DNA of 64,000 nucleotides from Bacteroidota bacterium (lineage in GTDB: Bacteria; Bacteroidota; Bacteroidia; Flavobacteriales_D; Crocinitomicaceae). The position numbers and the translations under genes are program-made. Of the stretch, positions 1-64,000 are shown piece after piece (the stretch's first letter is position 1; every line of letters begins with the position of its first letter). The stretch covers positions 19,945-83,944 of the forward strand of contig JBNJEH010000003.1 in the NCBI GenBank assembly GCA_051745635.1. The letters run 5' to 3'. The notes below the pieces were generated by a model. That model had not been told where the DNA came from. It ran no database searches and worked only from the letters and a program-made list of their open reading frames with translations.

Positions 1-1
1 G

Positions 2-283
2 ATTCACATTACCGTAAAAAATCGTCAGCAGGAGCGCGTCGAAATGAGTGCAGAAGAACTGGCTGACAAACTAAAAAGCGTATTTGGAAGTCGCGTCCTG
101 GGACCAGAATTTCCGATTGTTCAACGCATTCAGAATCAGTATTTGAAAGTGATTCGACTTAAAGTGGAGCGCGAAGCTTCACAGAAGAATGTTAAACAAC
201 ACTTGCGAAAAATAATCAATAAGTTTTATGAAAACAGCATGAATAAACCCGTTCGAATCATTATTGATGTCGATCCGATGTAA
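2..283 (+). CDS. priA: Primosomal protein N' (PriA), C-terminal fragment (5' end outside window)
   Basis: Open frame from base 2; VLGPEFPIVQRIQNQY...IIIDVDPM matches the PriA C-terminal domain ending in the characteristic DVDP motif. Confidence 0.85.
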   Translation: MHITVKNRQQERVEMSAEELADKLKSVFGSRVLGPEFPIVQRIQNQYLKVIRLKVEREASQKNVKQHLRKIINKFYENSMNKPVRIIIDVDPM

Positions 284-305
284 CTGAAAGCGTTTATTTG
301 TCGAA

Positions 306-926
306 TTATTGCTTTTCACTCAGGGTAAAATCAATCAATGCTTCCTCCCTGTAAAGATCTTCCTCATAATCAATATCAGATTTTTCCTGAAGTAATGAAA
401 AGCTCAGCGCGTGTTTTTTTATAGTAGCTATGGTTTCATTGATGAGGTGGGGCGTGCTCCAGCTTTTATCCTGAAAAAGTGCGGGGATGAATTGGCGCAT
501 ACCCAATAAATAGTATCCGCCGTCCAGCGCAGGTCCTATTACCACGTCGTTGGTAGCCAATGCGGTAAAAGCCGCGTGAATATCTTCTTCATTGATTTCA
601 GCACAGTCGGAGCCTATGATTACCACTCTTTTATATCCCTGGTCAAAACTATCTTTGAATGCAGCGACCATTTTCTGACCGAGATCGCCTTTGATTTGTT
701 GCTTTTTATCGAAATACGCATCGCTCCATCGGTCGTCTTTGTGAATGGTATTTGAGTAGTAGACGCATCGATCCGCATTGACTCGTTCTGTAAATCGCAC
801 AGTGTGATCCAGTAATTGGAGATACACATTCAAAGCGGCCTCGTTACCGATAGTGGCAGCCAAACGCGTTTTGCATTTTCCCGGTTCCGGGTTCTTTGTG
901 AAAATAAGTAATTGTCTGTCATTCAT
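306..926 (-). CDS. TIGR04282/DUF2064 family glycosyltransferase-like protein (rSAM/arsenosugar-associated)
   Basis: LLIFTKNPEPGKCKTRLAATIG, VVIIGSDC and VIGPALDGGYYLLG motifs. Start placed at ATG 926 (MNDRQ), which overlaps the rhodanese stop; the ORF-track start at 1067 overlaps the upstream gene. Confidence 0.85.
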   Translation of the reverse strand: MNDRQLLIFTKNPEPGKCKTRLAATIGNEAALNVYLQLLDHTVRFTERVNADRCVYYSNTIHKDDRWSDAYFDKKQQIKGDLGQKMVAAFKDSFDQGYKRVVIIGSDCAEINEEDIHAAFTALATNDVVIGPALDGGYYLLGMRQFIPALFQDKSWSTPHLINETIATIKKHALSFSLLQEKSDIDYEEDLYREEALIDFTLSEKQ

Positions 927-1428
927 ATACCACTGGTGCTTTTTCAATCCAACGTCCCCAAAAACGATTGTATCCGTGGATATTGTCCGTTTGTTTACCC
1001 AGAGAATCTTCCAGGGGACGAAACTGATCGGCCCACAAAAACGCTCCACCATACAGGTTTTTAACATTTTCGAAGCCTTTTTCTTTCATTTTTTTTGCCA
1101 CATTTTGACTGCGTACACCGATGGAGCAGTAAACTACCACGGGCTTATCGCGATCCATCGTGTCAATGACCTCCCATTGCAGCTGATCGTAGCCAACGTG
1201 AATGGACTGCGGTAAATGACTTGTGGCGTACTCTGGCCGTTCCCGCGTATCGAGAATATAAAACGCCGCATCCTGGCGCACCCATTCTTCAACTGAATCG
1301 GGCGGTATCGTCGGGAAATCATATTTGCGCTCCAGCATTTTTTCATAACGCGGTGCAATTTCCTGGGCAACAATCGATGTCCCTCCAGCGAAAACAATCA
1401 AATAAAGCAATAGTCGCAGTGGTCTCAT
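919..1428 (-). CDS. Rhodanese-like domain protein with N-terminal signal peptide
   Basis: ILDTRERPEYATSHLP and VVVYCSIGVRS (active-site Cys loop), NLYGG; hydrophobic N-terminus. Confidence 0.85.
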   Translation of the reverse strand: MRPLRLLLYLIVFAGGTSIVAQEIAPRYEKMLERKYDFPTIPPDSVEEWVRQDAAFYILDTRERPEYATSHLPQSIHVGYDQLQWEVIDTMDRDKPVVVYCSIGVRSQNVAKKMKEKGFENVKNLYGGAFLWADQFRPLEDSLGKQTDNIHGYNRFWGRWIEKAPVVYE

Positions 1429-1431
1429 CGT

Positions 1432-2505
1432 CTAAGTTGTTGTTCCCTGACAGCTGGAACCGGCGCCGGCGGTACAACCATAACAATGTTGACCCGTGAC
1501 GATGGTGCGGTCGTAGAGCATTTTTTCATCAAAATTACTGACGTGCTGGCGATCACTTTTTACTTTTAATTGCAGCATTTGATTGAAATCGCAATCGTAC
1601 AAATACCCTTGCCAGTCGACGGAAATGGTGTTTTTGCACATGACATTTTCAGCCGCTGCAGGATTGAAAGCATTGATCAGCGTTTCCATATAATCCTCGT
1701 ATTTGTTCGCCGCAAGGAGAAAATCGAGGTACCTGGAAATGGGCAAATTGGTAATGGTGTACAAACGATCGAAATCGATGTCCCAATCTTCTTTCAACCT
1801 TATTTTATAATCTTGTTCTAGTGCTTCCTGAGCTGGCGGAAGACTCGCCCCGCCAGGATTATAGACCAGGTGTAAATCGAGATTGCTGTCTGACTTACCG
1901 TAGCCGAGTTGATTCAGATTTTGAAGCGCTTCAATAGAACGGTTAAAAACCCCGGATCCGCGTTGTTTATCGACATTTTCCTCAGAATAACAAGGCATCG
2001 ATGCAATGACTTCTATACCGTGTTCCTTGAAAAATGCGGGAAATGTACGGAAATTTTTGTTGGAGACGAGTATGGTGAGATTGGAACGCACAATCGTGTG
2101 TACACCGCGCTCCGAAAGTGCTTCAACCAGCCATTTAAAATGCGGGTTCATTTCTGGTGCTCCACCGGTTAAATCAACCGTCTTTACCGAAGTTTGATCG
2201 ATGATTTTAAGGACATCTTTCAACGTTTCTTTGGTCATAATTTCTTTGCGGTCCGGACCTGCATCTACGTGACAGTGCTCGCAGGTAAGGTCGCACATAT
2301 AGCCGAGATTGAGCTGTAAAATTTCCAGCGTTCGCGGTCGAAAAGGAAGTTGGTCGTGCTCGTCGAGCTGGTCATTAAATCCTTTGCCCACACGCCGATC
2401 GTGCTCCAGCAGGTTGATTTGATTTTCCGCCTCAGCGAGATAACTTTTTCTCCGTTGTAACGATTTTAATTTTTTCTTTTTCTTATTTCCAGCAACTGTA
2501 GCCAT
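1432..2505 (-). CDS. arsS: Arsenosugar-biosynthesis-type radical SAM protein ArsS (TIGR04167-like, DUF3641 C-terminus)
   Basis: LQLNLGYMCDLTCEHCHVDAGP (CxxxCxxC), DLTGGAPEMNP, YDCDFNQML and C-terminal HCYGCTAGAGSSCQG. Start chosen at ATG 2505 (MATVAG). Confidence 0.85.
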   Translation of the reverse strand: MATVAGNKKKKKLKSLQRRKSYLAEAENQINLLEHDRRVGKGFNDQLDEHDQLPFRPRTLEILQLNLGYMCDLTCEHCHVDAGPDRKEIMTKETLKDVLKIIDQTSVKTVDLTGGAPEMNPHFKWLVEALSERGVHTIVRSNLTILVSNKNFRTFPAFFKEHGIEVIASMPCYSEENVDKQRGSGVFNRSIEALQNLNQLGYGKSDSNLDLHLVYNPGGASLPPAQEALEQDYKIRLKEDWDIDFDRLYTITNLPISRYLDFLLAANKYEDYMETLINAFNPAAAENVMCKNTISVDWQGYLYDCDFNQMLQLKVKSDRQHVSNFDEKMLYDRTIVTGQHCYGCTAGAGSSCQGTTT

Positions 2506-2534
2506 AAAATTGGTTTTCTTTAAATTAAAAAATG

Positions 2535-2758
2535 GGTTTAACTCCACTTCGACTTGGGCGCTCAGTACATCGCGTTGAGCTCCTTTTAGTCGGTTCCAAG
2601 ATAGGTCGTAAATTTTAAATTAAAACATTCTTTCTTATTGGATGCTTTTTTTTATAAAAGATGTTAGACTTGGAGATGTTAGATATTCTTAATATCAGTT
2701 ATCTAACATCTATTGTCTAAGTATCTAACATCTGTATCTTTAATAAGCATTCATTATT
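2535..2758. repeat. Dispersed ~224-bp non-coding element, copy 1 (inverted relative to 51046-51266)
   Basis: Its reverse complement aligns end to end with 51046-51266 (AATAATGAAT...GTTAAACC), about 27 differences by hand alignment. Confidence 0.9.
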
Positions 2759-3088
2759 GTTTTACGACTTACTTTGGTAATCCTAATTAAAAATATGTCG
2801 GTATGGAGCGTCATACCTTACATAGTTACGTAAAAATAATTTTTTTGGATTTCTAAAAGCCCGGATTCATAAAAATCCTTATCTTTTCGGTGGAAAAAGA
2901 CAAATGACAGATTTACATGACAGGCGAATTGATGGAGGTGTTATCCTTTAATTTGCTGCTAAAGAGTGATTTTTATGCATTGTGTAAAACAGATGAATTC
3001 TCAGAATCAGTAAAAACGTCAGTAATAAAGCGAATAGAATGATAGTTGTAACAAATGGTTGCAACGGAAAATAAATAAAACAACATAT

Positions 3089-3901
3089 ATGAAAGTTTTA
3101 GTAATTGGTGGAGGAAACATGGGATTGACTTATTCTGAAGGAATGGCCACTTCCGAACTCTTGAACAGAAGAAAGTTAATGGTTCATGACTTGAGTGCCG
3201 AAACCATCGCACGTTTAAAAGAAAACCCGGAATTCGATGTCCACGAAACGCTCGAGGATTGTTTGCCGCAGGCGGATATCGTTTTTGTGGCAGTGAAACC
3301 TTACCACTGTGAGGCTTTGTTTGAAAAAATGAAGCCGATGGTCAACGATCAACAAGTATTTGTTTCGCTCATGGCCGGTGTGACGATAGATTTCATCAAA
3401 GATACGTTAGAAGCGCCCAAAGTGATCAGAACGATGCCGAACCTGCCCGCTAAGGTAGGAATGGGCGTTACCTCCTTTACAGAATCTGAGGCCGTTTCGC
3501 GCGTGGAACTCTTGATGGTGCGCAATTTACTGGACACTACAGGTGCTTCTATACATGTGGAGACAGAAGCGTTTATCGATAAGTCAACTGGAATATCGGG
3601 TAGTGGGCCCGCTTACGTTTTTTACTTTATGAACTCTATGCTGGAGGCAGCCAAAAAAATGGGCTTCTCCGATAACGATTCGAAAGTATTGGTGAGCGCC
3701 ACTTTTGAAGGGGCAGTGAAATTGTTCAATGAATCTGACCTCACGCCGCAAATCTGGATGGATCGCGTAGCTTCTAAAGGCGGGACGACACAGGCGGCAC
3801 TGGACTCTATGGACGATAATAACATCAAAGACCTGATTAAAGATGCAGCTTATGCAGCTTTTGATCGTGCCGTTGAATTAGGAGAAGAATCAAATCAATA
3901 A
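3089..3901 (+). CDS. proC: Pyrroline-5-carboxylate reductase
   Basis: MKVLVIGGGNMG Rossmann motif, VAVKP, SLMAGV, RTMPNLP, TGISGSGPAYVF, VASKGGTT. Confidence 0.95.
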   Translation: MKVLVIGGGNMGLTYSEGMATSELLNRRKLMVHDLSAETIARLKENPEFDVHETLEDCLPQADIVFVAVKPYHCEALFEKMKPMVNDQQVFVSLMAGVTIDFIKDTLEAPKVIRTMPNLPAKVGMGVTSFTESEAVSRVELLMVRNLLDTTGASIHVETEAFIDKSTGISGSGPAYVFYFMNSMLEAAKKMGFSDNDSKVLVSATFEGAVKLFNESDLTPQIWMDRVASKGGTTQAALDSMDDNNIKDLIKDAAYAAFDRAVELGEESNQ

Positions 3902-3911
3902 AAAAATAGTT

Positions 3912-4694
3912 TTGGAAGATTTTAAGAAAAGAATCGTAGTTAAAGTTGGTACGAATGTGATGACCAACAGAAATAATAGAATTGTTGGTCCCATCTTGAA
4001 AAATCTGGTCCGTCAGATCGCTTATCTCTATGAACGGGATATCATCACGATCCTCGTATCTTCGGGATCTGCCATTGCTGGGAAGGAAGTGCTCGGAGAT
4101 TGCCTTGCTGAAGATGCCAGCACGCGCCGACAAATATTTTCATCTGTTGGTCAGCCGCGATTGATGCGCCATTATTATTCCATGTTTCACGATTTTGGGA
4201 TGCGCTGTGCACAGGTATTAGCGACCAAACGGGATTTTGCCCCTGGTAAATACCGCGAAAACATGATCAACTGTTACGAAGGGCTTCTCGCCGAAGGAAT
4301 CATTCCGATTGCCAATGAAGATGACGCCGTTTCGCTCACTATGTCGATGTTTTCGGATAACGATGAACTTGCGAGCCTCGTAGCTGAACTGGTAGATGCT
4401 GAAATGTTGATCATGTTGACGGACATTGACGGACTTTATACTGGTCATCCCAATGATGATGGTTCAGAACTGTTACACCGCGTGAAAGTCAATCAGAACG
4501 TTGAAAAATACGTTCAGGAATCCGACAAAGGAGAAGGCGAAGGCCGAGGAGGCATGGAATCCAAGCTAAAAATTGCTAAATCGACGGCTGGTAAAGAAAT
4601 TCCGACTTATATCGCCAACGGAAAGGAAGAGGATATCATTATCGATATACTCAAAGGCGAAAAAGTAGGAACGAAGTTTATTTCTGAAGATTAA
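3912..4694 (+). CDS. proB: Glutamate 5-kinase (short form, no PUA domain), TTG start
   Basis: IVVKVGTNV, LVSSGSAIAG, GQPRLM, IPIANEDDAV, FSDNDELASLV, GRGGMESKL. Confidence 0.95.
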   Translation: MEDFKKRIVVKVGTNVMTNRNNRIVGPILKNLVRQIAYLYERDIITILVSSGSAIAGKEVLGDCLAEDASTRRQIFSSVGQPRLMRHYYSMFHDFGMRCAQVLATKRDFAPGKYRENMINCYEGLLAEGIIPIANEDDAVSLTMSMFSDNDELASLVAELVDAEMLIMLTDIDGLYTGHPNDDGSELLHRVKVNQNVEKYVQESDKGEGEGRGGMESKLKIAKSTAGKEIPTYIANGKEEDIIIDILKGEKVGTKFISED

Positions 4695-4725
4695 TTCAAA
4701 CAAAAATCTAAAAATTAAACAAACT

Positions 4726-5925
4726 ATGAAGTTTTTAAGTACAAACAAGAAAAATGCAGTTTTACAATCGATGATGGATATTATCGATGGCAAAAGAGAA
4801 GAGATTATTGCTGAAAACAAGAAAGATCTGGATGCTTTTCAACGCGACGATCAGGCACTTTACGATCGTTTGGTCGTAGATAGTGCTAAAGTCGATGGGA
4901 TGATTCAGGCGATTCGGGAAGTCAAAGAGCAAGATGACCCCGTAGGAAAAGAGATTTCTTCACGAACGTTGGATACAGGATTGAAAATCATCAATAAAAC
5001 CGATCCTTTTGGAACGATCATGATCATTTATGAATCGCGCCCCGACGTTACGATTGAGGCAGCTGTTCTCGCTTTTAAGGCGAACAATAAAATTTTGCTA
5101 AAAGGCGGTCGCGAAGCATACAACAGCAACAAAGTACTGGTAAAATGCTGGCACGAGGCATTGAAAGCAAACGATCTCGGAGACGAATGGATTAAAATGC
5201 TGGAAATGAATCGCGAAGAGACGCAGGAATTTTTGCGCAACCCAAGTGAAAAACTCGATTTGATTGTGCCGAGAGGCGGTGAAAAATTGATCGAATTTGT
5301 GAAGTTGCATGCAAAATGCGCCGTACTCATTAGTGGTCGCGGTAACAACTTCCTTTATGTTTCACCAAAAGCCGACTGGGCTAAAGCTGTGAAGGTCATT
5401 ATCAATGCGAAAACCGATAAAATTTCTGGTTGTAACGCACTCGATAAGGTACTCGTGGATAAAAACCTCGATGGATACGAAGCTAAATTGCAGGATCTCG
5501 AGGGCGAACTTCAGAAGGCGGGCGTTCATATCGTCGCAGATGATGAAGTTTCTCGCGTATTGAAGGATGCTGAAAAGTTGATTGATGAATCGATCTGGCA
5601 AGAGGAGTTCCTCGCCATGAAGATTTTAATCGGTGCTGTGAATGATCAAAAAGAAGCCATGGATGTTATCAATAAGAACTCCGGACACCACTCGAGCGTT
5701 ATTATGACAGAAGATAGTAGCGAAGCGGAGAAATTCATGCAGCAAGTCGATAGTGCAGCTGTCTATCAAAATGCTTCAACGCGCTTTACTGATGGTGGTC
5801 AAATGGGCGTTGGTGCAGAGTTGGCAATCAGTACTGATAAACTTCACCACCGCGGACCGCTCGGTTTGAAACAGCTGACGACGAACAAATATTACGTCTT
5901 TGGTGATGGTCACATTCGTGAATAA
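4726..5925 (+). CDS. proA: Gamma-glutamyl phosphate reductase
   Basis: PFGTIMIIYESRPDVT, LKGGREA, VPRGGEKLI, SGCNALD (catalytic Cys), NASTRFTDGGQMGVGAELAISTDKLHHRGPLGL. Confidence 0.95.
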   Translation: MKFLSTNKKNAVLQSMMDIIDGKREEIIAENKKDLDAFQRDDQALYDRLVVDSAKVDGMIQAIREVKEQDDPVGKEISSRTLDTGLKIINKTDPFGTIMIIYESRPDVTIEAAVLAFKANNKILLKGGREAYNSNKVLVKCWHEALKANDLGDEWIKMLEMNREETQEFLRNPSEKLDLIVPRGGEKLIEFVKLHAKCAVLISGRGNNFLYVSPKADWAKAVKVIINAKTDKISGCNALDKVLVDKNLDGYEAKLQDLEGELQKAGVHIVADDEVSRVLKDAEKLIDESIWQEEFLAMKILIGAVNDQKEAMDVINKNSGHHSSVIMTEDSSEAEKFMQQVDSAAVYQNASTRFTDGGQMGVGAELAISTDKLHHRGPLGLKQLTTNKYYVFGDGHIRE

Positions 5926-5949
5926 ATAGATACAATTTAAAGTATATTC

Positions 5950-5983
5950 AAGGGTCGGGGTTTTTGAAATCCCGGCCTTTTTT
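5950..5983 (+). terminator. Intrinsic terminator of the pro operon
   Basis: AGGGTCGGG / CCCGGCCTT stem followed by a T run, 25 nt after the proA stop. Confidence 0.75.
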
Positions 5984-6039
5984 GTTTATCGCTTTATCGG
6001 TTAGGAATTCATCCCTTACTGATAGAAGCTGATTCTAAC

Positions 6040-6295
6040 CTCGCAGTGGCTTCAGCCACCTAGTGCCGATATTCTTGATTGAAGACCAAGCCGGTGAAGA
6101 GACTCATCTCGGCAAGCTAGATGTATCACATCTCGACAAGCTTATCTTGGCACATCGCCCCTCAATAAACACATTTTAATAAGCTCAATGTGTCACATCG
6201 CATCGTTTTACGAACTTTGCTTGTCCTGAGCTTTGCGATCTTAGCGTAATCTTTATGTTCTTTGCGGTTAATACTGATGCTTTCGATCAGCACAG
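6040..6295. repeat. Degenerate mosaic of REP-like palindromes and short repeats
   Basis: GTGGCTTCAGCCAC palindrome, CTCGACAAGCT / AAGCTCAATGTGTCAC / GTCCTGAGCTT fragments, CTTTGCG repeats, and ATACTGATGCT..TCGATCAGCA shared with 50221-50252. Confidence 0.5.
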
Positions 6296-6575
6296 GTACG
6301 GTTAAGAACCTAAATAAACACTGTCTTTAATTTGCCATCATCTACGAAACTTAAAAATTAGAACTGGTAAACATCGAAACAAGCGTTTAAAAATTAAAAA
6401 CAAAGAAAAACATTCCTGAACCTGCCATCAACTATGAAAAGTATATGTTTCAGCGGTTAAGCATCTAGGTAGGCATTTTACTCTATTTATCCCGGGCTGA
6501 TAAATGCCGTAGAAAATAGAATTTATACGTTTACCTGAATGTCGGTTTTTCGATTGCTGAAATATCAGTGATTAC

Positions 6576-9500
6576 TTATTTGAGCACATTGACGTGCCCT
6601 ACAACGGTCTGACGTTCATCAATGCCTTCAGTCTTATAGATGATTTTCCAGACATAAGTGCCGTCTTTTACGATGCGTTGAGAACTTTTCCCATACGTGC
6701 CATCCCAACCAACTTCGGCATCATTGGATTCAAAAATAACTTCGCCCCAGCGATTGAATATTAATAATTTGAAGTCGAAAGGATCAAATCCACTCGTAAA
6801 TACAGGCTGGAAGACTTCATTAAAATCGTCTTTGTCGGGTGTAAACGTGTTGGGAACATAAAAAATCAACTCTTCACGTATTGTAATAACGGCATAAGCG
6901 GTATCTGCACAGCCATCATTGTTGATGGCGACGAGTTCTACCTCGTATTCATCGGCAGCATTCGGGTAGATATGAACAGGGTTGATGTTAGTTGAACTCT
7001 GGTTATCGCCAAAATCCCATTCAAAATTTTGAGCACCCACTGATGTGTTGGTGAATTCAACCTCGGTATCAATGTTAGTCAGCGTTTCGGGCGAGAACGA
7101 AAATGATGCGTCGGGATAACCGTCTGCGCAGACGTAGTCATCAAATGTAAGGGAGGAAGAACAGCCGTTGGCATCGGTAACTTCAAGCGATACATCATAG
7201 CACCCTGGTGTATCATAGGTGTTTGTAACATCTGTACATCCCGAAGAAGTATTGCCGTCTCCAAAATTCCAGACGCACGAGACATCCGGTCCTGCTGAAG
7301 TATTTGAAAAAGTAGCAGTCACTGGAGCGCATCCTTCCAGGTTTTGTCCTTGAAAATCGACGGTGGGTAGCGGAACCACTTCAATCGTTACCTGATCAGT
7401 GTCGGTGCAACCTTCAATACTTGTACCTGTAACAGTATAGGTTGTTGTGCTTGCGGGAATGAAAGAAACACCATCAGTGACACCATTATCCCAAGTGTAA
7501 GTGTTGGCTCCTGAGCCAGAAAGTACTGCGCTTTCTCCTTCGCAGATTGTGAGGTCATTACCGGCTTCAACGTCGGGCAGCGGATGCGCAGTAACGTCCA
7601 CCTGATCAGTGGCAGTGCAACCAGAGAGTTCAGCTGTAACAGTATACGTTGTCGTTCCTACAGATGGTGTAAAAGGTGTTCCGTCGCCAACACCATTATC
7701 CCACGTTATATTAGCTCCATCGGGATTTGCTGCCGTTAGCGTTACGTTTTCTCCTTCACATACCGTTTGATCGGGACCTGCGTCAACACTTGGTGCATTA
7801 GGTTCTACGAGCGTTAACGAAGTATTATTGGTTCCGTCGCAGCCGTTTAAAGAAACAATGAAGTTGGCAAAAGTACCAGGGCTCAAACCGGTCAGTGTGA
7901 TTTCACCAGCTCCGTCACTCGTCAAGTTGAGCGGACCAACGGGGGTACCATTTTCCGTGTAGGCTATGTTGTAATTCACATTCGCCTGTAATCCACTGAT
8001 CGTTATTGTGCCATCATTCGAACCGCATGAGGATGGATCTGTTCCGGTCAGTGTGAAGTTGGGTACTGGATTAATCGTGACATCAAAAGTAGACTGATCA
8101 AAGCAAGTAGGATCCGGAGTTGTATAAGTAATTGTATATGTGCCCGTAGCCGAAGATAGATCAATAGCCCCGGTATTTGCGTCTACAGTTAACCCTGCAG
8201 GATTAACCGTAAAAGTACCTCCAGGATCACCTGTAATATTTGCGATGGGATCTGTTTCATCCTGACAATAGGTCGTTGCAGGATAATCAAAACTCGCATC
8301 TTCAGTTCCGGTAAACGTGCCAGAGATTGTTTCTGGACAACCCGCGTCATCGACAATATCAAAGGAATAATTGTCACCATCCGTCAGACCAGTAATTGTC
8401 ACTGTACCTCCGTTTGGTACCGTAGTTGTCGATAAATTGGCCGATGCGGGCTGCAAATTAGAAATTGTAAAATTACTGCCGTCAAAAGAAGGTTGGCCTC
8501 CATTTATCGTAATCGTTGCTTCGCCAGCCTGGCAGTCTTCGGTAATCGTTGTTGTAATTTCTTCGAGCAAACTGACCTCAAAAACCTCGCCCATATCGTA
8601 GCAGAAATCACCTCCATTGATAGAAATGGCATAAATGGTATCTGTCATGCTATACATGGTTACAGGAACCAGATAAAGGGTCGAATTATCTCCAATGTTA
8701 TTGGTCAGTGACCAATTCTGGTTCTGAAAGGACGCAATTCCAGCCAAACAGGGATCAGTGTTGATGTCGTCAGGAGGAAACACCGTTGGCGGACAGGAAT
8801 AGGCAAATAGAAAAACGCCGGGGTCATACGTCACTCCGCCTATGTTGAAATCATCCGATGGTTGAAAATCACCATTGCCCGTAATATCCAATTGATCACC
8901 AAAACACAATAAAAAGGGATTGGTTGTCGTCGTGTTTCCGTTGACATTACTGGAGTAGGTTCCCGCATCTGCCGTGCACTCGCATGGGTCTGGATAATCA
9001 AATGTGTTGGAAGTGATCGTGCAAGTGGCATCATCTGTAAAATAAGCCGTCACATCGCATCCTGTAAATCCATCTGAATCAATCCCTGTCAAGTTATAGT
9101 TCTGAGGACTCGAAAAAGGAGCGTTGAATGTCTGTTGGTTTCCGTTACAATCTTCTATAATGAGTTGACCTGTAGCAGGAGGGCTGTCGAATTCAACACT
9201 ACCACTGATCTCAAATTCATTGTTGTTGGGGTCACAGGCAGAAATATTAACGTCGATAAAAGTGAAATTACATGGACAATCAGGGGCTGTATACGAAAGA
9301 CTTTGAGTACATCCAGGATCGTCTGAAAAATAAACGGTGATATTACAGTTCGCTCCGTCGGCATTCAGTCCGGTCAAATTATAATTCGTTGGGCTCGTAA
9401 ACGGTGCATTGAATGTTTGCTGATTTCCATTACAATCCTCTACAATCAATTGTCCTGTGCCAGGAGGAGAATTAAATTCGACCACACCATCGATACTATA

Positions 9501-9647
9501 ATTTCCGTTAGCTGGATCACAAGCAGAAATGTTCGCCGTAAAATTGGTGATCAGGCATTGAGCGTTTAGCAACGAACCGAGCGACACAAATAAAAGTACC
9601 AATGCAATTCGACTATAAATCTTATTTTGTTGATTATCAATTTTCAT
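6576..9647 (-). CDS. Large T9SS cargo with Ig-like/PKD repeats and a type B (gliding-motility/CHU_C) C-terminal sorting domain
   Basis: Signal peptide (IALVLLFVSLGSLLNAQ), VDAGPDQTVCEG-type repeats, PKD motifs WNFGDG/WDFGDN, and C-terminal FYVPNTFTP..D..N..F / IFNRWGEVIF / WDG / GHVNVLK. Start set at ATG 9647. Confidence 0.88.
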   Translation of the reverse strand: MKIDNQQNKIYSRIALVLLFVSLGSLLNAQCLITNFTANISACDPANGNYSIDGVVEFNSPPGTGQLIVEDCNGNQQTFNAPFTSPTNYNLTGLNADGANCNITVYFSDDPGCTQSLSYTAPDCPCNFTFIDVNISACDPNNNEFEISGSVEFDSPPATGQLIIEDCNGNQQTFNAPFSSPQNYNLTGIDSDGFTGCDVTAYFTDDATCTITSNTFDYPDPCECTADAGTYSSNVNGNTTTTNPFLLCFGDQLDITGNGDFQPSDDFNIGGVTYDPGVFLFAYSCPPTVFPPDDINTDPCLAGIASFQNQNWSLTNNIGDNSTLYLVPVTMYSMTDTIYAISINGGDFCYDMGEVFEVSLLEEITTTITEDCQAGEATITINGGQPSFDGSNFTISNLQPASANLSTTTVPNGGTVTITGLTDGDNYSFDIVDDAGCPETISGTFTGTEDASFDYPATTYCQDETDPIANITGDPGGTFTVNPAGLTVDANTGAIDLSSATGTYTITYTTPDPTCFDQSTFDVTINPVPNFTLTGTDPSSCGSNDGTITISGLQANVNYNIAYTENGTPVGPLNLTSDGAGEITLTGLSPGTFANFIVSLNGCDGTNNTSLTLVEPNAPSVDAGPDQTVCEGENVTLTAANPDGANITWDNGVGDGTPFTPSVGTTTYTVTAELSGCTATDQVDVTAHPLPDVEAGNDLTICEGESAVLSGSGANTYTWDNGVTDGVSFIPASTTTYTVTGTSIEGCTDTDQVTIEVVPLPTVDFQGQNLEGCAPVTATFSNTSAGPDVSCVWNFGDGNTSSGCTDVTNTYDTPGCYDVSLEVTDANGCSSSLTFDDYVCADGYPDASFSFSPETLTNIDTEVEFTNTSVGAQNFEWDFGDNQSSTNINPVHIYPNAADEYEVELVAINNDGCADTAYAVITIREELIFYVPNTFTPDKDDFNEVFQPVFTSGFDPFDFKLLIFNRWGEVIFESNDAEVGWDGTYGKSSQRIVKDGTYVWKIIYKTEGIDERQTVVGHVNVLK

Positions 9648-9838
9648 AGTAGCGTTTATACTTCGTTTAATTTTTTGTCGCGTTTGAACATCCATATTGT
9701 AGCTCAGCACGAATAAGACTTATGTATCAGCCAACGGTATTACAATTAAAATAGTTGCTTCTCAGCAAACTAAATTAGGAAATACATATGCCAATCTTTG
9801 GGATGAATGGATAAACGGTTTTTAATCAGGATGGCAAC

Positions 9839-10819
9839 CTACTCAAACCGATAACCATAAGTCGCTCTTATATAGTAGTATACTTGCCGATATTCGAGTT
9901 GATCGAATCGTATGCTTTTATTGTCAAATGCCGAAGTGAGCATGAGAAACCAATTGTCGACATTGTATCCGGCGTGCAGCTTGAGATCGATGCGGGGAGC
10001 GAGCCCTAAAAAACCGCGTGAATTTCCTTTCGCATTGTAAAATTTGGTCTGTACGACACCACCAACACCGGCGAGACCGCCAAACTGCCAACCATTTTTA
10101 TTGGTGACATAGGCTAATCCAGGTACAATACCAAAATCGATTGCGGCAATGTTTTGAGCTTCCAGGATGGTATAAGGCTGATTCATGTACGAATAGGGTA
10201 GAATCTGGGTATTAGACGAGATTCCATGAATATTAATAGTGTATTTCGTATAAAACGATCCGGCGGAAGACAAATAGCGCCCCACGATACCTTCTGTTGG
10301 CTTCATCTTGAACGTACTGTTTTTAAACCGATAAATATTGGTGCTGAACGAGGTCGACTGTAAATCTGAATTGGGATAGGTGCCCTTTGCTGTTACGGGA
10401 ATGCTGTCGTTAATTGTTGTAGCGTTTTTAATGGCAAACCCGCGATAACGATGGAGGTCTACTTTAAAATACCACCGTTTAATGCCAAATTTGAAGCCGA
10501 TATCGAAATAGTTGGTAGCTCCATAGTCGTTTTCATCGCGCAAATATCCGGGAAGTTTAAAGTTGATGTTGATGGCCATCCATTTGTAGGCTATTCCGAG
10601 TCCCATAATTGCGTTCATGTTTGAACGGTAGCGCAGTCGGTCGGTATTGCCAAATGCACCTTTTAACCGAAACGGAGCGTCATTCAATCCGAGCGAGGTA
10701 TGCATGACGACTCGGTTCTTTAACATTTTATAGGGCAGGTCAGCTGCAGCTGTGTCAGCATCCTGAGCGCGAACGCACAAGGCGAACATGATCGCTACCA
10801 TACCTGTCATCAATTTCAT
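9839..10819 (-). CDS. DUF4421-like outer-membrane beta-barrel protein
   Basis: Signal peptide, LRYRSN...MGLGIAYKW pattern, alternating amphipathic strands, C-terminal YGYRFE. Confidence 0.6.
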   Translation of the reverse strand: MKLMTGMVAIMFALCVRAQDADTAAADLPYKMLKNRVVMHTSLGLNDAPFRLKGAFGNTDRLRYRSNMNAIMGLGIAYKWMAININFKLPGYLRDENDYGATNYFDIGFKFGIKRWYFKVDLHRYRGFAIKNATTINDSIPVTAKGTYPNSDLQSTSFSTNIYRFKNSTFKMKPTEGIVGRYLSSAGSFYTKYTINIHGISSNTQILPYSYMNQPYTILEAQNIAAIDFGIVPGLAYVTNKNGWQFGGLAGVGGVVQTKFYNAKGNSRGFLGLAPRIDLKLHAGYNVDNWFLMLTSAFDNKSIRFDQLEYRQVYYYIRATYGYRFE

Positions 10820-10935
10820 AATTCAAATGTACGTATATTCGAAAAAAACAGGGCAAATTACATCAATTTCAATGCGAAAATCAATTTCCTTCATTTTTTA
10901 TAGTGACGACGTTGAAAGAAATGGGAGGAGACCTG

Positions 10936-10943
10936 TATATTTG
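10936..10943 (+). promoter_or_regulatory. Bacteroidota -7 promoter element (TATATTTG)
   Basis: Matches TAnnTTTG 13 nt before ATG 10957; a TTG lies about 21 nt upstream. Confidence 0.65.
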
Positions 10944-10956
10944 TAGCGATTACATT

Positions 10957-11733
10957 ATGAAAAAACTATATAAATTCTTGTTGAATAGGCTCCCGCGACC
11001 GTTACTCATTCGTTTGAGTTATGTTTTTCGTGTTTTCGCGCCTTTAATTTACAAAGGGGATCAGGTAACTTGCCCGGTTTGTGAAAAATCTTTTCGGAAA
11101 TTTTTGTCCTATGGCTCTAATGTAGCTCATCGCGAAAATGTGCTATGTCCTTATGACCTTACACTGGAGCGCCATCGTTTGATGTGGTTATACCTTCAGC
11201 GCACGGAATTTTTCACCGCTGATGCCATCAAAATGCTGCATGTAGCACCTGAGCAGTGTTTTTACGACCGGTTTAAAAAACAGAAGAACCTCGATTACCT
11301 TACCGGTGACCTGGAATCGCCCATTGCCGATATTCACTTTGATTTACACGATATTCCGCTCGATACGGATCGGTTTGACATTATTTTTTGCAACCACGTA
11401 TTGGAACACGTTGATGATGCACAACAATGTATGCGCGAATTGCACCGCGTGATGGCTCCGGGTGGTTGGGGCATTTTTCAAGTGCCGCAGGATTTTTCAC
11501 GAGAAGAAACGTATGAAGATTCCAGCATTGTAACCCCAGAAGAGCGCGAAAAACATTTCTGGCAAAAAGATCACGTTCGACTATTTGGACGCGATTATCC
11601 AGAGTGGCTGCGAAAAGCAGGTTTCGAAGTGGACGAATATAAACCTTCAGATTTGTTTAGCAGCGAAGAGATCGAACGTTACCGATTAATGAAAAATGAA
11701 GTACTCTATATTGCTAAAAAAACGGATCAATAA
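10957..11733 (+). CDS. Class I SAM-dependent methyltransferase (Methyltransf_11-like) with N-terminal Cys cluster
   Basis: CPVC..C, LHVAPE, FDIIFCNHVLEHV, DHVRLFGRDY. Start at MKKLYK after the promoter. Confidence 0.8.
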   Translation: MKKLYKFLLNRLPRPLLIRLSYVFRVFAPLIYKGDQVTCPVCEKSFRKFLSYGSNVAHRENVLCPYDLTLERHRLMWLYLQRTEFFTADAIKMLHVAPEQCFYDRFKKQKNLDYLTGDLESPIADIHFDLHDIPLDTDRFDIIFCNHVLEHVDDAQQCMRELHRVMAPGGWGIFQVPQDFSREETYEDSSIVTPEEREKHFWQKDHVRLFGRDYPEWLRKAGFEVDEYKPSDLFSSEEIERYRLMKNEVLYIAKKTDQ

Positions 11734-12709
11734 GCAACTGACGCGCTTGTGGCTGAGTTTGTGTATTGCGCTGCTCTTGCTCGCGTGTGAGTCAAATTCG
11801 GATATTTCAACATTTGAACCACCCGGGGAAGAAGTGTTTGATCGCGGATTAACCGAGTTGGGTGAGCGATTATTTTTCGATAAAAGATTGTCTGTTGATG
11901 GTTCGATCGCTTGTGCCGACTGTCACATCCCGGCACTGGTTTTTACCGATGCCAAACGCATGAGTGAAGGTATTCACGGAAGAAAGGGCAAGCGCAATTC
12001 GCCGACATTGTTCAATGCTGCCAATCAGGATAAATTTATGTGGGATGGTGGTGTCAAAACCCTTGAATTGCAAGCGCTCGTCCCGCTGCAGGATACTAAT
12101 GAAATGGGACACATGGTCAGTGATTTGATCCCTGAACTCGAACAGGATGCTTACTATGACAGTATGGCGCGCACACTCTACAACCGGTCGTTTGATCCTT
12201 TCGTATTGACGCGTGCTTTGGGACATTATCAACGATCACTTTATCGGGAAGATAGTCGTTATGATCAATGGAAGCGCGGTGAAATATCAGATAAACGCCT
12301 GGAAAAAGGGAATGACTTATTTGTCAATCAGTTGAACTGTGCGAGTTGTCACACGCCTCCCACATTTACTAATAACAGCATTGCCAATACGGGCAGATAC
12401 CGTCATTATGAAGATCCCGGGAGGTACCGTATTACAGGAGATGTGAGCGACAGTGGTGCTTTTAAAGTTCCCACGCTGCGCAATGTTGAAATGACCGCTC
12501 CATACATGCACGACGGCGCCATGAAAACCCTCGACACGGTGATTGATCACTATGCGCGCGGCGGCGTCGACCATCCCAATAAAGATAAACGGATCACTCC
12601 TTTTGAACTGTCCGAACAAGAACGGGCAGACTTGATTTATTTTCTGCGGGCATTGAGTGATGAGAGATATAAGAATCACTGGCAAAAAGTCTTTCGAACC
12701 GTTCAGTAA
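11696..12709 (+). CDS. Di-heme cytochrome c peroxidase / MauG-superfamily lipoprotein
   Basis: Two CxxCH motifs (CADCH, CASCH), LFFDKRLS, RNSPTLFN, WDG, FKVPTLRNVEMTAPYMHDG; lipobox LLAC. Confidence 0.88.
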   Translation: MKYSILLKKRINKQLTRLWLSLCIALLLLACESNSDISTFEPPGEEVFDRGLTELGERLFFDKRLSVDGSIACADCHIPALVFTDAKRMSEGIHGRKGKRNSPTLFNAANQDKFMWDGGVKTLELQALVPLQDTNEMGHMVSDLIPELEQDAYYDSMARTLYNRSFDPFVLTRALGHYQRSLYREDSRYDQWKRGEISDKRLEKGNDLFVNQLNCASCHTPPTFTNNSIANTGRYRHYEDPGRYRITGDVSDSGAFKVPTLRNVEMTAPYMHDGAMKTLDTVIDHYARGGVDHPNKDKRITPFELSEQERADLIYFLRALSDERYKNHWQKVFRTVQ

Positions 12710-12737
12710 TTGCTAACTTCGTGGTCATTCGATTAAA

Positions 12738-13169
12738 ATGAGAAACATGAAGTGCACCATACATTTTTACAAGTTGAACTACGATTTTTCGCCGGAATTT
12801 GCAGAAGCACATCACGACGGAGCACCTTCTCCCAACAATCGCAAATACGACTGGGAAGACGAACTCGCCATAAAAGGCGGGATTGAGGACTATGCCATTC
12901 GCGAAAATGAGACTTATATTTTACAGGGAGAACGCGATGACCGGCCTTTCGAAGAAAAAGTGGATAAAATGTTGCTGTTCGAATTCGAAGGGAATGACGG
13001 CCAACAAACGCTATTGGCTGTCTCGATGAAGGCTGTGGACGATACAGACATTCAGGAGGATGAGAACAACGTTGTCATCAATGTCTTTCTCGATGCGCGC
13101 GAACCTGTTGCGAATCCCGTTCCGGGTGTATACATTGCCCTGGAAGATTTCCCGCAATCATTGATTTGA
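12738..13169 (+). CDS. Hypothetical acidic cytoplasmic protein
   Basis: 143-aa ORF co-oriented in the operon, host-like codon usage, TAACTTCG promoter-like motif upstream. Confidence 0.7.
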   Translation: MRNMKCTIHFYKLNYDFSPEFAEAHHDGAPSPNNRKYDWEDELAIKGGIEDYAIRENETYILQGERDDRPFEEKVDKMLLFEFEGNDGQQTLLAVSMKAVDDTDIQEDENNVVINVFLDAREPVANPVPGVYIALEDFPQSLI

Positions 13170-13175
13170 TTCTTC

Positions 13176-14105
13176 ATGTTGAATGCAAAAAATATTTACG
13201 CTGGATACACTGATGATGAGTGGGTGCTGGACAATGTTTCGCTGTCGGTAGAGCCGGGTGAAATTGTCGGTATCGTCGGTGCCAGCGGAGTAGGGAAGTC
13301 AACACTTCTGAATTGCCTGAACGGCAGAATTTCCTGGCAATCCGGTCAGATTAGCGTCGATGGCGAACGGCTGAAAGGTCCCCATGAACAACTCTTGCCG
13401 GGACATCCGTCAATTGCCCTCGTCGATCAGACATTTTCCCGCGATTTGCATTTTACAGTCTACGAAAATATTTACAATCAATTATTGCATTTAAAACAGA
13501 CCGACCGCGAAGAATTTTGCAGGGAACTTATAGCCCTTTTCGATCTTGAAAAAGTGCGCAACCAGCAGTCAAAATACCTCTCTGGTGGTGAACAGCAGCG
13601 GTTGAGCATGGCTAGTGCGCTGGCAACTGAACCGAAATACTTGTTATTGGACGAGCCTTTTTCTCACTTAGATGCTCACCTCAAACAAACCATTGGCGAT
13701 TATTTACGGGCATTGATTCAGGTACGCAAACTGGGTGTTTTATTTGTTTCTCACGACGGTCAGGAAGCTTTGTCCTGGTCGGACCGCATACTCCTCATGC
13801 AAAAAGACCAGCCGATGAAGAGTTACAGCCCCGAAAAGGCCTATCATGATCCCGATAATTATCAAGAGGGAAGGTTTTTCGGAGTACTCAATAAAATTAT
13901 CATCGCGGGGGAGGAATTGATGTTTCGTCCTGCGGCATTTTCCCTGCAGTCTACTACTGACTATCGGCGTTCTTGTCCCGTTCAATATAAAAGTTCCAAT
14001 TTTCATGGGCCATATTGGTCAAATCTATTTACTTTAGAGGACGGAAATGAGATCGTTCTGCATGCGGAAAAAAAACTCACAACGGTAAATAAAATCTATG
14101 TCTGA
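13176..14105 (+). CDS. ABC transporter ATP-binding protein
   Basis: Walker A GASGVGKS, signature LSGGEQQR, Walker B LLLDEPF, H-loop VSHD. Confidence 0.92.
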   Translation: MLNAKNIYAGYTDDEWVLDNVSLSVEPGEIVGIVGASGVGKSTLLNCLNGRISWQSGQISVDGERLKGPHEQLLPGHPSIALVDQTFSRDLHFTVYENIYNQLLHLKQTDREEFCRELIALFDLEKVRNQQSKYLSGGEQQRLSMASALATEPKYLLLDEPFSHLDAHLKQTIGDYLRALIQVRKLGVLFVSHDGQEALSWSDRILLMQKDQPMKSYSPEKAYHDPDNYQEGRFFGVLNKIIIAGEELMFRPAAFSLQSTTDYRRSCPVQYKSSNFHGPYWSNLFTLEDGNEIVLHAEKKLTTVNKIYV

Positions 14106-14985
14106 CGGAAAAATCAGGAAATTATCCTGGCGGGAAATCTGGGAGCTTGCCAAGATCAGCTTCAAAGAGTTCTTCAGCGGTGATAGCTTTACGCACGGTG
14201 CGGCGCTGGCTTACTACGCGATCTTTGCGCTGGTGCCTATTATTTATTTAGCCATCACCTCTTTTGGGTTAATTGTAGGGCAAGACAAAATTATCGACAT
14301 TGTCGGGTATTTGATGGAGACCAATATGGGAATTCAGGACGTATCTAATTTTACGGACCTCATGTACCAGTGGGATATCGGCAAGGGCGGTTCCACACTG
14401 TTGAAGGTGTTCGGTATTATTGCATTGATCTTTACTTCTACGGCTATGTTTAATTCACTGCGGAACAGCTTAAACACATTTTTTAATATTGACCCTAACC
14501 ACCACTACAACGTCGTGCTTGAATCGCTGATCACCCGGTTAATATCTTTCGGAATGCTCGCCCTTTTTGCGATTATTATCATTGTGATCTACTTTGCACA
14601 ATCCATGCTGATTTCACTGGGATCTGAATTTTTATCAGATGGCAGCACGGCGGAGAAAATTCTGCTGGTAGTGTTCGAGCATTTCACCATTTTACTCGTC
14701 AATTTCTCGTTGTTCTCCTTTATTTTTAAATACCTGCACGATGGCGTATTGCGCTGGAAACTGGCGCTCGGTGGGGCTTTATTTACAGCAATTTTGCTAT
14801 ACCTGGGGCAATTATTGATCAACTATTATCTGTCCAATTTCTTTTTTGCCGCGAACAGTGGAATTGCAGGTACATTACTGGCGATTTTGACATGGATTTT
14901 TTACACTTCTCAAATTATTTTTTTGGGAGCAAAATTCACAGCCGTTTATGCCCGAATGGTGGGGAAACCCATAATTGCGAAATGA
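14098..14985 (+). CDS. YihY/virulence factor BrkB family membrane protein
   Basis: GAALAYYAIFALVP, several TM helices, LLAILTWIFYTSQIIFLGAKF. Confidence 0.9.
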   Translation: MSDGKIRKLSWREIWELAKISFKEFFSGDSFTHGAALAYYAIFALVPIIYLAITSFGLIVGQDKIIDIVGYLMETNMGIQDVSNFTDLMYQWDIGKGGSTLLKVFGIIALIFTSTAMFNSLRNSLNTFFNIDPNHHYNVVLESLITRLISFGMLALFAIIIIVIYFAQSMLISLGSEFLSDGSTAEKILLVVFEHFTILLVNFSLFSFIFKYLHDGVLRWKLALGGALFTAILLYLGQLLINYYLSNFFFAANSGIAGTLLAILTWIFYTSQIIFLGAKFTAVYARMVGKPIIAK

Positions 14986-15001
14986 TGTTAATGAACCTGA
15001 C

Positions 15002-18000
15002 ATGAAAATGAAATTTTGGAATAAAAGAAAATTCTGGAAGCGATTGATCGGATTCGCCGTTATTATTCCGGTCATATTATTTACGGCATTGATTGCTATT
15101 GCTTATTTTCAACAAGACCGCATCGTTCAACACTTTCTCAAAACAACGAACGCTGATTTCAAGGGAAAAGTAGTGCTGGAGGATTCTCACATCGCGCCTT
15201 TTGCGAATTTCCCTTATATTTCTGTAGACCTAGAAGGTGTGCGCGTATTCAAAACGAAACGAGACACGGCAGCAATTGTCAATCTCGAAGATATTTACCT
15301 CGGATTTAATGTGATGTCGCTCCTTTCCGGTGATTTTAATATAAATATGATTCAGCTCGCGGACGGCTTTGTTCACGTTCATCAAAATGAACAAGGCGAT
15401 TTCGATATCCTGCAGGCTTTTGAACCGACGCATCCCATTGACGATGTAGAAGAAGAATTCCACTTTGCTCTGGATGAAATTGAGCTCGATGGTGTAGATA
15501 TAAAAAAGACAGATCCCGATAGCCTGACAATTGACGGTTACGTGCAGCGTGCGGCGATAGAGTTATCGAACAAGCCCGAACACTTATATCTCGATGTAGA
15601 CCTGTATGCAGATATGAGTATCATAGAAAAAGGAGATACTTCTATTCTTAAAAACAAACCGACCCACCTCAAAACGCAGTTAGATTACACGAAATCGACG
15701 CAAGTAGTTCAATTCTCGGAAAGTAGCCTGGATGTTATGAACTCTTTGTTTAATGTTGCCGGAACCATTGATATCGACGATGAATTTGATCTGGATCTGA
15801 ATATTGATGGGAAAAAGTCGGATTTTAGTCTGCTGATCGCCCTTTCTCCAGATGATTTAATTCCGCTTTTCAACAGTTTTGAAAATCGGGGCGATGTGTT
15901 TTTTAAAGCGAACATTACAGGAAAAGCCTCTCAGGGTCATATTCCAAAGATAACCGCAGATTTTGGCTGCAAAGATGGTTTTTTTAAGAATCGGGAGACC
16001 CAAAAAACGCTGGAGGAATTAAATTTTGTCGGCCATTTTGAAAGTCAAAAAAATAAGGGGATCGAACACATGCGATTTGAAATGACCGATTTTCAAGCCC
16101 GACCTGAAACGGGACGTTTTAAAGCAAGATTAGCCGTTGAAAATTTCGCATCTCCCGATATAGAGCTCATGCTGAACACGAATTTTGAGTTGGATTACCT
16201 CGCTGCATTTTTTAATGTTCAACAGTTAAAAGATTTGGACGGCAATGTGGAACTCGAAATGAATTTCCACGATATTATTGACCTCGAACACCCCGAAAAG
16301 AGCATCGAAAAACTGAATGAATCGTATTATACGGAGCTGCACGTCGCCAATTTACAGTTTCAAATCCCGGGTTACGCCGAACGCTTTGAAAACATTAATA
16401 TTGATGCACACATGGACGGTCATGCGGCACAACTCGATCAGTTTCACCTGGATGTGGGACACTCTGAAGTGAACATTGATGGTGCGATCAGCGATTTACC
16501 TGCGCTCATTCACCACACGGCAATTCCTGTAGAAGCACGGCTAAATATCGAATCGGAAGAAATTAATTTGACGCAATTAACCGAAGCGAAAGGCGAACAA
16601 GTGGTGGACGAAATCATATCTGACCTGGCATTGAAGTTGCGGTTCAACAGTTCGGCGCGCGCTTTTACCGAATCACCGCACCTGCCCATTGGCGAGTTTT
16701 TTATCGAAGATTTACACGCCGACTTGTCCACTTATCCGCACCGGTTTCACGATTTTCATGCCGATGTATTGATCGATACCAATGACTTGAGTGTCGTCGA
16801 TTTTACCGGAGAACTGGACGAAACGGATTTTCACTTTTCGGGGAAAGTCCAAACTTATCCCATGTGGTTCCAGGAACAACTGGAGGGCGATACAAAAATT
16901 GAGTACGATTTAACGAGTGAGCATTTTGCGCTGGAGGATATTTTCACTTATCAGGGTGAAAATTTCGTTCCTCCGGATTACAGGCATGAAGAAATCACCA
17001 ATGCCAAAGTCCACGGTCATGCCAATTTACATTTTAAAGACCACGAATTAAAAACAACTGATATTTGGTTGACGGAGTTGAGTGGTAAAATGAAAATGCA
17101 TCCGCTGCGATTCTCTGATTTTTCAGGTCGCGTTCACGTGGAAGACGAGCACTTAACCCTGGAGAAATTTGGAGGACATATCGGACAATCGTCATTTAAA
17201 ACCGATTTGAGCTATTATTTTGGTTCGAGGAAGGAAGAAAAGGAGAATTACCTCGAATTCCAGTCACCCTTTCTGGATTTTGATAAAATCATGAGTTATG
17301 AAGAACGGGAAACTGAATCAACTTCTGCTGCAGTCGAACACGACTCTGTTTTTAGTATTTTCGACATCCCGTTTCCCGATATGCGCTACCACATCGATAT
17401 CGGCCGTATGAATTACCATAAGTATCATGTATCTGCGATTGACGCCGATTTGCGCACGACTGAGAACCACATGCTGTATATTGACACATTGATGATGGAC
17501 ATTGCCAGTGGTCACATGGATATTACAGGTTACTTTAACGGTGCTGACAGAAGCGAGATCTATTTTTCACCGGATATAGAGCTCAACAACATCAATATGG
17601 ATCAGCTCATGGTCAAGTTCGATAATTTCGGACAGGATGAAATCGTTTCTGATAATATCCACGGCACTTTGTCGGGCAGGTTGACGGGCAAAATTCACAT
17701 GCATGCCGACTTAATTCCGATCATCGACGATTCTGAAATTCATTTAGATGCACGTGTCACCGATGGAGCAGTGGAGAAATATGCTCCTTTGCGGGCGCTG
17801 TCCGATTATTTTGAGGATGAGGCACTGGAAAAAGTATTGTTCGATACGCTGGAAAATCACATCGATATGAAAAATGGTAAGATGACGATTCCGGAAATGG
17901 TGATCAATTCAAATTTAGGTTTTGTGAAAATTTCGGGCGAGCAGGATATGCAGATGAACATGATTTATTATTTGAGCGTACCCTGGAAGATGGTGGCAAA

Positions 18001-18154
18001 AGCAGGAAGAAAGAAACTGTTTGGCAGCAGGAAAGAAACCGATTCACAATCTATCGGTGAATACGATCCCGATAAAAATTACCGCTACATCAATATAATC
18101 ATTGAGGGCGATGCAGAGGATTATGCGATCAAAATGGGAAAACGAAAGGATTAA
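15002..18154 (+). CDS. AsmA-like (TamB/AsmA bridge family) protein
   Basis: N-terminal TM anchor, ~1050 aa of beta-rich sequence, AsmA-like C-terminal region (GKMTIPEMVINSNLG..ISGEQ). Start at 15002. Confidence 0.75.
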   Translation: MKMKFWNKRKFWKRLIGFAVIIPVILFTALIAIAYFQQDRIVQHFLKTTNADFKGKVVLEDSHIAPFANFPYISVDLEGVRVFKTKRDTAAIVNLEDIYLGFNVMSLLSGDFNINMIQLADGFVHVHQNEQGDFDILQAFEPTHPIDDVEEEFHFALDEIELDGVDIKKTDPDSLTIDGYVQRAAIELSNKPEHLYLDVDLYADMSIIEKGDTSILKNKPTHLKTQLDYTKSTQVVQFSESSLDVMNSLFNVAGTIDIDDEFDLDLNIDGKKSDFSLLIALSPDDLIPLFNSFENRGDVFFKANITGKASQGHIPKITADFGCKDGFFKNRETQKTLEELNFVGHFESQKNKGIEHMRFEMTDFQARPETGRFKARLAVENFASPDIELMLNTNFELDYLAAFFNVQQLKDLDGNVELEMNFHDIIDLEHPEKSIEKLNESYYTELHVANLQFQIPGYAERFENINIDAHMDGHAAQLDQFHLDVGHSEVNIDGAISDLPALIHHTAIPVEARLNIESEEINLTQLTEAKGEQVVDEIISDLALKLRFNSSARAFTESPHLPIGEFFIEDLHADLSTYPHRFHDFHADVLIDTNDLSVVDFTGELDETDFHFSGKVQTYPMWFQEQLEGDTKIEYDLTSEHFALEDIFTYQGENFVPPDYRHEEITNAKVHGHANLHFKDHELKTTDIWLTELSGKMKMHPLRFSDFSGRVHVEDEHLTLEKFGGHIGQSSFKTDLSYYFGSRKEEKENYLEFQSPFLDFDKIMSYEERETESTSAAVEHDSVFSIFDIPFPDMRYHIDIGRMNYHKYHVSAIDADLRTTENHMLYIDTLMMDIASGHMDITGYFNGADRSEIYFSPDIELNNINMDQLMVKFDNFGQDEIVSDNIHGTLSGRLTGKIHMHADLIPIIDDSEIHLDARVTDGAVEKYAPLRALSDYFEDEALEKVLFDTLENHIDMKNGKMTIPEMVINSNLGFVKISGEQDMQMNMIYYLSVPWKMVAKAGRKKLFGSRKETDSQSIGEYDPDKNYRYINIIIEGDAEDYAIKMGKRKD

Positions 18155-18253
18155 CCGATTTCCTATATTTTTTTAATTTTAACGAAAATACGCAGATACC
18201 ATATAAAATAGGTCTCTTCTATAATTATTAGAACGAAATTCCGGATATGAATT

Positions 18254-18940
18254 ATGATCATTAGCCATAAACATAAATTTATTTTTATCAAAACGAAAAA
18301 AACGGCGAGTACCTCTGTAGAGATAGCACTGAGCAATATTTGTGGTAGTCGAGACGTGTTGACACCCATTGACAGCGAAGATGAAAAGGCAAGAGAAAAG
18401 TTTACCGGTATTTCAGCCCAAAATTATTATGTCCCACTGGGGCAATACGGCAGGAATAATTTTCTTCGGAGTATTCGAAAAGCCCGGCCGTTGCAGTTTT
18501 ATAATCACATGTCGGCCAGAGAAATAAGAAACTATGTTTCTAAAGAGGTTTGGGACAATTACTATAAATTCACAATAGATCGCAACCCATACGATAAGAT
18601 TGTTTCGCTTTACTATTGGAGAGGTGGAGATAAAAAATTCGGAAACATTTTTAATTTTTTGGTAAATGGCGGTTTAGAAGGGTTCAACAGCTATGATTTA
18701 TATACAATCAACGGAGTTATGGTTGTGGACAGGATTTATCGCTTTGAAAAGATGGACGAGATGTGCGAAGATCTTACTAAGCGCCTGAATCTCGAAAAAC
18801 CGTTTGAGCTCGTGGATTATAAGGCAAAATCCACCTATCGCAATAAACGAAATTATCAATCAGTTTTAGACCAGCGATCCAAAAAGCTGATTCGAAGAAT
18901 TTTCGCAAGAGAATTTGAATTAATGGATTACGAGTGGTAA
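18254..18940 (+). CDS. Sulfotransferase family protein (Sulfotransfer_2-like)
   Basis: MIISHKHKFIFIKTKKTASTS (PAPS 5'-PSB loop) and FTIDRNPYDKIVSLY (3'-PB motif). Confidence 0.85.
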   Translation: MIISHKHKFIFIKTKKTASTSVEIALSNICGSRDVLTPIDSEDEKAREKFTGISAQNYYVPLGQYGRNNFLRSIRKARPLQFYNHMSAREIRNYVSKEVWDNYYKFTIDRNPYDKIVSLYYWRGGDKKFGNIFNFLVNGGLEGFNSYDLYTINGVMVVDRIYRFEKMDEMCEDLTKRLNLEKPFELVDYKAKSTYRNKRNYQSVLDQRSKKLIRRIFAREFELMDYEW

Positions 18941-19034
18941 GAGATCCTTATTCTTGGCTTCTGTTCGAATTTCATGGGAGCGTGAAATCACAGAATCAGG
19001 TTATCGAATAAAGTTCCAAAAATTTACTTGAAAA

Positions 19035-20714
19035 TTAAAAGGATGCCGGACTTTCAAAGGTGACCAGCTTTTTGGTCTTGGGATGTTCAAAAGTAATCGA
19101 ATGGGCGTGCAGATGAAGGCGATCGCCCATTTTTCCGTATAAATCATCTCCTGCGATAGGAGCGTTGAGTCCTTCATAATGTGCAGCATGAACCCGCAAC
19201 TGATGGGTGCGTCCCGTAATCGGATAGAACGCTACTCGCGTAGTTTGATCATTGAGCTGCAGCACTTGCCACTGTGTACTCGCCGATTTCCCCTGTTCGT
19301 GACAAACCATTTGGCGCGGTCGATCGAGGACATCCTGGCGCATTGGTAGTGCTATCGTACCGTGCTCTTTCGCTATATGACCTTCTAAATCGGCAAGGTA
19401 TTTCTTTCTGATGCTGCGCTCTAAAAACTGTCGCTGGAGGAGTTTGTAGGCAATTTCGTTTTTTGCGAGCACCATGAGTCCGGAAGTAGACATGTCAAGT
19501 CGGTGAACGATGATCGGCCCTGTAGCGTTTTTAAAATGTTTCTTCATGCGTTCTTGTACGGAATCTTCAATCTGTTTTCCTGGAACGGATAAAAGTCCTT
19601 CAGGTTTATCGACAACGGCAATATACGGGTCTTCGTAGACGATAGAAATTTCCTTGTCGTCTCCATAATTGAGGAGAAGCGGGTTTTCCTCCACTTCCAT
19701 ACCATCGAGCATGTGGTTCAAAATCGGTGCACATTTTCCCTGACAAGCGGGGTAGAAGTGACCATGGCGGCGAATCCGCGTCTTCGGCGGTGCTCCCCAC
19801 CAGAATTCTCCCATGGCAATGGGTTCCAGGTCGTTTTTAAAAGCGTATTGCAGTAATTTGGGCGCCGCACATTCTCCAGCTCCTGCCGGTGGGCGACGGA
19901 AAGCTGTCGATTCAAAAATCGGTAACAGCGATTGTTGCTTTTTTTGCTTATTCAAAAATTGATAAGCATCAAAGAGTCTGTTTTGTAGGTTAGCCGATCG
20001 CTCTGCCCGCTCGGTTTTTAACGCGTTAATTTTGTCCGTATACGTTTCGAGTTGAGATTGCAGTGCATCCAATTCTCGCTGTTGGCTCGAACGCATAGCT
20101 TTCAAATGTAGTTGATAGGATATACTTTCTTCTGCCAATTCATCGCACAACTGCTGATAATTTTCTGAATTTAATTCGTGTTTTCCTTTCTGCCTCTTGA
20201 CTTTGCGTTGTGCTTTAGCTTTACGCATGACAGCCCGCTGATCGTCGATGTTTTTCTGATGTTCTGTCCTCAACGATGCAACCCGTTCCGCAAGGTCCAG
20301 GTATTCGGGTGCAGACTCATGTTTTTCAATGGTGGCGTTAATCGCACTAATTTCCAGCTCTTCTGCGCGGTAAAACCCGTCTTTCTGCAAAATATCGTAC
20401 ACGGGAGGAACAAAATGTGCGTGGTGATTGGATCCTCCGAGTTTTCCCGAAAATGCCGCCAGATAACCGAGCGTTCCGTCCGCATGGCGCACGACCAGCA
20501 CGCCAAACATTTTTCCAATGGCATTCGCTTTTTCTGAGTTCAGTCCAAAATCGTGGTTCAGATCATTCGTTGACAGGTATTCCTGCAATTCATCAACCGC
20601 TATTTTCGTGATGCGATGCGGTTCATAGTAAAATGGAAACGTAAACTGACCGGGTAGATCAATTTCGGTCGTATCCGTCTTAAATGGATTGAATTTCTCG
20701 GGAAAATGACGCAC
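19035..20714 (-). CDS. RluA-family RNA pseudouridine synthase with long N-terminal extension
   Basis: VVDKPEGLLSVPG, IVHRLDMSTSG (catalytic Asp), TGRTHQLRVH, IAGDDLYG, LHLHA. Confidence 0.9.
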   Translation of the reverse strand: MRHFPEKFNPFKTDTTEIDLPGQFTFPFYYEPHRITKIAVDELQEYLSTNDLNHDFGLNSEKANAIGKMFGVLVVRHADGTLGYLAAFSGKLGGSNHHAHFVPPVYDILQKDGFYRAEELEISAINATIEKHESAPEYLDLAERVASLRTEHQKNIDDQRAVMRKAKAQRKVKRQKGKHELNSENYQQLCDELAEESISYQLHLKAMRSSQQRELDALQSQLETYTDKINALKTERAERSANLQNRLFDAYQFLNKQKKQQSLLPIFESTAFRRPPAGAGECAAPKLLQYAFKNDLEPIAMGEFWWGAPPKTRIRRHGHFYPACQGKCAPILNHMLDGMEVEENPLLLNYGDDKEISIVYEDPYIAVVDKPEGLLSVPGKQIEDSVQERMKKHFKNATGPIIVHRLDMSTSGLMVLAKNEIAYKLLQRQFLERSIRKKYLADLEGHIAKEHGTIALPMRQDVLDRPRQMVCHEQGKSASTQWQVLQLNDQTTRVAFYPITGRTHQLRVHAAHYEGLNAPIAGDDLYGKMGDRLHLHAHSITFEHPKTKKLVTFESPASF

Positions 20715-20993
20715 TGAACAGCAATTTTTTCAAAAGTAATCATTATTGTCCGACATAAAGACATTCACAAGTGGAGATGAATTTATTCTCTTTTCATTTT
20801 TTTATTCACAAAGGTTTGTTTTTTAAGGTGTTCATGAGCTCGGTTAAACCTCGGTTCTTGATGAAAAACGAAACAAAAAATCAAGCTCTTTCAACATTAT
20901 AAACAACTAACGTGCTGACAGCGTGTTTGCTTTACTTTTTATCGGACAGTAGTGAAAACTAATAATAAAGCCCGGTTCGCCGTCTCCGAACGA

Positions 20994-23321
20994 CTATTTT
21001 TGGGCGCGAACGATAATTTCCACCCGTCGGTTAAACCGCTTGTTTTTGGGGTTTGTGTTTTTTCTTAACGGTTTCCACTCTCCCATGTAACGCACGTCAA
21101 TATTGTCGTAATCCACGCCGTAGTGCATCAATTTGCGCTTCACAACTTCAGATCGCTTGCGGGATAGTATCAAGTTGTAATTTTCAGAGGCATCATCATC
21201 GGTGTGTCCGATCACCTCAAAGCGATAGTTTTTGCCGTATTCGTTCGCCAATTTTTCGATGCGTTCGTTGTCGGCGTCACCTATTGTTGCTTCATCTACG
21301 TTGAAGTAAATAAATGTGCGGTCGATTTTATTGCTCTGCACGACGGTGTCGATTTGTTGAGACTCCGTATTGTCGGGTTCGGGCTGCGTTTCCTCGATCG
21401 ATTCGACCTTTGTTCTGGTATGGTTGGGGTCTTTTTGTTCCTTGATCCGTTGAAGTTCGAGGCTGTCGATATTGGAGGAGTCAATCGGGCAGCCGTCATT
21501 GTAGAGGGATCCCGCCACTTCAGGGCAAGCGTCCATATCGTCTGGAATCCCGTCTCCGTCGATGTCCGTGCAGCAAGCATGTTTTTCCATCGGACACCCA
21601 TTGTTGACTTCCACACCAGGGACTTCAGGACAATGGTCAGCGGCGTCTATAACCCCATCGCGATCCGTGTCGGGACAACCGTAATGAATGGCTAAGCCCG
21701 GCGTATCCGGACACATATCATTCAAATCAATAATGCCGTCTCCGTCGCGGTCGGGACAACCATTGTGTTCCTCAGGACCCTGTTCGTAGATACAGTAATC
21801 TTCTTTGTCTGGAATGCCATCTTTATCCGTATCAGGACAACCGTTCAGCGAAAGCGGTCCCGGATCGTACATACAATCATCTTTGGGATCGGAAATTTTG
21901 TCCCCGTCCCTATCTTTGGGAACCGTGTAAGGCCTGGAATAACTCAAGCCAGCAAAAAAGTTTTGAGTATACCGCGAACGTTTGCCGATGAATCCAGAAA
22001 TGTTATTCCCGCCGGCAAAAATACCCCAGCCACTCTTAAAACGATAACGTACAGCAGCTCCTAAGTTAACCTGGGCATTGCGTTGAAAACTGATGGGAAG
22101 CATCACACTGATTTTTGGCGTTTCATAACGTGGTGTGAGCGTATGAAGCCCTTTGAAATGAGACTTGTGTGGATCCTTTTTGCGTTTTAGCGGAATCGTA
22201 GTCACCCAGCTGGCATAGAATTTTTTCCAGATATTGTAATCGCCGCTGAGGTTCAATGTCGTCGGTAAATTCATATTAAAATTGCCTTCATTGTCATCCG
22301 TAGCTGAACCTTCTACGGCTTCGTTATCAAAACTTTTAAAGAGTGAACCACCTCCAATTTCGAGCGAACTCATCTTGTCGAGGTTCATTGGTATTCCAGT
22401 GTTTACAAAGTTGAATGATTCAGGAGCTTTTGCAAAGCGAACCCGACCGATATCATTGATAGACACACCAACCTTGTAGAGGTATTTCTTTTGATCATAA
22501 CGTTCGATATCTGTTTCACCATCCATGTCATAGCGGTATTTTTCTGGCTCCGGACGATATTCATAGACCGCACCCAGGTCAAAACCAAATCCACGCTTGC
22601 GGGAAGTAAAACTGTTGTCCTTTTCCGCAGTTCCATACTCGAAGGGTACTTCTGAAAAATCACCCGAAACAGCATTTTGACCATTGAATTCAAAGGCTCC
22701 TTCTTCGGCGTAGAGGTAAGCGGCGTCAATCCCGTTAATCAATTTAAAAGCAGCGCCTGCCTTAAAAAAATGCGGTGTTTCATTTTGTATAACCCGCGCA
22801 TAGGAAAAACGGTGTTCGTTGTAAATGAATTGCGTGAGATTGTAGTTGGAAAAATTGACGGGCTGTCCAACAGGATTATTTTCAAATCCTTCGTCAACGG
22901 CTTGCGTCCACTGACTCGGTAATCCATCAATATTGCCAAACTGCCGGATGCGCAAACTGTAGCCGATGGAATTTTGATGATCGATTTCATAATATCCTCC
23001 AATGACGTCGATAGAAAAATTATTCATGACATAACCCGGTCCCGAATGATCGCGATAGCGCTCTTGTTCATTGCCAAAAATTCGACTGACAAGACTCGCG
23101 TTCGCTCCCTGGAAATTATTCGATTGCACACGCACTAAGGCAGACGATACAGAAAACTTACTGGTCGTGTTGACGATTGACGCAGGATTGAGAAAAGCGC
23201 TGGTGTTTCCCAGAAAGTTGTCGGTCGAAATCCCGGTGTACTGCTGTTGCCCGTAACTGAAAAGTGAGCAACTCAACATCATAAAAATGGTAAGTTTCCA
23301 GTAGTGAATCATAAGTATCAA
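20994..23321 (-). CDS. DUF5723-like beta-barrel + thrombospondin type-3 repeats + OmpA domain protein
   Basis: Repeated D-x-D-x-D-G-[IV]-x-D-x-x-D-x-C-P motifs; C-terminal IYFNVDEA...VIGHTD...NLILSRKRSEVV...NRRVEI. Confidence 0.82.
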   Translation of the reverse strand: MILMIHYWKLTIFMMLSCSLFSYGQQQYTGISTDNFLGNTSAFLNPASIVNTTSKFSVSSALVRVQSNNFQGANASLVSRIFGNEQERYRDHSGPGYVMNNFSIDVIGGYYEIDHQNSIGYSLRIRQFGNIDGLPSQWTQAVDEGFENNPVGQPVNFSNYNLTQFIYNEHRFSYARVIQNETPHFFKAGAAFKLINGIDAAYLYAEEGAFEFNGQNAVSGDFSEVPFEYGTAEKDNSFTSRKRGFGFDLGAVYEYRPEPEKYRYDMDGETDIERYDQKKYLYKVGVSINDIGRVRFAKAPESFNFVNTGIPMNLDKMSSLEIGGGSLFKSFDNEAVEGSATDDNEGNFNMNLPTTLNLSGDYNIWKKFYASWVTTIPLKRKKDPHKSHFKGLHTLTPRYETPKISVMLPISFQRNAQVNLGAAVRYRFKSGWGIFAGGNNISGFIGKRSRYTQNFFAGLSYSRPYTVPKDRDGDKISDPKDDCMYDPGPLSLNGCPDTDKDGIPDKEDYCIYEQGPEEHNGCPDRDGDGIIDLNDMCPDTPGLAIHYGCPDTDRDGVIDAADHCPEVPGVEVNNGCPMEKHACCTDIDGDGIPDDMDACPEVAGSLYNDGCPIDSSNIDSLELQRIKEQKDPNHTRTKVESIEETQPEPDNTESQQIDTVVQSNKIDRTFIYFNVDEATIGDADNERIEKLANEYGKNYRFEVIGHTDDDASENYNLILSRKRSEVVKRKLMHYGVDYDNIDVRYMGEWKPLRKNTNPKNKRFNRRVEIIVRAQK

Positions 23322-23430
23322 GCAATTGTTTTCCTCAAAATTAGTGAATTTAAATGTTCGCTGTATTCAATTCTATCATTTTCTTGCGATGATAACGGAG
23401 ATGTTCACTGTGCTGTTCTTTGCTTTTTTC

Positions 23431-23438
23431 TATTTTTG
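23431..23438 (+). promoter_or_regulatory. Bacteroidota -7 promoter element for pheT-bioD-bioA
   Basis: TATTTTTG 28 nt upstream of the pheT ATG. Confidence 0.55.
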
Positions 23439-23466
23439 TGCTTTTCAAATCAAGGAAACAATTAAC

Positions 23467-25902
23467 ATGAAAATATCCTACAGTTGGCTCAAACGATATG
23501 TGAAGACATCGCTCTCTCCGAAGGAGGTTGGCGAAATTTTAACCGATACGGGACTCGAAATCGAGGGTATCGAAGAAGTGGAGCGCATTCAAGGTGGTCT
23601 CCAGGGTGTTGTGATTGGTGAAATCAAGGAATGCACAAAGCACGAAAACGCCGATCGGTTGAATGTTACAAACGTGGATGTCGGCGAAAATGAACTGCTG
23701 CAAATCGTTTGTGGCGCCCCGAATGTCGCCGAAGGACAAAAAGTGATGGTGGCTACGGTAGGTACGACCTTATATCCCGCGCCGAATGAGCCTTTTAAGA
23801 TTAAAAAGTCAAAAATACGCGGCGTAGCTTCAGAAGGAATGATTTGCGCTGAAGATGAGCTGGGTATTGGAACATCGCACGATGGTATCATGGTCTTGCC
23901 AGAGGATGCTGAAGTTGGGCAGAAAGCAGCCACTTACTTTCAGCTCGAAAGCGACGTAGTTTTTGAAATTGGCTTGACGCCGAATCGGAGTGACGCTATG
24001 GGACATGTTGGTGTTGCGCGCGATTTAGTGGCATACACAAAAGTACATGATGTCGAAAAGACGACCCTTCAATTTCCGGACGCGAGTGCTTTCGAAGTTC
24101 AGAATACGGGACAGAGCGTTAAAATTGAGGTAGAAGATACTGAAGCTTGCCCGCGTTACATGGGTACAGTGATTGCTGATATTGAAGTGGCTCCTTCACC
24201 GGACTGGCTGAAAAATGCGCTGCTTTCAATTGGTCTGACACCGATCAATAACGTCGTGGATGTTACGAATTATGTCATGCACGAACTCGGAACGCCGCTT
24301 CACGCCTTTGATCTCAAAAAAGTGGGCGAACAAATTGTGGTCAAAAAAGCGGAAGCGGGCACCGTGTTTAACACATTGGACGGAGAAGAAAGAAAGTTGA
24401 GTGCCGATGATTTGATGATTACCAACGGTACTGAAAACATGTGCATGGCAGGTATTTTCGGAGGTGCTGACTCAGGCGTAAAAGATACGACGCAATCGAT
24501 ATTCTTGGAGGCTGCTTATTTCGATCCCGTGACGATTCGTCAATCTGCCAAGCGCCATGGATTGATTACCGATGCTTCCTTTCGATTTGAGCGAGGTGTC
24601 GATCCCAACATGATTGATTTTGCTTTAAAACGTGCCGCTGCGCTCATTGCTGAGGTCACCGGAGGTAAAGTGGGCATGCAACCGATCGATAAGTATCCGC
24701 AAACGATTCAGTCGCGGGAAGTGATGTTCAGCTACGAGCGCTGTAATCAGCTCATCGGCAATGAAATTGAAGTCGAGAAAATAGGTGAAATTCTCAAGTC
24801 GCTCGATATCGAGATTTTACAGAACAACGGAGCACAGGTAAAATTAAAAATTCCTACTTATCGCGTAGACGTTACCCGTCAGGCCGACGTTATTGAGGAG
24901 GTGCTGAGAATTTATGGCTTCAACAACATTACATTGCCCGAGAAGTGGAATATTAGCCTGTCTGAGCAAGACCTCAGAAATGAAGAAAAGCGCATGAACA
25001 CAGTGGCCAACTTATTGGTGAGCCAGGGGTATTTCGAAATGTTAAACAATTCCTTGACGGCTTCCCAACTGATCGAAGAACTCGGAGGAGAGTGGATGTC
25101 CAATGCGAACAGTGTGGAAATGCTCAATCCGTTGAGCAATGAACTGGACGTGATGCGGCAGACGCTTATTTTTCACGGGTTATCGAGCATTGCTCATAAC
25201 CAAAACCGCCAGCATCCGGATGTGGGATTGTTTGAATTTGGAAAGGTTTACCACAAATTTGGAGATGAGTACAAAGAAAACAAACGGCTCAATATATTTC
25301 TGACGGGTAGAAAGCATCAAGAACGATGGAATACGGATGATAGTAAGACGACTTTTTACTCGCTCAAAGGATCGGTTGTTGCGCTCTTAGAGCGTTTGGG
25401 AATCGACGAAATGGTCACCTCCAAAGCGTTGAAAAAATCATTACTCGCCGATGGTATTCAGTTGTATGCCCAGAAAAATAAAATTGGCGAGATCGGTTGG
25501 ACAACAAAGGAGCTGAACAAAGCTTTTGGTGTAAAACAGCAGGTTTTCGTGGCGGATCTCGACTGGGACATGCTGCTGAGTCTGGGCAATCGCAATAAGG
25601 TTGAATTTTCGCCACTTGCGCGATCTTTTGCCGTGCGACGAGATTTTTCTTTATTGTTAGACGAGGCTGTAACCTTTGGAGCAATTGAAGCAATCGCTTA
25701 TAAAACAGATCGCAGGTTGTTGAAAAAAGTGGATCTTTTCGATGTGTACGAAGGCGATAAATTGCCGGAAGGAAAGAAATCGTACGCGGTAAGCTTCTCT
25801 TTCCAGGATGATGAAAAGACCTTGAAGGACAAGCAGATCGATAAATTGATGGATAAGATTTACGCGCAATTGAACAAACAATTAAAAGCTGAATTGAGAT
25901 GA
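23467..25902 (+). CDS. pheT: Phenylalanine--tRNA ligase beta subunit
   Basis: MKISYSWLK, QIVCGAPNV, LTPNRSDAMGHVGVARD, RFERGVD, C-terminal FDX-ACB domain (VDLFDVYEG..LPEGKKSYA). True start at 23467. Confidence 0.97.
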   Translation: MKISYSWLKRYVKTSLSPKEVGEILTDTGLEIEGIEEVERIQGGLQGVVIGEIKECTKHENADRLNVTNVDVGENELLQIVCGAPNVAEGQKVMVATVGTTLYPAPNEPFKIKKSKIRGVASEGMICAEDELGIGTSHDGIMVLPEDAEVGQKAATYFQLESDVVFEIGLTPNRSDAMGHVGVARDLVAYTKVHDVEKTTLQFPDASAFEVQNTGQSVKIEVEDTEACPRYMGTVIADIEVAPSPDWLKNALLSIGLTPINNVVDVTNYVMHELGTPLHAFDLKKVGEQIVVKKAEAGTVFNTLDGEERKLSADDLMITNGTENMCMAGIFGGADSGVKDTTQSIFLEAAYFDPVTIRQSAKRHGLITDASFRFERGVDPNMIDFALKRAAALIAEVTGGKVGMQPIDKYPQTIQSREVMFSYERCNQLIGNEIEVEKIGEILKSLDIEILQNNGAQVKLKIPTYRVDVTRQADVIEEVLRIYGFNNITLPEKWNISLSEQDLRNEEKRMNTVANLLVSQGYFEMLNNSLTASQLIEELGGEWMSNANSVEMLNPLSNELDVMRQTLIFHGLSSIAHNQNRQHPDVGLFEFGKVYHKFGDEYKENKRLNIFLTGRKHQERWNTDDSKTTFYSLKGSVVALLERLGIDEMVTSKALKKSLLADGIQLYAQKNKIGEIGWTTKELNKAFGVKQQVFVADLDWDMLLSLGNRNKVEFSPLARSFAVRRDFSLLLDEAVTFGAIEAIAYKTDRRLLKKVDLFDVYEGDKLPEGKKSYAVSFSFQDDEKTLKDKQIDKLMDKIYAQLNKQLKAELR

Positions 25903-26528
25903 TGAAAGGCGTTTCTATCGTTGGAATTGGCACGGATGTAGGTAAAACTGTAGTCAGTGCAATTATTTCGGAAGCATTGGGTGCGCGTTATTTTAAGCCT
26001 GCACAAGCCGGAGACCTCAATAATTCGGACAGCATGAAGGTGGATCGATTGACCAGTGATCGCGTAACCATCGCCCCGGAAGCATTTCGTTTAAAAACAC
26101 CAATGGCCCCACACGGCGCTGCAAAAATCGACGGCGTCGAAATGCGCGTTTCCGATATTCAGTTTCCGCAATCGGATCAACCAATTGTACTGGAAGGAGC
26201 CGGCGGTCTCATGGTTCCCTTGAACGAACACGACGAAACTTTTCTGGATATATACAAGAAATCGGGACTTCCGGTAGTGGTAGTTTCAAGACATTATTTG
26301 GGGAGTATTAATCACACCTTGTTGACGATTGATCGCTTGAAACTTGAAGGGTTGAACATTCTCGGAATCGTTTTTGTCGGTGATGAAAATGAAGTCACAG
26401 AATCGATCGTCGAGCACAACACCGGTGTTCAGCAACTGGCGAGAATTCCCTGGGCAGAAGAGCTGAACCTGGATTTCGTTAAAACACAAGCAGAAAAATT
26501 AAAAGGATTAGTATATGAACTTAGTTGA
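25899..26528 (+). CDS. bioD: Dethiobiotin synthase
   Basis: GIGTDVGKTVVS P-loop, YFKPAQAG, LEGAGGLMVPL, YLGSINHTLL. Confidence 0.95.
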   Translation: MMKGVSIVGIGTDVGKTVVSAIISEALGARYFKPAQAGDLNNSDSMKVDRLTSDRVTIAPEAFRLKTPMAPHGAAKIDGVEMRVSDIQFPQSDQPIVLEGAGGLMVPLNEHDETFLDIYKKSGLPVVVVSRHYLGSINHTLLTIDRLKLEGLNILGIVFVGDENEVTESIVEHNTGVQQLARIPWAEELNLDFVKTQAEKLKGLVYELS

Positions 26529-27792
26529 ACGCGATCGCAATGTTGTTTGGCATCCCTTTACACAAGCCCAGACGGACAGACCACCATTGCCCATTGTTAA
26601 GGCAGAAGGGAGTGTGTTGACGGACGAAGCCGGAAAAGAGTACATCGACTGCAACTCGTCGTGGTGGGTGAATGTTCATGGTCATGCTCATCCGCACATC
26701 GCACAAGCGATTAATCAGCAGTTTCAGGCGATCGATCATGTCGTACTGGCGGGAGCCACACATCCCAAAGTAGTAGAGCTCGGAGAACGGATGGTAGATG
26801 TACTTCCCGGCGACTTTTCAAAAGTGTTCTTTTCCGACAACGGGAGTACCGCAGTAGAAATCGCAATTAAAATGGTACTGCAATATTGGTTCAATCAGTC
26901 GATTCCCAAAAAGCGCTTCCTGGCGTTGGAAGGCGGTTACCACGGCGATACCTTCGGGGCGATGAGCCTTGGACAGCGCGGTTATTTCAACAAACCATTT
27001 GAGGATTTTTTCTTTGAGACCGATTATCTGCCTTTTCCAACAGAAGAACGGGAAGCAGCATGCCTGGAAAAAGCGGAAGCATTTTTTAAATCGGGTGAAT
27101 TTGCCGGCGTCATCGTCGAACCATTGGTGCAGGGGAGTTCAGGTATGCAGATGTACCGCCCCGAATTTCTCAACCAATTGCTCAAACTCGCAAAACAGTA
27201 CGATGTCCTTTTTATTTTCGATGAAGTGATGACAGGATGGGGCAGAACGGGTAAAATGTTTGCCATGGATCATTGTGATGACACGCCCGATATCGTTTGT
27301 TTATCCAAGGGAATTACCGGGGGAACGCTGCCGTTGGGCCTTACGGTAACCAAAGAACATATTTTTGAGGCCTTTTTGCACGACGAAAAAATCAAAGCGC
27401 TATTGCACGGTCATTCTTATACGGGGAACCCGCTGGCATGTGCCGCGGCGTGTGCTTCGCTCGATATTTTTGAAACACAGGAAAGTCGCGAAAATATTCA
27501 ACGCATTTGCGATCGGCATACAACTTTTCGAGAACGGCTTTCGGGCAATTATCGTTTGCGTTCCCTGCGACAGTTCGGAACAATTTTAGCGATTGAAATT
27601 GAAGTAGGGGATGGAGGTTCTTATTTTTCTTCCATTCGTGAGGAGGCGCTGGAATATTTTTATGAACACGGCATGTTATTGCGCCCACTGGGGAACGTCA
27701 TATTTTTAAATCCTCCTTATTGCACGACCAATGAACAATTGGATTATTGCTATGACAAGATCGAGGCGTTTTTAAAGGAGAAGGCGGTTTAG
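26515..27792 (+). CDS. bioA: Adenosylmethionine--8-amino-7-oxononanoate transaminase
   Basis: VWHPFTQ, SSWWVNVHGH, FSDNGSTAVEIAIKM, YHGDTFGAMS, FDEVMTGWGRTG, LSKGITGG (PLP Lys). Confidence 0.96.
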   Translation: MNLVERDRNVVWHPFTQAQTDRPPLPIVKAEGSVLTDEAGKEYIDCNSSWWVNVHGHAHPHIAQAINQQFQAIDHVVLAGATHPKVVELGERMVDVLPGDFSKVFFSDNGSTAVEIAIKMVLQYWFNQSIPKKRFLALEGGYHGDTFGAMSLGQRGYFNKPFEDFFFETDYLPFPTEEREAACLEKAEAFFKSGEFAGVIVEPLVQGSSGMQMYRPEFLNQLLKLAKQYDVLFIFDEVMTGWGRTGKMFAMDHCDDTPDIVCLSKGITGGTLPLGLTVTKEHIFEAFLHDEKIKALLHGHSYTGNPLACAAACASLDIFETQESRENIQRICDRHTTFRERLSGNYRLRSLRQFGTILAIEIEVGDGGSYFSSIREEALEYFYEHGMLLRPLGNVIFLNPPYCTTNEQLDYCYDKIEAFLKEKAV

Positions 27793-27989
27793 GTTTTTAT
27801 ATTGTATGTTGATCATCATGCGATTGGAGTGGTTTGGCTGAGATCGCAAACCCGTTTGATCAGTAGTGGAAAGTGCTTGGTATTGCTTATTTCTGCCTCA
27901 TTTGTCAAAGTTGAATTTTGACCACTGATTTATTATTTCGCATCACTGAATCATTAAAATCTACAGATCAGCACTTTACTCTTTTTCTA

Positions 27990-28060
27990 TCCCAGCTCCG
28001 CTGCAGGTCTTGCCTCGACGCTTACAGATCGGGACAACAGGATCTGCAGCGAAGCTGGGA
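27990..28060. repeat. Hairpin/MITE-like element with 20-bp terminal inverted repeats (repeat family R, copy 1)
   Basis: TCCCAGCTCCGCTGCAGGTC ... GATCTGCAGCGAAGCTGGGA (18/20 complementary); the left arm recurs at 29846 and 31570. Confidence 0.8.
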
Positions 28061-28283
28061 GGGCAAAGTTAGATGTAACGAATACAAATAAAATCAGAAT
28101 AATATGTCCCCTAAACAATCCCATAAGTATGAAGTTACTAATCTACAATTATTATTTTATTGTAGAATGAATAGATAAAGACTTGACTGTCTTGAGTAAG
28201 CCTTTCGCATTAATTGGGAACTTCATTTAAATTTCTAATTGAATTAAATGTCGTAACAAAAGAAGATTAGATAATGAAAACGA

Positions 28284-29393
28284 TTAAACATTATTTTCAT
28301 TAAATTCTATAGATGCAATTTCTTCTTTATGTCGTCTTTTAATTCGTTTTAAAAACCTGAATAACCCTATAATTGTAAAAATAAACAATAAAAACACCAA
28401 GTAAGATCCCCATGGATAAACGTTTGCTAAAAGTATAACAGATGCTGTCGAAGCCACTGTAAATAAAAGGATAAATAAACCTGTATTTACCTTTTTACCC
28501 ATAATTACGAATCCATTTAAGTATCTACCCACATTTTTTAGAAAAAATATATAACTAAAAAGTAAAAGAAAAAACCCTAGACCTCTATACAGCCATATTT
28601 TAAAGATATATTCTTCGCTCATTTCTTTAATTGCTCCTTCCTGAGTACCTATAAAAGAGCGATAGAACTTCGTTCTTTTATTATAATAAGGAACAATTTG
28701 ATTGTTAGTCTGGTCAAACAAGCCAAATAAAGTTACATCATTTAACGGGTTTTTTAGTACGGAATAACTTACTCTTATATCACCAATTTGAGGGTTTTGG
28801 TATGTTCCTTTTCCATGAAACAAAAATTTGCTATTGGCAATTTCAAAATTATTTCTTTTGATTATATTACCTGAACCAATTGCTAATATTTGGTGTTCGG
28901 GAAGGTCTAAAAGATTCATGTCAACATTATAGTTTCCAAGTTTTGCTTTACCAACTTGGACTTCATTGTTTTGAATTAGTTTTTCTGGATTGAAGTGATT
29001 GTCAGGGTTCTTAAATTTTAAAGAATTAGCAGGTCTTGAAGTCCATATTTTAGAATAACTATATTTTTTTCTTCTTTTTCCCCTGTTAGTTGTTTCTTTC
29101 CAAGAGTACATTTCAACTTTTCTAATAAGGGACAAATAATTTCCTGACACTAAAAAAGTATCTCCAATGGACTCTTCAGTTTTTAAAGTACCGTTCGCAA
29201 AAACGAGTTTATTATCAAATTTTTTAGGGATTTCTTTATTGGGGTCAACTTCTTTTGCTTTTCTTGCAATTTTCGAGAAATCTACTCGACTTTCATTAGA
29301 ATTTAAGATTCCAAAAGCGATCATCATAAAAAAAATAGAAACTATTATCAATATAATGTTTGGATAAATGCGTACTTTCCTTTTTGATCTCAT
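28284..29393 (-). CDS. TMEM43/DUF1625 family membrane protein (AT-rich)
   Basis: N-terminal TM, LIRKVEMYSWKE, YSKIWTS....S..F....H.NP, PQIGDIRVSYS and three C-terminal TM helices. GC is clearly lower than in flanking genes (25% in a sampled 60-mer). Confidence 0.75.
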   Translation of the reverse strand: MRSKRKVRIYPNIILIIVSIFFMMIAFGILNSNESRVDFSKIARKAKEVDPNKEIPKKFDNKLVFANGTLKTEESIGDTFLVSGNYLSLIRKVEMYSWKETTNRGKRRKKYSYSKIWTSRPANSLKFKNPDNHFNPEKLIQNNEVQVGKAKLGNYNVDMNLLDLPEHQILAIGSGNIIKRNNFEIANSKFLFHGKGTYQNPQIGDIRVSYSVLKNPLNDVTLFGLFDQTNNQIVPYYNKRTKFYRSFIGTQEGAIKEMSEEYIFKIWLYRGLGFFLLLFSYIFFLKNVGRYLNGFVIMGKKVNTGLFILLFTVASTASVILLANVYPWGSYLVFLLFIFTIIGLFRFLKRIKRRHKEEIASIEFNENNV

Positions 29394-29399
29394 AATGTT

Positions 29400-29845
29400 T
29401 GGACTTGCCTAACTTTTCTGTAGACCTAATTAAGCTACATGACGAAAATAATCATCTTTATTGATTTTCTCAAACTCTTGCACTGATTTCATTCTGATAG
29501 AGCTGTGAATTCGCTTTATGTTATACCAAACTTCAATGTAATGAAACAGATCAATTTTAGCTTGATCCTTGGTTAAATAATGTGTTTGATAAACTCTTTC
29601 GACCTTCATTGTCTTAAAAAAACTTTCTGCTACTGCGTTGTCCCAACAGTTTCCTTTTCTTGACATACTTTGAGTTATTAAATGGTCTTTTAAAAGATTT
29701 CTAAACGCATTACAAGCGTATTGAACACCTCTATCAGAATGAAAAATTAGCGGTTTTAAAACGGGTCTATTACTTTTAGCCATTCTCCATGCTGGCATTA
29801 TTGTCTCAATTGCTTTCATACCCTTACTGAAAGACCATCCTATCA
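29400..29845 (-). mobile_element. IS3-family insertion sequence remnant (3' part of OrfB plus right end)
   Basis: IGWS..., IFHSDRGVQY, QSMSRKGNCWDNAVAESFFKTMK and YIEVWYNIKRIHSSI are IS3 integrase-core motifs. The terminus ...GTCTAC...AAGTCCA ends at 29400. The 5' part is missing. Confidence 0.88.
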
Positions 29846-29951
29846 TCCCAGCTCCGCTGCAGGCTTGTCCCGATTTTGAATCGTGCCTGTCTCGATTTAT
29901 ACATAGAGAGTGCACTGCTGCGCTATTAAACATTAACTTAAGTCAATAGCC
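29846..29951 (+). repeat. 106-bp direct repeat (family R, copy 2)
   Basis: 98/106 identical to 31570-31675 by hand comparison; the first 18 nt match the left arm at 27990. Confidence 0.9.
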
Positions 29952-30124
29952 TTATTTCTAACTCAAAATATTTCATTAACTTCATGTAAACCAACAATAA
30001 CCACCATAATGAACAAATGAGAAAAACACACCATTAAAAAGAACGCGACTAATTAGAGCCACGACCACGAGAAGTACCACGAAGTAGCACCGAAGGTAAT
30101 CTCGCGGCAGGGTGGGAACTATAA

Positions 30125-30166
30125 AATGACGGAATTTAAATAAATTACGCTATCATAATGACGGAA
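30125..30166 (+). promoter_or_regulatory. Tandem direct repeat AATGACGGAA x2 (32-bp period), putative operator
   Basis: Identical decamers at 30125-30134 and 30157-30166, just upstream of a TATATTAG -7-like box and the ATPase start. Confidence 0.45.
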
Positions 30167-30207
30167 ATCATATGAAAAACGTATATTAGTAAAGTAAAAA
30201 CGAATTC

Positions 30208-31350
30208 ATGAAGTTCATAAATAGATCCATAGAAGACACAGTTAGAAAATCACTCAAACCCAATAAAGTCGTCATTATTTTAGGAGCAAGAAGAGTTGGT
30301 AAGACAGAATTGATTAAGAGAATTCTTCAAGATGTTGATATGGAGGTATTAAACTTGAATGGTGAAGATGAAGCGGTTCATTCGCTACTTGAGACAAGGT
30401 CAGTCCGTAATTACAAACAGCTACTAGGTAAAGCTGAAATGTTAATCATCGATGAAGCTCAAGTTATTCCTGAAATAGGAAAGAAGCTCAAATTAATGGT
30501 AGATTCAATAGACGGACTGAAGGTCCTGGTTTCTGGATCTTCAGTATTCGATATGAATAATCAGCTTGGAGAACCGCTGGTAGGAAGAAGCATTCCTTTA
30601 CATTTATACCCACTTTCTCAGATTGAGTATGCTCAAAACGAGAATCTATTGGAAACAAAATCAATACTTGAGGAGCGGTTAATATTTGGAAGTTATCCCG
30701 AATTGGAACAGCTGGGGTCGAGAGAAGAGAAAGTGGATTACTTAAAGGAGATTGTTAATTCCTATTTGTTTAAGGACATTCTAGCTTTTGAAGGTATTCG
30801 AAAAAGAGAAAAGATTGTTGCTTTACTACGTATGATCGCATTTAGAGTAGGTAGCGAAATTTCGATTGAAAGCATCGGTAATAAGCTCCAAATGAGTAAA
30901 ACCACAGTAGATAAGTACTTAGATCTATTGTCAAAGGTATTTATTATTCACAGGGTGGGTGGTTTCAGCAGAAACCTTGATAACGAAATAACTAAAAAGG
31001 CAAAATGGTATTTTTACGATAATGGGATAAGAAATGCACTGATCAATAACTTTAACTTGTTAAATGTTCGTGATGATCATGGTAAAATATGGGAGAATTA
31101 CTTGATCTCAGAACGCCTTAAAAAACAAGCATATGAAGGCCCTCAAAGTTTGAATTATTTTTGGAGAACTCATACAAAGCAAGAAATTGATTGGGTTGAG
31201 GAAATTGGGGGTAAGCTCCATGCTTATGAGTTTAAATGGAATGCAAAAACTGCAGCCAAGACTAAAGTTCCGGCTTCATGGAAAAAAGCATATCCAGAAG
31301 CTTCTTTTAAAGTAATTCATCCGGATAACTATTTGGACTTTATCACTTAA
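30208..31350 (+). CDS. AAA_14 ATP-binding protein with DUF4143 domain
   Basis: Walker A ILGARRVGKT, Walker B LIIDEAQ, SGSS, LVGR, GSYP, KWYFYDNGIRN, GKIWEN, YFWRT...EIDWV...AYEFKW. Confidence 0.92.
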   Translation: MKFINRSIEDTVRKSLKPNKVVIILGARRVGKTELIKRILQDVDMEVLNLNGEDEAVHSLLETRSVRNYKQLLGKAEMLIIDEAQVIPEIGKKLKLMVDSIDGLKVLVSGSSVFDMNNQLGEPLVGRSIPLHLYPLSQIEYAQNENLLETKSILEERLIFGSYPELEQLGSREEKVDYLKEIVNSYLFKDILAFEGIRKREKIVALLRMIAFRVGSEISIESIGNKLQMSKTTVDKYLDLLSKVFIIHRVGGFSRNLDNEITKKAKWYFYDNGIRNALINNFNLLNVRDDHGKIWENYLISERLKKQAYEGPQSLNYFWRTHTKQEIDWVEEIGGKLHAYEFKWNAKTAAKTKVPASWKKAYPEASFKVIHPDNYLDFIT

Positions 31351-31569
31351 AAGAAAGGCGAACAAGGCAACAAAGCTAAGTATAGAACCCACCTTAAGTA
31401 TTAACTAAGAATGAAAAATCGAAAAAACCTCTTTACTAAACACTGGATGGCGGATAAACAGGTGAAATGGTCCCACGAACTAAACCACCCAAATCGTTCA
31501 ATATTTTCTATTTTTTTTGCTGAAACACATTCCCTCAAAAACAATTACCATTGCCCCATGCGCATAACT

Positions 31570-31675
31570 CCCCGGCTCCGCTGCAGGCTTCTCCCGATTT
31601 TACATCGTGCCTGTCTCGATTTATACATAGAGAGTGCACCGCTGCGCTATTAAACATTAACTTTATTCAATAGCC
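31570..31675 (+). repeat. 106-bp direct repeat (family R, copy 3)
   Basis: Near-identical to 29846-29951. Confidence 0.9.
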
Positions 31676-31728
31676 ATACTTCCCATCACGTTCGCGGGGA
31701 GATGAATAAGTAATTCTTAACCCTGACT

Positions 31729-33777
31729 TTACTTCTTTTTGTTTTTCATTTTCTCCTGTTGTGCTTTCTGCATTTCTTCGAGGCGCGCCTGGAACTTGGA
31801 TTTCCCTTTTTTACCTCCTTTTTGCTTGTTCTCTTTTTTGGCCGCCATTTTTCCTTTTAATTTCTCTTCATCCACGAAGTAGTTTTTAATCAACAACATG
31901 GTAAGGATGGAAATTAACGTGGAAATAAAGTAGTAATAACTCAGCCCTGATGCATAATTATTGAAGAAAAAGATCATCATGATCGGGAAGAAGTACATGA
32001 TAATTTTCATGTTCGGCATTCCGGGTTGTGAAGGCTGCTGCATATTACTGCTGTTTAAAACCGTGTAGAACAGCGTCGTTCCTGCCATCAACAGCGTAAA
32101 CAAACTGATGTGATCACCGTAAAAAGGAATGTTAAAGCCGAGGTCGACAATGGAGTCATAGCTCGATAAATCTTCTGCCCACAAGAAACTCTCCTGTCGA
32201 AGTGTAAAACTGCTCGGGAAAAAGCGGAAAACGGCGAATAAAATAGGCATCTGGATCAACATCGGAACACAACCGGAAAGTGGACTCGCACCAGATTCGC
32301 GGTAAAGCGTCATCGTTTCCATTTGCTTTTTCATGGCGTCCTCCTTGTCGGGATATTTCTTATTGATTTCCTCGATTTCTGGCTTGAGTATGCGCATTTT
32401 AGCTGACGACGTGTACATTTTCCACTGAATGGGTGTGAGCACTAACTTTACTATAAAAGTCAGCAGTAGAATGGCAATACCCAGGTTCATGCCGTAGCCG
32501 GCCAGCCAGTTAAAAATCGGTTGAATAGCGTACACGTTGATCCATCTGAACAATCCCCAACCGAGATTAATAATGTCCTCCGAACCATTGCCGTATGCCG
32601 TGAGCAGATCGTAATCGTTGGGTCCAAAATACCAGGTCATTTGCGCACGACCATCTCGTGTATCATTTAGATTCAGGTTCATACTGGATGTGTACTTCTT
32701 AATGTGCGTTGAATCTTTTTCAGAGCCTTCCTGGTAAGTTTCAATTTTAAAGTTGGTTCCCGATTTATTAAATGATTTTTCCGGCATGAGAATACTCGAG
32801 AAATAACTCTGTTTGAACGCTACCCAATCGACATCTGTTTCTGCCGCAAATTGGTCGTCCGAGTATTCTGATAAATAGTCGTATGAACCATTTTTCTCCT
32901 TAAAGAAGACAGTCGATGTTCTTCGCTGCTCGGAGAGCAGGCGCTCCGTCTTAAACATTTCTGCGTTCCAGTTCAATTTGACATTCTCAGGCATTACTTT
33001 TCCCTGCAAATTCTTAACATAGATTTCGTAGTTAATATGATAGGCCTCCGGAGCGATAGAGTAGTGGAACTCGATGCGTTCGTCATTTTGAATCGCCGCA
33101 GAAAGGATAATTTCGTTCTCTGACTCTTCTTTGATTTCAAAAGGGAGATGACCCGTTTCTATGGTTTCGCCATCCCGTTTAAAAACGAGTTGATTCGTCG
33201 CCTGTTTAGCGTCAAACAATTGCAGCGGCTCAATCTTTTCGTTCTTATTGTCCGGTTCGTAATTATCGTAAGTCTGGTGCTTTTTGAGAAAAACGGATTT
33301 AACTCCTCCTCCTTTATTAGTCAAAATGACCTTTAAATTTTCATTTTCCAGCTCCAGCTCGCGTGGTTCGAAATTCGCTTTTTGCTGTTTATCGGCTGTT
33401 TCGACAGCAGTAGGTTCCGGTGCAAATACCGTGTCCTGACGCGTTTCTTCGTCTACGTAGATCATGCGCGAACGGTCATCTTTCACAATGTTATTCGCTT
33501 CGTCGCGGACAATTGTATATCCCTCAATGGTTGGTAGACTACTCGCGTTTTTAGTCGTGTCAGCGGTGTTTGTCGTATCACCCTCCGCAATTTCCTCTTT
33601 GCTATTCGCCTGCTCAGACGCACTATCGGAAGCGCTTTTGTTTTCTTCCTGCGCTTCTTGTTGTTCCATTTTAGCTTTCTGCGCTGCTTTTTCAGCTTCT
33701 GTCGGCTGATTGAAATAAGTAAACATCGCTAAAATAACGCCAATGATACCGAGACCTATAATTGTATTTCTATCCAT
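31729..33777 (-). CDS. yidC: Membrane protein insertase YidC
   Basis: MDRNTIIG N-terminal TM, periplasmic domain, YFGPND, GIAILLLTFIVKL, MRILKPEIEEI, SGCVPMLIQMPI, FLWAEDLSSYD, GLSYYY. Confidence 0.95.
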   Translation of the reverse strand: MDRNTIIGLGIIGVILAMFTYFNQPTEAEKAAQKAKMEQQEAQEENKSASDSASEQANSKEEIAEGDTTNTADTTKNASSLPTIEGYTIVRDEANNIVKDDRSRMIYVDEETRQDTVFAPEPTAVETADKQQKANFEPRELELENENLKVILTNKGGGVKSVFLKKHQTYDNYEPDNKNEKIEPLQLFDAKQATNQLVFKRDGETIETGHLPFEIKEESENEIILSAAIQNDERIEFHYSIAPEAYHINYEIYVKNLQGKVMPENVKLNWNAEMFKTERLLSEQRRTSTVFFKEKNGSYDYLSEYSDDQFAAETDVDWVAFKQSYFSSILMPEKSFNKSGTNFKIETYQEGSEKDSTHIKKYTSSMNLNLNDTRDGRAQMTWYFGPNDYDLLTAYGNGSEDIINLGWGLFRWINVYAIQPIFNWLAGYGMNLGIAILLLTFIVKLVLTPIQWKMYTSSAKMRILKPEIEEINKKYPDKEDAMKKQMETMTLYRESGASPLSGCVPMLIQMPILFAVFRFFPSSFTLRQESFLWAEDLSSYDSIVDLGFNIPFYGDHISLFTLLMAGTTLFYTVLNSSNMQQPSQPGMPNMKIIMYFFPIMMIFFFNNYASGLSYYYFISTLISILTMLLIKNYFVDEEKLKGKMAAKKENKQKGGKKGKSKFQARLEEMQKAQQEKMKNKKK

Positions 33778-33792
33778 TTTTCTGTTCTTCCT

Positions 33793-35421
<1,629 letters not shown>

Positions 35422-35431
35422 CTATGGGAGG

Positions 35432-35439
35432 CAAAGATA
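35432..35439 (-). promoter_or_regulatory. Bacteroidota -7 promoter element for pyrG-yidC
   Basis: TATCTTTG on the minus strand, 28 nt upstream of the pyrG ATG. Confidence 0.65.
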
Positions 35440-35589
35440 CAACAATACCAAAGTCTGCGATAGCTGAGTTCAACTTTTTTTAAAGTGAAGCCGAGAATTT
35501 CGATTTTTAATCTGAAAAAGGGGAGGAGAACCCCGTGTAAATTACGAATTGTAACTTTGGTTGGTCGGGTATGGTTGGCAATTACCAAG

Positions 35590-35865
35590 GGAGTATTGAG
35601 CATACAGGGGGTGATACAGGATTGAGCATACAGGATTGAGCATACAGGGGGGTACAGTATTGAGCAAGAGTATTGAGCATACAGAGGGTGATACAGGATT
35701 GAGCATACAGGATTGAGCATACAGGGTGTTTGCACGATCAAAATTCTTGCTCTCTAATCTATCCTCTTGCTCTTTACTCTTGCTGTATGCTCACTACCCT
35801 TGCTGTATGCTCACTACTCTTGCTCTTGCTCCTCACTCTTGCTGTATCCTCTTGCTCTCAACTGT
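35590..35865. repeat. Tandem/inverted short-repeat array (TTGAGCATACAG x6 plus inverted CTGTATGCTCA x2 and CTCTTGCT repeats)
   Basis: Units at 35596, 35622, 35636, 35673, 35699, 35713; a ~58-bp higher-order duplication (35591-35648 vs 35668-35726); complementary arm at 35783 and 35803. Confidence 0.9.
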
Positions 35866-35879
35866 TCTCGTTCGTCCTC

Positions 35880-38800
35880 CTAAAGTCGGACTCCTATAAC
35901 GCAGACGTCATCCACCTGTTCGTGGTCTCCTTTCCAATCGAAAAAAGCATTTTTAATGGCCATTTTTTGATCCTCCATGGGAAGGTGGTGATTCGAGAAA
36001 AGCAATTTTCTGAAGCGCGAAGGTTTGAATTTTTTTGCCTTTTTCGCTCCCGGAGCATAACCAAATTGGTCGCGGTAGCCGTCGCTGAACATGTATATTG
36101 AATCACTGTGGTGCACGTTCAATTTGTGATTAGTAAAAGGCTCCCGCGTCGCAAATTTACCAATGGGTTGATTATCTCCTTTAATTTCGTACAACCGCAG
36201 TGATGGGTATTCATCGAATGAAAATGTTCTGTATTCCGAACTCGTGTCTAAATCCCGATCAACCTGTGTTAAATCGCGAATGATCCAAAGTGGATTATTA
36301 GCTCCCGCAAACTCCAGCGGCAATGGTTCCTTTGTATCGGCAATCTTCTGTTTCGTATTAAAATTGAATTTGCACAGCGCTATATCCATGCCGTCCTTTA
36401 TGTCGTTATCCTGTTTACCAAATTCCGCAATGACCATATCGCGCGTTTGGTTCAGTATCTCTGCGGGCTTTTTGATGCGGTACTCGCGCAAAACCATGTT
36501 TAAGGCGTTATTGCAGACAACGCTTACCATAGCACCTGGAACGCCATGACCAGTACAATCCGCTGCAGCGAGATAAATGTTTTGAATATCCGCGGGTTGT
36601 CCTTTTTTCTCGGTTGCAGCTATATCCTGATTTCCATCAGTTTGTAGCCAGTAAAAGTCGCCGGCTACGATATCTTTTGGAACATAAAACACAAAGTTTT
36701 CCAGGAAAAGATTGTTCAAAATGCGGGGAGAAGGCAGAATCGCCGATTGAATCCGCTTGGAATAATTGATAGAGTCGACGATTTCTTTATTCTTTTCTTC
36801 CAGCAATACTTTTTGATTTTCAGAAATATCGCGTTGATTTTCAGCTTCCTTTTTCTGTGCGGTCACTTCCTCTGTTCGCTGTGCAACCAGCTTCTCCAGT
36901 CGAATATTTTGATTTTTTACGCGCTTAATACTCAGCAGTGCAATGCCATATATGATCAAAACAAGCAACGCAAAATAAATAATGTAGGCCACAGTCGTTC
37001 TGTACCAGGGCGGTAAAATTGTAAATGAAAATTCCACCGTTCTGGAGGTTTGGTCGTAAACGTTGCGGGCTTTTAGATGTAAGGTATATTGTCCTTCATT
37101 GAGGTTGTACTCTTTGGTGTGTCGTTTTGTCCAATCCGACCACTCGTTCTCAAACCCTTCGATGTAATAGGCAAATTGAGTTTCTCCTTCATTTTTAAAA
37201 AAGTTGGTTCCAAATTGAAAACGAATGAGGTTTTGATCTTGAAACGCAATTTCAATTTTTTCAGGTGGAGCAACAGTTCCGTGAAACAGCGTGGAGTCGC
37301 CGTAAGCCATTTTTTGGACATAAACGTTGACAGAGTCGTTGAGCCCCGTTTTTTTATTGGCGTTAAAACTGAGTAATCCTTTTCCATATCCACCAAACCA
37401 GGAAGTTCCGTTCGAGTCGTGAAACATCGAATGAATGATATATTCTTTGTAATCAGCGAAATAATTGGAGTTCCAGACGTATTCACCATCTTTGAGCGCG
37501 GAAAAACCAATATCTGACAAGTTCGTTTGATCGTCGATGAGGACTGCCCAGATATTTCCATCGTGATCCTGATTGATGCGATGCACAACTTTCGGTTCCT
37601 TATCGCCGAACATGTTGAAATCATCACTGTAACTAAATTTTTCTCCGTCGAACTTGAATAATCCTTCGTCTGTGCCTGCGTAGATTTTATTTTCATGCTG
37701 GAACATATAAACCTGTCCTTTGGGCAAACCGTCGCTCGTGTGATAGTGTTCAAAAGAAGGATTCCCATCGTTTAACGCTGCTACGTTAATTTTGTAAATA
37801 CCGTCATCGGGTTTTGTGCCGATCCAGATGTCTCCGTTCGGCTGGACGATAAAATTATAGGGCTCTCCATCTGAAAAATCCTTGATGTAGCGCTTTTTTA
37901 TAAATTGACCGTTTGTGTATTGCAACAGCTGAATGCCATTATAATGCAATACGATCAGTTGATTGCTGTCGAGCGGTGATTGTCTTACACTATACGGACC
38001 TCCTTCAGCAACGGGAACAGGTGAAAAATCGTCATCCAGATAGGAAAGTCGATTTAATTCGGAAATGAAAAGGTACGATTTGTCATCGAATGTGATTTCA
38101 TCGAGCCCAAAACAATCGGTATCAATACCTTCTATTCTGGAAACTTGAAATGTAGAATCAACAATATAGGCGCCACCGTGTGAACTCAAGACCAGGTGAT
38201 CGCGATAAGTGTGCAGAGATTCTATGACAAAGCCTTCAAAATCTTCACCATAACTGAGCACAGGTGACTCGATATCTATTTTTGAGATTCCATTATTTGT
38301 TCCGACCCAAAGTTGATTAAATTGATCTTTAAAAATTGAACGTATCCCATTATCAATAAGTCCGTTGTCATTTTTTATTTCAAAAACGACCTGGAAGGCA
38401 GTATCGACAAGCACGACGCCCCTTGAAAAAGTCCCGATTGCAAAATAATCTTCGTTGACTTTATTCACCTCTTTGATGGTGTAATTCTTTAATTGTTTAA
38501 CTTGTTCGAATCTGCCGTTTTCCTCTTGTCGATAAAAACCGGATTGCTGAGTGACAAAAAGTTGTTCTCCTTTAAAGTCAATAACTGCGCGCAAATGTTT
38601 ATCCTTAAATATATCGCTATTTTTTATTTTAAAGAACCGTTCATTCGCGACTCGATAAAGCCCTGTGCGCGTATCTTGAAAATAGACGGTTTGTTTTGTG
38701 CTCGATGCACCCTGAATCTTTGCAGAACCTGTAGAATCGAGATTTGCCGCATGTGCAGCGAGTACCTTTAGTTTTTTGGATAACAGAAAAAACTGCGAAA

Positions 38801-39233
38801 AAGTCCTGACATAAAAAATCGAATCTTTTTTAAAAATATTGAGGATGGGTTCGTTGTTTTTAGGCAGTATCGCTGAAGTATCGATGTACTGACCGTTCCC
38901 AAATTCATCAAACTGAATCAAACCAAGCCCCGATTCAGTACCTACTAAAAAATCGTTTTCGTTGAAAGGAGCAATCGTACGAATTTGGCTGTTTTTAGGT
39001 GTATCAATCAATCTCCATGTCACGCCGTCGTATTCAATGAGACCTCTCTGGTTGGCAAAATAAAGTAGTCCATTGGCTCCCTGAAAAATATCAAATATCA
39101 CAGGATTAGCGAGATAATCCCTGGGGGAGTAGTTGGTAATGCTGGGCGTTCCGAATTGTTCCAGCCTGGAGAACTGCGACCAACCCATAAAAGAAGTGCC
39201 TACAAAAAGTAGGCACATGAGATACTTCAGCAT
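35880..39233 (-). CDS. Membrane-anchored sensor: two-component-regulator beta-propeller + Y_Y_Y + TM + coiled coil + SpoIIE (PP2C) phosphatase
   Basis: Propeller repeats (GLIEYDG, LWVGTNNG), Y_Y_Y (YYIEGFENEWS..Y.LNEGQYTLHLKA), ILPPWY TM, and PP2C motifs DIVAGDFYW, ADCTGHGVPGA, GMD, SDG..DQFG, DD. Confidence 0.9.
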   Translation of the reverse strand: MLKYLMCLLFVGTSFMGWSQFSRLEQFGTPSITNYSPRDYLANPVIFDIFQGANGLLYFANQRGLIEYDGVTWRLIDTPKNSQIRTIAPFNENDFLVGTESGLGLIQFDEFGNGQYIDTSAILPKNNEPILNIFKKDSIFYVRTFSQFFLLSKKLKVLAAHAANLDSTGSAKIQGASSTKQTVYFQDTRTGLYRVANERFFKIKNSDIFKDKHLRAVIDFKGEQLFVTQQSGFYRQEENGRFEQVKQLKNYTIKEVNKVNEDYFAIGTFSRGVVLVDTAFQVVFEIKNDNGLIDNGIRSIFKDQFNQLWVGTNNGISKIDIESPVLSYGEDFEGFVIESLHTYRDHLVLSSHGGAYIVDSTFQVSRIEGIDTDCFGLDEITFDDKSYLFISELNRLSYLDDDFSPVPVAEGGPYSVRQSPLDSNQLIVLHYNGIQLLQYTNGQFIKKRYIKDFSDGEPYNFIVQPNGDIWIGTKPDDGIYKINVAALNDGNPSFEHYHTSDGLPKGQVYMFQHENKIYAGTDEGLFKFDGEKFSYSDDFNMFGDKEPKVVHRINQDHDGNIWAVLIDDQTNLSDIGFSALKDGEYVWNSNYFADYKEYIIHSMFHDSNGTSWFGGYGKGLLSFNANKKTGLNDSVNVYVQKMAYGDSTLFHGTVAPPEKIEIAFQDQNLIRFQFGTNFFKNEGETQFAYYIEGFENEWSDWTKRHTKEYNLNEGQYTLHLKARNVYDQTSRTVEFSFTILPPWYRTTVAYIIYFALLVLIIYGIALLSIKRVKNQNIRLEKLVAQRTEEVTAQKKEAENQRDISENQKVLLEEKNKEIVDSINYSKRIQSAILPSPRILNNLFLENFVFYVPKDIVAGDFYWLQTDGNQDIAATEKKGQPADIQNIYLAAADCTGHGVPGAMVSVVCNNALNMVLREYRIKKPAEILNQTRDMVIAEFGKQDNDIKDGMDIALCKFNFNTKQKIADTKEPLPLEFAGANNPLWIIRDLTQVDRDLDTSSEYRTFSFDEYPSLRLYEIKGDNQPIGKFATREPFTNHKLNVHHSDSIYMFSDGYRDQFGYAPGAKKAKKFKPSRFRKLLFSNHHLPMEDQKMAIKNAFFDWKGDHEQVDDVCVIGVRL

Positions 39234-39245
39234 AAATATTTAATA

Positions 39246-40172
39246 TCAATTGATAACCAGTCGTTCGACGTGTTTGATTCCGTTGTTGATCACCACGTTG
39301 TAAATTCCTTGCTCCAAACCTTGCGTCGGAAGGTCAATATTGGACTGACCTAAAACTTTCATGGGTTCTACCTTTGCTACGGTCTTACCAGAAATATCTA
39401 CGATTTTGACGTCAATATTTTTCCACACAGTTGAACTGAGGGTGAGCGTTGTATTGCCATTAGAAGGGTTGGGGTACAACTTAATATTTTGAATACTATT
39501 TTCATCTACTGAACTCGTTCCACCTCCCGGATTGAATATGGAGCGATTCGATCGCGGTGTATTATAGTCTTCCTTCGTTGATTGGCAAGGCGTACTCAGT
39601 TCATCCATATCCACCATAATTTCATAGGAAAGACTCGTATCGGCATTCGTATAAAGCCAATCCGTCGTATTCATGCCCTGTGTGCTGTTAATGAGGTCTT
39701 TATCATTGGTTGAGAGATCAAAAATTTCCCAGCATCTGTAATAATTGAATGGCGTTGACCCTTCATAATCTGTCCAGTAAAGTCCTAATTCACCATTTAC
39801 TTCCTCCAGGGTCAAGTGAATAGTGGATGCGCGCGCACTGAGCGGCCCGGCAACACCGTTGACATCAACACCTTGTATTTTATATGAATACGATTGCGCA
39901 TTGGGGTTGGCGGAAAGATCTTGAAATTCACTTAAATTGTCATAATCTACTGTAGCGATTAGATTGTAAGTATTTTGTCCATCGTCTCGATAAATTCTAA
40001 TACTGTCGATAGGGTCAGCAGATACCTGATCGTCGCGATCCCATACGATAATATTGTGAGAAGAAGCTTCATTCACTGTGGCGATACAAATTTCAGTTTG
40101 TGGGCCCTGAGCGAATAAACTTTGGCTGACAATCATCAATGCAGCAGCAAGAAGTAAATATAGATTTTTCAT
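39246..40172 (-). CDS. Secreted protein with FN3-like region and T9SS type A sorting domain
   Basis: Signal peptide MKNLYLLLAAALMIVSQSLFAQ; C-terminal IKLYPNPSNG...IVDISGK...GLEQGIYNV. Start at 40172 with a TATTTTTG box upstream. Confidence 0.85.
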   Translation of the reverse strand: MKNLYLLLAAALMIVSQSLFAQGPQTEICIATVNEASSHNIIVWDRDDQVSADPIDSIRIYRDDGQNTYNLIATVDYDNLSEFQDLSANPNAQSYSYKIQGVDVNGVAGPLSARASTIHLTLEEVNGELGLYWTDYEGSTPFNYYRCWEIFDLSTNDKDLINSTQGMNTTDWLYTNADTSLSYEIMVDMDELSTPCQSTKEDYNTPRSNRSIFNPGGGTSSVDENSIQNIKLYPNPSNGNTTLTLSSTVWKNIDVKIVDISGKTVAKVEPMKVLGQSNIDLPTQGLEQGIYNVVINNGIKHVERLVIN

Positions 40173-40374
40173 AACATAGTTTTTTATAAATTTACAAAAA
40201 TATCGTAATCTACACATATAACGTATTGATTCGTTGATAAGTTGGGTCAATCTGGAAGTTTTGTGTAAAAAAGTTATTGATACCAGCGTAGCTGCCTGGT
40301 CTGAAACAAAAAACACCAGCAGTCAGACTGCTGATGTTCTATTTTTAATCGTCAACCTAAAAAGAAATAATGCC

Positions 40375-40656
40375 TTAAACGATATCAGCGATTTTTTTAA
40401 AACCTGCCTCTACGGCATTCGCTGCTTTGTCAAAATCTTTTTTCGCCTCGTTCAATTGATCTTCGGCTGCATTTTTAATCTGTTCGACCGTATTTTCCAT
40501 TTCCGATTTTCTGTCATTGAGTTCCTGCAGACTTTCTTCGTATTTTTGTTGAGCTTCACCTTCAACGGCTGCTTTTTTGGCTTTCACTTCGTTAATTTTT
40601 GCTGAAACTTCGTCAATCTTCTGATTTGCTTTTGCTTTTAATTCTTCCTTGTTCAT
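40375..40656 (-). CDS. Small charged coiled-coil protein (sll1863-like stress protein)
   Basis: 93 aa, K/E/A-rich heptads; the family resemblance is by eye only. Confidence 0.7.
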   Translation of the reverse strand: MNKEELKAKANQKIDEVSAKINEVKAKKAAVEGEAQQKYEESLQELNDRKSEMENTVEQIKNAAEDQLNEAKKDFDKAANAVEAGFKKIADIV

Positions 40657-40719
40657 GTTTTTATAATTTTTGTTTGTCGTCTACATAACAATGCAGAGCG
40701 CTTATTGTTTTGTCAGGTC

Positions 40720-40751
40720 AAAAAAAAAGAGCCTCAAAATCAGAGACTCTT
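40720..40751 (-). terminator. Intrinsic terminator
   Basis: AAGAGTCTC...GAGGCTCTT stem plus T9 on the minus strand after the 40774 stop. Confidence 0.7.
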
Positions 40752-40773
40752 CGTTTACAATTGTTTCTGTCGT

Positions 40774-41493
40774 TTAACTATTGACTATGCGATCGTAATA
40801 ATCCTGCCATTGCTCATTTTCTTCAAAATAGGGTGCTCCCATGTTCATCATTTCTTTTGCACGTTTGTCTTGTCGCGATTCTTTGAGCACTTTTGCAGAT
40901 TCGTATAAACCGAGCATCATCAATTCCCGGTCTGCATTATCCCATTGCGACGGATCCGTTTCTTCCATGAGCTCCTTCCCTTGTTTCCATTTCATCCGGG
41001 CGGTAGCTTTATCCATGTTTCGATAGCGACAAACCGCTTCCAGGTATTTTGCAGGTGTGTAATCCCTACCAAATTTATAGAGTCGCATGACCCAGCCAAA
41101 TGCTCTGCGGTATTCTTCATTGCCAAATTCATTCTGAATTAACTCGAGCAGGGACATCTTGACCTCTACGAAGAATTCGGCATATTTTTCCTGAACTTCT
41201 CCATTTTCATCCTTTTTGAGTAGTTTACCAATGGCTGTTAATGCATCTTTATATGCATTGTCATACTTTTCATCCCGGTCGCCGATGAATGAAATTTTGT
41301 ATAGTCCATAAGCCAGATAGTAATAGGGGAGCACGTCATCTTCTGTGCGTCCGCGCATCGTGTAGCGCTCCGATTTTTTGATCAATTTCTCCCAGTCTGC
41401 ATCTGCTTTTAGAAACAGTAAATCCTGGTATTCATCTTGTGCGAAGGTGGTTGCGGTAATGACGAGTGTAATTACGAGCGTTAAAATTTTCAT
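40774..41493 (-). CDS. Hypothetical exported helical (TPR-like) protein
   Basis: Signal peptide MKILTLVITLVITATTFAQ; helical YYYLAYGLY / AKYLEAVCRY segments. Confidence 0.7.
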   Translation of the reverse strand: MKILTLVITLVITATTFAQDEYQDLLFLKADADWEKLIKKSERYTMRGRTEDDVLPYYYLAYGLYKISFIGDRDEKYDNAYKDALTAIGKLLKKDENGEVQEKYAEFFVEVKMSLLELIQNEFGNEEYRRAFGWVMRLYKFGRDYTPAKYLEAVCRYRNMDKATARMKWKQGKELMEETDPSQWDNADRELMMLGLYESAKVLKESRQDKRAKEMMNMGAPYFEENEQWQDYYDRIVNS

Positions 41494-41617
41494 CTTCTTT
41501 CTGTTTTTTTTCAATTCAAAGTTCAAGAACTATGCCTAATTAACTGTTTAACGAAATATTAACAGTTGAATTTGAGCTTCGGGTAAAAATAAGGAATTTG
41601 TTTCACCTGTTGATTCA

Positions 41618-42676
41618 TCAGTACGATTTTTTATCTTCCAGCAGATAACTCCAGTGTTTGAGTTGTGGATAATGATCGACAATCACTTTAATGACGGCCA
41701 GAATTGGCACTGTAAGAATTAAGCCGATCAATCCGGATATACTTCCCAATACGACAATGCTCAATAAAATTATGAGCGGATTAATATTGACACTGTTTCC
41801 CATTATTCGGGGTGTGATAAAATTTCCCTCAGCGAATTGGACGATCACAAATATTCCGAGCACACCGACGGGGTACCAGATCGAATCTTTGGTCAGCAGT
41901 GCTAAAATAACCGGTATAGTTGCACTCACCACAACACCAATATAGGGAATAGGAGTGAGGAGTGCAGTTAAAATCCCCAGAAATAATGCATATTCAATTC
42001 CCAGAAAGAAGAGCCCGAGGCCGGTCAGCGTTCCCACGACAAGCATGACGAGCACCAATCCTTTGAGGTAATGGTACAACTGATTCTTAACTTCGTTGAT
42101 AATGGCTTTACTGTCGTTGCGTTCATTTTTCTTACCGTGAAACGCTAGTACAAAGCGATACACGTTATCTCTGTAAAGCAGCATGAAAAAAATATAAATC
42201 GGACAAGTGATTAAAAAAATGAACGTGTTTTTTAATCCATTAAAACCGCCCTCGAGAAAGGTGACGATCCCGCCTTTCAGGGATTGAAGGTTTTCCTGAA
42301 TAGTCTCCGAATGTTCATTGATATAATCTGCGATAGCCTCAGAGGAGATGTCAAAGCTTTTTACATTGAGGAAGTCTTTGTTTGCCTGAATGAGCTGGGG
42401 CATTTCTTCGACGATCTCCTGCGATTGTATGATAATCACGAGTAGTCCGCCCAGAATGACTAAAGTGATCAGCAAGACGGTAAACAAAACCGAAAGTCCA
42501 TTATTTAAACCGCGACGTCTCCAGAATTTTACGATGGGCAAAAAGATAATTGATGCTAATCCCGAAAATAGAATCGGCATAATGATGTTACTGAGGAACG
42601 TGAGTGCAAGAACTATAATGGTGACGATGATTAAACCGTAAGCCGTTTTTTTTAAGTTGTCATCGTAGCTCTTCAT
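41618..42676 (-). CDS. AI-2E family transporter
   Basis: Multiple TMs, PIPYIG, VQFAEGNFITPRIMGNSVNINP, GLIGLILTVP. Confidence 0.9.
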   Translation of the reverse strand: MKSYDDNLKKTAYGLIIVTIIVLALTFLSNIIMPILFSGLASIIFLPIVKFWRRRGLNNGLSVLFTVLLITLVILGGLLVIIIQSQEIVEEMPQLIQANKDFLNVKSFDISSEAIADYINEHSETIQENLQSLKGGIVTFLEGGFNGLKNTFIFLITCPIYIFFMLLYRDNVYRFVLAFHGKKNERNDSKAIINEVKNQLYHYLKGLVLVMLVVGTLTGLGLFFLGIEYALFLGILTALLTPIPYIGVVVSATIPVILALLTKDSIWYPVGVLGIFVIVQFAEGNFITPRIMGNSVNINPLIILLSIVVLGSISGLIGLILTVPILAVIKVIVDHYPQLKHWSYLLEDKKSY

Positions 42677-44812
42677 TTATTGAGCGCTTTCAATGAGTAA
42701 ATCGAGAATATTGATGGCTGCTTTTGAAATTTTAGTACCGGGACCAAAAACTCCAAAAACACCAGCTTTGTAAAGAAAATCGTAATCCTGCTGGGGTATA
42801 ACGCCACCTGCGACGACCATGATGTCTCCGCGTCCCATCGACTCAAGTGCTTCAATTACTTGTGGAACGAGCGTTTTGTGACCAGCGGCGAGCGAAGAAA
42901 CACCAATGACGTGAACATCGTTTTCTACGGCTTGTTTAGCTGCTTCTTGTGGGGTTTGAAACAGCGGACCGATATCTACATCAAAACCAATGTCGGCAAA
43001 GGAAGTCGCAATAACCTTCGCTCCGCGGTCGTGTCCATCCTGTCCCATTTTTGCCACCATAATGCGCGGTCGTCGTCCTTCAACTTTGGCAAATTTTTCA
43101 GCCTTTGCCTGGGCCGTTTCAAAATCTTTATCTTTCATAGATTCACTGGAATAAACACCGCTAATTGACCGAATTGTAGCCTGGTAACGTCCAAAACTTT
43201 TTTCCATCGCAGCAGAAATTTCGCCCAGCGAAGCGCGGTGTCGGGCACATTCTACTGCATATTCGAGAAGATTTCCGTCACCGGATTTGGCTACCTCTTC
43301 AAGAGCATTCAGTGACGCCTTTACTTTGGTTTCGTCGCGTTCACTCCGCAATTGATCTAAGCGCTCCAATTGCTTTTCGCGCACCCGCGTGTTGTCGACC
43401 TCCATAATTTCCATGGGATCTTCTTGCTCGCGCTGATATCGATTTACACCTACTAATACATCTTTTCCTGCGTCGAGTCGCGCCTGCTTTCGTGCTGCTG
43501 CCTCCTCAATGCGCATTTTAGGAACGCCTGTTTCAATAGCTTTGGCCATTCCTCCGAGCTCTTCCACCTCTTCCATGAGTTCCCAGGCTTTTTCCACGAG
43601 CTCATCGGTGAGCTTTTCAACGTAATAACTTCCGCCCCAGGGATCAATGAAATCAGTAATCCCCGTTTCTTTCTGCAGAAATATCTGTGTATTGCGGGCA
43701 ATGCGCGCTGAAAAATCAGTCGGTAGCGCTATGGCCTCGTCCAGTGCATTCGTATGAAGCGATTGGGTTCCACCAAAAACAGCTCCCATCCCCTCGATAC
43801 AGGTGCGGGCTACATTATTAAAAGGGTCTTGTTCTGTCAAACTCCACCCGGAAGTTTGGCAATGCGTTCGAAGTGCCAGCGATTTAGGGTTTTCGGGATT
43901 GAACCGTCTCACAATCTTCGACCACAATAGTCGACCCGCACGCATTTTAGCAATCTCCATAAACTGATTCATTCCAATGCCCCAGAAAAAACTGAGCCGC
44001 GGTGCGAAATCATCGATGTTCAGTCCGGCTTTCTTCCCGGCTCTGATGTATTCCAAACCGTCGGAAAGGGTATAGGCGAGTTCTATTGCAGCTGTAGCTC
44101 CGGCTTCCTGCATGTGATACCCCGAAATTGATATCGAATTAAACCGCGGCATGTGTTGAGAGGTATATTCAAAAATATCGGAGATAATCTTCATTGAAGG
44201 AAGGGGCGGGTAGATGTAGGTATTTCGCACCATAAATTCCTTTAAAATATCGTTCTGAATAGTACCAGACAAATCTTTTTTATCGACGCCCTGTTCTTCA
44301 GCTGCAACGATGTAAAAAGCCATTATGGGAATGACTGCTCCGTTCATCGTCATGGAAACAGACATTTTGTCCAGCGGTATATCGTCGAATAAAACTTTCA
44401 TATCGAGGATAGAATCGATGGCAACGCCTGCTTTTCCAACATCTCCGACAACGCGCTCATGATCTGAATCATATCCGCGGTGTGTGGCGAGATCAAATGC
44501 GACGGATAAACCCTTTTGACCCGCTGCCAGATTGCGTTTGTAAAAGGCATTTGATTCTTCAGCAGTAGAAAAACCAGCATACTGGCGAATGGTCCAGGGG
44601 CGCGCCCTGTACATGGTCGAATACGGTCCTCTCAAATAGGGAGGAATACCGGAAGCAAAGTGGCGTTGTTTTAAATCTTTTATTGAATCGAAAGTATAAA
44701 ACGATTGTAAATCAATTTTTTCAGCCGTGGCAAGCGTCGATTGCGCTGAATGTTGTTCGCGCTCTAATTTTGATGCAGGCTTGTATGTACTAAAATCAAT
44801 TTTTTTCATCAT
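42677..44812 (-). CDS. scpA: Methylmalonyl-CoA mutase, large (catalytic) subunit
   Basis: [48 protein letters not shown]12-binding [18 protein letters not shown]. Confidence 0.96.
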
Positions 44813-46110
44813 TAATTGTTATCCATCATTTGTTCTAAAATACACATCGGACCCCATTGCGTTTCGGGAAGCGTTCCCCAACGAATGTCAGCGGGATTTG
44901 GGTTGAAGTAATTGTTAATTCCGACCAATGTAACTTCCTTTTTTTGAGTAATATCTATGCGATTTCCTTTCGTCTTATCAATGCGTGGTTGAAGTGCTGA
45001 TTTACCATCTTTTTCGAGCGTTTTAAACAATTCCCACGCCTCGTCTTCAATAGCTTTCGTCAAGGCCTCAACGGCGTAAGCACCACCTCCCGGGTCGATT
45101 ACTTTATCGAGGTAAGATTCGTCCCTGAGCAATGAGCCAATATTCAATGCCAGTCGTTGCGTATTTGTCAGATCGCGATCTGCTGCATACCAGTTATACG
45201 GCAGCACAGTAAGCACATCAACGCCTCCTATGACGGCAGAAAGCGCCTCGGTCGTCTGGCGAAGTAGATTCGTGTGGGGATCATTCAACGATTTGTTGAT
45301 AAAGCCCGTTTCGGCTTCTACGAATGCCTTTGCAGAACCTTCATTTTTTGGATTGTAGGCATCGACAATAGTAAACCACAGCGTTCTGAAAGCTCTGAAT
45401 TTTGCTGTTTCGAAAAAATAATTTGATCCGATGCCCAACCTGAAATAAATCGATTGAGCCGCTTTATCGACGGAAATATTGTTGTGAATAAGTTGGTAGA
45501 GCACATCGTGTCCAGTGTGAAGCGCATAGGCGAGTTCCTGCACGATATTTCCGCCCGCTTTCTGGACTTCACCGGCATCAACCAGGTGATTCCGTTCGAA
45601 TTGAATAAAATCCTGATCCAGTCCGATGGCTTGACGGTTGTCGACACGAATAGCAGCGCTCGTTGAATCAAATGTTTTGAGTAGCCAGTCTGCCTGCTCT
45701 TTTGTCCGACAAATAAATTCAGTACTGATGTATTCAAAACCAATGCCCTTAATGAGTTGATCACATTCGTTACTGGAGAACTTGCCGAGATCGATTCTGA
45801 GTCCATCGGCACCGTTCATCAGATAGTGGAGCATGTTTTTGTTAGCCGTTTTAGCATTGCTTTCAGCGCTCACTAAATTGTTGATCCAATTGTTGGAGGA
45901 GTGTTTTTTACCGCGAACAAAAGGAGGAATGTCTGGCTGTGTATGTTTGGCATCGGTACTGGCCATACCGTAGGAAGAAAATGCGATTTCCTCAATCGGG
46001 TGGGTGCTCTCCAACACATCGCCGGGTGATTTTCCCTTTAAGTCTTTTTCTACCTTTTTGAGCCAATCTTCTCGGCTGACCGGGCTAAAATCACTGTAAA
46101 AATCACTCAT
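44812..46110 (-). CDS. mutA: Methylmalonyl-CoA mutase small subunit (barrel only)
   Basis: [59 protein letters not shown]; stop overlaps the start of the large subunit. Confidence 0.88.
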
Positions 46111-46132
46111 AAACCAATTTATTGCTTTCGGT

Positions 46133-46140
46133 CAAAGATA
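46133..46140 (-). promoter_or_regulatory. Bacteroidota -7 promoter element for the mutase operon
   Basis: TATCTTTG 22 nt upstream of ATG 46110. Confidence 0.6.
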
Positions 46141-46716
46141 GGAATAAATTTCAGTTTTTCCCCATGAAAAAGCTACGACTTTAAACGGAAAATGATCTGT
46201 CTGCGGCGTTTTTACTTACCTTTTTGATTGCTCAAACAAAAACACTTTCAGTCAAAAAATGTAAATCTTATTGCTTATTTCATCTGCGACCTGAAGTCTT
46301 GACGCTGTGAATTTAACCCACATTATTCACCAATCCTTATAATACATGTTTTTAGAACGCTAAATATCAATTGGTTTCATATGATATCTACTGTTTTAAC
46401 CATACCCAGTTTTGGGGATTGAAATTTTGTCAGATTTTGATTAAATTTTGACCTATTTGTCGTTATACCGAATGCGATTATAAATGTCGCCTTAAGGCTC
46501 CTTTAAATCAGCTTCGGCATAATACCCAGAGGTTTTTTAAATGCGACATCACAAAACTAAATTGGTATTACAAACCCCGTGAAATATGCATATATTCCTT
46601 TGAGGCTTGCGCCTAAAATAGCTTCAAAATTTAATTCATGAACCGAGCTTGTCTGCTGAGTTCACCGAATGCATGCGAGCTCAACGAAGTTAATAATGCG
46701 GGTTAAAAAGATCTAC

Positions 46717-47088
46717 CTATTGAGAACTCGCTCGTGCAGACTTCTCTTGCTCTGCCAATGTCCAGTCATCCGTAGCAGTTGTTTGAATCCAGGTGTCTCC
46801 CTGTTTTTTGTATACCTGAACGTGAGCACCGTATAACTCGGCAAACTGTGATTCGAGTGTTCGCGTTTTCAAATTGCCATGAACAGAGATAGTGTCTATG
46901 ATTCCTTCTTTTCGAATGTCGCGCAGTCGAAATGCCGGATCGATTTTATGCTTTTCGGTGCTGCCTTCACCACTGCGATGAGCGCGCTCGAAAAATTCAA
47001 TTTTCAAGTGGGGGAAACGAGCAGAAAATTGATCTTTAATTTCCTGAAGTGTCATAAAATCGTCGTCGATGTGAATAGTCTTTTCCAT
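46717..47088 (-). CDS. Hypothetical protein (two similar halves)
   Basis: 123-aa ORF; TLQEIKDQFSARFPHLKIEFF resembles TRTLESQFAELYGAHVQVY. Confidence 0.7.
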   Translation of the reverse strand: MEKTIHIDDDFMTLQEIKDQFSARFPHLKIEFFERAHRSGEGSTEKHKIDPAFRLRDIRKEGIIDTISVHGNLKTRTLESQFAELYGAHVQVYKKQGDTWIQTTATDDWTLAEQEKSARASSQ

Positions 47089-47194
47089 TATTCAGATTTT
47101 ATTAAAAAATAATTGTATATATTCACAAAAGTCACAAGTTGCTATGATCTGTAATACGATACAAGTCAATTTTTATTATGATAAAAGTCAGTTT

Positions 47195-48178
47195 ATGTTT
47201 AATTTCAGGTCAAATAAACTTTTGATTGTTAGTGTTTTATTGTTTTTGATAGGAGTTTGTGCTTGTTCTGATGCGGCTCAACCGTCAAAATCCGGCGATG
47301 CTCAACAATCCAGAGAAGTTAAATCAGCTACAAAGGATCAGGAAGATACAATTTTCACACCTGGTCATGCCTCCGAAACGGAATACGATGTAAGTACTTT
47401 TGCCGGCGAGGCGGAAATCGCTACGTACACACTTGAAAGAGCGCGCTACGATGGACTGCACCCTGGAGAAGCCGTCCTTATTTTCGTTTCCGAAGCTTTT
47501 TTGTGGAAGGAGCAACAGGTAAAAGCCGATGATCCAGCGGGCAAGAACACCGTCAACGTCTTAAAATTGAATCGAATTGATCGTTTTACAACGGGAATTT
47601 ACGACTATTCGATGTACACTTCAGTTTTTACACCAACTGAAAAATATGATCCCGCTTACCCGATGAAGGTCACTTTCAGCAGTCAGGACTGGTGTGGACA
47701 GGTTTTCGCACAAATCAACAACGACGCTGGTTTTCGTTATCGACATTTTTCCTACTTCGAAAATGAAGGCGATCGGAAAAAGAAGGTAGAATACGCCATA
47801 GCGGAAGACAATATCATGAATATCTGCCGGATCAATGACACATTACTGCCAACAGGTGACTTTCAGATGATTCCATCGATGAGTTACCTGCGAACGGCGC
47901 ATCGGACGTTTCAGTCGTATTCGGCACACGGCGCTATTGATCGCACAGACAGCGTCGTTTATTACAATTATGAAATTCCCGAACTGAAACGGAGTGTTCG
48001 CCTGGAATTAGATCCCCAGAAGAACAATCAAATTCGCTCCTGGACGGAATCTTACCCGACCGTTTTTGATGGTCAGATAAGAACTTCGACCTATCGTTTA
48101 AAATCCAGCGTAAAAAAAGACTACTGGAATTTTAACAGTCCTGAAGATGCCAAAATGCGGAATCAACTGGGTTTATAG
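47195..48178 (+). CDS. Hypothetical lipoprotein
   Basis: Hydrophobic signal with a VCAC lipobox; AEIATYTLERARY, VLKLN..RFTTGIYDYSMYTSVF, SQDWCGQVF. Confidence 0.75.
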   Translation: MFNFRSNKLLIVSVLLFLIGVCACSDAAQPSKSGDAQQSREVKSATKDQEDTIFTPGHASETEYDVSTFAGEAEIATYTLERARYDGLHPGEAVLIFVSEAFLWKEQQVKADDPAGKNTVNVLKLNRIDRFTTGIYDYSMYTSVFTPTEKYDPAYPMKVTFSSQDWCGQVFAQINNDAGFRYRHFSYFENEGDRKKKVEYAIAEDNIMNICRINDTLLPTGDFQMIPSMSYLRTAHRTFQSYSAHGAIDRTDSVVYYNYEIPELKRSVRLELDPQKNNQIRSWTESYPTVFDGQIRTSTYRLKSSVKKDYWNFNSPEDAKMRNQLGL

Positions 48179-48329
48179 TAGATTTCATGAGCGAACTATT
48201 ATAGAAGACGATTGTTTCATTTAAAAAAGCTTAAAATGTCGTGCTGAATTAGGAGGTCAGTTTTAAATTCACTATATTGGCGAAAACTGGATCGTTCAGT
48301 GATTTGTTTAATTAAAAAGAAAAGAAATT

Positions 48330-48557
48330 ATGGGAAGACCGCCAACAAAACCAGCGAAACTAAAAGATGGTTTTTATATAGAAGTTCGAAATGAAGGTTC
48401 GAAATCAACAGGAATTAAAATTCGTCGGGATACGCGCGAAGAGATGATGATGGCTGTAGAAGATTACAGTCGCATTAAAGATGTGAGTATTCTGGGAGAA
48501 TTAAAAAATGATAAGTGGGTGGACAAAAAAGAGAAGAAGAAAAAACTCAAGAAATAA
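48330..48557 (+). CDS. Small basic hypothetical protein
   Basis: 75 aa, AT-rich translation initiation region, own terminator, TATATTGG promoter-like box upstream. Confidence 0.75.
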   Translation: MGRPPTKPAKLKDGFYIEVRNEGSKSTGIKIRRDTREEMMMAVEDYSRIKDVSILGELKNDKWVDKKEKKKKLKK

Positions 48558-48576
48558 GCCACGCACGAAAGAATTG

Positions 48577-48612
48577 AAAAGTCCCTTTTTAAAACGATAG
48601 GGACTTTTTTTA
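48577..48612 (+). terminator. Intrinsic terminator
   Basis: AAAAGTCCCT / AGGGACTTTT stem plus T run. Confidence 0.75.
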
Positions 48613-48643
48613 TGTTCTATAATCAATAATTAAAGGTGCTCAC

Positions 48644-49531
48644 ATGAAAAAATTAAACGCGTTTGGTCCCTGGATCTTACTGTTCCTGGTATTGCTTTCG
48701 GCGATTCCCGTCATACTTCACTACAAAGGTTTTAACATTGCGAAAATACTGGGAGTCATGGTCGTGATTGGTATTGTTGCCGCTCTCTGGGTTTGGCGCA
48801 TTAATACGCGCAAGAAGGCGCCGCGCAACGAACGCATTCAAATTGATACCAACGATAAATTCTGGCTCAATGAAAAAATTTCTTTTTATCGGAAATTAAA
48901 AAAAGACGATCAAAAGACGTTTCGCGATCGACTGGGTATTTTTCTGGCTGATGTAACAATCACTGAAGTAGGGAAGGACCAACCGGAGAAATCGACCTGT
49001 TTGTATGTTGCCAGCAGTGCCGTCATTGCATTTTGGGGGTTACCATATTGGAACTATGCTGACTTGCAGGAGGTTATTGTTTATCCTTCCAATTTTGATG
49101 AGGACAATCAGCTCAATAAACGCGGCATGATCGGCGGAAAAGTTTACCACGGCGGTATTATGGATCGCACGATGATTCTGTCTCTCCCCGAATTGAAAAA
49201 AGGATTTGCCATTGATAATGACAAGAAAAATGTGGGTGTACATGAATTTGCACACTTGCTGGACAAATCAGATGGCTCGCTGGACGGTGTTCCTCCTGAA
49301 ATGGGCGAAAATGACCGAAAAATCTGGACAAAACTGATGGATGAAGAGATGAAAGCTATCGACAACGATGATTCCACCGTGCCGGATTATGGAGCCACGA
49401 ATAAAGTCGAGTTTTTTGCAGTCATCACTTCTTACTACAAAGAATGTCCAAAGCTTCTCAGCCTAAAGCATCCCGAGTTGTTCGAAGTACTCGAACGCTA
49501 CTACGGTTCCGAACAGGCTTCTGACGAATAG
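48644..49531 (+). CDS. Zinc-dependent peptidase, M90/MtfA family, with N-terminal TMs
   Basis: EVIVYPSNF, ILSLPEL, NVGVHEFAHLLD (HExxH), YGATNKVEFFAV. Confidence 0.88.
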   Translation: MKKLNAFGPWILLFLVLLSAIPVILHYKGFNIAKILGVMVVIGIVAALWVWRINTRKKAPRNERIQIDTNDKFWLNEKISFYRKLKKDDQKTFRDRLGIFLADVTITEVGKDQPEKSTCLYVASSAVIAFWGLPYWNYADLQEVIVYPSNFDEDNQLNKRGMIGGKVYHGGIMDRTMILSLPELKKGFAIDNDKKNVGVHEFAHLLDKSDGSLDGVPPEMGENDRKIWTKLMDEEMKAIDNDDSTVPDYGATNKVEFFAVITSYYKECPKLLSLKHPELFEVLERYYGSEQASDE

Positions 49532-50210
49532 ATTTGACACTATAAAAATAAACGGCAATCCAACGGCTGCGCGGTTTGAAAGAGCGCACACCACTTTTTC
49601 TATTCTTGAGCTGACGGGAAAATCTTTAGGTTCTACCACGAATTTAGTGGGTAAGGACAGCGTAAAAGCATTCAAAATATCCCTTGAGTGGCTTTTTGTC
49701 ACGGTTTTTGTCCTTCGACATTTTTCAAATAATTAAATTTGAAAGCTCAGGAACCACAAAAACACGCGCCAAAAAGTATTTCTTCATAATCTTGTGGCGA
49801 TAGATAGGTGCCTTTCATAATTGCCCTTCCCTAAAATATAATTATCCGTTTTATACTACCAATTAAATACGTGATAGAACCAATCTTTATTGGCTTATGC
49901 CACAATTTGATGGTTGGTAAATCGGAATAGTCTCAAAAGTTGGGGAGAGCGTAAAGAGTTAAAACTTTTTTGAAAAGAATTACCGATTTAGATCATCGAA
50001 TTAAGCAGTATACTTTTCAGTTCGTACAAGATTGTTTTATTTCGCACCTCCTGATGAGTAGAGCCATCGGGAATAGCAACGGAAAATGAGAGTCTAAGAA
50101 CAAATGATTTAGGTAGGCAATATAGTTATCTTAAGCATAAAATTTAATAGACCGGGAGGTTGCGCATAGGAAAATCAGTTCGGGGTACCCACTACCTGAA
50201 AACTTCGCGA

Positions 50211-50321
50211 TCTCGATACGATACTGATGCTTCGTTTCACTTCGATCAGCATCACTCGATCGCCTTGCATAATGGTAAGGTGATCGAGTGCTGCGTAATG
50301 TAATGAAGCAGAGTATCGAGA
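50211..50321. repeat. REP-like nested hairpin
   Basis: TCTCGATAC...GTATCGAGA outer arms and CACTCGATCGCC...GGTGATCGAGTG inner arms. Confidence 0.7.
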
Positions 50322-50364
50322 GCACCGAAATAGAGCAGATTTTCCAAGCGCTAGACTTTTTTGT

Positions 50365-50395
50365 TTTACTTTTTTTGGCAATGAAAAAAAGTAAA
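50365..50395. repeat. AT-rich hairpin
   Basis: TTTACTTTTTTT-GGCAATG-AAAAAAAGTAAA, a perfect 12-bp stem. Confidence 0.55.
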
Positions 50396-50508
50396 GAAGG
50401 TCAAAAAGAAAAATTACTTCGATGATTGACCGAAATTTATGCACAGTCCCCAACTTTTGGTCTTGATCCGGTAAATATGCAAATCCTCAGGTCATCAGGG
50501 TTGGTGGA

Positions 50509-50545
50509 TAAAAAGAAAAGCCAATACCGGGTGGTATTGACTTTT
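50509..50545 (-). terminator. Intrinsic terminator after the small lipoprotein
   Basis: AAAAGTCAATACC / GGTATTGGCTTTT stem plus T run on the minus strand. Confidence 0.65.
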
Positions 50546-50570
50546 CAGCGCTAAACTATACTACAAAAAA

Positions 50571-50780
50571 CTATTTGCTTGCCTTGCAACCGTAGTAACA
50601 AGTTTGAGGGGCAAGCACCTCGTTGGACTTATCTTGGTCCATTTTAGACCTAGGTTCTGGTATATCTTGAATATCGTTCACTGCAATCTCGTTTGCTTTA
50701 ATATTTTCGTCGTTCGTACATCCCGTATTCAACCAAAAAAGAGTAATTAAAAGTCCGGTATGTGCAATACGCTTTATCAT
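50571..50780 (-). CDS. Small putative lipoprotein (69 aa) ending CYYGCKASK
   Basis: Basic n-region, hydrophobic h-region, NTG-C followed by acidic TNDEN; TACATTTG box 4 nt upstream; terminator downstream. Confidence 0.55.
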   Translation of the reverse strand: MIKRIAHTGLLITLFWLNTGCTNDENIKANEIAVNDIQDIPEPRSKMDQDKSNEVLAPQTCYYGCKASK

Positions 50781-51045
50781 GATTCAAATGTACTGTTGTA
50801 TTCCGCCAATAAAAAAGGTAAAATGATGAAACGACGCTATAAATTCACGAATGAACGCTACGGATTCACGAATGACATTTATAGGGCTTGGATTTTCGGC
50901 AGAGAACTACCAGGAAGGAGGAAAATAGTCCCATCTTCGAGTGCTTCTTCTCTTCTTTTGATCAAATTGAACGTGGCACACTTACTTTACATGACCGATT
51001 CCCTGGAACATGCACAATAAATGCTCAGGTATTGGCGGATAAAAA

Positions 51046-51266
51046 AATAATGAATACTTATTAAAGCATACAGATGTTAGACAATTAGACAATAGATGTT
51101 AGATAACTGATATAAAGAATATCTAACCTCTCCGGGTCTAACATCTTTTATAAATCTAAGCATCCAATTTGCGAGAATGTTTTAAATTAAAATTACGACC
51201 TATCCTGGAACCGACTAAAAGGAACTCAAAGCGATGTGCTTGGCCCAAGTCGAAGTTAGTTAAACC
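51046..51266. repeat. Dispersed ~221-bp non-coding element, copy 2 (inverted relative to 2535-2758)
   Basis: End-to-end alignment with the reverse complement of 2535-2758. Confidence 0.9.
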
Positions 51267-51311
51267 GTAAAGATGATTCAGGTGTAGAATCTTTAGGGTA
51301 GGTTAGCAAAT

Positions 51312-51334
51312 AAAAAAAAGGGCCGCAGCCCTTG
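51312..51334 (-). terminator. Intrinsic terminator
   Basis: AAGGGC-TGCG-GCCCTT plus T8 on the minus strand after the 51360 stop. Confidence 0.75.
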
Positions 51335-51359
51335 TAATAGTTTAATTTTAGTTGTACGC

Positions 51360-51755
51360 CTAGAAGGGCATATTTGAGCCGGCTATACCGCCAACTACGC
51401 CACCTATAATTCCAAGAACAAACCCGATGATGGTAAGAATGACCGTTACCTTCCAGAATTTCAGGTAGTTTTCAGTAAACTCTTCCATATTGAATTGATT
51501 TCTACTCGCCGCCTGAGCCTGTTTAAAGAGAAGCAAACTGACGTAGATGTAAATACCGGCCATGATGATATAGACAATTCCAATAACAGGGAGCATAAAT
51601 AACATGCCAATAGCTGCAATCACCATAAAGCCTGAACCGATAAAGCCCAAAATAGCGATCGTTTTTGCCCAACCTGAAGCCTCGTGAAGATTCGTTTTTG
51701 ATTGGTTTGATAATCCGCGATCTTGTTGTTCTGCGTTATCGTCTAAATTTTCCAT
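51360..51755 (-). CDS. DUF5362-like small membrane protein
   Basis: LHEASGWAKTIAILGFIG pattern and three TM helices. Confidence 0.7.
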   Translation of the reverse strand: MENLDDNAEQQDRGLSNQSKTNLHEASGWAKTIAILGFIGSGFMVIAAIGMLFMLPVIGIVYIIMAGIYIYVSLLLFKQAQAASRNQFNMEEFTENYLKFWKVTVILTIIGFVLGIIGGVVGGIAGSNMPF

Positions 51756-51825
51756 AATGTTTTATTTAAATAAATGGGGGTGCTTGAAATTTTATAAAAT
51801 GCAATTAATAGCACCCACCTAAAAA

Positions 51826-51856
51826 GAAAGAGCTGAAAAATAGAATCAGCTCTTTC
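51826..51856 (-). terminator. Intrinsic terminator
   Basis: GAAAGAGCTGA / TCAGCTCTTTC 11-bp stem, T run on the minus strand. Confidence 0.7.
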
Positions 51857-51878
51857 GGGTTGAAATGTTATTGCAATT

Positions 51879-52397
51879 TTAGTGGATCAGATGTTTGCGA
51901 TTCGCGTTATACATAATCACAAATGCAACAGTGATGAGGATACCAAATATAGTACCTGCCCATACAAATCCACTGGCAGCACCAGCAAAAGCGTCTGCTA
52001 CCTGCTCTTGATTACCGTTCATTTGACCACCAGAATTTCTGATCGCGTCAGAAACCTTGCTCGTCTGTGAGGTCATCATCACGGTACTTATAATCGACAC
52101 GATGATCGATACTGCAGAACCGGCTACATAAAGCATGAAACCCGATTTTTTGAGGTTCCACATTTGAATAGCACCGAGCAGGCACAAAATTGCCGAAACT
52201 AAACCGAGGATCGACCAAATAATGGATGAACCAGCCGCCGACGAGAATGTCGAGAGTGCTGAAACGCCAGCGAAACTGAGTAGTCCACCGAGTACGCCCA
52301 GACCTGACCCAATAAAAGTGAGGATACATAGTACCGTAAGAAATTGTGGTCTTCCCTTTTGTTCCTGTGGATTGCTGTCTAAATTTTCATTTTCCAT
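51879..52397 (-). CDS. Hypothetical four-TM membrane protein
   Basis: RPQFLTVLCILTFIGSG, GAIQMWNLKKSGF; hydrophobic helices. Confidence 0.75.
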   Translation of the reverse strand: MENENLDSNPQEQKGRPQFLTVLCILTFIGSGLGVLGGLLSFAGVSALSTFSSAAGSSIIWSILGLVSAILCLLGAIQMWNLKKSGFMLYVAGSAVSIIVSIISTVMMTSQTSKVSDAIRNSGGQMNGNQEQVADAFAGAASGFVWAGTIFGILITVAFVIMYNANRKHLIH

Positions 52398-52421
52398 GAT
52401 ATCAATTTATAAGTGAATAAC

Positions 52422-52820
52422 TTATTTGTTGTTATTATTGGCATCTTCTAAGCCTTTTTCCATTGCATCTTTAAACTCTTGGCTGTTGAAACCTTCTTCC
52501 AGTGCTCCTGCAGCCGCATCTACGAACATTAATGCCGCAATAACGATAACCAGTGCGATAATCGTACCGATAATACCTGTAATCAAACCTCCATTAGCAG
52601 CACCTTTACCACCCATGTTCGGTGTAGATTTGATTTTGTTTTTTGCAACAATAGCAAGGATAATTGCAAGAATACCAGCAATAACACCTACAACCCAAAT
52701 CCAACACAATACAATGGAGATAATTCCCAATACTAAGGATGCCGTTGCCAATCCATTACTTTGTGGCGCTCCTCCTTGAGCTCCTGCATTTGCTGTTCCT
52801 TTGTTTTCTTCTTCACTCAT
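52422..52820 (-). CDS. DUF4190-like membrane protein
   Basis: SNGLATASLVLGIISIV...ILAIVAKNKI...AANGGLITGIIG. Confidence 0.75.
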   Translation of the reverse strand: MSEEENKGTANAGAQGGAPQSNGLATASLVLGIISIVLCWIWVVGVIAGILAIILAIVAKNKIKSTPNMGGKGAANGGLITGIIGTIIALVIVIAALMFVDAAAGALEEGFNSQEFKDAMEKGLEDANNNNK

Positions 52821-53076
52821 AGTTTAACTTTTTTAAGATTTATGACTCAAACATAACTAAAAATAATTAACAAATTTTATCGTTTGCGAAATTTATTAGT
52901 ATTTCCACCGTGATGATGAGCTCAAAAGCAGAATAAATAAAAGGTATAGAAGGTGACAAAAGTTATCAACATGAGGTTGATAAATAGATTCAGAAGGAAA
53001 AGTCAATCAGAAAGTTAGTGTTTTTTTGAGGAAACGAGAACGTTTGAACGCACGGCGGGGTGCGTTCAAACAACCG

Positions 53077-53514
53077 TTATTTCTCTTCGATAATTTCAAT
53101 CTTTTCGATGGCATCGCCAACGCGTATTTTATCGACGACATCAATGCCTTCAACCACTTTGCCGAAGCAGGTATGATTGCCATCGAGATGGGCTGTATTA
53201 TTTCTGCCGTGACAGACAAAAAACTGGGATCCGCCCGTGTTTCTTCCGGCATGAGCCATAGACAGCACTCCGCGGTCGTGATATTGGTTGTCGCCATCTA
53301 ATTCGCAATCAATTGTATAGCCGGGGCCGCCCGTTCCATTTCCTTTCGGACAACCTCCCTGAATAACGAAGTCAGGCAGTACGCGATGCCATGTCAAACC
53401 GTCATAAAAACCATCTTTCGCCAACTTCACAAAATTATCCACCGTATTCGGGGCGTCTTTTTCGTAAAAAACAGCTTCCATATCCCCTCTATTGGTCTTT
53501 ATAATTGCTTTCAT
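53077..53514 (-). CDS. Peptidyl-prolyl cis-trans isomerase (cyclophilin)
   Basis: [52 protein letters not shown]. Confidence 0.95.
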
Positions 53515-53652
53515 AATTCAAATTTTTCGCGAATTTAATGAAAACACAGTGCTTTTAAAAGCTTATATTCAAGGAAAATGAATTTTGTTCGATTTGTTCC
53601 TCAACCGCCGCATTTTTTATTGGTTTTACCTTCGCTTTGAACAAAAGCCTTG

Positions 53653-53660
53653 TAACTTTG
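53653..53660 (+). promoter_or_regulatory. Bacteroidota -7 promoter element for bshC
   Basis: TAACTTTG 29 nt upstream of the ATG. Confidence 0.6.
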
Positions 53661-53689
53661 TCCTTTCAGGAATCCGTCAAATCTGATGC

Positions 53690-55285
53690 ATGAAGAAAAT
53701 TACAATAAATAGAAACGAGAGTGAACATTTTAGTGCAATTGCCAATGCATTGGTGTACGATCAAGATCAATTTAAAGCCTTTATTCATCGTCCCTTTTCG
53801 AAAGCTGCTGTTGTGACACAAACTGAGGAAAAGCAGAGAACTTATTCAGCTGAAATGCGCGAGGTTTTAAAAGGAGTTGTCAAAGAACAAATGGAGCCTT
53901 TTATGAAAAACGAAAAGGTGCACAGTATCGTTGAATCCATCGGGCACACTGATACTTTTACTGTCACTACGGGACATCAGCTCAATATATATTCCGGACC
54001 GCTTTATGTGATTTATAAAATTATGCACGTTATTAAACTGGCAGAGGAGCTCAATCGCGAGCGGAAAGATTTCAATTATGTTCCCGTCTTTTGGATGGCT
54101 TCGGAAGATCACGACTTTGAAGAGATCAATCATTTTCATCTGTTCAATGACAAAATAGAGTGGTCGAGTGCTCAGCAAGGTGCAGTGGGAAGGTTTGATT
54201 TAGAAGATTTCTCAGCCGTGAAAGATGCTATAGCCGATAAGTTTCAAAATAATGAGACCATGCACAGCTACCTCATGAGTCACTATCGGGAATCAGAAAG
54301 TTTGGCCACCGCTACGCGACGGTTTATCATGGATTTGTTTAAAGACTATGGATTAATTGTGCTCGATGCCGACGATTACCGATTGAAAAAAGCATTTGCA
54401 CCGGTTATGGAACGTGAAATTCGCACGCCCTTTGCTGAAGAGTTGGTGGAACGGCAAACAGAAGCGCTCGCTGAGAAAGGCTACGATGGACAAGTTACAC
54501 CGCGTCCGATCAATTTATTTTACCTTTCAGCCAATGGTCGCGATCGGATTATTCCGGAAGGAGAAGGTTATGTTGTGGGCGAGCAACAATTTACCCAAGA
54601 AGCATTATTGAAAGCTTTAAAAAATCATCCAGAACGCTTTTCACCAAATGTCGTGTTGCGTCCTGTCTACCAGGAAGTCATCCTGCCCAATGTCGCCTAT
54701 GTCGGTGGAGGAGGAGAGATGGCGTACTGGCTCCAGCTCAAACCTGTCTTCGAAGCAGCAGATGTCGTTTATCCGCTCATTCAAGTGCGCAATTCTGTTC
54801 AGATCGTCGATAAGATTGCCAATAAAAAGATGAAAAAACTGGGACTTTCTATTAAAGATCTTTTCAGCGGAATTCATAAAGTAAAGAAGGAATACGTCTT
54901 AAAAAACAGTCAGGAAGAGCTGGATTTTTCTAAGCTACATCAGACGAAAGAAAAATTACAGGAGACTATAGAAAATTTCGTTGGAGATGTCGATAAAGCC
55001 CTTTCGAACTATGCGAAGAGTGAAGTGACGCGAATTGAAAAGCAAATCCAGGGCATTCAGCAAAAGTTGATTCGTCACCAAAAAAAGCAACATGACGATG
55101 CGATGAATCAATTGGATCATTTGTTTGAACGGCTTTATCCCCATCAACAATTACAGGAACGCCATGACAATATAATTCAGTTAATGGCTACGCAAGGGAA
55201 AGAAAAAATCACAGATAACCTCTATCATGCGATTGATCCATTTGAAAAGGACTTGATCGTACTCAGCGAAGATTCCGAATTGTAG
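53690..55285 (+). CDS. bshC: Bacillithiol biosynthesis cysteine-adding enzyme BshC
   Basis: VTTGHQLNIYSGPLY.IYK, VPVFWMASEDHDFEEI, FSPNVVLRPVYQE, YVGGGGEMAYWLQL, LQER..N. Confidence 0.93.
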   Translation: MKKITINRNESEHFSAIANALVYDQDQFKAFIHRPFSKAAVVTQTEEKQRTYSAEMREVLKGVVKEQMEPFMKNEKVHSIVESIGHTDTFTVTTGHQLNIYSGPLYVIYKIMHVIKLAEELNRERKDFNYVPVFWMASEDHDFEEINHFHLFNDKIEWSSAQQGAVGRFDLEDFSAVKDAIADKFQNNETMHSYLMSHYRESESLATATRRFIMDLFKDYGLIVLDADDYRLKKAFAPVMEREIRTPFAEELVERQTEALAEKGYDGQVTPRPINLFYLSANGRDRIIPEGEGYVVGEQQFTQEALLKALKNHPERFSPNVVLRPVYQEVILPNVAYVGGGGEMAYWLQLKPVFEAADVVYPLIQVRNSVQIVDKIANKKMKKLGLSIKDLFSGIHKVKKEYVLKNSQEELDFSKLHQTKEKLQETIENFVGDVDKALSNYAKSEVTRIEKQIQGIQQKLIRHQKKQHDDAMNQLDHLFERLYPHQQLQERHDNIIQLMATQGKEKITDNLYHAIDPFEKDLIVLSEDSEL

Positions 55286-55331
55286 TGAAACACCTTTCTA
55301 TTCATGGCGAAAGCACTAAATGGCGCTGTTG

Positions 55332-55760
55332 TTAGTCGCCCAGACGAAGATCTAACACCATCGTGTGGTCCCAGTCGTAGCACGTTTCGTCGCAATTTTC
55401 AAAGGATTCTGCAGACAACCGATCTCCATCGACAGCGATAATGGTGTTTTCTCCCTCTTGATAACGAGCCGTGGCTGAGTAATCTTCATTGATGGGCATG
55501 AGGTAACTTTCATCAGAGGAAAGCGTTGTGAAATTTTCAATGGTATCACCTTCGTCAATATCTCCTTTAAAAAAGGTCACTTCAACCGGAGAATCATTTC
55601 CGTTTTTGGAAAGGTCCAGTTTTACAAAGAGCTCATCAGGTTTTTGCGTATAGCAAGTGATACTTTGGTCACATTCCCCGTTTCCCGTTGTTTTTCCGCA
55701 GCTCGTCACTATAAATACTGAAAAAACGGCGATAAGATTATACGTTGTTCGATTCATCAT
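55332..55760 (-). CDS. Hypothetical lipoprotein
   Basis: Lipobox VTSC; paired Cys motifs (GECDQSITC, NCDETCY). Confidence 0.7.
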   Translation of the reverse strand: MMNRTTYNLIAVFSVFIVTSCGKTTGNGECDQSITCYTQKPDELFVKLDLSKNGNDSPVEVTFFKGDIDEGDTIENFTTLSSDESYLMPINEDYSATARYQEGENTIIAVDGDRLSAESFENCDETCYDWDHTMVLDLRLGD

Positions 55761-56350
55761 TCGTCATTTTTGTTGTTCAGGTAAATGGTTAACATGATGT
55801 CAATCATACCATTTGGAATGTCATTTTGCTGGTCAAACATCAGGTAACCGGCAGAGAGGCGTACATTTTTTGTATCCCACGCAAGTCCAGCCCCCGGTGC
55901 GATCATAAACCCATTTTTCAAACTCTCGGAGAGTCCGCGGTAATTCGCATGCATATAGCCCATTTTAGCTTTTGCATAAACACCTATATGATTGTTGTAG
56001 TCACCTTTGGCATATTCCAGAAAGTACAGCTGTTTTTCCAGATCGAGGGAAAAGAACAGCACGCGTTCCCGATATTGATAAAACAAATTTTCTTCTTCCT
56101 GAATGCGCACTTTTTTCAAATAGGGACGAAAACCAACGTTGAATGTACTGCTGAAGTCGTATCCCTTTTCTTCCAGCCCAATTCCAAAGCTCAGCATAAA
56201 GTCCTGACCATTAAAGTAGGGCTCTATGTTCAAGCCTACATTAGGCTGAAAATAAGACATTTTAAAGGGACTCACTGCGTAGATTTGTCCTTGTGCGACA
56301 TGAATGCTCAGTACAAGTATAGCTCCCAGAATAGTAATGTTTTTCAACAT
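55757..56350 (-). CDS. Hypothetical outer-membrane beta-barrel protein
   Basis: Signal peptide and alternating amphipathic strands; stop overlaps the next gene's start. Confidence 0.65.
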   Translation of the reverse strand: MLKNITILGAILVLSIHVAQGQIYAVSPFKMSYFQPNVGLNIEPYFNGQDFMLSFGIGLEEKGYDFSSTFNVGFRPYLKKVRIQEEENLFYQYRERVLFFSLDLEKQLYFLEYAKGDYNNHIGVYAKAKMGYMHANYRGLSESLKNGFMIAPGAGLAWDTKNVRLSAGYLMFDQQNDIPNGMIDIMLTIYLNNKNDE

Positions 56351-56504
56351 GAAATAATGCTTTTGTTAAACAAAAATATAAAAATTATCAGAAATTAGAA
56401 TGACTATTGCGGTACAAATCAGGGGCGAAGATTCAACTGACGAAATTTAACTCGCGCTCGGAATGATTCTTATGAAGGAACGAATCAAAGGTGAATGCAG
56501 GCTT

Positions 56505-57299
56505 TCAAGAAAAATCGCGTTCTTTCTTGATATTTTCGTATGCTTCCTGAATGCGCTGGAACTTCTCTTTGGCTCCTTTTTGATATTCATCGCCCATATT
56601 CGCTACTTTGTCCGGATGGTAACGGACAGCCATCTTGCGATAGGCTTTTTTTACTTCCTGATCCGTAGCAGATTTCTCGACACCTAAAATTTTGAAGTCA
56701 CTTTCGGTATCCCGGTGGAACATATTTTTAACACTCGTAAAATCCATGTCGGGAACGCCCATCATTCGAGCAATGCGCTGTATAACATCCATTTCCGCTT
56801 TAGAGACATTGCCATCAGCTTTGGCGATACCGAATAAATAGTGGAGTAACTGGACTCTGACTTCCGTGCGCATGCGCTGACGAATGTCGTCGCAAATTTG
56901 TTGGAGTGGCAGTTCTTCTTCCTGATCGACAAATGATTTGAGTGTTTTTAGGTGGTTTTGACTGAATTGCGAACCGAATTGTTGTTGCAAAAATGCCTTC
57001 ACAAACTGCAGCTCGGACTTCATTACTTTGTCGTCCGCTTTCATAATTGCAGCAGATAACGCCAATAACATGGTGGGAAAATCATAGCGTTGCGACTGTT
57101 GCTGATAAAAGTTGAAAATATCGTCGGCAGAAGTGAAACGTTGACTTTTACCGCCTTGCTGTTCATTCATGTAACGGGCGGCGCGCTGAAAATTATCAAT
57201 AAAAGCACCGATGAGAAAACCGATGAATGCACCGAAAAAACGATAACCAGTAAGGTAGAATCCCAGTCCGGCACCAATCCATTTAAAATATCCAGTCAT
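56505..57299 (-). CDS. TerB/DjlA-like co-chaperone with C-terminal J domain
   Basis: N-terminal Gly-rich [43 protein letters not shown] (HPD motif). Start at 57299. Confidence 0.88.
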
Positions 57300-57306
57300 A
57301 TTAAGT

Positions 57307-57334
57307 AAAAAGGGCGGAGAAATTTCCCCGCCCT
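57307..57334 (-). terminator. Hairpin between htpG and the J-domain gene
   Basis: AGGGCGG / CCGCCCT stem followed by TTTT on the minus strand. Confidence 0.55.
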
Positions 57335-57344
57335 CGTTTTTCAA

Positions 57345-59231
57345 TTATACGAGTTCTATACTTCTGTTCACAAATTTGGTCAATGCTTCACCTTTCAGCA
57401 TACCTTGCGACAACATAGCTAAATCAGTCAGCTGTTTTGCTTTATTTTCTTTTTCAGCATCGTCAGCTTTTAAGACTTCTGAAACTTTAGCGTGATTGCT
57501 GTTCACCACCAAATTGTATGTTTCGGGGAACGCCCCCATAAATCCAGCGCCTCCCATTTGTTGCTGTTCCTGCATGCGTCGAATAAATTCGGGCTGCGTC
57601 ACAACAATCGGAGCTTCTGATTCGGACATGCTTTCAAATTGAATTTTGAATTTTTCCTTATCGACTACGTTTTCAAAGACGGGTTTGAGCGTTTCCTGTT
57701 CTTCTTCGGACAATTTAGAAGGAATTTCTTCGTCTTTTTTGATCAAATTGTCCAGCGTATCTGCATCGACGCGCGCAAAGCTTACGTTATCTAATGTCGT
57801 TTCCATTTTCTGAATCCAGTGCGGAATCAATGGACCCTGCAGTTCTAAGACTTTATATCCGCGATCATTCGCTGCCTGGACGAAGCTGTATTGCTCTTCC
57901 TTGTCATTGGTGTAAAGGAAAATCGTTTTGCCATCTTTATCGGTCTGCGTTTCGCCCACTTTTTCTTTGAATTCTTCAACGGTGTGGTAGTCACCTTCCG
58001 TATCCTGAACGAGGTGAAAAGCTTTTGATTTTTCAGCAAACTTTTCGTCTGACAACATTCCATATTCAGAGAAAATGCGGAGGTCTTTCCATTTCTTTTC
58101 AAAATCTTCGCGGTCGTTGTTAAACATCTTGCGCAACTTATCCGCTACTTTTTTCGTGATGTGCGAACTGATTTTCTTCACGTTGCTGTCACTTTGCAGG
58201 TAAGAACGCGAAACGTTCAGCGGGATATCCGGAGAATCGATCACTCCGTGTAATAACGTCAGGAATTCAGGAACAATTTCCTCCACATTGTCCGTAATAA
58301 ATACCTGGTTGGAGTACAACTGAATTTTATTGCGCTGTACTTCAACGTTCTCCTTAATCTTGGGGAAGTATAAAATTCCCGTCAGGTTGAACGGGTAGTC
58401 GACGTTCAGGTGAATGTGAAATAAAGGTTCTTCGAACGTCCCCGGATACAATTCACCGTAGAAATTCTTATAATCTTCATCTTTGAGTTCACTTGGCATA
58501 ATCGTCCACGGTGGTGTGGTATTATTCACCTGGTCCGGAACTTCTTTCGAGATTTTTTTGACGTTTCCTTCGTCATCTTTTTCACCTGATGGGTCATCTT
58601 CTTCAACCGTTCGCGTTCCAAAGATTACTGGAACAGGCAGGAATTTACAATATTTGTCGAGAATTCCACGAATGCGGTTTTCTTCTAAAAATTCTTTAGA
58701 ATCATCGTTGATGTGAAGGACAATGTCCGTTCCGCGCTGTGATTTTTCGATTTCCTGAATGGTATATTCTGTGGTTCCATTACTTTTCCACTGAACGGGC
58801 GCTGCATCTTCGTATCGGGCCAAAGTGTTTATTTCCACTTGATCAGCAACCATAAATGCTGAATAGAAACCGAGACCAAAGTGACCAATGATCGATTCTT
58901 TGTTATCGGAATCTTTGTATTTCTGCACAAATTCCTCTGCGCCGGAAAATGCAATTTGATTGATGTATTTATCGATCTCTTCGGCTGTCATTCCGACACC
59001 GTAATCGCGAACCGTCAGTGTTCCTGCTTCTTTGTCTAATAGAATATCGACCTTTAAATTGTCAATTTCTTTGTCGTATTCGCCATTCTTAGCCAGTACG
59101 CGCAACTTTTGAGATGCATCTATTGCATTGGAGACGAGCTCGCGCAAGAAGATCTCATGATCGGAGTACAAAAACTTTTTGATGATCGGAAAGATGTTTT
59201 CCGTCTGTACGTTAATATGACCTTTTTTCAT
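57345..59231 (-). CDS. htpG: Molecular chaperone HtpG (Hsp90)
   Basis: FLYSDHEIFLRELVSNAIDA, VRDYGVGM, IGHFGLGFYSAFMVA, GVIDSPDIPLNVSRS. Confidence 0.97.
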   Translation of the reverse strand: MKKGHINVQTENIFPIIKKFLYSDHEIFLRELVSNAIDASQKLRVLAKNGEYDKEIDNLKVDILLDKEAGTLTVRDYGVGMTAEEIDKYINQIAFSGAEEFVQKYKDSDNKESIIGHFGLGFYSAFMVADQVEINTLARYEDAAPVQWKSNGTTEYTIQEIEKSQRGTDIVLHINDDSKEFLEENRIRGILDKYCKFLPVPVIFGTRTVEEDDPSGEKDDEGNVKKISKEVPDQVNNTTPPWTIMPSELKDEDYKNFYGELYPGTFEEPLFHIHLNVDYPFNLTGILYFPKIKENVEVQRNKIQLYSNQVFITDNVEEIVPEFLTLLHGVIDSPDIPLNVSRSYLQSDSNVKKISSHITKKVADKLRKMFNNDREDFEKKWKDLRIFSEYGMLSDEKFAEKSKAFHLVQDTEGDYHTVEEFKEKVGETQTDKDGKTIFLYTNDKEEQYSFVQAANDRGYKVLELQGPLIPHWIQKMETTLDNVSFARVDADTLDNLIKKDEEIPSKLSEEEQETLKPVFENVVDKEKFKIQFESMSESEAPIVVTQPEFIRRMQEQQQMGGAGFMGAFPETYNLVVNSNHAKVSEVLKADDAEKENKAKQLTDLAMLSQGMLKGEALTKFVNRSIELV

Positions 59232-59266
59232 TTGTATTACATTTTATGATGAACACCGCATCATTG

Positions 59267-59306
59267 TCAAGCATTGTGCCAATAGCAAACGTCTGCCAAA
59301 ATGACA
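59267..59306 (-). promoter_or_regulatory. Sigma54-like -24/-12 motif plus TGnCA-N3-TGnCA site upstream of htpG
   Basis: TGGCAC-AATGC-TTGA (59281-59267, minus) and TGTCA-TTT-TGGCA (59306-59294). Confidence 0.45.
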
Positions 59307-59399
59307 AGATGCATACATTTCCTGTGGTTTTGTGACTGCAATTTGGTCATATTGATGGAAATTTCCGGAGTTGTCGAATTGACTGTGTATGTTGCCAAA

Positions 59400-59873
59400 T
59401 CAGTTGATCACTGTGATTACGCTGTCCATCTTTTCATTGGGAACAGTTAGAGAGAGCACGTATTGTTCCAGTTTCCACTCACCGTTACTTTTTTGGAATA
59501 CACCAGATCCGCGACAGGTGCCCATCCAGGTATCCAGCAATTCATGAAACCAGGCCACGTTTTCAGCATGAGCTAATTGAATCGTGCGGTCTTTTGTTGT
59601 GAACGACCACGTATTTCCCTCATCAAAATAAGGTTTTGCAAAAGATTGAAACGCTTCGACCGTCCATATTTCTGAGGGATCGGTGCCAACAAACACACCC
59701 TGATCACTAAAAAGCGAAAAATAGGGTTCGAAATGAGCCGCTGCAGCGTCCTGATGCCATTGATCCAGTCGATCATTGATTTCGGCTTCATCGCTTTCCC
59801 GATCGTCAGTATCTGATTCCGCCGGAGTACAAGCGAAAATCAAAAATGCCAGTAAAAAAAGATAATGTTGCAT
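59400..59873 (-). CDS. SnoaL/NTF2-like domain lipoprotein
   Basis: Lipobox IFAC; LDQWHQDAAAAHF..YF, FVGTDPSEIW, AWFHELLDT..G.CRGSGV, WKLEQYVLS. Start at 59873. Confidence 0.85.
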   Translation of the reverse strand: MQHYLFLLAFLIFACTPAESDTDDRESDEAEINDRLDQWHQDAAAAHFEPYFSLFSDQGVFVGTDPSEIWTVEAFQSFAKPYFDEGNTWSFTTKDRTIQLAHAENVAWFHELLDTWMGTCRGSGVFQKSNGEWKLEQYVLSLTVPNEKMDSVITVIN

Positions 59874-59901
59874 TTTTAGTTTGTTTAGCTTCCAAAAAAC
59901 A

Positions 59902-60087
59902 TTACTCATCAGTAGTTTTCAACGATTCTTGCAAAGTAGGGCGGGTGAGCGGTTTTACTACTTCTTTAGCATTTATGAAAGCTCCGTTTGTTCCTAAGGA
60001 AGCAAACGATGCATCAAAATTTGAAGGATTCTTTTTCTCTGCTCCTTTCTTTTTCCAATGTGGAATAAACTGATTTCTTACTAACAT
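59902..60087 (-). CDS. Possible small hypothetical protein
   Basis: 61-aa ORF filling the gap between co-oriented genes; no recognisable motif. Confidence 0.3.
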   Translation of the reverse strand: MLVRNQFIPHWKKKGAEKKNPSNFDASFASLGTNGAFINAKEVVKPLTRPTLQESLKTTDE

Positions 60088-60198
60088 AATTCAACGATTT
60101 CTATACAAATTAGCAAGAATGATTCCAAAATTTGTTTCGAACGACTTTGCAGCGGTGAAAGTTGATTCACCTGTGCAGATCAGCTCCTGAAGTGCATT

Positions 60199-60768
60199 TT
60201 AGTCTTCACTGAACACGACGACGAGAGCTGCTAACTGATTGTTGAGTCCCATGACAGGTGTTGCCGCGTACCAGGCGTCCTCTTTTTGCTCCGTCGTAAC
60301 GTCCTTCGCAGAATAAAGCCCTTCGTGCTCAAATACAGCCGTTTCATCTTTTTTATTCGTGCTGAGTAATATTTCACCCGATTCATGATTGATGAGCATG
60401 ACCTTTTCAACATTCGGCTGCTTGAGAATCTGCAGAAAATACTGATTGACCTGATCATTGTTTTCATCGATCAACTCACTCCGTACAGCGAGAGCCAGTG
60501 TCTGCGTAACTTGTTTATTCTTCAGCGTTCGCAATTCCTGAAGCGTTGAGCGGTGTGATTGCTCGAGCTCGGTTATTTGCTCCCTGTGTTCCTTTCGCAA
60601 CTGATTATTGGCAACCCAGCCCCAAATGACACTGACGATCAATAAAAAAGCCAAAAATAGTTTGACAATATGCTTTTTCCAGAAGGGTGTAGTTGGATTC
60701 GTTTTTTGTTTGGCGTCTTTTTGAGAAGCTTCGTCTTTTTTTGCGGGTGTATTTTTCTTCGTGGTCAT
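60199..60768 (-). CDS. Hypothetical single-TM protein with a periplasmic domain
   Basis: Basic N-terminus, TM LFLAFLLIVSVIWGW, coiled coil, small alpha/beta domain. Confidence 0.7.
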   Translation of the reverse strand: MTTKKNTPAKKDEASQKDAKQKTNPTTPFWKKHIVKLFLAFLLIVSVIWGWVANNQLRKEHREQITELEQSHRSTLQELRTLKNKQVTQTLALAVRSELIDENNDQVNQYFLQILKQPNVEKVMLINHESGEILLSTNKKDETAVFEHEGLYSAKDVTTEQKEDAWYAATPVMGLNNQLAALVVVFSED

Positions 60769-60772
60769 CTTG

Positions 60773-61537
60773 TCAATCTACTTTTTTTAATGTTAAACTA
60801 CCTTCACGCGATTCTAATATGAGCTTATTTTCTTTGAAAAAATAGTGCACCGATTGATTCCGCAACACAGATAAAATTGTTTTTTCGATATCGGAAGTTT
60901 CGGCACAATACATTTTCGTAGCACCCAGCGGATCCGCCGTAAACGTGTTGTAGGAGAATTGAACGGGCGCCGTCACTTGATTGCAACCTGCAAACCCACT
61001 CAACGATTTTTCTTTTAAATTAATCTCAAAATGAGGAATATCTTTCGGAAATTTTTCGGGGTTTAGCGCTTTGTTATTGATCGCTTCAACAGCCCAGATA
61101 TCGTGCAGTTTGGGATTGCCTCTGTAAAATCCGCACCCCGCGAAGTTCTCGCCTTCTTTTTCTTTTTCCGGCCGAATGAGTACATCTACTTTTTTTCCGT
61201 TCTTCTGACAATCGACAATATCGATACTTACGCGCACGTACAAGTCAGAATTAGAAGCAAAAATGGAAACGACATCGGCACCCTGCGCCACATGGGTTTC
61301 CTGTATTTCTCCTTTGAATTGAATCCCTTCCGGAGTACTGAAATAAAGTGTTTCGTCCCATTGAATGGACAATTTCCACGATGCATCCGTGCCTTTTGCA
61401 TGAAAATCAACTAAATTCCTCGAGGGATGTTCGATTTCTTTGTCTGATAGATCTTCCATTGAAGTATTTTTTGAATTACTGCACGCCATCATAAATACTG
61501 ACAGCATCACAACAATAATTCGCGAATAATTTCTCAT
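60773..61537 (-). CDS. META (HslJ-like) domain lipoprotein
   Basis: Lipobox MMAC; LHDIWAVEAIN, LSGFAGCNQ, ATKMYC. Confidence 0.85.
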   Translation of the reverse strand: MRNYSRIIVVMLSVFMMACSNSKNTSMEDLSDKEIEHPSRNLVDFHAKGTDASWKLSIQWDETLYFSTPEGIQFKGEIQETHVAQGADVVSIFASNSDLYVRVSIDIVDCQKNGKKVDVLIRPEKEKEGENFAGCGFYRGNPKLHDIWAVEAINNKALNPEKFPKDIPHFEINLKEKSLSGFAGCNQVTAPVQFSYNTFTADPLGATKMYCAETSDIEKTILSVLRNQSVHYFFKENKLILESREGSLTLKKVD

Positions 61538-61578
61538 GTTCTTTTATTTATTGTGTTACTTACTTCTGTTCGATGCTC

Positions 61579-62586
61579 TTAAATGTAGTTGTTTTTATCG
61601 AGATTGAGCCATTCTAATGTGGAATTTGCAAATATATTTTCGACAGTAGTGGCTGATAAATCGCTTTCTTCAATGAATTGACCGATCGTTAGATCACCGA
61701 GGGGAAAGGGATAGTCAGAACCGAGGCAGACCCTGTTGCTTCCCTGTGCGTTTAAAATATACTTTAACATGTCGATATCGTGCGTTATGCAATCGACCCA
61801 GAATTTGCCGAGATAATTGCGCGGATTCACATCATTATCCACAGCGACGAGATCAGGTCTGCAATTAAATCCGTGTTCTATACGACCGATCGTAGGGATA
61901 AATGATCCCCCCGCATGTGAAAAACAAACCCGCAAGTTCGGCAGTCGTTCCAATGTCCCGCTAAAAATGAGTGAACAAGCCGCACGCGAAGTTTCTGCAG
62001 GCATTCCAACCAACCAGGGTAGCCAATATTTGCGCATGTCGTCAAAGCCCATCATTTGCCAGGGATGAATCATTACGGCCATTCCCAGTCGTTCACATGC
62101 ATCGAAAATCGGAAAGAACCGCTCCTCGCTTAAATTCTCATTGTTGATATTGGAACCAATCTGTACGCCGACCATTCCCAATTTGTGAATGCGTTCGAGT
62201 TCGCGAATAGCCAAATCAGTATCCTGCATTGGAATAGTGCCCAAACCGATATAGTTTTTGGGGTAGCGCTGCATTAAATCGATGATGTGGTCGTTTAAAA
62301 ACTGACTGACTTCGAGGCCATGTTGCGGTTTTGCCCAATAACTGAACATTACAGGAATGGTACAAACGACTTGAACTTGAGTGTTGTGTTGTGAATACTC
62401 ATTGATGCGCACTTGTTCATCCCAGCAGTTTTCTTTTATAGTTCTAAAGTATTGACCACCTTGCATCATATCGGCTGATACTTCATCTTTTTCTTCAAGA
62501 AAAATAAAATCTCCATAACCGAACTTTTTTGTCCAGTCTGGTAACTTTTTAGGTATGATGTGCGTGTGCATGTCTATCTTGAGCAT
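61579..62586 (-). CDS. Amidohydrolase, 2-amino-3-carboxymuconate-6-semialdehyde decarboxylase (ACMSD)-like
   Basis: KIDMHTHIIP, QVVCTIPVMFSYWAK, VMIHPWQM, WLVGMPAETS, HAGGSF, LGSDYPFPLG. Confidence 0.88.
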   Translation of the reverse strand: MLKIDMHTHIIPKKLPDWTKKFGYGDFIFLEEKDEVSADMMQGGQYFRTIKENCWDEQVRINEYSQHNTQVQVVCTIPVMFSYWAKPQHGLEVSQFLNDHIIDLMQRYPKNYIGLGTIPMQDTDLAIRELERIHKLGMVGVQIGSNINNENLSEERFFPIFDACERLGMAVMIHPWQMMGFDDMRKYWLPWLVGMPAETSRAACSLIFSGTLERLPNLRVCFSHAGGSFIPTIGRIEHGFNCRPDLVAVDNDVNPRNYLGKFWVDCITHDIDMLKYILNAQGSNRVCLGSDYPFPLGDLTIGQFIEESDLSATTVENIFANSTLEWLNLDKNNYI

Positions 62587-62780
62587 AAACCGTCGTTTTT
62601 AAGTTTGTGGCGTGAAAATATAAATTTTTGTTGAATTATTTGTTAATCGTGGAACTGACAATAGATGACAGGGAGGACTTTGCTGATAAACTTATCGCCC
62701 TATGATTTGTACAGGTAGATGTTCATAAAAAAGTTAAGGGAGAGGAAGTAGCAGCACTTTTTTCTCTTAGATTTGTTAGT

Positions 62781-63494
62781 ATGAAGTTTTTAAATGTACT
62801 GATCTTCAGTTCGCTCCTGTTGAGTGCTTGTGGACCGGCGCGCCATGTCGTTCCGCTTGAGCACAAAGAAAATGCTGTAAGCGCCAGTTTTGGAGGTCCG
62901 CTCGTCGATGTTCCCGGAATCACCACACTTCCTTTGCCGTTTACTTCAGTAGGCTATGCGCGCGGATTAACCCCAAACATAACTGTTTCCGGGAATTGGT
63001 ATTCAACCAGTGCACTTTTTGGTGTAGCTCAGTTTGATGCCGGCGCGTCAATACGCATGCTCGAGTCGGTTAATCACCGTCATGGATTTTCCACTTACAT
63101 CGGTTCAAACTTAGCTGTTGACGCAGTTGAAAGTAATAATAAATTGTGGCCTCAACTGGATATGCATTACTACTGGAAATACAGTAAAAAAGAAGAAGTT
63201 CAGTCGGATATGTTCAATAAAAGTAACCGTCCGGTTGCAAACGTCATTTATGCGGGAATAGGAACGTGGTGGGAATTGAGCAGTACAAAAGCGCACGGTC
63301 AGAAACAGGGAGATTTTGTAGTGCCGATGCTGAATATTGGACACAATTTAAACTGGAAGCGGTGGTCGTTCAAAACGGAATTCAAATTGATCGCGCCTTT
63401 TTCGACCAACAATAAACTCGTAGTAGATTACAAAAGTTTTACAGGTGACCGCGGGGCTACGGGGATTTATTTAGGTTTAACCAGAACTTTTTAA
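62781..63494 (+). CDS. Hypothetical outer-membrane lipoprotein
   Basis: Lipobox LSAC, beta-strand-rich, C-terminal GIYLGLTRTF. Confidence 0.7.
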   Translation: MKFLNVLIFSSLLLSACGPARHVVPLEHKENAVSASFGGPLVDVPGITTLPLPFTSVGYARGLTPNITVSGNWYSTSALFGVAQFDAGASIRMLESVNHRHGFSTYIGSNLAVDAVESNNKLWPQLDMHYYWKYSKKEEVQSDMFNKSNRPVANVIYAGIGTWWELSSTKAHGQKQGDFVVPMLNIGHNLNWKRWSFKTEFKLIAPFSTNNKLVVDYKSFTGDRGATGIYLGLTRTF

Positions 63495-63504
63495 ACAGCA
63501 CGTT

Positions 63505-64000
63505 ATGAGATATTTTATACTCTTTATTTTAATAGTTACTTTAATATCGTGCCGCAAGCGACTGGACGGTTTTCTATTTAATAATAGTGAAATTTCAACC
63601 TATGAACTGGATGAATATACGGGAGAAACGAGTTTAACTTTACCCGACGGCTATGAAGTGCCAGCAACGTCTATTTACCAATTTCAATATGCAATTGATG
63701 ACCAGGGCGAAAATTTGTCAATTCAAGCCAGATATGTAGGAGATACATCGACGATTGATCAGGATACGGTTATTCTCTATTGCCATGGGAATCGCGATCA
63801 CATGGATTATTATTGGTCGCGCCAGAAATTGTTGAGCCATATCGGTCAATTCGGACGATATGGTGTATTGATGTTTGACTATCCGGGCTACGGGTTATCC
63901 GAAGGCGAACCAACCGAAGAGAACATGTATGCATCTGCTGCCGGAGCGCTGAAATGGCTGAAGAAGAAAGGCCTGGAGACCGAACGACTCGTGATGTACG
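63505..64000 (+). CDS. Alpha/beta hydrolase lipoprotein, N-terminal part (runs off the window)
   Basis: MRYFILFILIVTLISC lipobox; VILYCHGN, VLMFDYPGYGLSEGEPTE..MY motifs. Not in the supplied ORF track because it has no stop in the window. Confidence 0.85.
   Translation, partial: MRYFILFILIVTLISCRKRLDGFLFNNSEISTYELDEYTGETSLTLPDGYEVPATSIYQFQYAIDDQGENLSIQARYVGDTSTIDQDTVILYCHGNRDHMDYYWSRQKLLSHIGQFGRYGVLMFDYPGYGLSEGEPTEENMYASAAGALKWLKKKGLETERLVMY

What the first reader, a model, noticed from the sequence alone, without database searches (positions are those of the whole stretch)
2535..2758. A ~224-bp bipartite non-coding element present twice, 48 kb apart and inverted
Seen: the reverse complement of 2535-2758 aligns end to end with 51046-51266 at about 85-88% identity. 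It has two parts: a 75-bp hairpin made of four AGATGTTAGA decamers, two forward and two reverse (2659-2733), and a GC-richer ~64-nt motif (2546-2609), joined by an AT-rich linker. No transposase or obvious terminal inverted repeat is associated, and indels between copies argue against coding. Inference: a small non-autonomous mobile regulatory cassette, or a multi-copy ncRNA gene that I cannot assign to a known family.
Basis: partly seen in the sequence, partly recalled or inferred. Interest (0 to 1): 0.72.

Follow-up and report, generated by a model that had tools for sequence, protein, structure and literature searches.

The report
High-copy IS1595-type miniature transposon (MITE)
The twice-seen 224-bp "bipartite element" is two copies of a roughly 100-copy miniature, non-coding transposon whose ends match those of IS1595-family insertion sequences of related Flavobacteriales; this is an ordinary kind of selfish DNA, not a new RNA gene.

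Summary
2535-2758 and the reverse complement of 51046-51266 are about 87-89% identical, their flanks are unrelated, and each holds four AGATGTTAGA decamers.

The element is larger than reported. Copy A spans 2532-2785 (254 bp). It has terminal inverted repeats and an exact 8-bp target-site duplication, ATTAAAAA.

In lake-water metagenomes that hold this genome, depth over the element is roughly 50-110 times that of its flanks. It is absent from the same radical-SAM/proC intergenic region in Brumimicrobium-like relatives.

A pattern built only from the element's ends retrieved the termini of ~1.0-kb insertion sequences that encode IS1595-family transposases (Pfam and NCBIfam). One, in a Brumimicrobium genome, also has an exact 8-bp duplication.

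The "GC-rich motif" is mostly a 56-nt hairpin module sitting inside the left inverted repeat. Some family members lack it.

Verdict: a miniature inverted-repeat transposable element (MITE) mobilised in trans by an IS1595-family transposase. It is a new family of a known kind. No known-family match or compensatory change supports an ncRNA, and nothing found points to a regulatory role; transcription could not be tested.

The parts
2524..2531 (.). Left copy of the 8-bp target-site duplication ATTAAAAA of copy A
   Evidence: 2524-2531 and 2786-2793 are both ATTAAAAA. Exact 8-mers flanking a 254-bp segment occur at 3 of 63,730 positions in the window.
2532..2785 (+). MITE copy A, complete, long form (254 bp)
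   Evidence: Depth step (flanks 28-77x, element 1,500-8,400x). Loose-end positions 2530-2533 and 2785. Termini match IS1595-family IS termini. Stops in all six frames.
2532..2538 (+). Outer part of the left TIR (ATGGGTT), separated from the inner part by the module
   Evidence: IS termini are ATGGGTTACCAAG... or TTGGGTTACCAAG.... Short-form copies read ATGGRTTA|CCAAGATAGG (loose ends at 2596/2597, and at 51208).
2540..2595 (+).
   Evidence: Predicted stem-loop 2549-2593. 51% G+C. Depth is about 60-70% of the core in X1-X4 and about 15-30% in X7/X8. Contigs go from unique flank plus ATGGRTTA straight to 2596/2597.
2596..2612 (+). Inner part of the left TIR, CCAAGATAGGTCGTAAA
   Evidence: the repeat finder I2. 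The first 14 nt (CCAAGATAGGTCGT) are identical to L109 IS positions 412-425, and 16/17 match L085, L087 and L099.
2659..2733 (+). Central AT-rich hairpin built from four AGATGTTAGA decamers (two forward, two reverse)
   Evidence: Family variants differ by 7-nt slippage units (AGATGTT inserted after 2673; an 11-nt skip 2720-2732).
2760..2785 (+). Right TIR, TTTTACGACTTACTTTGGTAATCCTA
   Evidence: Family consensus from loose ends (TAGAATTACCAATGTAAGTCG on the other strand). Matches IS right ends ...ACGACTTAAATTGGTAACCCAT.
2786..2793 (.). Right copy of the 8-bp target-site duplication ATTAAAAA
51040..51268 (-). MITE copy B, long form, right end truncated (last ~25 nt including the right TIR missing)
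   Evidence: In one search the depth step lies at 51041-51257, and loose ends 'before 51040' read TAGAATTACCAATGTAAGTCG in other copies but not in B.

Best explanation
The two sequences are copies of a miniature inverted-repeat transposable element (MITE). It is a non-coding, non-autonomous DNA transposon of about 198 bp (short form) or 254 bp (long form). It has amplified to dozens to roughly 100 copies in the genome of an uncultured lake-water Flavobacteriales bacterium close to Brumimicrobium. Its ~25-bp terminal inverted repeats are those of a lineage of ~1.0-kb IS1595-family insertion sequences common in Flavobacteriia. A transposase of that lineage, supplied in trans, is inferred to bind the repeats, excise or copy the element, and insert it into AT-rich intergenic DNA with an 8-bp target duplication. 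Shown: copy number, ends, TSD at copy A, absence at the orthologous site in relatives, identity of the termini with IS1595-family IS termini, and lack of coding capacity. Inferred: trans-mobilisation, the exact chemistry, and present-day activity. The 56-nt GC-rich hairpin is an optional module lodged inside the left repeat. The central four-decamer hairpin is cargo with no demonstrated function.
For: Copy number: Logan contigs of eight metagenome runs give depth 28-77 on the unique flanks against 1,500-8,400 over 2541-2788, with the same pattern over copy B. Two copies in 64 kb extrapolates to about 100 per 3-Mb genome. Ends: TIR 2596-2612/2761-2777, and 19 of 26 positions match between the short-form left end and the right end (sequences). 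TSD: ATTAAAAA on both sides of 2532-2785. Insertion: L004, L005 and L011 (UBA2104 and Brumimicrobium) keep radical-SAM and proC divergent, with about 300-320 bp between them and no element. Removing the element plus one TSD from the window leaves 321 bp and restores the CCTTACATA..CGTAAA motif to 57 nt from the start codon, against roughly 45-65 nt in two of the relatives, L004 and L005. Partner family: the pattern RRTTACCAANNTARGTCGTAAA, derived only from the element's ends, hit 17 metagenome loci, 10 of which are termini of a repeated IS. That IS encodes a 300-aa protein with Zn_ribbon_IS1595 and DDE_Tnp_IS1595 domains and matches NF033547 at 7.7e-40. 485 homologues are found, including ones named IS1595 family transposase in Brumimicrobium, Crocinitomix and Cryomorphaceae. 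The Brumimicrobium copy L101 is 1,023 bp, reads ATGGGTTACCAAGCTAGGTCGT...GGTAACCCAT, and has an exact 8-bp TSD TAAAGGAA. Precedent: an IS1595-associated MITE with IR 25 and DR 8 (PMC3852290, Table 4), and 8-bp TSDs in the IS1595 family (PMC10045372).
Against: Only one complete copy could be read base by base. TSD and TIR statistics for the family rest on 30-nt loose-end consensus sequences, not on individual copies. No IS1595-family transposase gene was found in the window. No IS at least 80% similar to L085 was seen in runs X1 and X2, where the host is abundant, so a partner in the same genome is not shown. Several Logan or short contigs with the IS show no TSD (L099, L106, L110, L112), possibly because repeat-collapsed contigs join flanks of different copies. 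The 21-mer of the GC module is absent from GTDB genomes, including the 96%-ProA relative's MAG; this may reflect assembly loss of repeats or real restriction of the family.
Confidence: 0.9

Rival explanations
1. A multi-copy structured non-coding RNA gene: the hairpins are RNA structure under selection.
For: Both strands fold better than shuffles (z = -5.0 and -4.1). The GC-rich stem-loop is the least variable part among copies (no variant at 10% or more between 2567 and 2618).
Against: No Rfam family reaches gathering score anywhere in the window, and the permissive scan gives only chance-level hits. The A/B difference inside the second decamer (T to G) breaks a pair without compensation. Hairpin arms vary by 7-nt slippage. 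The element has transposon ends and a TSD. The GC stem-loop is optional. No RNA run holds it, although that is weak evidence.
Confidence: 0.03
2. A MITE that has additionally been co-opted. The four decamers would be a dispersed operator array for a DNA-binding protein, or the hairpins would act as transcription terminators or mRNA stabilisers for neighbouring genes.
For: The decamers are exact and ordered. The GC module resembles an intrinsic terminator (7-bp stem followed by TCCTTTTAGT). Copy A sits 26 nt upstream of the radical-SAM start codon and copy B just downstream of a gene's terminator, so both are placed to affect transcription.
Against: No candidate binding protein and no expression data are available. 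Only two genomic contexts could be read. Decamer number varies by slippage among copies. The element is absent from relatives, which keep their own conserved intergenic motifs.
Confidence: 0.1
3. An old segmental duplication of intergenic DNA, or the inverted ends of a 48-kb composite or invertible segment.
For: The two window copies are inverted and 48.3 kb apart.
Against: Depth is about 50-110 times the flanks, and 140-205 contigs per run lie on the element, many running on into sequence unlike the window. No contig joins the two copies on opposite strands. Copy B is truncated. Each copy has its own unrelated flanks.
Confidence: 0.01

Closest known systems
IS1595-family insertion sequences of Flavobacteriia (e.g. 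the 1,023-bp copy in Brumimicrobium sp. GCA_023957385.1, locus L101; the metagenomic copies L085, L099, L109)
   Same: Termini: IS ATGGGTTACCAAGCTAGGTCGT or TTGGGTTACCAAGATAGGTCGT against element ATGGGTTA|CCAAGATAGGTCGT and TAGGATTACCAAAGTAAGTCGT. 8-bp target duplication. AT-rich insertion sites.
   Different: The element has no transposase gene and shares nothing with the IS beyond about 25 nt at each end. It carries an unrelated hairpin core and, in the long form, a 56-nt module splitting the left repeat.
IS1595-associated MITE of Haloquadratum walsbyi (ISHwa6-related; PMC3852290, Table 4)
   Same: Same IS family, IR about 25 bp, DR 8 bp, size in the 150-250 bp range.
   Different: That one is archaeal, 165 bp and present in 7 copies. 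The element here is in a Flavobacteriales bacterium, has dozens to about 100 copies, and has no sequence relationship that could be tested.
High-copy bacterial MITEs such as Correia elements (Neisseria) and RUP or BOX elements (Streptococcus pneumoniae); comparison from general knowledge, not tested here
   Same: Non-coding, about 100-250 bp, tens to hundreds of copies, intergenic, strongly folding, sometimes modular (BOX).
   Different: Different IS families and TSDs (Correia: TA). No sequence similarity is expected. Regulatory effects are documented for those elements and not for this one.

Membership tests
MITE (miniature inverted-repeat transposable element) | Small size (well under about 600 bp) and no coding capacity | tested here: met
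   254 bp. Stops in all six frames; the longest open stretch is about 30-40 codons and differs between copies through indels.
MITE (miniature inverted-repeat transposable element) | Terminal inverted repeats | tested here: met
   2596-2612 / 2761-2777 are 82% complementary. With the outer 8 nt, 19 of 26 positions match in the short form. Copy B lacks the right repeat because it is truncated.
MITE (miniature inverted-repeat transposable element) | Target-site duplication of fixed length | tested here: met
   Exact 8-bp ATTAAAAA at copy A. Only one complete copy could be read, so the rule is not yet established for the whole family.
MITE (miniature inverted-repeat transposable element) | Many dispersed copies and insertion polymorphism | tested here: met
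   Depth ratio of about 50-110, with 140-205 contigs per run. Absent from the orthologous intergenic region in L004, L005 and L011. No empty allele was seen within the species.
IS1595-family derivative | TIRs match those of an IS encoding an IS1595-family transposase | tested here: met
   A pattern from the element's ends retrieved IS termini. The transposase has PF12760 and PF12762 domains and matches NF033547. Terminus table.
IS1595-family derivative | 8-bp target duplication, as in the family | tested here: met
   Element 8 bp. IS L101 8 bp TAAAGGAA and L109 8 bp ACTTTAAT. Family rule from PMC10045372 and PMC3852290.
IS1595-family derivative | An autonomous partner in the same genome | tested here: inconclusive
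   None in the window. No IS at least 80% similar to L085 in runs X1 and X2. A loose-end variant that shares the left end but has a different interior (after 2611: TTTACATTCATGTTGTATGTCCC) could be such an IS but could not be extended.
Any Rfam RNA family | Covariance-model match at gathering score | tested here: not met
   0 matches in 64 kb. Best permissive hit is mir-190 at 20 bits against a cut-off of 48, E = 0.41.

The most novel reading that the evidence does not exclude
The long form carries a 56-nt GC-rich hairpin inside the left terminal repeat, between the cleavage-proximal ATGGGTT and the inner CCAAGATAGGTCGT, yet it appears to be the majority form in several samples. If long-form copies really transpose, the IS1595-type transposase tolerates, or even uses, an extruded hairpin within its binding site. 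Alternatively the module is a second-order mini-insertion or a terminator-like payload being spread by the MITE. Equally open: the four-decamer core could be a dispersed protein-binding array.
Probability: 0.1. Interest if true: 0.5.

Novelty: new member of a known kind. Interest (0 to 1): 0.25.

Why it matters
For annotation, it explains a repeat that breaks assemblies of this lake bacterium (Logan contigs end inside it) and that creates false N-terminal extensions of neighbouring ORFs. For biology, it adds a high-copy MITE family, tied to a concrete transposase lineage, to a phylum where few are described. The same window holds at least two further MITE-like families with 8-bp duplications, so this genome is unusually repeat-laden and could serve to study MITE bursts. 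None of this changes current understanding of transposons.

Tried and rejected
- Rfam at gathering and permissive thresholds, and tRNA/tmRNA search: nothing.
- 21-mer of the GC-rich module against GTDB genomes, JGI metagenomes and IMG/VR: 0 hits each.
- Three more viral-contig scans with TIR, hairpin and inner-TIR patterns: 0.
- BLASTN against phages and plasmids: no match.
- Six-frame peptides of both copies as a protein query, to catch ORFs miscalled on other copies and so fetch their contigs: no hit at E <= 10.
- Logan contig beyond the left window edge (L100): its far end is coding DNA, not another copy.
- Scan of 40-60 kb in the 96%-identical strain (X5) for strain-specific insertions: too many unrelated loose ends to read.
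- RNA-seq runs: none listed.
- Considered and dropped: IS200/IS605-type PATE or omega-RNA remnant (the TIRs and TSD argue against it); REP/BIME; iterons of a replication origin; ends of a 48-kb composite transposon.

Full report
**1. Observation**

The two stretches exist as described.
- Aligning 2435-2858 with the reverse complement of 50946-51366 gives a block of near-identity from 2535 to about 2760, with unrelated sequence on both sides.
- The repeat finder reports arms of 127 nt at 89% and 61 nt at 85% complementarity.
- The decamer AGATGTTAGA occurs exactly at 2659 and 2674 (+) and at 2702 and 2724 (-). Copy B has three exact copies and one with a single mismatch. There is no other exact copy in the window.
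- A 28-mer from the GC-rich part is found only in the two copies, with 0 expected by chance.

**2. It is not a two-copy feature**

Logan contigs from lake-water and other aquatic metagenomes hold this genome.
- Laid on 2200-3100, they give a depth of 28-77 on the unique flanks and 1,500-8,400 over 2541-2788, with 140-205 contigs per run lying on the element.
- The same step is seen over copy B, at 51041-51257.
- It is also seen in four further runs, including one whose strain differs by about 4% in the flanks yet has the element at the same site.
- The depth ratio is roughly 50-110. This agrees with two copies per 64 kb extrapolated to a genome of a few megabases.
- Depth sums over variant contigs and possibly over several strains, so the per-genome number is approximate.

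**3. True ends**

- The depth step and the contigs' loose ends place the right end at 2785, not 2758. Other copies share 2760-2785 (TTTTACGACTTACTTTGGTAATCCTA) with copy A.
- At copy B, other copies continue beyond 51040 with TAGAATTACCAATGTAAGTCG, which B lacks. Copy B is therefore truncated by about 25 nt.
- 2761-2777 is an inverted repeat of 2596-2612, 82% complementary.
- Several contigs run from unique flank through ATGGRTTA directly into CCAAGATAGGTCG at 2596/2597 (mirrored at 51208). These define a short form lacking 56 nt.
- In the short form the left end ATGGGTTACCAAGATAGGTCGTAAAT and the reverse complement of the right end TAGGATTACCAAAGTAAGTCGTAAAA match at 19 of 26 positions.
- Copy A (2532-2785) is flanked by ATTAAAAA on both sides (2524-2531 and 2786-2793). 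Such exact 8-mer pairs around a 254-bp segment occur at 3 of 63,730 positions in the window.

**4. It is an insertion**

A ProA-based scan of GTDB genomes places the window next to an uncultured Flavobacteriales MAG (96% aa), UBA2104 (83%) and Brumimicrobium species (75-81%).
- None of the 80 relatives' loci contains the element.
- L004, L005 and L011 keep the divergent radical-SAM/proC arrangement with about 300-320 bp between the genes, against 584 bp in the window.
- Deleting 2532-2793 (element plus one duplication) leaves 321 bp. It also brings the conserved CCTTACATA..CGTAAA motif to 57 nt from the radical-SAM start codon, within the roughly 45-65 nt seen in two of the relatives, L004 and L005.

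**5. Which transposon family**

- A pattern made only from the element's ends (RRTTACCAANNTARGTCGTAAA) hit 17 JGI metagenome contigs. In 10 of them (eight from one sample, plus L085 and L099) the match is the terminus of a repeated element, followed about 60 nt later by an ORF starting MKTV(K/R)GLSR...
- In L085 and L099 this ORF is 300 aa. The L085 protein, scanned against Pfam and NCBIfam, carries Zn_ribbon_IS1595 (PF12760) and DDE_Tnp_IS1595 (PF12762) and matches NCBIfam NF033547 "IS1595 family transposase" at 7.7e-40.
- The IS is about 1.0 kb, with its stop codon inside the right repeat.
- The protein has 485 homologues at E <= 1e-30, including ones named IS1595 family transposase in Brumimicrobium, Crocinitomix, Cryomorphaceae and Amoebophilus.
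- The Brumimicrobium genome copy (L101, on a 702-kb contig) is 1,023 bp, reads ATGGGTTACCAAGCTAGGTCGT ... ACGACTTAAATTGGTAACCCAT, and is flanked by an exact 8-bp TAAAGGAA.
- L109 has the inner repeat CCAAGATAGGTCGT, identical to the element's, and an 8-bp ACTTTAAT duplication.
- Apart from these roughly 25 nt at each end, the element shares nothing with the IS.
- An IS1595-associated MITE with 25-bp repeats and 8-bp duplications has been described in an archaeon (PMC3852290, Table 4). 8-bp duplications are reported for the IS1016 group within the IS1595 family (PMC10045372).

**6. Anatomy re-read**

- (a) the outer left repeat ATGGGTT, 2532-2538;
- (b) a 56-nt, 51% G+C stem-loop module, about 2540-2595, lodged inside the left repeat;
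- (c) the inner left repeat plus an AT-rich linker, 2596-2658;
- (d) the central hairpin of four decamers, 2659-2733;
- (e) the right subterminal region and right repeat, 2734-2785.

The module's depth is about 60-70% of the core in runs X1-X4 and about 15-30% in X7 and X8. It is therefore optional and never exceeds the core, which gives no sign that it exists on its own.

The hairpin arms vary among copies by 7-nt units (AGATGTT inserted; an 11-nt skip), which looks like slippage rather than constraint. The one A/B substitution inside a decamer is uncompensated.

**7. Mechanism**

- Shown: the structure, copy number, insertion and family affiliation of the ends.
- Inferred: an IS1595-family DDE transposase with an N-terminal zinc ribbon, encoded elsewhere, recognises the repeats and moves the element into AT-rich intergenic DNA with an 8-bp staggered cut.
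- Not known: whether the family is still active, and whether a partner IS sits in this genome.
  - There is no such gene in the window.
  - No IS at least 80% similar to L085 was found in runs X1 and X2.
  - A minority variant shares the left end but continues differently after 2611. It might be that partner, but it could not be extended.
- Possible side effects on neighbouring genes are untested. Copy A lies 26 nt upstream of the radical-SAM start codon. The module looks terminator-like.

**8. Rivals**

- An ncRNA gene is unsupported: there is no Rfam match, no compensatory change, the ends are transposon ends, and the GC stem-loop is optional.
- An old duplication, or a pair of ends of a 48-kb unit, is excluded by copy number and by the absence of joining contigs.
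- Co-option as a regulatory or protein-binding module remains possible in addition to mobility, but no evidence for it was found.

**9. Verdict**

This is a real feature, correctly spotted but incompletely delimited. It is a new family of a well-known kind of element, an IS1595-type MITE, in an uncultured lake Flavobacteriales bacterium. Interest is low to moderate. The only unusual points are the high copy number for this phylum and the hairpin module that splits the left repeat.

Noticed in passing
window 49629-49881: A second, unrelated MITE-like element. It is 253 bp with 25-bp terminal inverted repeats (GGTTCTACCACGAATTTAGTGGGTA / TACCAATTAAATACGTGATAGAACC, 84% complementary) and an exact 8-bp duplication AATCTTTA at 49621-49628 and 49882-49889. 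Part of it (49676-49767) reaches about 35-50 times the flank depth in X1/X2.
   Followed up: partly
window 49924-50469: A third repeat of about 546 bp, with roughly 23-bp imperfect inverted ends containing CAAAAGTTGGGGA / TCCCCAACTTTTG and a 7/8 flanking match (GGTAAATC / GGTAAATA). Loose ends lie at 49929 and 50469. The inner part 50136-50457 has depth about 10-30 times the flanks and contains a 41-nt inverted repeat at 50226-50317. Together with copy B, this makes 49.6-51.3 kb a nest of repeats.
   Followed up: partly
window 2816-2835 and 2905-2923: Two motifs in the radical-SAM/proC intergenic region are conserved in relatives despite otherwise diverged sequence: CCTTACATA..CGTAAA (absent or degraded in L011), and a direct repeat TGACA-N7-CATGACA (GTGACAnnTTnnCATGACA in the three Brumimicrobium-like relatives). 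They may be operator or promoter elements of the proCBA cluster or of the radical-SAM gene.
   Followed up: no
window 1432-2547 (- strand): The mechanical ORF of the radical-SAM gene starts at GTG 2547, inside the MITE (MELNPFFNLKKTNF...). The likely true start is the ATG at 2505 (MATVAGNKKKK...). This is an example of the element producing a false N-terminal extension.
   Followed up: partly
window 29847-29958 and 31571-31682: A 112-nt direct repeat at 92% identity, 1.7 kb apart. It was not examined.
   Followed up: no
window 35591-35726: Two 59-nt units (98% identical, 77 nt apart) built from short GAGCATACAGG-type sub-repeats. It was not examined.
   Followed up: no
L085 1202-2359 (- strand): In the metagenome contig that carries the IS1595-type IS, the next gene is a Mutator/IS256-family transposase (PF00872, 1.6e-82). 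That host is also IS-rich.
   Followed up: no
L085/L099/L101/L109/L110 left ends: The IS left ends carry a conserved subterminal CGTAAAT.. motif repeated in direct and inverted orientation (e.g. GGTCGTAAATCTGCCAAATCGTAAATCGTTTACG in L110). These may be extra transposase-binding sites, and the MITE lacks them.
   Followed up: no

What the first reader, a model, noticed from the sequence alone, without database searches (positions are those of the whole stretch)
27990..31675. Accessory island split into gene-sized modules by three copies of one repeat (cassette-like, no integrase)
Seen: between bioA and yidC the order is R1 (27990, full hairpin), TMEM43 homolog, IS3 remnant, R2 (29846), AAA-DUF4143 gene, R3 (31570). 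R2 and R3 are 106-bp direct repeats (98/106 identical), all three start with CCC.GCTCCGCTGCAGG, and the cargo is AT-rich relative to the flanks. Inference: the repeats act as recombination or capture sites, so R2-R3 could excise the 1.7-kb ATPase unit and the locus may collect genes in a REP/MITE-mediated, integron-like way. Simple independent REP insertions into an AT-rich hotspot are the alternative.
Basis: partly seen in the sequence, partly recalled or inferred. Interest (0 to 1): 0.65.

Follow-up and report, generated by a model that had tools for sequence, protein, structure and literature searches.

The report
Mosaic gene islet bounded by short mobile repeats
Between two housekeeping genes of a lake Flavobacteriales bacterium lies a 3.7-kb patch of foreign, AT-rich genes whose pieces are separated by three copies of a rare short repeat that behaves like a small mobile element marking rearrangement breakpoints, not like a demonstrated integron-type gene-capture system.

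Summary
R1 (27990-28060) is a strong 71-nt hairpin. R2 (29846-29958) and R3 (31570-31682) are 112-nt direct repeats, 92% alike. All share one ~30-nt core, and the cargo is 27-37% GC against 44-47% in the flanks. The cargo is a rare TMEM43-family gene, the 3' stump of an IS3 cut exactly at R2, and an AAA_14-DUF4143 ATPase that matches the candidate defence family PDC-S01.

A sister species has bioA and yidC 465 nt apart, with no islet and no R. In four metagenomes that hold this strain at 30-74x, no other contig matches R, so R is not a genome-wide REP family here. In two related lake metagenomes, both R types occur with other flanks, and the breakpoints that could be resolved fall exactly on R ends.

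Evidence against an integron-like system:
- R2 and R3 do not fold.
- No recombinase lies in the 64 kb.
- The genes point in opposite directions.
- No R2-R3 deletion or circle joint was seen.
- The ATPase's closest homologue sits beside two tyrosine recombinases without any R.

Best reading (about 0.5): a low-copy MITE/REPIN-like family whose ends are recombination-active at a strain-variable hotspot. Site-specific capture remains possible (about 0.15).

The parts
26515..27792 (+). bioA (class-III aminotransferase). Conserved left flank of the hotspot.
   Evidence: Pfam Aminotran_3, E 1e-98. Adjacent to yidC in the sister species.
27990..28060 (.). R1: 71-nt hairpin made of two inverted copies of the ~30-nt R core (MITE/REPIN-like doublet), 61% GC.
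   Evidence: DNA fold -22.8 kcal/mol, z -5. Arms aligned. Copies spanning 27992-28060 with other flanks in X6 and X9. An RNA contig runs through it.
28120..28128 (.). Target site (9 bp) of a further insertion present in only part of the population in runs X4 and X5.
   Evidence: Contigs break at 28120 and 28128, overlapping by 9 nt, with inverted-repeat-like loose ends. An uninterrupted 51-nt contig coexists.
28284..29393 (-). TMEM43/DUF1625-family membrane protein, 29% GC, rare gene.
   Evidence: Pfam TMEM43, E 2e-31. Only 12 homologues at E<1e-20. The nearest is 56% identical, at another locus in a Brumimicrobium MAG. RNA contigs cover it.
29400..29845 (-). 3' stump of an IS3-family element. 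The terminal repeat starts TGGACTTGCC at 29400, and the stump is cut exactly at the outer end of R2.
   Evidence: NCBIfam transpos_IS3 positions 246-369 of 369. Other IS3 copies in the runs continue CTTTTCTATCAAATAGATCG beyond 29845.
29846..29958 (+). R2: 112-113-nt single-core copy of the R family.
   Evidence: No significant fold. In X6 the same R2 and its right side have a different left flank starting at 29846.
30049..30107 (.). Another short repeat, found with other flanks in X6 and X9.
   Evidence: Contigs match only 30049-30123 or 30064-30107, with unrelated sequence on both sides.
30113..30200 (+). Conserved upstream region of the ATPase, with repeated RTGACGGAAWTTAAATAAA motifs (30125-30149, 30157-30181).
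   Evidence: Direct repeat D4. The same motif is repeated upstream of homologues in L103, L117 and L118.
30208..31350 (+). AAA_14-DUF4143 ATPase, matching the PADLOC candidate defence family PDC-S01.
   Evidence: Pfam. PADLOC PDC-S01, E 7e-156, full length. The family is described as unvalidated in PMC12988326.
31570..31682 (+). R3: second 112-113-nt single-core copy, 46 nt from the yidC stop.
   Evidence: The junctions ATPase-downstream/R3 and R3/yidC flank are conserved in the X9 relative. An RNA contig 31571-31864 ends at its outer end.
31729..33777 (-). yidC. Conserved right flank of the hotspot.
   Evidence: Pfam 60KD_IMP and YidC_periplas. Relatives listed.

Best explanation
The convergent bioA/yidC spacer of this Crocinitomicaceae (Brumimicrobium-like) lake bacterium is a strain-variable insertion hotspot. 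It has filled with a decaying mosaic of foreign DNA: a rare TMEM43-family gene, an IS3 stump and a PDC-S01-type candidate defence ATPase.

The 'R' copies belong to a small, previously uncatalogued family of short non-coding mobile repeats built on one ~30-nt core. R1 is an inverted doublet, that is a hairpin of MITE/REPIN type. R2 and R3 are 112-nt single-core copies.

Inferred mechanism:
- The elements are moved or cut by an enzyme encoded elsewhere, not in this window.
- Their outer ends are recombination-active, so insertions, end-adjacent deletions and recombination between copies place module boundaries exactly at R ends.
- This is how IS3 came to be cut at R2, and why relatives carry other DNA at the same point.
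- R2 and R3, 8% diverged, are an old pair formed either by local re-insertion or by recombination at a resident copy.

Shown: the anatomy, the low copy number in this strain, copies at other loci in relatives, and breakpoints at R ends. Inferred: the enzyme, and whether the events were transposition, adjacent deletion or homologous exchange.
For: Anatomy and statistics.

Ancestral state. Four assemblies of a sister species (YidC 86% identical) have yidC and bioA 465-466 nt apart, with an unrelated spacer and no R.

Discrete element ends.
- R1-type copies spanning 27992-28060 sit between other flanks in X6 and X9.
- An R2/R3-type copy in X9 has different DNA on both sides.

Breakpoints at R ends.
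- IS3 homology stops at 29845, and intact copies run on.
- The X6 relative keeps R2 and the ATPase but has other DNA left of 29846, and lacks TMEM43.
- In the X9 relative the bioA flank diverges at 27990.
- The X6 and X9 R1-type copies share a right flank but differ on the left.

Hotspot behaviour. A further polymorphic insertion with a 9-bp duplication lies at 28120-28128.

R is not intrinsic to the cargo. The 93% ATPase homologue shares only 30113-31411 and has no R, and other homologues have no flanking long repeats. The nearest TMEM43 homologue sits at another locus without R.

Background. Earlier notes describe the genome as rich in other MITEs.
Against: - R2 and R3 lack terminal inverted repeats, and no target-site duplication is visible at any copy, so they are not textbook MITEs.
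- Only three copies exist in this strain, all within 3.7 kb. This is unusual for a transposing family and fits a locus-specific site better.
- No transposase with matching ends was found.
- Exact-pattern scans of GTDB species genomes, JGI metagenome contigs and viral contigs gave only chance hits.
- The evidence from relatives rests on short, low-depth Logan contigs (2.6-13x) and 13-30-nt loose ends. Linkage of pieces to one genome is therefore inferred from depth alone.
Confidence: 0.5

Rival explanations
1. Site-specific capture. The R core is the recombination site of a recombinase acting in trans. Units of the form 'R + gene(s)' are inserted one after another at a resident R next to yidC, and can excise as circles. 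This would be an integron-, pdif-module- or CIME-like system without a linked integrase.
For: - R is confined to the islet in this strain.
- Cores of R1-left, R2 and R3 point the same way.
- Three or four resolved synteny breakpoints fall exactly on R ends, typically with one side conserved and the other variable.
- R3 and its junctions are conserved next to yidC in X9.
- The closest ATPase homologue lies directly after two tyrosine recombinase genes in L103, and an X6 contig shows the same adjacency.
- An imperfect 11-7-11 palindrome (GCTATTAAACA TTAACTT TATTCAATAGC) lies in the R3 tail. This is my own reading and is weak in AT-rich DNA.
Against: - No recombinase lies in the 64 kb.
- R2 and R3 do not fold.
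- The cargo genes are in opposite orientation.
- One 'cassette' ends in a truncated IS3, which a precise cassette system would not produce.
- No deletion or circle joint appears in four deep metagenomes, although contigs hide rare forms.
- L103 has no R.
- An R2/R3-type copy in X9 has unrelated DNA on both sides.
- The tail palindrome does not match the dif consensus (own knowledge).
Confidence: 0.15
2. One-off duplication with passive repeats. A single R lay next to yidC. DNA carrying a second R plus the ATPase entered by homologous (Campbell-type or double-crossover) recombination after transfer. Alternatively the segment was duplicated. R has no activity of its own, and the breakpoints reflect ordinary homologous exchange and deletion.
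For: - R2 and R3 share the whole 112 nt, including the AT-rich tail, in direct orientation, as a single crossover would give.
- Their 8% divergence shows an old event.
- The R3/yidC junction is conserved in X9.
- No enzyme was found.
Against: - Homologous exchange does not explain why IS3 is cut at the first base of R2.
- It does not explain why different DNA abuts exactly that base in X6.
- It does not explain why R1-type copies with precise ends sit in other flanks.
Confidence: 0.2
3. R elements are mainly functional RNA or regulatory modules, such as transcript-end hairpins or 3'UTR elements between convergent genes. They would be retained for that role. This is compatible with a mobile origin.
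For: - R1 lies between the convergent bioA and TMEM43 genes and is a very stable hairpin.
- R3 lies 46 nt after yidC.
- A metatranscriptome contig covers 31571-31864 and stops at the outer end of R3, and another runs through R1.
Against: - No U-tract follows any R, and none is flagged by the terminator scan.
- There is no Rfam match above noise.
- R2 lies upstream of a gene, not at a transcript end.
- The RNA evidence is two or three low-depth contigs.
Confidence: 0.1

Closest known systems
Prokaryotic MITEs and REP/REPIN elements (REP singlets and inverted doublets moved by RAYT Y1 transposases). Bertels and Rainey 2011 from own knowledge. MITE survey PMC11602168 (title and abstract seen, not read).
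   Same: Short, non-coding and GC-rich relative to their surroundings, with precise ends. One core occurs as an inverted doublet that forms a long hairpin (R1) and as single copies (R2, R3). Copies lie at unrelated loci in related genomes. No coding capacity.
   Different: Three copies instead of tens to hundreds. The singlets carry an 80-nt non-palindromic extension. No target duplication was seen, and no RAYT or matching transposase was found in the window. The genome was not searchable.
Neisseria minimal mobile elements, and the intergenic mosaic elements (dRS3/RS arrays) and Correia elements found at such sites (own knowledge).
   Same: A fixed site between two conserved genes holds alternative gene units in different strains. 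Short repeats sit at the unit boundaries and act as rearrangement and insertion points.
   Different: Different phylum and unrelated sequence. In Neisseria the exchange is driven by transformation and flanking homology. Here the mechanism is unknown, and only fragments of the alternative alleles were seen.
pdif modules of Acinetobacter plasmids and integron gene cassettes (own knowledge).
   Same: Gene-sized modules separated by copies of a short site. The recombinase may act in trans.
   Different: R does not resemble the 11-6-11 dif consensus. R2 and R3 have no attC-type hairpin. No IntI or attI is present. The cargo orientation is mixed, and an IS stump lies inside a 'module'.
IS26-type pseudo-compound transposons and adjacent deletions by replicative transposon ends (own knowledge).
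   Same: Directly repeated copies separate modules. Neighbouring DNA is truncated exactly at the element's terminal base. There are no target duplications.
   Different: R encodes nothing and is about 70-112 nt. No cognate transposase is known.

Membership tests
Integron / attC cassette array | Adjacent intI tyrosine recombinase with attI | tested here: not met
   No Phage_integrase hit in any ORF of at least 140 aa in the 64-kb window. The only rve hit is the IS3 stump.
Integron / attC cassette array | Each cassette ends in an imperfect-palindrome attC that folds on one strand (R''-L''...L'-R') | tested here: not met
   R2 and R3 have fold z-scores of -0.15 to -1.0 on both strands. Only R1 folds, and it lacks GTTRRRY/RYYYAAC ends in its stem (sequence).
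Integron / attC cassette array | Cassettes mostly co-oriented, each a single promoterless ORF | tested here: not met
   TMEM43 and the IS3 stump are on the - strand and the ATPase on the + strand. The ATPase carries its own conserved upstream motif.
REP / REPIN-RAYT | High copy number dispersed through the genome | tested here: not met
   In four metagenomes holding the strain at 30-74x, no contig other than the islet's matches R1 or R2 at 80% likeness or better.
REP / REPIN-RAYT | Inverted doublets of one short core forming a hairpin, alongside singlets | tested here: met
   R1 consists of two inverted cores, and R2 and R3 each have one core.
REP / REPIN-RAYT | A RAYT (Y1 transposase) gene flanked by the repeats | not testable with these tools
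   None in the window.
MITE | Short non-coding element with terminal inverted repeats | tested here: inconclusive
   R1 has 17-nt (up to about 30-nt) inverted ends. R2 and R3 have only a degenerate match (CTGCTGCGCT) to the inverted core and end in an unrelated AT-rich tail.
MITE | Target-site duplication | tested here: not met
   No matching short repeats flank R1, R2, R3 or the X6/X9 copies, as far as 13-30-nt flanks show.
MITE | Copies at unrelated loci with precise common ends | tested here: met
   X6 and X9 contigs show R1-type copies spanning 27992-28060 and an R2/R3-type copy from 31572, each with other flanks. This was not seen in this strain itself.
Xer/dif (pdif) modules | 28-nt 11-6-11 site matching the dif consensus at each module boundary | tested here: not met
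   Only an 11-7-11 imperfect palindrome lies in the R2/R3 tail. Its arms are unlike the dif consensus (recalled from own knowledge), and it is absent from R1 (reading).
Integrative element / CIME with att direct repeats | Direct repeats flanking the element that derive from an attB target (often a tRNA 3' end), with a related integrase element | tested here: inconclusive
   R2 and R3 are direct repeats. No tRNA lies within 20 kb. The related integrase-bearing element L103 has no R.
PDC-S01 candidate defence gene (cargo) | Full-length match to the PADLOC PDC-S01 model, AAA ATPase plus PD-(D/E)XK-type tail | tested here: met
   PDLC04789, E 6.7e-156, positions 1-379 of 380. Pfam AAA_14 + DUF4143. 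Defence activity is itself unvalidated (PMC12988326).

The most novel reading that the evidence does not exclude
The ~30-nt R core is the site of a recombinase or transposase acting in trans. This enzyme builds and reshuffles a small cassette array at bioA/yidC in Crocinitomicaceae. Units of 'R + gene' are inserted at a resident R, giving a Bacteroidota analogue of integron or pdif-module gene capture that works on defence and accessory genes without a linked integrase.
Probability: 0.15. Interest if true: 0.75.

Novelty: new member of a known kind. Interest (0 to 1): 0.38.

Why it matters
If R is just a low-copy MITE/REPIN-like family, the locus is a tidy example of a known process. Short mobile repeats seed breakpoints at a hotspot between core genes, where candidate defence genes (PDC-S01) come and go. 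That is useful for annotation but not surprising.

It would matter more if the R core proves to be a dedicated recombination site. Modular, integrase-unlinked gene capture is known mainly from integrons and Acinetobacter pdif modules, and no equivalent is established in Bacteroidota.

The data also give a concrete, testable prediction. Across lake strains, differences in the bioA-yidC interval should start and stop at the terminal base of an R core.

Tried and rejected
- Exact-pattern scans for the R end in GTDB species genomes, JGI metagenome contigs and viral contigs. All hits extend no more than 23 nt and are chance matches. The window's own genome is not in those collections.
- BLASTN of the islet against plasmids and phages: only weak IS3 transposase matches, or none.
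- Rfam at E up to 1: only noise, such as mir-2300 at 28 bits against a threshold of 90.
- tRNA or tmRNA as an att target: none within 20 kb.
- attC-like folding of R2 and R3: rejected.
- Intrinsic terminator role: none of the R copies is flagged.
- R as part of the ATPase's own mobile unit: rejected. Homology with the 93% homologue covers only 30113-31411. L103, L117 and L118 lack R and lack long flanking repeats.
- R as ancestral spacer sequence: rejected, because the sister-species spacer is unrelated.
- My first reading, that X9's R3 had a different left flank, was wrong. One search showed that copy also has a different right flank (another locus), while X9's true R3 keeps both window junctions.
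- Depth as a test for loss of the R2-R3 unit: inconclusive. The unit sits at 0.78-0.86x of the flanks in X1-X3 but 1.09x in X4. Contig word depth cannot separate bias from a subpopulation.
- dif-like reading of the R2/R3 tail palindrome: too weak in AT-rich DNA to count.
Full report
**Observation**

The region was read directly.
- R2 (29847-29958) and R3 (31571-31682) are direct repeats of 112 nt at 92% identity, 1724 nt apart. BLAST gives 101 nt at 94%.
- R1 and R2 share the identical 19-mer ATCCCAGCTCCGCTGCAGG, and R3 matches it at 84%.
- The 13-mer GCTCCGCTGCAGG with up to 2 mismatches occurs 5 times in 64 kb against 0.59 expected. Four of these lie in the islet, one being the inverted arm of R1.
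- R1 (27990-28060) folds into a hairpin of -22.8 kcal/mol (z = -5) on either strand. R2 and R3 fold no better than shuffles.
- Aligning the ends shows one ~30-nt core, TCCCAGCTYCGCTGCAG(1-5 nt)YTTGYCYCGA. R1 carries two inverted copies, and R2 and R3 carry one each in the same direction, followed by about 80 nt of other sequence.
- GC falls to 27-37% between R1 and R3, against 44-50% in bioA and about 41-45% in yidC.
bioA, a TMEM43-family protein, an IS3 integrase-core stump, an AAA_14-DUF4143 ATPase and yidC are all confirmed.

**What the cargo is**

- The ATPase matches the PADLOC candidate defence family PDC-S01 over its full length (E 7e-156). The literature describes this family as very common but experimentally unvalidated: an ATPase fused to a PD-(D/E)XK-type domain (PMC12988326; candidates defined in bioRxiv 10.1101/2024.01.29.577857).
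- The TMEM43-family protein is rare, with 12 hits at E<1e-20 in 5.8 billion proteins. The nearest is 56% identical, in a Brumimicrobium MAG at a different locus between rbfA and an Omp85 gene.
- The IS3 stump keeps its terminal repeat at 29400 and positions 246-369 of the 369-position transposase model. Other IS3 copies in the same metagenomes continue CTTTTCTATCAAATAGATCG beyond 29845. The stump is therefore cut exactly where R2 begins.

**Ancestral state**

YidC relatives place the organism in the Crocinitomicaceae, near Brumimicrobium. The nearest other species has YidC 86% identical. In four independent assemblies it has yidC and bioA convergent and 465-466 nt apart. Its spacer shares nothing with the islet or with R. 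The islet is therefore an insertion or replacement in the window's lineage.

**Is R a genome-wide repeat?**

- Four lake metagenomes (X1-X4) hold this strain at 99-100% identity and 30-74x.
- One contig runs straight through R1 in X1-X3. At 80% likeness, the only contigs matching R1 or R2 are those of this locus.
- Within the 64-kb window there are no further copies.
- Exact-pattern scans of GTDB species genomes, JGI metagenome contigs and viral contigs gave only chance matches of 23 nt or less. Plasmid and phage collections gave nothing for R.

R is thus a rare, lineage-restricted family. In this strain it is confined to the islet.

**Relatives in other lakes**

Runs X6 and X9 hold relatives about 97-98% identical in the flanks.

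In X6:
- The bioA flank runs into an exact R1 left arm.
- TMEM43 is absent (depth 0 over 28185-29283).
- R2 plus the ATPase region is present, but the 29-30 nt left of position 29846 are different DNA (ATCCTTTATCAAATACAGCTATTTTTCCTT) instead of the IS3 stump.

In X9:
- The bioA flank diverges at 27990, exactly where R1 starts.
- The junctions ATPase-downstream/R3 and R3/yidC flank are as in the window.

Both runs also hold an R1-type copy (27992-28060) with another right flank, which the two runs share, and with different left flanks.

X9 holds an R2/R3-type copy with unrelated DNA on both sides. Strong identity runs for 82 nt and about 62% identity for the remaining 30.

Two conclusions follow:
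- Both R types are discrete elements with precise ends that can sit at other loci.
- The synteny breakpoints that could be resolved fall on R ends.

These inferences rest on short, low-depth contigs and 13-30-nt loose ends. Assigning the pieces to one genome relies on similar depth only.

**Tests of the capture idea**

Against it:
- No integrase, Y1 transposase or other transposase lies in any ORF of at least 140 aa of the window, apart from the IS3 stump.
- R2 and R3 have no attC-like fold.
- The cargo genes face opposite ways.
- One 'module' ends in a truncated IS.
- No R2-R3 deletion or circle joint appears in the contigs of X1-X4. The 1748-1754-nt contigs that begin and end in R are simply de Bruijn breaks at the shared 32-mer.
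- The ATPase's 93% homologue (L103) shares only 30113-31411 with the window and carries no R.
- More distant homologues have no long flanking repeats.

For it:
- R is confined to the locus.
- The cores are co-oriented.
- Breakpoints sit at R ends.
- L103 and an X6 contig place this ATPase directly after two tyrosine recombinase genes. A recombinase-borne origin of the unit is therefore plausible.

**Verdict**

The most likely reading (about 0.5) is a low-copy MITE/REPIN-like repeat family whose ends are recombination-active. It sits in a strain-variable hotspot that also took a further polymorphic insertion at 28120-28128. The rivals are:
- passive repeats left by a single homologous integration (about 0.2);
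- true site-specific capture (about 0.15);
- a mainly regulatory RNA role (about 0.1, and not exclusive of the others).

Its inference that R marks recombination points is supported. The integron-like mechanism is not shown, and several of its defining features fail.

Noticed in passing
window 28120-28128: In runs X4 and X5 part of the population carries an extra insertion here with a 9-bp target duplication. The insert ends read CATTAGTGGGCGAAGAAAATC... and ...TTAATCGCCCGCTAGTG (10 of 12 inverted). The uninterrupted allele coexists.
   Followed up: partly
window 30113-30200; L103 9874-10000; L117 about 5780-5960; L118 about 4220-4310: The PDC-S01-type ATPase family carries a conserved upstream motif, RTGACGGAAWTTAAATAAA, repeated 2-3 times at about 32-64-nt spacing in four homologues of 67-86% DNA identity. 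It looks like an operator. In L103 it follows directly after a tyrosine recombinase gene, so it could instead be recombinase arm sites.
   Followed up: partly
window 30049-30107: A 45-75-nt stretch (ccacgaccacgagaagtaccacgaagtagcaccgaagg...) occurs in X6 and X9 contigs with unrelated sequence on both sides. It is a third short dispersed repeat inside the islet.
   Followed up: no
window 31571-31864 and 27904-28122: Salt-lake metatranscriptome contigs at 100% identity. One covers the yidC 3' end and stops exactly at the outer end of R3, and another runs through the whole R1 hairpin. The TMEM43 gene and the ATPase 3' half also have RNA contigs.
   Followed up: partly
window 29400-29845: Copies of this IS3, about 91% identical, reach 330-370x word depth in runs X3 and X4. 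That is 5-10 times the host strain's depth, so the IS is multi-copy or belongs to a more abundant organism.
   Followed up: no
L103 1-13411 (Logan contig, 93% ATPase homologue): A mobile-element-like neighbourhood holds a Fic protein, an HTH_17 excisionase-like gene, a 767-aa protein without Pfam hits and two adjacent tyrosine recombinases, then the ATPase. It is possibly a recombinase-pair element carrying a defence gene.
   Followed up: no
window 28284-29393: The bacterial TMEM43/DUF1625 homologue is very rare in the 5.8-billion-protein collection (12 hits). Here it is expressed (RNA contigs), 29% GC, and has an IS3 end 7 nt from its start codon.
   Followed up: partly
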